This document shows, one piece after another, positions 1 through 19,656 of a DNA stretch of 19,656 nucleotides. Source of the stretch: Candidatus Saganbacteria bacterium (GTDB lineage: Bacteria > Margulisbacteria > WOR-1 > JAKLHX01); contig JAPLKZ010000003.1 of the NCBI GenBank assembly GCA_026387835.1, forward strand, positions 9,573-29,228, given 5' to 3'. The notes below the pieces were generated by a model. It saw nothing but the letters and a program-made list of their open reading frames with translations. It did not search any database and was not told the DNA's origin. Numbering within the stretch: position 1 is the first letter of the stretch; the number at the start of each line of letters is the position of its first letter. A program made the position numbers and the translations under genes.

Positions 1-767
1 TTTTTTTCGTGCGTACCCCATCCCATTTCAGCCGGAGCGATGCCTTCTTCCCTGAAACCTTCAACGCTCCAGGTGTTGACGAATTCATTCACTTCTTTGG
101 GCCTGTCCGTTATCTGCGTATCCCTTTCGCTGATATGGACCACTTTTATCGCGAGGAGCATCGCGAGTTTTGGAAAGTCCCCGTCTTTCAGATATTTCTT
201 TATTAACGGCATTCTTTTATCTTTCGGTTTTTTCTTTATCAAAGCTTTTGCGATGTCTTCTATCCCTGCTTTTGTAAAATGCGATACGAGTCCCGGATTG
301 GCGCCGTGTTCGATGACAGCTGTCGCTCCTTTTGTCTTCCATCCTTTTACCATCTCCCTGATAGCCATGTGCCTCACATAGAGCGTCCTGTCTGTCGGGA
401 GCTTGTCTTTTGCGCCCTCATACGGGTCCCAGAGCTCGACAGACGTGTTTATGTACATCACTCCATGGTCATGGCACCACTGAAGTATCTCGCAGCAGTC
501 AATGTTCCAGGCGAGGTCTATTATCATGTCTCCCGGGCCGACATACTGGGCAAGTTTTGTTTTTAAGTTCTTGCGTGTGATTTTATCGACTTTAAACTTT
601 ACTCCGGATTTGACGGATTCTTTTATCCACTTGTTGTTGTCGACAAAATCTATGACTGTAACTTTTTCAGCGGGGACATCTATATGTTTTAAGATAAGAG
701 GGACTGTGCACCTTCCGACGAACCCGCAGCCGATCATAAGTATCCTGCCTTTGAACCTGGGCTTCAT
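1..767 (-). CDS. hss: Homospermidine synthase, N-terminal ~255 codons. The gene runs off the left edge of the window.
   Basis: Absent from the ORF track because it is open at the edge. My translation of the minus strand starts at the ATG at comp. 767-765, with a GGAGG SD at comp. 778-774. It reads MKPRFKGRILMIGCGFVGRCTVPL...HGANPGLVSHF...VVHISERDTQ...FVNTWSVEGFREEGIAPAEMGWGTHEK. The Rossmann N-terminus and the ANPG, ERDTQ, NTWSVEGF and PAExGWGT blocks match bacterial homospermidine synthase (Blastochloris viridis type) as I recall it. The four + strand ORFs at 9-795 are antisense shadows. Confidence 0.85.
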   Translation of the reverse strand, partial: MKPRFKGRILMIGCGFVGRCTVPLILKHIDVPAEKVTVIDFVDNNKWIKESVKSGVKFKVDKITRKNLKTKLAQYVGPGDMIIDLAWNIDCCEILQWCHDHGVMYINTSVELWDPYEGAKDKLPTDRTLYVRHMAIREMVKGWKTKGATAVIEHGANPGLVSHFTKAGIEDIAKALIKKKPKDKRMPLIKKYLKDGDFPKLAMLLAIKVVHISERDTQITDRPKEVNEFVNTWSVEGFREEGIAPAEMGWGTHEK

Positions 768-832
768 CTTATACCTCCACAAAAAATATCAATGAGATTT
801 AATGATAGCATAAAAATATTTTTACAAAAAGA

Positions 833-2704
833 CTACACTTCGATAGGAAGGATAAACAGAGGAATACCCTCGGCGTAAAGATGTTTCTGTATGGTGAACA
901 ATGTATAGTTGTGCATGAATTTTGTGAAGAAAGTTTCGTTTGGGTAAATGACCTGCCCTCCGAAGAAGGTCGCGTTCGGATATTTTTTGATTATCTTCGG
1001 GGCGATCTTCTCAAGTTCAGCTACAGTATCGATGCCGGACAAAGCAAACCCTTCCGTATGGTAACCGTGCCGACGGACAAGTTCGATGTACCTGTCGAGT
1101 TCCATCTTGACTTTCCGTTCAACTTTTTCAACCTGGTCATGTCCCCTGAAAGCAGACGCGTCGATCAGGCCCATCTGGACGAACACAACGTTCTTAAAAG
1201 TACTCCCGAACGAGCGGAATATGCTGAGTACTGTCTTGATCCCTATTCCCGTAAAATCCTTTACAAGTATGATTGCTGTTTTATTGCGAGGGTCAAATTC
1301 CCTTGAACTTTCAGGCACTACGGGGATGCCGGGAACCGGGTTCAATGCCTCGACCTCATCGACCATCCTATCAAGGCTTTTGACCTGATTGTCTGTCTGT
1401 TCGTAGTTTTTCTTTATCAGGAACATCAGGATCGCGACCGAACCTGTTATTACAAGGGTGATCCAGCCTCCGTCATGGAACTTGACGATTATGACGGTCG
1501 TCAATATAAAAGCCGTTATTGAAAGTCCGATCCCGTTCACCAGAAGTTTTTTAAACCAGCCTCGGAGCCTTTTTCGCGCAACCCACCAGTACCTTACCAT
1601 CCCGAGCTGTGAAAGGCAGAACGTTATAAAAACGTTGATGCTGTAAAGGACTATCAGATATACCACGGAACCGTTAGTCGCGGCCATAAGGATGAAAGAT
1701 GCGACACCCATTATAAGTATGCCGTTCATCGTGACGAGCCGGTCCGACAAAAGGGCAAACCTTTTAGGGGCCCAGCGGTCGATGGCCATATTGGAAAGTA
1801 CCCTCGGGCCGTCGATGAACCCGGTCTGCGCGGCCACAAAAAGTATCGCTCCCTCCGAAATAAGGGTCAACAGGATGAAAATATATCCCGGCAAACCCCA
1901 GCTCCCGGCGATCCTGTCAAAAAGAACCGCATTGAGCGTCTTCCCGAATGCCGGCTGGATATTAAAAAGGGTATAACCGAGCATAAGACCTAATACGACT
2001 GTCGCGAGAGATATCATCATATATTTCATCGTGTTCTTGGCGGTCTTGACCTTCGGTTCCCTGAGGATAGGCAGCCCGTTGCTGACAGCCTCTATTCCCG
2101 TATATGTTCCGGCTCCCATACTGAAAGCACGCAATAAGAGCACTAACAAACCGAACATGCCGATCTCATGCCTCGTGGCAGCAATATCATTAGCAGTCGA
2201 TGCGGCAATGCTCGTGAAATTTGGCAGATGTGTAGTGATCGTGACAATTATGACGATCAGATGTGTTATTACAAAAAGTAAAAAGATCGGCATAAGGGTC
2301 AGGACAGATTCTTTTACGCCCCTGAGATTAAGTACTATAAGCACTAACAAAATAGCCAGTGCAAAATAGATCTTGTATTGATAATAGGACGGGGGGAGAA
2401 GACTGAACATGGCATCAGCCCCGCTTGCTATAGAAAGAGTGATCGTGAGCATATAATCTATCAGAAGCGCGCAGCCCGATATCATCCCCGTGACCGGCGA
2501 CAGAAGCTTGCTTGCGACGATATATCCGCCGCCTCCCTGGGGAAAAAGTTCTATTATCTGGGAATAACTTTCACTTATGATAAATATTGTCGCGGCGGTC
2601 ATAAGCGCCACGATCAGGCCCAGGTAATGATGTTTTCCCAATGTGATGAATGCCTCAGGGGGACCGTAGCAGGAAGATGAAAGACCGTCAGACCCTAATC
2701 CCAC
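833..2704 (-). CDS. APC-superfamily permease with a C-terminal cytoplasmic domain. It resembles the KimA/YdaO-type K+ importers, which are often annotated as amino acid permeases.
   Basis: 623-aa ORF with about 12 hydrophobic segments. The N-terminal SDGLSSSCYGPPE block and the FPQGGGGYIVA block resemble KimA (SSDALSSVAYGTE and YPQGGGAYIV). A soluble tail of ~170 aa follows. The start is a GTG with no SD and the N-terminus looks short for the family (see finding). Confidence 0.8.
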   Translation of the reverse strand: MGLGSDGLSSSCYGPPEAFITLGKHHYLGLIVALMTAATIFIISESYSQIIELFPQGGGGYIVASKLLSPVTGMISGCALLIDYMLTITLSIASGADAMFSLLPPSYYQYKIYFALAILLVLIVLNLRGVKESVLTLMPIFLLFVITHLIVIIVTITTHLPNFTSIAASTANDIAATRHEIGMFGLLVLLLRAFSMGAGTYTGIEAVSNGLPILREPKVKTAKNTMKYMMISLATVVLGLMLGYTLFNIQPAFGKTLNAVLFDRIAGSWGLPGYIFILLTLISEGAILFVAAQTGFIDGPRVLSNMAIDRWAPKRFALLSDRLVTMNGILIMGVASFILMAATNGSVVYLIVLYSINVFITFCLSQLGMVRYWWVARKRLRGWFKKLLVNGIGLSITAFILTTVIIVKFHDGGWITLVITGSVAILMFLIKKNYEQTDNQVKSLDRMVDEVEALNPVPGIPVVPESSREFDPRNKTAIILVKDFTGIGIKTVLSIFRSFGSTFKNVVFVQMGLIDASAFRGHDQVEKVERKVKMELDRYIELVRRHGYHTEGFALSGIDTVAELEKIAPKIIKKYPNATFFGGQVIYPNETFFTKFMHNYTLFTIQKHLYAEGIPLFILPIEV

Positions 2705-2864
2705 CCAGGCAAAAAAAGCTATCTGAATATATTCTTTAAAAGTGTAAAAAAACCAATTTTTTCTTTAGGCATTGCATCAAAAAGACATCTTATCATGAAT
2801 TCCGTCAATATTCTATTGATTTTAACGGTTTACAATGGCCTGAAAAAGTGATATTGTTTATGCC

Positions 2865-3290
2865 ATGAAAAAGGTCCTGTTCATCTGCACGGGTAATTCC
2901 TGCCGGAGCCAGATGGCCGAAGGTCTGCTCAGGGATATGGCAGGCGACAGATTTGAAGTCTTCAGTGCGGGCGTCAGTCCCTCGAGCGTCCACCCGCTGG
3001 CAATAGAAGCTATGAAAGAAGCGGGGATAGACATAACGGGCCACGAGTCTAAAGATGTGTCAAAAGTCCTGGGACGGAAATTCGATTATGTTATAACAGT
3101 ATGCGATCATGCCAAGCAGATGTGCCCTTTCGTTCCCGGGGGCCACAAGAAGATCCACTGGAGCACAGAAGACCCCGTCGGCCTGGGGATAGCAGAGTTC
3201 CTCAAGGTCAGGGATAAGCTTAAAAAGAACATCGAAAAATTTCTCGCTCAGGAAGCCAAAGAATCTTCCGAAAAACTCCAGAAAAACTGA
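2865..3290 (+). CDS. arsC: Arsenate reductase of the thioredoxin-coupled LMW-PTP family (ArsC) / low-molecular-weight phosphotyrosine phosphatase
   Basis: The P-loop is CTGNSCRSQMAEG (CX5R). The downstream Cys pair in TVCDHAKQMCP aligns with Cys82/Cys89 of Staphylococcus aureus pI258 ArsC (TLCSDADNNCP). Length is 141 aa. Confidence 0.85.
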   Translation: MKKVLFICTGNSCRSQMAEGLLRDMAGDRFEVFSAGVSPSSVHPLAIEAMKEAGIDITGHESKDVSKVLGRKFDYVITVCDHAKQMCPFVPGGHKKIHWSTEDPVGLGIAEFLKVRDKLKKNIEKFLAQEAKESSEKLQKN

Positions 3291-3315
3291 AATTCACGCA
3301 AATATTATCCGATAA

Positions 3316-3335
3316 AGGATTGTAATCCTATTTTT
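3316..3335 (+). terminator. Weak candidate intrinsic terminator after arsC
   Basis: AGGAT-tgta-ATCCT (5-bp stem) followed by A-TTTTT-A, about 25 nt after the arsC stop. The stem is short, so support is weak. Confidence 0.3.
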
Positions 3336-3355
3336 ATTATCAGAGGGGATATATC

Positions 3356-4513
3356 GTGCCAACGAACATTTACAGGTTAGTGCCAGGTGGTTATCTGAAA
3401 CCATCCGTATTGATGGAAAAGCGGAATCTGATAGGCGGTCTCATATTCAATGAACTTTCAAGATTACCATCAGCGCGAAGGATAGATATCGTGCCGTTCA
3501 TTCGTGAAGACGGCATTTTGCCGGTATCAAAAAAACAGATGGTGATACTTTTAAAGCCCGAACTGTGCACGGACAAAGCGCTGACAAAGGCTTTTATCAA
3601 CAAAACTTTGATGGCGATCGCAGGGAACGGTTACAAGGTTCAGGCTATATCTGCTGTCTCCGGTCCTTTTATGAAAGACGCGGGAATTATCGAAAGACAT
3701 TACGGAGTGATAAACAGGATATTCAGGTTGGGTGCCGAAGCCCTGCCGGAAACAGCGAGAAAAAGATTTACCGACATATTCGGATCAAGCCCGGAAGATA
3801 AAAATGTCTTTTCAGGGAAGCAGGCAATAGAAACACTGGACCTTTCGGCAGAAGTCCTTATGGAAAAATGGATGACTGGCGATAAACCGGAAAAATTAGC
3901 GCCTGGAATGTACGCAAAAAAGATCACTATCGACGGCCCTTCCCCTGAAGGATCAAGGACAGTCTGCATCCTTAACGGATTTCATGCAGTCCAGTTAAGT
4001 CATTTTACATCCCAAAACAGCAGGGTCATAGCGATGCTGATCGCCAGCGATTCGCCTTATTTTCCGGACTGGTGGGGCAGGATCCAGTCAATAGCCGCAA
4101 GATCCAGTTATTCAAGCTCCTGGGCGGTTATGAGGAATGATGTATTCGGTGCTACCGATCCCACAAAGGCGAAAAAAGGCAGCCTGAGGGAACGGCTTTT
4201 AAGGACAGGGAAAATTCTGGGTGTAGATCAGGTGGATTTCTTCATGAACGGCTGGCATCTTTCGGCGGGGCCGGTGGAATCGATAAATGAAGCAGCTAAC
4301 TGGTTCGGACTTGCTCCGGCCAAGACGGTGATGGGTGAATTGCTTGTTTCAAGCGGGCTGGGTTCATTGGTCCCGGCTCTGGCAGGTAATTGTCTTATTC
4401 AGCAAAACGGCGGAGAAAAACCTGTTTTTGATGTCACTGAAGGCATGGAACCGGATAAGGCTATTGATCTCATAAAAGAAGCGAACAGGACCGCGGCAAT
4501 AAAAAATATTTGA
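3356..4513 (+). CDS. Hypothetical protein with a divergent, expanded nucleoside diphosphate kinase (NDK)-like fold
   Basis: GTG start with a GAGGGG SD 7 nt upstream. These blocks align by eye to NDK: MVILLKPE (NDK IIKPD), GYKVQAISAV (GFKIVGxK), IIERHYG (FYxEH), RVIAMLIAS (PVVAMVxEG), FGATDPTKAKKGSLRERL (LGATNPxxAxPGTIRGDF) and NGWHLSAGPVESINEAANWFG (NxxHGSDSVESAxREIxxWF). The putative phospho-His is H301 (nt 4256-4258). Confidence 0.6.
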   Translation: MPTNIYRLVPGGYLKPSVLMEKRNLIGGLIFNELSRLPSARRIDIVPFIREDGILPVSKKQMVILLKPELCTDKALTKAFINKTLMAIAGNGYKVQAISAVSGPFMKDAGIIERHYGVINRIFRLGAEALPETARKRFTDIFGSSPEDKNVFSGKQAIETLDLSAEVLMEKWMTGDKPEKLAPGMYAKKITIDGPSPEGSRTVCILNGFHAVQLSHFTSQNSRVIAMLIASDSPYFPDWWGRIQSIAARSSYSSSWAVMRNDVFGATDPTKAKKGSLRERLLRTGKILGVDQVDFFMNGWHLSAGPVESINEAANWFGLAPAKTVMGELLVSSGLGSLVPALAGNCLIQQNGGEKPVFDVTEGMEPDKAIDLIKEANRTAAIKNI

Positions 4514-4549
4514 TAAAAGACATTCAATCTGCTAAAATCTTATTATCAA
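4510..4549 (+). promoter_or_regulatory. Candidate sigma70-type promoter embedded in an imperfect ~40-bp palindrome, a possible operator for the bio operon
   Basis: TTGATA (4510-4515), a 17-nt spacer, then TAAAAT (4533-4538), lying 29 nt upstream of the ATG at 4567. The inverted repeat TTGATAAAAGA (4510-4520) / TCTTATTATCAA (4538-4549, reverse complement TTGATAATAAGA) brackets the -35 and -10 boxes. Confidence 0.4.
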
Positions 4550-4566
4550 ACCGAAAGGAGCCACAC

Positions 4567-4740
4567 ATGCCTACAGAAAGATCCGAGTACCAGGGAAAGC
4601 CGATCCTCATCCTTAGAAGGAGCGACGAGGATAAATATCCTTTTTCCTTCGGGGTGTCAAAAGCAAAACTGCTGCTCGAGAACATCGACGAGATCAAAAA
4701 ATTTGTTGCGGAGAACGACAAGCCGAAAGCCGCTAAATAA
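4567..4740 (+). CDS. Small hypothetical protein (57 aa), first cistron ahead of bioB. It has a tentative PC4/YdbC-like pattern.
   Basis: The ATG at 4567 is preceded by AAAGGAG (4554-4560). The longer 4510 start in the ORF track lacks an SD and overlaps the promoter. The sequence is MPTERSEYQGKPILILRRSDEDKYPFSFGVSKAKLLLENIDEIKKFVAENDKPKAAK. Confidence 0.5.
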   Translation: MPTERSEYQGKPILILRRSDEDKYPFSFGVSKAKLLLENIDEIKKFVAENDKPKAAK

Positions 4741-4777
4741 CAGATCCCCGATAAACCCGTAAAACAAAAGGCCTGAA

Positions 4778-5710
4778 ATGGAAATATCTTCCGTCAGTTC
4801 GCTGATCGATATGCCGCTCACGCAGATCATTTCCCTCGCGGATAAAGTCAGGTCTGACAATATGGGGAATTGTCTCGACGTCTGCACGATAACCAACGCG
4901 AAAAGCGGCCTGTGCGGCGAGGATTGCAAGTTCTGCGCCCAGTCTTCCCATCATAATGCCGAGATCGAGGTCTACGGCCTAAAATCCAAAGAAAAAATGT
5001 TCAGTGAAGCTGTTGAGGCAAAAAAGAACGGCGCAAAAAGATTCGGGATAGTTACAAGCGGCAACAATCTGACAGAAGAAGAACTCGGTGTAATCGAGCG
5101 CGCAATTAGAGACATATCGGTAAACGTCGGGATCATAGCCTGTGCCTCACTCGGAGCCTTAACAGAAAGTCAGCTTTTGAGATTAAAAAGAGCCGGTCTT
5201 TCAAGATACCATCACAATATTGAGACGTCCCGCAATTTCTATCCCAAAATAGTCTCGACCCATTCTTTCGATGAAAGGATCGATACTATTAAGGCCGCAA
5301 AAAAAGTTGGCTTGCAGGTCTGTTCCGGCGGCATAATCGGCCTCGGAGAAGGATGGCAGGACAGGATAGACATGGCTTTGCTTTTAAAAGAACTCAACGT
5401 GGATTCGGTTCCGATAAATATTCTTGTCCCTATTAAGGGAACGCCGATGGAGGGAAAGACTTACATTACGCCGGTAGATGCTGTCAGGACTATCGCGATG
5501 TTCAGGATCATATTGAAAGACAAGACGATCAAGGTCGCCGCAGGCAGGGAGACTATCCTTAAAGACTACCAGGCGATGGCTTTCATGGCCGGAGCGAACG
5601 GCATGCTTATAGGCGGGTATCTGACGGTGAGGGGAAGGGGCGTTGAGGAAGATCAAAAGTTCATAAAAGAAATAATAAAGATGTGGGAGAATGATAAAAC
5701 TAATGTCTAA
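4778..5710 (+). CDS. bioB: Biotin synthase
   Basis: Radical SAM motif CGEDCKFCAQS, the YHHNIETS block and a GxIxGxGE region. The 310-aa length and bio-operon context fit. Confidence 0.95.
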   Translation: MEISSVSSLIDMPLTQIISLADKVRSDNMGNCLDVCTITNAKSGLCGEDCKFCAQSSHHNAEIEVYGLKSKEKMFSEAVEAKKNGAKRFGIVTSGNNLTEEELGVIERAIRDISVNVGIIACASLGALTESQLLRLKRAGLSRYHHNIETSRNFYPKIVSTHSFDERIDTIKAAKKVGLQVCSGGIIGLGEGWQDRIDMALLLKELNVDSVPINILVPIKGTPMEGKTYITPVDAVRTIAMFRIILKDKTIKVAAGRETILKDYQAMAFMAGANGMLIGGYLTVRGRGVEEDQKFIKEIIKMWENDKTNV

Positions 5711-5797
5711 TGACTAATTCCTAATGACTAATTAATGAAGAATATTATATAAATAATTATTCCTTCATTAGTCATTAGACATTAGTAATTAGTCATT
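5699..5797. repeat. AT-rich nested inverted/direct repeat cluster in the bioB-bioF spacer
   Basis: The unit AATGACTAAT occurs at 5709-5718 and 5722-5731. Its complement ATTAGTCATT occurs at 5767-5776 and 5788-5797. TAATGTCT (5701-5708) has its complement AGACATTA at 5777-5784. The central stem AATGAAGAATA (5734-5744) pairs with TATTCCTTCATT (5758-5769) with one bulge. Confidence 0.7.
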
Positions 5798-5814
5798 TCT
5801 ATAAGAGGTAGACG

Positions 5815-6954
5815 ATGAATTTTATCGATGATCTTTTAAAACAACGCAAAGAAGACAATAATTTCAGGACCCTTGATCCTGTTTCGTCCAGGAACGGATG
5901 CATCATCACCGTCAACGGCAAAGAATATATCGATTTTTCATCTAACGATTACCTCGGCCTGTCGGGCCATCCGGAGATGATAAAGGCCGTAAAGGAAGCA
6001 GCTGAAAAATGGGGGACAGGTTCGGCGTCCTCGCGCCTCTTGAGCGGAGATAATATCCTTTTTCATGAACTGGAAGAAAAAACAGCGGTCTTCAAATCAA
6101 AAGAAGCATCACTGGTCTTTAACAGCGGATATCAGGCGAATACCGGCATCATCAGCGCCCTTTATTCAAAGGAAGACGTGATATTTGCCGATAAGCTTGT
6201 CCACGCCAGCATAATAGACGGGATACTGCTGTCCGGAGCAAAAATGTTCAGGTTCTCTCATAACGATACCGGGCATCTGAAAGAGCTCTTAATAAAGAAC
6301 AGGAAAAGATTTAAGAACGCTTTGATCGTGACCGAGTCGGTCTTCAGCATGGACGGCGACACAGCGCCGTTAAAAGAACTTGCCGCGATAAAGAATGAAA
6401 ATGACTGCATGCTTATGGCGGACGAGGCCCATGCGACAGGGATATTCGGCGATAAAGGTTCGGGGATGGTCGAAAGAGAAGGGGTTTCCGAAAGTGTCGA
6501 ACTGGTTATGGGGACATTCAGCAAGGCGCTTGGCAGCTTCGGTGCTTATCTGGCATGTTCGAAAAAAATAAAAGAATACCTGGTGAATACATGCAGAAGT
6601 TTCATATATTCAACGGCGCTGCCGCCCGCGGTAATAGCGGCAAACTTAAAAAGCCTTGAATTGGTGAAGAAAGAACCGGAGAGAAGAAAAAAGCTTCTCG
6701 AACTGTCAGTTTATTTCAAAAAACAAATTGAGGAAAACGGGTTCGAGGTCAGGAGCACATCCCAGATCATCCCGGTCGTCATCGGTGAAAATGAAGAGGC
6801 TGTAAAAGTTTCAAAAAAGCTGAAAGAAAAAGGTTTCCGCGCGATGCCTGTCAGGTACCCGACGGTCCCAAAAGGGCAGGCGAGGATCAGGTTCTCGCTC
6901 TCATCACTGCATACCAAAGAAATGATCGATGAGGCCTTAAATGCGCTCAAATGA
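5815..6954 (+). CDS. bioF: 8-amino-7-oxononanoate synthase
   Basis: SNDYLGL, a DEAHATG-type block and the FSKALG PLP-lysine motif. AAGAGG SD at 5803-5808. Length is 379 aa. Confidence 0.93.
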   Translation: MNFIDDLLKQRKEDNNFRTLDPVSSRNGCIITVNGKEYIDFSSNDYLGLSGHPEMIKAVKEAAEKWGTGSASSRLLSGDNILFHELEEKTAVFKSKEASLVFNSGYQANTGIISALYSKEDVIFADKLVHASIIDGILLSGAKMFRFSHNDTGHLKELLIKNRKRFKNALIVTESVFSMDGDTAPLKELAAIKNENDCMLMADEAHATGIFGDKGSGMVEREGVSESVELVMGTFSKALGSFGAYLACSKKIKEYLVNTCRSFIYSTALPPAVIAANLKSLELVKKEPERRKKLLELSVYFKKQIEENGFEVRSTSQIIPVVIGENEEAVKVSKKLKEKGFRAMPVRYPTVPKGQARIRFSLSSLHTKEMIDEALNALK

Positions 6955-7636
6955 TGACGTTTTCACTTGCATAGACAGGGGGAAGCAAAGGACGATCGCG
7001 CTTTTCCCGGGGTGGGCGACCGACAAGGAAATATTCGCAGGTCTGGATATCGACTATAATTTTATCTTTCCCAATCTTTCAGACCCCGGCACTTTGATAA
7101 AAACCTTTCCTTTGTTCTTAGAAAAGAACGGCATAGAAAAGATCTCGCTGCTCGGCTGGTCATTGGGAGGGGTGATAGCCGCGGATATTGCGGGAAAGAT
7201 CCCCGAAAAGATCAAAGAGCTTATCCTGGTCGGCGTCAGGCAGGCTTACACAAAAGAATGGATCGGCAGGGTGAAAGAATATATCAAAAAAAGCAAAAAA
7301 GCATACCTGTATAAATTTTTCCTCGAATGTTTTTCGGCCGGCGATAAAGACGCTCTTGAAAAGTTCAAGGAAGGCCTGATGAAGAAGTATTTTGTAAAGT
7401 TCACTGCCGATGAATTATGCAAAGGCCTTGATTATTTATATCAGAAGCCTATTGTGCCGGACAGCATAACACAGATAAAAAAAAGGTTCATATTCGGGAA
7501 GGAAGATAAAATAGTGCCGGTGGAAGAGATCATAAAACTGAAACAGCTGTTCCCTGAAAGCAGGTTCGTATTCATCGAAAAAGCGGGGCACATGCCGTTC
7601 TTAAACAAAAAAACGGGATTTGCCCTTGACGCATAA
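6941..7636 (+). CDS. bioH: Pimeloyl-[ACP] methyl ester esterase, a small alpha/beta hydrolase of BioH or BioG type
   Basis: Nucleophile elbow LLGWSLGG (E. coli BioH has WLGWSLGG) and C-terminal GHMPF histidine. The 231-aa size and the N-terminal FPGWATD block are equally compatible with the DUF452/BioG class. It sits between bioF and bioC and overlaps bioF by 14 nt. Confidence 0.7.
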   Translation: MRSNDDVFTCIDRGKQRTIALFPGWATDKEIFAGLDIDYNFIFPNLSDPGTLIKTFPLFLEKNGIEKISLLGWSLGGVIAADIAGKIPEKIKELILVGVRQAYTKEWIGRVKEYIKKSKKAYLYKFFLECFSAGDKDALEKFKEGLMKKYFVKFTADELCKGLDYLYQKPIVPDSITQIKKRFIFGKEDKIVPVEEIIKLKQLFPESRFVFIEKAGHMPFLNKKTGFALDA

Positions 7637-7660
7637 AATATAGCTTGAGATAATGTTCAT

Positions 7661-8437
7661 ATGTCCTTCGGCTCAAAAACAAAAGATATAATCAGGAAAC
7701 GGTTCTCCAAATACGCGAAGACTTACGACAAGTACGCGAAGCTTCAGAAATCCCTCGCGGAAAAGCTTTTAAAATATCTCCCCGAAACGCCGGCAAAAGA
7801 TATCCTGGATATCGGTTGCGGTACAGGAGCTCTCACAAAATTACTGCGCGAAAAATTCAAGAGCTCTCATATCACGGCGCTGGACATATCGCCGGAGATG
7901 GTGAAAATAGCGAAGCAAAAGATGGACGACAGCGTGGAGTTCATGGTCGCCGATGGCGAAGAGATGCCGGATGACAAACAGTATGACCTGATCGCTTCAA
8001 ACGCGACGATGCAGTGGTTCTCCAACCTTGACAGGACGATGGCAAAATACAAGAAGATCCTTAAGAAAGAAGGCGCGATAGCATTCACGCTGTTCGGACC
8101 TCTGACTTACCATGAACTGTCGTGGGTGATGGAAGATGTGACGAATAAGAAGATGGTGGTAAATTCAAAGAAATTCCTCGGCAGGCCGGAGATCGAAGCT
8201 ATCCTGAAAAAGCATTTCAAGCATTGCGGTATCAGGGAAGAGATCGTGAAGGAGCATCACAAGACCTTAAGGGCGCTCCTGACGAAGATAAAATATTCCG
8301 GGACGCAGGGCACTTCGATGGCGGGCAACGGGCTTCTCGGAAAAGACGTCCTGAAAAAGGCCGAAGAGCTTTACAAGCGGAAATACAAGAACATACAGGC
8401 GACAAACCAGCTATTCTTCTGCTGGGCATCTCAATGA
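7661..8437 (+). CDS. bioC: Malonyl-[ACP] O-methyltransferase
   Basis: N-terminal FSKYAKTYDKYAKLQ block, SAM motif ILDIGCGTG and bio-operon context. Confidence 0.85.
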   Translation: MSFGSKTKDIIRKRFSKYAKTYDKYAKLQKSLAEKLLKYLPETPAKDILDIGCGTGALTKLLREKFKSSHITALDISPEMVKIAKQKMDDSVEFMVADGEEMPDDKQYDLIASNATMQWFSNLDRTMAKYKKILKKEGAIAFTLFGPLTYHELSWVMEDVTNKKMVVNSKKFLGRPEIEAILKKHFKHCGIREEIVKEHHKTLRALLTKIKYSGTQGTSMAGNGLLGKDVLKKAEELYKRKYKNIQATNQLFFCWASQ

Positions 8438-9090
8438 AGCATGTCTTTGTCTGCGGCACCGATACGGGCGTGGGCAAGACGGTGGTTACCGGCCTCCTCG
8501 CAAGATCTCTATTAGAACAGGGATATTCTGTCATCACCCAGAAATGGGTCCAGACCGGGTCAAAGAAGCCTCTCGACATTGAAGAACATCTCAGGATAAT
8601 GGGTATCAAGAAGAAAGACGTTAAGAAGGTCATCGGTCTGATGTGCCCGTATATTTTTAAGTTCCCCGCATCGCCGCATCTTGCGGCAAGGGCAGAAGGG
8701 AAGAAGGCAGACGATAGACAGATAAAACAGAGTTTTAAGAAGCTGGCAAAGATGTTCGATCGTGTGATAGTGGAAGGCATCGGCGGCGCTCTAGTGCCGT
8801 TGAACGAAAAAGCACTTATGATCGATCTTGTAAAGAAACTGGAAATGCCGGTTGTCCTGGTCGTTCCCAACAGGCTCGGTTCGATAAACCAGGCATTGCT
8901 TACGATCGAAGCTTTAAAACAGAGGAAGATAAAAATACTAGCGGTCGTATTTAACGATCATTTCGGAAAGGGCCAGAATAAGAAAGTCCTTAACGAGAAT
9001 GTCCGGATGGTTCAGAAAATATCCGGGGTGAAATGTGTAAGACTAAAAACCAACAAAAGGCCAATGCGCGATATAGCTGCGATAATATAA
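8434..9090 (+). CDS. bioD: Dethiobiotin synthetase
   Basis: MKHVFVCGTDTGVGKTVVTG P-loop. The ATG at 8434 overlaps the bioC stop (ATGA). The ORF-track start at 8224 lies inside bioC in another frame. Confidence 0.93.
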   Translation: MKHVFVCGTDTGVGKTVVTGLLARSLLEQGYSVITQKWVQTGSKKPLDIEEHLRIMGIKKKDVKKVIGLMCPYIFKFPASPHLAARAEGKKADDRQIKQSFKKLAKMFDRVIVEGIGGALVPLNEKALMIDLVKKLEMPVVLVVPNRLGSINQALLTIEALKQRKIKILAVVFNDHFGKGQNKKVLNENVRMVQKISGVKCVRLKTNKRPMRDIAAII

Positions 9091-9251
9091 GGTTAAAGTC
9101 CCTGATTCACCGGCTCGCTTTCTGATCCCGGCTCCATATCCACCTATATATCTCAACTTAGATGAAATTTCTTGTTTTTTTACTCGACAATATATTATAG
9201 AGAACTATTGGACTTGAACCCGGGATCGCATGAAAAATGAGGTTATGTATC

Positions 9252-10430
9252 ATGAGCATTAAAAGAACCGGTATTTTGGTAAGTCATTCCGGTTATGCGG
9301 TACATAACCGCCTTGCGGATGCCGAAAAACGCGGCAAGCTTCCTTCTGTCACCGGTTTTCACAGGATCGACGGGCCCGGGTCAGGGCTCAACATGCCTCT
9401 GGTGCAAAGGACATACTTTTCTTTTAGAGAAGTCCCTGGCCGCCTTGACAGGGACCCTTCCTGGAAATGGTCAAAAGGGTTGCCGCGCACGGTCGATTTT
9501 ACGATCAACACAGGAACAAAAATAACAGCTTACCCTTTTAAACCCGGGAAATTAGCGATCGAAAGCATGGATTATCCAGACCTGCGGCATGTTGAAGGTA
9601 AAACCGGGCAAATACCGCCGGTAAAAAGGAACTGGCTGCTTAAGATCATGGAGACATTCGGACTAAATGGCGTGATGATGACCATAGAAAATACCGATGA
9701 AAGGACGATGTCTGGAGGACTTGGCGGTTCGGCGACAGTAAGCACTTCAGTAGCAATATTAGCAGCTCATTTAGCGGGGATAGCGCTGTCAAAAGCACAA
9801 ACAGTTTCATTGGCTTCTGTCTATGAAAATGATCTGGGGGTGAGCCTGACAGGCACACAGGAACAATGGAACGTGGTCCGGGGAGGCATAGCTGATCATG
9901 TGTGGTTTCCTTTTGGAAGGCCGGGTCTGGGTACGGGATACGGGGATGCGGTTGTCAGGACACTTTTACAGCCCGCGCAATACGGTGACGTGCGGCCTCA
10001 TATGGCCTTGATCCATTCCGGCAGGATGCATGCTAGCAAGGCTGTTAACCGTGAGTGGCTGAGGAAGATAAAAACTGCGGCCGGATACAGAGATTACGCG
10101 GGATTACTTCCTTTGGCTTATGATTTTGCGGAAGCCGTGCGTACCCGGGACTGGGGAAAAGCTTCAGAACTTATAGAAAAATACAGAGCGATCCGTACGA
10201 CACTGTGCAGAGAATATATGTCAGGCTCAGAGTGGCTTTATGAGATCGCTTCAAGGAACAAGACTGTAATATTCCCGCTTGGCGCGGGTGGCGGGGGCGT
10301 ATGTCTGAATTTTGGCGAGACACCGGGCGCAGTTGAAAGTACGGTAGCTGAAGTCAGGGCTATTGATCCCGGACGTATCATAGACTTTGATCTCAGAGAA
10401 AAAGGTCACATATTGGAGAACGTATCATGA
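9252..10430 (+). CDS. GHMP-family sugar kinase (HddA/fucokinase-like anomeric kinase) with an N-terminal extension
   Basis: Motif II MSGGLGGSATVS, GTQEQ (a variant of the GGxQDQ motif of the HddA/Fkp class) and motif III PLGAGGGG. The ATG at 9252 has a GAGG 9 nt upstream. The ORF-track ATG at 9237 is an alternative start. Confidence 0.8.
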   Translation: MSIKRTGILVSHSGYAVHNRLADAEKRGKLPSVTGFHRIDGPGSGLNMPLVQRTYFSFREVPGRLDRDPSWKWSKGLPRTVDFTINTGTKITAYPFKPGKLAIESMDYPDLRHVEGKTGQIPPVKRNWLLKIMETFGLNGVMMTIENTDERTMSGGLGGSATVSTSVAILAAHLAGIALSKAQTVSLASVYENDLGVSLTGTQEQWNVVRGGIADHVWFPFGRPGLGTGYGDAVVRTLLQPAQYGDVRPHMALIHSGRMHASKAVNREWLRKIKTAAGYRDYAGLLPLAYDFAEAVRTRDWGKASELIEKYRAIRTTLCREYMSGSEWLYEIASRNKTVIFPLGAGGGGVCLNFGETPGAVESTVAEVRAIDPGRIIDFDLREKGHILENVS

Positions 10431-11599
10431 TAGGTTTTATTTTGGCTGAAGGCATGGGATCAAGGCTCTATCCGCTGACTTTAAGGAAAGCGAATCAGAT
10501 CAGCATCGAAAGAGGTATTCCGCCACGCTGTTTTAATATAAATGTCAGGCCAAAGCCCCTGGCCCCGATAACGAACCGTCCGATGATATATTCGTCACTT
10601 TTGATGATGAGATCGTTGGGAGTCGACAAAACATTCGTAACAACGGGGGTATGGAACGATATCTATATGAAACATTTCGAGCAGCTTGGTGTTGATGCAT
10701 ATCTTGTCAAGAACAGGCGGCTGGGATATTTCGAGAAGATAGTCAAGATCGTCATGGAAGAGGTCCGGAAAGGTTATAAAGGGACCGTGGTCGTTCTAAG
10801 CGGCGATATTGTCTCGAATATCGATCCCCGTCCCGCGTTAGCTGTACATGAAAGACAAAAAGCCACGGCAACCATTGTATCAACACCCATAACAGATGAT
10901 GTAAGGACCTGTTCTCCTATAGTTATAGAAGATCCGCTTCAAAAGAGCGGCCTGATCGCTGATTACCGCCATAAGCTGTCCCGGCAAGATGCGTTGAAAC
11001 TGAGCCGCTACAGGAATTCATCCGTTTATCTATTTGACACTTCCTTTTTTGAGATGGTAGCCGGAATGGCCGATGAAGACGATTTAGATTTCAGCGAAGA
11101 TATCTTTCCATGGCTGGTAAAAAACAGGAGTGCCAAATTTATGGGATATGCTTCGGACGCTCTGTGGGCAGATGTCGGCGAGCTTGACTATTATTTAAAT
11201 ATTCAACGGGCGGCACTGGATCAGAGACTGCATTTTCCGTATACAGAGGAGTTTTATCCTCAGAGCAGAATATATGCTGCTGGCAGATATAGAGTCTTAG
11301 GCCCGAGCATTATCTCCGAGGGTTGTGATATCGGAAGAGGCAGCGTTATCGGGCCGTATGCTGTGATAGGAGAAGGATGGGGGATCGGTTCCAATTCAAA
11401 AATCATCCGGTCCGTATTTTGGCCTGTTGATATCGGCCCGTCAGGATACCCGGGATGTTTTACGGTTGAGTCTGGAGTGACGGTCGCAGACTGCGCTGTC
11501 GGCAGCGGCCGCATCGACAGAGATGCGCGTGAAGAGGTCATCGTGAGTAACGGATCAGAAACTTTTCGCAGACAGCTGAATATTTCGGGTGGTCATTGA
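10427..11599 (+). CDS. Sugar-1-phosphate nucleotidylyltransferase (GMPPB/mannose-1-P guanylyltransferase-like) with a C-terminal left-handed beta-helix
   Basis: AEGMGSRLYPLT...RPKPLAPITNRP signature, interrupted by an insert. Also LSGDIVSNID and WADVGELDYY, and hexapeptide repeats GCDIGRGSVIGPYAVIGEGWGIGSNSKI. The start overlaps the kinase stop (ATGA at 10427-10430). Confidence 0.85.
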   Translation: MIGFILAEGMGSRLYPLTLRKANQISIERGIPPRCFNINVRPKPLAPITNRPMIYSSLLMMRSLGVDKTFVTTGVWNDIYMKHFEQLGVDAYLVKNRRLGYFEKIVKIVMEEVRKGYKGTVVVLSGDIVSNIDPRPALAVHERQKATATIVSTPITDDVRTCSPIVIEDPLQKSGLIADYRHKLSRQDALKLSRYRNSSVYLFDTSFFEMVAGMADEDDLDFSEDIFPWLVKNRSAKFMGYASDALWADVGELDYYLNIQRAALDQRLHFPYTEEFYPQSRIYAAGRYRVLGPSIISEGCDIGRGSVIGPYAVIGEGWGIGSNSKIIRSVFWPVDIGPSGYPGCFTVESGVTVADCAVGSGRIDRDAREEVIVSNGSETFRRQLNISGGH

Positions 11600-11619
11600 T
11601 CTAAAGAAAGGTAATTTAT

Positions 11620-12312
11620 ATGTCAGTTTCTTTGAACAGGGCCAGGACAGTCGCGATATTCGATATGAACGGGACAATGATAAATGACGGCCGGTTTCAT
11701 AGAAATGCATGGATGTCATATTGTCAGAAAAAAGGTCATGCTACTATCACGCCTGACATATACAGCCGTCATATTGCCGGCCGCAATAACCGTGACATTT
11801 TGACATTTTTTCTTGGCCGCCAACCGGATCCTGATGAATTGCATCTATTAGGCAGGGAAAAGGAAGCCATCTACAGGGATTCTTATAGACCATTCCTTGC
11901 GGAGGTTCCGGGATTGACGGTGTTCCTTGACCAGCTAAAAAAGGCAGGGATACCCAGAGTCCTAGCGACTTCTGCCGGCAAAGAGAATATTGACTTTGTG
12001 CTGGACGGATTGAATTTGCGCCGTTTCTTTTCACAAATAATCGGAGGAGACGGCATCAAAAACGGAAAGCCGGCGCCGGACATATTTCTTAAGGCAGCCG
12101 AGGTCGCAGGCAAAGCTCCTCAGGATTGCGTGGTATTTGAGGATGCCTTCTCGGGGTTCAAAGCTGCGTTATCCGCGGGGTCAAAATGTGTGGGGCTTAT
12201 TACAAATCTCACAGAAGAGCAGATAATCGCAGCCGGGGTAGATCTGGCAATAAAGGATTTTACTCAGATATCAGTGAGCATATTGGACAGCCTATTTGTG
12301 AAAAAAGGATGA
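11620..12312 (+). CDS. HAD-superfamily hydrolase or phosphomutase, beta-phosphoglucomutase-like subfamily
   Basis: Motif I VAIFDMNGT, motif II LATSAG, motif III KNGKPAPDIF and motif IV VVFEDAFSGFKAALSAG. Its size implies a cap domain (230 aa). Confidence 0.85.
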   Translation: MSVSLNRARTVAIFDMNGTMINDGRFHRNAWMSYCQKKGHATITPDIYSRHIAGRNNRDILTFFLGRQPDPDELHLLGREKEAIYRDSYRPFLAEVPGLTVFLDQLKKAGIPRVLATSAGKENIDFVLDGLNLRRFFSQIIGGDGIKNGKPAPDIFLKAAEVAGKAPQDCVVFEDAFSGFKAALSAGSKCVGLITNLTEEQIIAAGVDLAIKDFTQISVSILDSLFVKKG

Positions 12313-12319
12313 ACAGGAA

Positions 12320-13477
12320 ATGCACAGAGCGAATATAATACCTGAGGCGAACAGATACGCGCAGTTATTGACGACACATATAACACGTCAGCGGGGTGCC
12401 GCGTTCAGGCCTTTTGACGGGGTAATGACCCTGCCGAGGCAGCTGGAGATCCATCTTTCAAACGATCTGGGAAAGCGCTGCAATATAAATTGCATTCATT
12501 GCCAGGGGCAGCACCTCCAGCAGGTAATAACGCCTTTCTATGATAAGGTCTCTTCTCTGGTCGCAAAATTAAAAGGACGGATCCCTCTTTTTGTTCTGTC
12601 AGGAGCTTATTCTGAACCGGCATTGAACGAAAAGCTGATCGATCTGCTGGAACTCATTAAATCGACGGGTTCAAGTTTCGGCCTGCATACGAACGGCACG
12701 CTTCTCAGGGGTTTGGAAAGAAAGAACGGTTTTTTGACAAGACTGCATGCGGCCGCGGGTTCAGAAGATGATTACATGACCGTGGCGATCGATGCATGCA
12801 GTCCGGAATCCTTTGAAAAGACAAAAAGAAGATCAGGCAGACTTTATGACGAGGTGATCACCGGCCTTAGAGAATTGTATAGGATCAGGACGCAAACGCC
12901 AAAAGAGACATTGAAGACCAGGATAACATATCTGTTGAACGACTATAACAGTGATCCGACCGAGCTTCAAAAATTTGTCGAGCTGATGAGATCGGTAGAA
13001 GTGGATTCAGTCAGGTTCGCGGTGCCTTACGCGCCTTACGGTACACCTCTTGCACAGTGTCTTGAACATAAGGAGGAGGTGGAACTGCCTTTTTATGAGA
13101 AATACTGGCACGCCATCGCGCCTCTACTGTCAAAAGTGCCAGGTCAAAGGACTCATGTCTTTGTAATGACACCTGAAAAACAGGACGTGGAAAAAATAGA
13201 TTTTTATCACTGTTACTACGGATATTACATGATAAATCTCGGAGCTGACGGGTTTTTCTACAGGTGTTCGGCTGTTGCGCATCCGGGGTTTAAAAGCCAC
13301 AGGCTAGGTCCGGTCACGGATGACCTTAATGAGTTTTACGCGATGATACTTAAGAACCAGCAGGAAGGCTTTGACCCTATGAAATGTTGCCTTCCTTTCG
13401 GGGCAAGATGCAACAGGGCATCGATCGAGATCAACAGGCAGTTTGACGACGAGTATTATCCTGATAAAGAGGTCTGA
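12320..13477 (+). CDS. Radical SAM enzyme with a C-terminal Cys-rich (twitch/SPASM-like) region
   Basis: C54-N-I-N-C58-I-H-C61 (CX3CX2C, nt 12479-12502), SGAYSEPAL (the GGE-motif position) and LHTNGT. The C-terminal region has C298-X12-G311-X4-C316, then C356-C357-X6-C364. Confidence 0.85.
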   Translation: MHRANIIPEANRYAQLLTTHITRQRGAAFRPFDGVMTLPRQLEIHLSNDLGKRCNINCIHCQGQHLQQVITPFYDKVSSLVAKLKGRIPLFVLSGAYSEPALNEKLIDLLELIKSTGSSFGLHTNGTLLRGLERKNGFLTRLHAAAGSEDDYMTVAIDACSPESFEKTKRRSGRLYDEVITGLRELYRIRTQTPKETLKTRITYLLNDYNSDPTELQKFVELMRSVEVDSVRFAVPYAPYGTPLAQCLEHKEEVELPFYEKYWHAIAPLLSKVPGQRTHVFVMTPEKQDVEKIDFYHCYYGYYMINLGADGFFYRCSAVAHPGFKSHRLGPVTDDLNEFYAMILKNQQEGFDPMKCCLPFGARCNRASIEINRQFDDEYYPDKEV

Positions 13478-13479
13478 TA

Positions 13480-14418
13480 ATGATACAAGGAAAGATCCAG
13501 CTCGGACAGATAGGTTATGGATACTGGGGGCAGCGGCTCTACAGCTATTTTTCTGCGCATCCGGGATTCGAGGTCACAAAAATCGCAGTCAGAGAGCCGC
13601 TCAAGGCCAGAAGCGGCCTGAACTGCAGAATGACTTCAGCCCAAGATATTTACGATGACAAGAACATTAAGGCAGTAATTGTTGCGACCCCGGTTGAGAC
13701 CCATTACGGGATCGCAAAGGATGTCCTGGCAAGCGGCAAGCACCTGTTTTGCGAAAAAGTGTTCACAGGTACAGCAAAAGAGGCCGAAGAATTACAGAGA
13801 ATGGCAGAACAGAGACAGCTTAAGATAATGGTCGATTATACGTTCACGTTTTCACATGGCGTGAGAAGAATGGTCGAAATAGCGAAGTCCGGGCAGATCG
13901 GAAAGCTGTCTTCGGCAACGTTCGAGATGGGCCAATTTGGTCACTTCAGGCCTGAAGGAGTGTATCCCCTCCTTGGCAGCCACATGCTAAGTATACTCAA
14001 CATGCTATATCCCCTTCATGAATTTGAATTTGTCAGGAATGATCTGCTGGTAAGGGCAGGGATCACGGAATCAGGCTGGTTATCATTTGCACATTATCGT
14101 CTGCCTTTTGGCGGACTTTTTAATTTGAGTTTGAATAATCCGGAAAAGACCAGGAATATAGCGCTTTACGGCACGCTTGGGACAGTTGCTTATAACATGT
14201 ACTCAAGTCCTGCCGTTAAACTTGCCTGTTTTGACAGGGAATGTGTTCATCAGGTAAAACAGGATACCGGACAGGAATTATGCAAAGGAGGCGAGAATGA
14301 CAATCTTGCCCTCAGTGTCGATGCTTTTTACGAGATGATCGCATCTTCCGGCCCATCAAATATCGATTGTGCAGTAGAGGTTGCCAGGGCGCTCGAACGG
14401 ATCTCCTTAGGAAAATAA
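13480..14418 (+). CDS. GFO/IDH/MocA-family NAD(P)-dependent oxidoreductase
   Basis: N-terminal Rossmann LGQIGYGYWG, a CEK(V) block after ATPVETHY, and a 312-aa two-domain size. AGAGG SD; the start is 2 nt after the radical SAM stop. Confidence 0.8.
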   Translation: MIQGKIQLGQIGYGYWGQRLYSYFSAHPGFEVTKIAVREPLKARSGLNCRMTSAQDIYDDKNIKAVIVATPVETHYGIAKDVLASGKHLFCEKVFTGTAKEAEELQRMAEQRQLKIMVDYTFTFSHGVRRMVEIAKSGQIGKLSSATFEMGQFGHFRPEGVYPLLGSHMLSILNMLYPLHEFEFVRNDLLVRAGITESGWLSFAHYRLPFGGLFNLSLNNPEKTRNIALYGTLGTVAYNMYSSPAVKLACFDRECVHQVKQDTGQELCKGGENDNLALSVDAFYEMIASSGPSNIDCAVEVARALERISLGK

Positions 14419-14509
14419 ATTCACTGAAATTTCCAGAAAATCCGTTCGATAGCTTTGTAGACGGGAAACCTAAGGCAATAATAGCCCAAAGATCTAAAAG
14501 GAGAAAGAA

Positions 14510-15802
14510 ATGTCTTTAATAAATAATGGATCGATCGCGAAGAGGCTTAGCGAAATCGGAACGAAAGAATACGTTTTACGCAATAGACCTGATGCGTTAT
14601 CCGTTTCAAAGCGGGTAATGATCACAGGAGGAGCCGGCAATGTCGGCAGTAATCTTGGCATGGCTCTTAGGAAAAGAGATTTTAATGTTGCTGCTTTTGA
14701 TAACCTGAGAAAAGGTCACCGCGCGGCTGCGGCCATAGCGGGAGCCAGGTTGTTCGTGGGCGATCTTCTGGACCATGATGCCTTGACCGGCGCGCTTAGT
14801 GAATTCAAACCGGACGTTGTAATACATTGCGCAGCGTTGATAGAAGTGGGTGAGTCCGGAAAACTGCCCCAGGAGTACATCAACAACAATGTGGTCGGGA
14901 CCCTTAACCTTTTTCATGCCATGCAGCAGCTTGGAATGAACAGACTCCTGTTCTCCAATACCGCGGCGGTATATGACGGTACGCTGGGACGCCCGTTGAA
15001 AGAGACCGATCCGTGGGATGCAAGGAATGTCTACGGCGCCACAAAGGGGGCAGATGCTTTGATCTGCAAGCAGGGAAAGTTATTCCCCAGTTTGAAGTCT
15101 GTACATCTGCATTATTTTAATGTTTGTGGGGCTCCGGAAACAGGAGTGCTTGGGGAAGACCACGGTATCGCGACCGAATCCCATATCGTCCCGATAATAT
15201 TGCAGATAGCACTTTATAATCTGCTGAAAAAATACGGTTTGGACCTCCCTTTCTACGATCCGGGAGCGCTCGCAACTATATATGGTAAAGCCGGCAGGGA
15301 CCGTTTAAAAGTATTTGGTAATAATTATAATACGCCTGACGGCACCTGCATCAGGGATTATATTGGGATGGGCATAAAGGTATTCTTTCATCTTCAGGCC
15401 ATACAAAGGCTGTTATCCGGAAATATGGAATCGCATTATGAGGCATTCAACCTCGGGACAAAAAAAGGACACTCGGTACTGGACATATTGAACAGATGCG
15501 AGAATGTTGTCAGGCAACAGGTCGGTCTTCCTGCTATAGAAACACACGGATTGCCACTTGATTCGGACAAAAGGCTTATACCTGCCGAAATAGCCGAAAG
15601 AAGACAGGGAGATGCGGATTTTCTCGTTGCCGACCCTGAAAAAGCCAATTCTATCCTGGATCCCAGAAACAGCAGGCCGGTGCAAAATATCGACAAAGAG
15701 ATTGAATTTGCTTTATGGTCCATGCTTTACAGGCCTCTGGGGTACGAGCATCGTCCTGCGGTAACAATGGATCATCAGGTGCTTAGATTTTACGAGACAT
15801 AG
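14510..15802 (+). CDS. Extended SDR, UDP-glucose 4-epimerase (GalE)-like, with insertions and terminal extensions
   Basis: VMITGGAGNVGS, FSNTAAVY (Thr151 at the catalytic Ser/Thr position), Y175-G-A-T-K179, HYFNVCGA, FGNNYNTPDGTCIRDYI and RRQGDAD. It is 430 aa versus ~340 aa for canonical GalE. AAAGGAG SD. Confidence 0.85.
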   Translation: MSLINNGSIAKRLSEIGTKEYVLRNRPDALSVSKRVMITGGAGNVGSNLGMALRKRDFNVAAFDNLRKGHRAAAAIAGARLFVGDLLDHDALTGALSEFKPDVVIHCAALIEVGESGKLPQEYINNNVVGTLNLFHAMQQLGMNRLLFSNTAAVYDGTLGRPLKETDPWDARNVYGATKGADALICKQGKLFPSLKSVHLHYFNVCGAPETGVLGEDHGIATESHIVPIILQIALYNLLKKYGLDLPFYDPGALATIYGKAGRDRLKVFGNNYNTPDGTCIRDYIGMGIKVFFHLQAIQRLLSGNMESHYEAFNLGTKKGHSVLDILNRCENVVRQQVGLPAIETHGLPLDSDKRLIPAEIAERRQGDADFLVADPEKANSILDPRNSRPVQNIDKEIEFALWSMLYRPLGYEHRPAVTMDHQVLRFYET

Positions 15803-15811
15803 AGATTGGTT

Positions 15812-17065
15812 CTATAAGGCTTTAAAAAGCCTTCCCGCTTCCCATACCGCTTCAGGCAGGGTAGGGTGGGAGTGGATGGTCTTTGAGATGTCCTGAGCCG
15901 TAAGTTTATTCCTTATCGCCAGAGTGATCTCTGCGATCAGGTCGGAAGCATTGTCCCCGATGATATGGCCGCCTAAAAGGACCCCGGTCTTGGCATTAGC
16001 GACCAGTTTGACAAAACCTTCCCGTTCTCCCGATACGGTCGACTTGCCCAGCGCGGCAAAGTTGAATTTTGATGTTTTTATATCCATCCCTTTCTCTTTA
16101 GCTTCTTTTTCTGTCAGACCGCAGGAAGCGACTTCAGGAAACGAGAACGTGCAGGAAGGAACAGCGCTGTAGTCCATAACTGCGTCTTTTTCGCAGGCAT
16201 TTCTCGCGGCGACTATGCCCTGCATCGTTGCCGTATGCGCATACATAGATATGCCGGTGACATCGCCGATCGCATAGATCCCCGGGGTCGCCGTTTCCAT
16301 CTTTTCATTAACGTCTATCTTTTCGTATTTTCTTCCTGAAGCTATCATCACAGGGATCCCGCTTACTTCTAGGGCATTGATATCGGCTTTACGGCCCGTT
16401 TCTATCTTTATACCCTTTTTTCTGAGAATCGACTCGAGCAAAGAGGATATTTCTTCATCTTCAGAAGGAAGTATTTTAGGGAGCATCTCATAAAGGCTAA
16501 CTTCGGATCCCAAAACGTTGAATATACAAGCGAACTCGACCCCGACCGCACCGGCGCCGATTATCGCGATCCTTTCCGGTAATGTTTCCATGTCCAGGAC
16601 CTCATCGCTAGTGAGAAAACCTTCTGCCGCGGCTTTTTCGGTCCCTGTCGCGATTATTACCTTGGAACAATTAAGGGCCTGTTCTTTTCCTTCGTTTTCG
16701 ACTGACACGCTTCCTGCGCCTTTTACTGAGGCTTTCCCGTTTATTATTTCTATTCCTGCATTCTTGAAAGACAAGGCTAGCGCTTTGCGCAGCCGGGAGA
16801 CAACATTATTCTTTCTTTCCTGTATCTTCTTCCAGTCAAAAGAAATATTCTCAGCGCTGAGCCCGAATTCTCCTGCCTTTTTCATCTTCAGGTAAAGCGC
16901 GCAGGAAGCGATGATCGATTTTGTGGGAATGCAGCCTTTATTCAGGCATACGCCGCCGAGGTCAGACTTTTCTATAAGCGCGACTTTTTTATCCAGAGAA
17001 GCAGCTTCAAGCGCTGCAGCTGTTCCTCCGGGTCCGGAGCCGATGACGATGATGTCGTATTTCAT
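15812..17065 (-). CDS. lpdA: Dihydrolipoyl dehydrogenase-family flavoprotein disulfide reductase
   Basis: MKYDIIVIGSGPGG FAD site, redox-active GGVCLNKGCIPTK, IAIIGAGAVGVEFA NAD site and C-terminal HSHPTLPE. I place the start at the ATG at comp. 17065-17063. The ORF-track GTG at 17104 adds 13 residues that fit the family poorly. Confidence 0.85.
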   Translation of the reverse strand: MKYDIIVIGSGPGGTAAALEAASLDKKVALIEKSDLGGVCLNKGCIPTKSIIASCALYLKMKKAGEFGLSAENISFDWKKIQERKNNVVSRLRKALALSFKNAGIEIINGKASVKGAGSVSVENEGKEQALNCSKVIIATGTEKAAAEGFLTSDEVLDMETLPERIAIIGAGAVGVEFACIFNVLGSEVSLYEMLPKILPSEDEEISSLLESILRKKGIKIETGRKADINALEVSGIPVMIASGRKYEKIDVNEKMETATPGIYAIGDVTGISMYAHTATMQGIVAARNACEKDAVMDYSAVPSCTFSFPEVASCGLTEKEAKEKGMDIKTSKFNFAALGKSTVSGEREGFVKLVANAKTGVLLGGHIIGDNASDLIAEITLAIRNKLTAQDISKTIHSHPTLPEAVWEAGRLFKAL

Positions 17066-17115
17066 TGTTGGATAAATTATAACAGATGGAGACAGCGTGT
17101 TCACCGAAAGATCGA

Positions 17116-18477
17116 ATGAGTGCTAAAATTATAGAAATGAAAGAGCCGCTAAAAAAAGACCTCAAATACAACTGGCACCCGTATACCCAGATGAAGGACC
17201 ACGAGACGCTTCCGCCGATATTCATAAAAAAAGCAAAAGGTATCAAGCTTTTTGATGATAATGGCACCTGGTATTATGACACGATCTCAAGCTGGTGGTG
17301 CAATGTCCACGGCCACAACCATCCTCATATCACCAAAGCTGTCAATAAGCAGCTCAAGAAGCTTGACCACGTACCTTTTGCCGGATTCACGCACGAGCCG
17401 GCAATAAAATTATCGGAGAAGTTAATATCGATCGCTCCGAAAGGGCTGACCAGGGTTTTTTATTCGGATAACGGTTCCACTGCTGTTGAAACCGCCGTAA
17501 AGATGTCGCTGCAGTACTGGAACAATATAAGGCGTCCAAAAAAGAATAAGTTCGTTCATCTTGATCTAGGATACCACGGTGATACTGCAGGAACTATGAG
17601 CCTCGGTGGCGTTGATATTTTTAATAAAGTATTCACTCCTTTGTTCTTCAAGTCATACAAGGTCCCCACGCCTTATTGTTACAGGTGCCCGGTGAAGAAG
17701 GAAAGAAAGGACTGTGCGATAGAATGTATAAAGCCGCTTGAAAAGCTTTTAGAAGAAAAAAACAAAGAAATCAGTGCTTTCATAATAGAACCGATGGTCC
17801 TCGGCGCGGCGGGGATGATAATCTATCCCGTTGAATACCTGAAGAAAGCTTATAAGTTATGCAAAAAATACAATGTCCATTTTATCGCGGATGAAGTCGC
17901 CTCCGGTTTCGGAAGGACCGGAAAGATGTTCGCCTGTGAATGGGCGGGCATAAGCCCCGATTTTCTCTGTTTGTCAAAAGGGCTGACATCAGGGATACTG
18001 CCTCTTGCGGCGACATTGACGACAAGAAAAGTCTACAAAGCTTTTTATTCCGATTTTAAGGACAGGAAAACCTTTTATCACGGCCATACCTTTACGGCGA
18101 ACCCGACAGGATGTTCTGTCGCGCTCGCAAGCCTTGAGATATTTGATAAAGAAAAGACCTTAAAAAACGTTAAAAATATTTCAAAACAATTATCTCAGGC
18201 CGTTAAAAAGTTCAAAGTCTTGCCGTTTGCGGGGGATATAAGGACAATAGGTTCGATATTTGCCATAGAGCTGGTAAAAGACAAACGCACAAAAGAGCCG
18301 TTCAGGTTTGAAGACAGGGTGGGATATAAGATCTATAAAGAAGGTTTAAAACATAATCTGATACTCAGGCCGATAGGGGACGTTATATATTTATTTTTGC
18401 CGCTTTCGACGGATAGCGCCCGATTAAATGAAATATTGGCCAAAACAAGGCGGGTTTTAGCTTTTTATGACCGATAA
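17116..18477 (+). CDS. bioA: Adenosylmethionine-8-amino-7-oxononanoate aminotransferase
   Basis: It is co-linear with Bacillus subtilis BioA as I recall it (WHPYTQMKD, SSWWCNVHGH, RVFYSDNGSTAVE, GYHGDT, ADEVASGFGRTGKMFACEW, FYHGHTFTANP, RPIGDVIYLFLPL). The start is ambiguous: in-frame ATGs lie at 17086 (ORF track), 17116 (weak GAAAGA SD) and 17138 (best N-terminal length match). Confidence 0.93.
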   Translation: MSAKIIEMKEPLKKDLKYNWHPYTQMKDHETLPPIFIKKAKGIKLFDDNGTWYYDTISSWWCNVHGHNHPHITKAVNKQLKKLDHVPFAGFTHEPAIKLSEKLISIAPKGLTRVFYSDNGSTAVETAVKMSLQYWNNIRRPKKNKFVHLDLGYHGDTAGTMSLGGVDIFNKVFTPLFFKSYKVPTPYCYRCPVKKERKDCAIECIKPLEKLLEEKNKEISAFIIEPMVLGAAGMIIYPVEYLKKAYKLCKKYNVHFIADEVASGFGRTGKMFACEWAGISPDFLCLSKGLTSGILPLAATLTTRKVYKAFYSDFKDRKTFYHGHTFTANPTGCSVALASLEIFDKEKTLKNVKNISKQLSQAVKKFKVLPFAGDIRTIGSIFAIELVKDKRTKEPFRFEDRVGYKIYKEGLKHNLILRPIGDVIYLFLPLSTDSARLNEILAKTRRVLAFYDR

Positions 18478-18514
18478 ACAATAATTTCCCTCTAAAAGAG
18501 AGTATAATAAATAT

Positions 18515-18757
18515 ATGGACACAAAAGATCCTCAAACCGATGAAAGTAAGATGAGCACCAAACAATTCGTAAGATGGTACAACGACAACGTTCCCGAAGA
18601 TTTTCCCAAAAGTTCCGTCGAATCGATGGATGATTTCAAGAAAAAACATCACGGCCTTTTCAGGGGCCGCCGCAAATGGCAGATAGACAGGCACAGGAAA
18701 CATGTTATGAACTGGCTGTTTATCAGAAAAAGCCTGGAAGCTATAAGTTCTAACTGA
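18515..18757 (+). CDS. Hypothetical basic protein (80 aa), no recognisable family
   Basis: The ORF sits between bioA and a strong terminator. The competing minus-strand ORFs overlap the bioA 3' end or the terminator. No motif recognised. Confidence 0.4.
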   Translation: MDTKDPQTDESKMSTKQFVRWYNDNVPEDFPKSSVESMDDFKKKHHGLFRGRRKWQIDRHRKHVMNWLFIRKSLEAISSN

Positions 18758-18780
18758 CCGCAAAACATTTTCGCAAATAA

Positions 18781-18805
18781 AAAAGGAAGGCAATGCCTTC
18801 CTTTT
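18781..18805. terminator. Bidirectional rho-independent terminator
   Basis: AAAAGGAAGGC (18781-18791), loop aat, GCCTTCCTTTT (18795-18805). The stem core is GGAAGGC/GCCTTCC, flanked by an A-run upstream and a T-run downstream, so it presents a U-tract on either strand. It lies 24 nt after the 18757 stop and ~160 nt beyond the 16S 3' end on the other strand. Confidence 0.7.
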
Positions 18806-18964
18806 TGTTTTCTCTTCAAAACTAGACAGGGATTATATGGCTTGGTCCGCTTCCCAGCGGACAGACCGTTATTAAGCAATACAAAATCGCCTAAGAGATC
18901 GCAAGTCAAAGGATCTTGTCGCTTCCTAAAAGTGACCTTGATCCAAGACCGGTGTTCTCCTTAG

Positions 18965-19656
<692 letters not shown>

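Follow-up and report, generated by a model that had tools for sequence, protein, structure and literature searches.

Gene content and layout of the locus

The window analysed here is a stretch of 19,656 nucleotides from a metagenome-assembled Candidatus Saganbacteria genome. As had been read from the sequence, a set of six same-strand genes lies within a biotin locus, with bioB-F-H-C-D upstream and lpd, then bioA, downstream. The features are:

9091..9236, + strand: 146-nt ORF-free stretch separating bioD from the kinase gene, presumed promoter region of the cassette
9237..10430, + strand: GHMP-family sugar kinase (Pfam GHMP_kinases_N, 26.5 bits; cut-off 22.3)
10427..11599, + strand: sugar-1-phosphate nucleotidyltransferase whose tail is a left-handed beta-helix (Pfam NTP_transferase, 66 bits)
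11620..12312, + strand: HAD-IA hydrolase of the beta-phosphoglucomutase/YqaB type (HAD_2, 78 bits)
12320..13477, + strand: radical SAM enzyme whose family is small and uncharacterised (Pfam Radical_SAM, 31.8 bits)
13480..14418, + strand: GFO/IDH/MocA oxidoreductase (GFO), conserved partner of the radical SAM enzyme (Pfam GFO_IDH_MocA, 64 bits)
14510..15802, + strand: GalE-like extended SDR of 430 aa, extended at the N-terminus and carrying an insertion (TIGR01179)

An ORF check returned exactly the gene coordinates of the original prediction and the same spacing, with a 4-nt ATGA overlap between kinase and nucleotidyltransferase genes (10427-10430), further gaps of 20, 7, 2 and 91 nt, 146 nt between bioD and the cassette and, at the far end, 9 nt separating the stop codons of the SDR gene and the convergent lpd. 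Profile searches with Pfam and NCBIfam/TIGR models agreed with the domain types assigned to all six proteins and, again as predicted, revealed no recognisable glycosyltransferase, flippase or polymerase within the window. The lpd gene is genuine (TIGR01350, 440 bits vs a cut-off of 409), and a 385-aa ORF at 3356-4513 shows no family match and no hydrophobic segments. The promoter role of the 146-nt spacer is presumed only, because a consensus scan flagged no promoter there; across the window, promoter-like and terminator-like sites were no commoner than in shuffled sequence, with none in the intergenic gaps. The data are compatible with co-transcription of the cassette genes.

Horizontal acquisition of the cassette into the biotin locus had been proposed from a step in GC content. 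Computed over the window, this step disappears (0.475 for the cassette vs 0.455 for the flank; per gene 0.47-0.50 vs 0.43-0.50), since the hand counts behind it had sampled local fluctuation, and the proposal loses the basis on which it rested. The accompanying contrast between Lys-rich flanking and Arg-rich cassette proteins is real, K/(K+R) being 0.35-0.52 in all six cassette proteins vs 0.57-0.83 in all ten flanking ones. As a sign of foreign origin, it was not confirmed: when K/(K+R) of homologues was regressed on host GC, neither the radical SAM enzyme (z = -1.4) nor the GFO (z = -0.5) of the window proved to be an outlier. That the radical SAM/GFO pair is patchily spread across phyla and has other genomic surroundings in the closest Saganbacteria relatives is no more than suggestive of horizontal acquisition.

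The radical SAM/GFO pair

The radical SAM enzyme carries its CX3CX2C motif at C54, C58 and C61 and a C-terminal set of conserved cysteines, C298, C316, C357 and usually C366, which reads C-X12-G-X4-C plus later cysteines. In an alignment of 37 sequences these cysteines are invariant, except for the fourth C-terminal one, absent from the most divergent members. The pattern suggests a second cluster. It is compatible with an electron-accepting auxiliary [4Fe-4S] cluster as in the alcohol-oxidising twitch or SPASM dehydrogenases BtrN, SpeY and anSME, but these are weaker fold matches (TM 0.47 for anSME, 0.34-0.38 for SpeY), the enzyme has no Pfam SPASM match and not every member of its family keeps the fourth cysteine. 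No curated model matched the family, which is small, with 72 cluster representatives among 1.84 billion at E <= 1e-30.

The AlphaFold model of the enzyme (pLDDT 94) finds its best PDB fold matches in DesII (8hzv, E = 1e-13, TM 0.56-0.60), SkfB and BlsE. DesII acts on a nucleotide-sugar and BlsE on a sugar nucleoside. The likeness is distant (13-17% identity, TM ~0.6), and SkfB, SuiB and MoaA, whose substrates are peptides or GTP, score nearly equal to DesII and BlsE. A fusion of nucleotidyltransferase and radical SAM enzyme occurs in a distant relative (P0237), in keeping with a nucleotide-sugar setting.

The GFO conserves a GxGxxG motif, an E-K pair (K93 in 67/67 sequences) and a G-x-H motif; with nucleotide-binding motif and E-K pair both kept, it is predicted to be catalytically competent. 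KijD10 (3rbv) is detectably related to it (E = 1e-5), a weak match confined to the NAD-binding domain.

In order to examine how the six genes are associated elsewhere, 95 evaluable non-redundant radical SAM loci from ~15 phyla were surveyed. A GFO orthologue directly adjoins the radical SAM gene in ~62 of them and lies within 2 kb in ~14 others (~76/95 in total), start and stop codons often overlap, and pairwise identities among the radical SAM proteins track those among the GFO proteins (r = 0.67, 2145 pairs). Genes found between the two partners encode methyltransferases, glycosyltransferase-like proteins or an LbH nucleotidyltransferase. Among the six genes, the conserved unit is radical SAM plus GFO only; hence the predicted six-gene cassette stands as to its genes and spacing but not as a unit kept in evolution. 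A literature search found no paper on this pairing. Seventeen loci have no nearby GFO. In four archaeal loci the radical SAM gene is accompanied solely by a GT2 gene. In two loci (L008, L036) a DegT aminotransferase takes the place of the GFO and is followed by a methyltransferase. In another locus (L114), Gmd comes directly after the radical SAM gene.

The pair is present in many uncultivated bacteria and archaea, in surface-sugar gene clusters. GT2 proteins are the commonest neighbours (19/123 neighbouring proteins); GT4 and NTP transferases, flippases, methyltransferases and DegT also lie around the pair, as do an LCP ligase and YfhO. The product had been predicted to be a nucleotide-linked metabolite used elsewhere or a small molecule in its own right; from this context, the evidence leans towards a cell-surface glycan as its destination.

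Some neighbourhoods would also fit a polyol or sugar phosphate for a teichoic-acid-like polymer, that is a CDP-alditol type precursor and not a hexose nucleotide. Indeed, the closest relatives (L001, L009) flank the pair with an IspD/TarI-like cytidylyltransferase, an HD-domain protein and a LytR-CpsA-Psr ligase, YfhO-type proteins occur near it in Omnitrophota loci, and L041 has a PdxA-like dehydrogenase of phosphorylated hydroxy acids. However, most loci are GT2/flippase glycan clusters of the ordinary type, the best fold matches use a nucleotide-sugar and a sugar nucleoside, and the window itself encodes a GalE-like enzyme together with a nucleotidyltransferase of the hexose type, so we regard such a precursor as improbable. 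The cyclitol, offered in the original prediction as an alternative to a sugar, gained no specific support. Such a pathway would cast the GFO as an inositol-type dehydrogenase and the radical SAM enzyme as a cyclitol dehydrogenase of the BtrN/SpeY type, whose cysteines the twitch-like set recalls; the GFO does match inositol 2-dehydrogenase models weakly (57 bits vs a cut-off of 355), and AP_endonuc_2 proteins (IolE-like fold) occur in a few loci. Nevertheless, these accompany YfhO instead of GFO, inositol-phosphate synthase and sugar-phosphate cyclase are absent from all examined loci, and the SpeY fold match is much poorer than that of DesII (TM ~0.36 vs ~0.58), which makes a cyclitol pathway very unlikely.

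The kinase, HAD, nucleotidyltransferase and SDR genes

The kinase probably starts at 9252 instead of 9237: the NCBI protein has 392 aa, and GAGG lies 9 nt upstream of the ATG at 9252. Its family is bacterial and archaeal and strongly conserved (mean column identity of 62% in the family alignment). In fold, the AlphaFold model (pLDDT 88) comes closest to galactokinase, to the heptokinase WcbL (TM 0.71/0.80) and to FKP in its fucokinase part; this closeness of the model supports the earlier reading as an anomeric sugar kinase. The nucleotidyltransferase has its best PDB relatives in UTP-glucose-1-P uridylyltransferase (8x7s) and GDP-mannose pyrophosphorylases, and its tail matches Hexapep and LbH_EIF2B weakly. 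The HAD protein remains under the TIGR02009 cut-off (131.8 vs 153 bits). In its FDMNGT motif, Asn replaces the second catalytic Asp, the canonical acid/base, and its role as phosphatase or mutase is therefore uncertain.

The three enzyme types are those of HddA(WcbL)/GmhB/HddC and Fkp, systems that reach GDP-heptose and GDP-fucose by way of kinase, phosphatase and nucleotidyltransferase. Besides the superposition of the kinase model, best on WcbL and seen also on the FKP fucokinase, the kinase family includes a fusion to a nucleotidyltransferase (P0117), as in Fkp. The window differs in having no GmhA isomerase and a beta-PGM-like type IA HAD with D-x-N instead of a GmhB-type enzyme, and its proteins score far under the cut-offs of the HddA and HddC NCBIfam models.

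Kinase, HAD and nucleotidyltransferase are a separate recurring module, found also without a radical SAM gene: in L125 and L126, HAD and PGM/PMM genes come after one in which nucleotidyltransferase and kinase are fused. Each of them joins the radical SAM/GFO pair in just one or two other loci, 3/~95 in total. L041 has orthologues of the kinase (54% identity) and, directly after it, of the HAD (43% identity, D-x-N motif included); the nucleotidyltransferase has orthologues next to the radical SAM genes of L009 and L049, at 58% and 42% identity respectively.

The SDR reaches 235 bits against the TIGR01179 galE cut-off of 262, in a match split into two stretches; within residues 35-235 it is ~40% identical to UDP-glucose 4-epimerases, and an insertion follows at ~236-262. 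It is set off by the 91-nt gap with its own AAAGGAG ribosome-binding site, and no orthologue was found beside the radical SAM gene in the other loci surveyed, making it the weakest pathway link among the six genes.

Activation genes accompany the pair in 3/~95 loci and the SDR does so in none, and it may be that the two modules are mere neighbours here. Kinase, nucleotidyltransferase, HAD and GalE would then be salvage/activation genes of a general kind around an independent mobile radical SAM/GFO module that acts on a common nucleotide-sugar from central metabolism. This fits the finding that in >90% of loci the pair lacks all four of the other genes, the lack of GalE beside any other radical SAM gene, the large generic family of the HAD and the far larger kinase family with contexts of its own, be it GT20 OtsA-like genes in Methanobacteriaceae or the nucleotidyltransferase fusion with HAD and PGM/PMM. 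Against it stand the tight spacing in the window and the true orthologues of activation genes beside the pair on unrelated contigs, the L049 nucleotidyltransferase even sitting between the radical SAM and GFO genes. We thus consider two unrelated pathways unlikely, though less so than either of the rival products above.

A proposed route to a modified nucleotide-sugar

The reading of an uncharacterised sugar-activation and radical-tailoring locus holds: all six proteins stay below the cut-offs of curated equivalog models, and database searches found no high-identity match to a characterised pathway. By a small margin over even chances, we favour two modules acting on one sugar, through a keto-sugar reduced by the GFO and ending in a surface glycan. 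In the first, kinase, HAD and nucleotidyltransferase would make an NDP-sugar from a sugar taken up either free or as its phosphate, by HddA/GmhB/HddC or Fkp logic, and the GalE-like epimerase might adjust C4. In the second, the radical SAM enzyme would abstract a hydrogen atom at a carbinol carbon of the NDP-sugar, giving a keto-sugar either by loss of the neighbouring hydroxyl (diol-dehydratase chemistry), which we slightly prefer, or by two-electron oxidation via the auxiliary iron-sulfur cluster. The GFO would reduce the ketone with NAD(P)H to a deoxy or epimerised NDP-sugar.

A precedent for the radical step is DesII, the TDP-4-amino-4,6-dideoxy-D-glucose deaminase/dehydrogenase of the desosamine pathway. 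Desosamine biosynthesis uses DesII, DesV and DesVI; DesII converts an NDP-sugar to a 3-keto sugar, on which an aminotransferase and a methyltransferase follow. The order radical SAM, DegT, methyltransferase in L008 and L036 parallels this, and DegT in place of GFO was counted for a keto product. Yet identity between DesII and the window enzyme is 13-15%, the sequence profile detects no relation, DesII is ~100 residues longer, the family studied here has its conserved C-terminal cysteines, its usual partner is a GFO reductase, and the window has no 4-amino-sugar genes. For the later steps, the NDP-hexose 2,3-dehydratase EvaA/TylX3 and the GFO-family 3-ketoreductase KijD10/TylC1 perform dehydration, then ketoreduction, to a deoxysugar nucleotide; here KijD10 is weakly related to the window GFO, but the dehydratase is Nudix-type and uses no radical chemistry. 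The two-enzyme logic of the proposed route is seen in AprD4/AprD3, a radical SAM diol dehydratase and an NADPH reductase for C3' deoxygenation in apramycin biosynthesis, where a dedicated nicotinamide-dependent reductase completes the reaction on a radical SAM-made keto intermediate (PMC5461906). Their substrate is a pseudodisaccharide and not a nucleotide-sugar, and the pathway product is an antibiotic.

Taken by itself, the radical SAM/GFO pair probably makes a modified nucleotide-sugar, which glycosyltransferases encoded elsewhere would put into a cell-surface glycan.

Gene content and composition of the window

The six cassette genes lie within a biotin locus, and ORF calling placed the ORFs, their overlap and their gaps exactly where the original prediction had put them. 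The radical SAM, kinase and HAD proteins each match, at 100% identity, a protein from a metagenome-assembled Candidatus Saganbacteria genome. All six domain identities proposed in the original prediction were borne out by Pfam, and none of the six proteins reaches an equivalog cut-off in NCBIfam. The features concerned are as follows.

1-770, -, ORF leaving the window at its left end; starts MKPRFKGRILMIGCGFVGR, a Rossmann-type nucleotide-binding start
9237-10430, +, kinase as listed
9252, +, probable true start of the kinase (ATG, in place of the listed 9237; the deposited protein has 392 aa and GAGG lies 9 nt upstream of this ATG)
10427-11599, +, nucleotidyltransferase
11620-12312, +, HAD protein
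12320-13477, +, radical SAM protein
13480-14418, +, GFO/IDH/MocA oxidoreductase (GFO)
14510-15802, +, GalE-like SDR
18965-19656, -, bacterial 16S rRNA gene, 3' part (Rfam SSU_rRNA_bacteria, 604 bits, model positions 799-1533)

On its 5' side the cassette is preceded by bioB, bioF, a bioH-like hydrolase gene, bioC and bioD, and on its 3' side it is followed by a convergent dihydrolipoyl dehydrogenase gene (lpd), whose product passes the curated cut-off, and then by bioA. With lpd starting at the GTG given for it (17104, -) and bioA at 17086 (+), the two genes overlap by 19 nt (17086-17104). Given that the lipoamide dehydrogenase model aligns to lpd from residue 14 only, the true lpd start is probably further in than the listed GTG. 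As the sequence reading had noted, the window contains no recognisable gene for a glycosyltransferase, flippase or polymerase. Furthermore, an Rfam scan near the cassette detected neither riboswitches nor regulatory RNAs of other kinds, and a promoter and terminator scan of the window gave no enrichment compared to shuffled sequence. The 16S rRNA gene, which is truncated by the window end and would permit taxonomic placement, accounts for the rise in GC at the right end. The sole unassigned ORF (3356-4513, +, 385 aa) encodes a soluble protein and is flanked by bioB and by a gene for a low-molecular-weight phosphotyrosine phosphatase; searches of Pfam and NCBIfam returned no match for it, and it has no hydrophobic segments.

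Horizontal acquisition of the cassette had been argued from a GC step and from a Lys/Arg contrast. The step is not real, as bulk GC is flat, at 0.475 in the cassette versus 0.455 in the flanks, and it was rejected as evidence of transfer; in its other observations the original prediction was largely right. The Lys/Arg contrast itself does exist, with K/(K+R) between 0.35 and 0.52 in the cassette proteins versus 0.57 to 0.83 in the flanking ones, but as a sign of transfer it is gone once protein family and host GC are controlled for. Indeed, K/(K+R) regressed on host-locus GC gives r = -0.88 for the radical SAM homologues and r = -0.83 for the GFO homologues, and the two proteins of the window (z = -1.4 for the radical SAM protein, z = -0.5 for the GFO) fall inside the scatter of the regression, so that this bias too was rejected as evidence of transfer. 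The tetranucleotide correlation to the whole window is 0.81-0.84 in cassette windows and 0.84-0.93 in the flanks, a weak difference that we judged uninformative at this length. With both proteins within the scatter, composition therefore offers no solid evidence for recent transfer.

The radical SAM/GFO pair

The neighbourhood of the radical SAM gene was compared across 107 non-redundant loci encoding a relative of the window protein, obtained from contig look-ups, from 185,579 GTDB species at one genome per species (32 loci) and from JGI metagenomes (the best 80 of 332 matches). There was room to judge the presence of a GFO in 95 of them. With the JGI share restricted to those best 80 of 332, about 62 of the 95 loci have a GFO orthologue immediately next to the radical SAM gene, nearly always downstream and frequently overlapping the radical SAM stop codon; in about 14 further loci one lies within 2 kb, and 17 have none. 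Moreover, a comparison over 66 loci gives a correlation of r = 0.67 between the pairwise identities of the radical SAM proteins and those of the GFOs. Given this adjacency and this correlation, the radical SAM/GFO pair is a conserved, co-inherited unit, and the proposal that all six genes form one unit is not borne out.

The hosts of the pair are all uncultivated. They include, among bacteria, Saganbacteria, Margulisiibacteriota, Dehalococcoidia, WOR-3, Elusimicrobia, Omnitrophota, Planctomycetales, Parcubacteria, Acidobacteria and Pelagibacteraceae single cells, and, among archaea, Woesearchaeota, Methanosarcinales and Bathyarchaeia. The commonest neighbours are GT2 glycosyltransferases (19 of 123 neighbouring proteins), followed by methyltransferases, B12-radical SAM enzymes, flippases, AP_endonuc_2 proteins, NTP transferases, DegT proteins and epimerases. 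Genes for methyltransferases (five cases), for glycosyltransferase-like proteins and for one small radical SAM protein are found between the two members of the pair. In loci that have no GFO, the gene next to the radical SAM gene encodes a DegT protein (loci L008 and L036), a GDP-mannose 4,6-dehydratase (L114) or, in others, a MobA-like nucleotidyltransferase, a methyltransferase, a glycosyltransferase or a hexapeptide acyltransferase. In the closest Saganbacteria relatives the pair lies outside any bio locus, and its neighbours are genes for an LCP ligase, an HD protein and an IspD-like cytidylyltransferase.

The radical SAM protein belongs to its superfamily by PF04055 (31.8 bits versus a cut-off of 29.5) and reaches none of the curated NCBIfam radical SAM equivalogs, the best being TIGR04317 at 52 bits versus 380. 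In an alignment of 37 sequences the CX3CX2C motif cysteines C54, C58 and C61 are invariant, as are C298, C316 and C357 near the C-terminus, and C366 is present in 32 of the 37. The window protein gives no match to Pfam SPASM. Its C-terminal cysteines, arranged as C-X12-G-X4-C, are compatible with a putative twitch-like auxiliary cluster. Its AlphaFold model (pLDDT 94) matches radical SAM structures, and Foldseek against the PDB puts DesII at the top, followed by SkfB, BlsE, SuiB, MoaA, PqqE, AbmM, anSME, EpeE and SpeY. The substrate of DesII is a sugar nucleotide and that of BlsE a sugar nucleoside. Identity to DesII and BlsE is 13-17%, and PDB searches with the sequence (phmmer) and with its profile gave marginal matches only, with DesII not among them at E <= 10. 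Hence the likeness to DesII, at 13-15% identity, is one of fold and does not extend to homology at the sequence level.

The family is small, as an exhaustive profile search over 1.84 billion cluster representatives returned 72 with E <= 1e-30, of which some 37 score more than 220 bits. One homologue, in locus L121 (7014-9164, 716 aa), carries a LAGLIDADG_3 domain at residues 265-313, which suggests that an intein or homing endonuclease has inserted into this gene. More distant relatives (P0225, P0305, P0276, P0230 and P0237, about 85-150 bits to the radical SAM domain) are found within giant proteins of 5,700-6,400 aa and also as a TIR-radical SAM-SPASM fusion; P0237 is a nucleotidyltransferase-radical SAM fusion.

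The partner is a member of the GFO/IDH/MocA family by PF01408 (64 bits), and KijD10 is a weak relative of it. The catalytic lysine K93 is conserved in all 67 orthologues and E92 in 65 of them; in the window protein EKV stands in place of EKP. With its nucleotide-binding and E-K motifs conserved, the enzyme is probably active.

The activation module and the SDR

The kinase is barely recognisable from sequence as a GHMP kinase (PF00288, 26.5 bits versus a cut-off of 22.3). The GLGGS motif is invariant in its family, which is large and strongly conserved (at least 483 matches, 62% mean column identity), with about 44% identity between Saganbacteria and methanogens. The best fold matches of its AlphaFold model (pLDDT 88) are galactokinase, the heptokinase WcbL (TM 0.71/0.80) and the fucokinase FKP, which supports, at the level of the predicted fold, the assignment as an anomeric-type sugar kinase. 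The window kinase gave no match to the HddA (heptose 7-phosphate kinase) equivalog NF049969, and P0130, a member of its family, scores 26 bits versus a cut-off of 600. Matches to opsins in the PDB sequence search were dismissed as spurious.

In Methanobacteriaceae and other Euryarchaeota (L042-L044, L127) the kinase gene directly follows one for a GT20 OtsA-like glycosyltransferase. In loci L125 and L126 the kinase is fused to a nucleotidyltransferase, and HAD and PGM/PMM genes follow; kinase, nucleotidyltransferase and HAD thus make up a module of their own, separate from the pair. The nucleotidyltransferase of the window belongs to the sugar-1-phosphate nucleotidyltransferases by PF00483 (66 bits), and its GxGxRLxPLT signature reads GMGSRLYPLT.

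The HAD protein is beta-PGM/YqaB-like but under the subfamily cut-offs (TIGR01990, 86.5 bits versus 189.4; TIGR02009, 131.8 versus 153.35). It reads FDMNGT at residues 15-19, with Asn in the usual place of the acid/base Asp of the DxD motif, and identity as a beta-phosphoglucomutase was rejected on the TIGR01990 score and on this D-M-N. An HAD orthologue in L041 (5051-5770) shows the same change (FDLNGT), whereas the HADs beside the nucleotidyltransferase-kinase fusion retain DxD. The idea of a radical-SAM-linked D-x-N subtype would suit the HADs of the window and of L041, but was discarded since 11 of the 120 best general homologues carry this motif too.

The SDR, which has the YGATK motif, scores 235.2 bits against TIGR01179, the model for GalE (UDP-glucose 4-epimerase; cut-off 262.3), just under the threshold because an insertion splits the match in two. 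No SDR orthologue recurs beside the radical SAM gene in the other loci.

Members of the activation module and the pair are found together in three further loci only. L041 carries radical SAM, GFO, a PdxA-like gene, a cyclase gene, the kinase (54% identity) and the HAD (43%), and is the only one apart from the window to combine radical SAM and GFO with both kinase and HAD. L009 carries the nucleotidyltransferase (58%), radical SAM (74%) and GFO (55%), and L049 has a nucleotidyltransferase orthologous to that of the window (42%) between radical SAM and GFO. The co-occurrence is rare, but the recurrence of orthologues in unrelated contigs argues for a functional link between module and pair. Two genes between the two modules in L041 (2193-3826) hint at a phosphorylated hydroxy-acid or sugar-acid intermediate. 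One encodes a dehydrogenase that is PdxA-like (241 bits, which falls short of the equivalog cut-offs), the other an arylformamidase-like cyclase.

A proposed route to a modified nucleotide-sugar

That the immediate partner of the radical SAM protein alternates between GFO and DegT is best explained by a keto-sugar as radical SAM product, which the GFO would reduce and DegT would transaminate. The order radical SAM, DegT, methyltransferase in L008 and L036 mirrors that of DesII, DesV and DesVI. The combination of a 2,3-dehydratase with a GFO-type 3-ketoreductase yields a deoxysugar by dehydration and ketoreduction. Dehydration is likewise paired with ketoreduction to give a deoxysugar in AprD4/AprD3 (PMC5461906). 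Taking the keto-sugar argument and these precedents together, an order of activation, radical dehydration and GFO reduction is therefore favoured, each chemical step of which we infer. The sugar would be activated to an NDP-sugar, radical dehydration would convert it to a keto-deoxy sugar, the GFO would reduce the keto-sugar with NAD(P)H, and the product would go into a surface glycan. Dehydrogenation by way of the putative auxiliary cluster is the alternative at the second step.

No match for the locus was found among characterised pathways and curated families, and literature searches on radical SAM/GFO pairing, on the AprD3 family and on Saganbacteria radical SAM enzymes turned up nothing relevant. 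The original prediction was right about the kind of locus, an uncharacterised one for sugar activation and radical chemistry, and wrong about the unit. What the window contains is a radical SAM/oxidoreductase pair, uncharacterised and of a type usual in glycan loci, together with a sugar-activation module that is separate from the pair but coupled to it here.

Beyond this, we tentatively suggest, as a reading that is quite possible though somewhat on the doubtful side, that the pair constitutes a radical route, not recognised before, by which many uncultivated lineages (among them CPR bacteria, DPANN archaea, Omnitrophota, Dehalococcoidia, Margulisiibacteriota and SAR11) would make a modified nucleotide-sugar for their cell-surface glycans, for example through deoxygenation without oxygen or through inversion, in either case at an unactivated position. 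If so, the NDP-sugar reaction would lie beyond that of any characterised radical SAM enzyme, and its product would be a sugar so far undescribed in these organisms.

To our knowledge, sugar-acting radical SAM enzymes are few and come nearly all from actinomycete antibiotic pathways. The present family differs in being compact and clearly delimited, in having a fixed reductase partner and in belonging to primary cell-envelope glycan loci of unculturable lineages. Since both proteins of the pair are small and soluble and the radical SAM model is confident, anaerobic reconstitution would be a direct way of testing the family. The pair is a good lead, though no categorical surprise. The conserved kinase family represents a second unassigned sugar-activation enzyme, common to bacteria and methanogens. 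Once known, the reaction of the pair would be an addition to nucleotide-sugar biochemistry and an aid to annotating the glycan clusters of candidate phyla.
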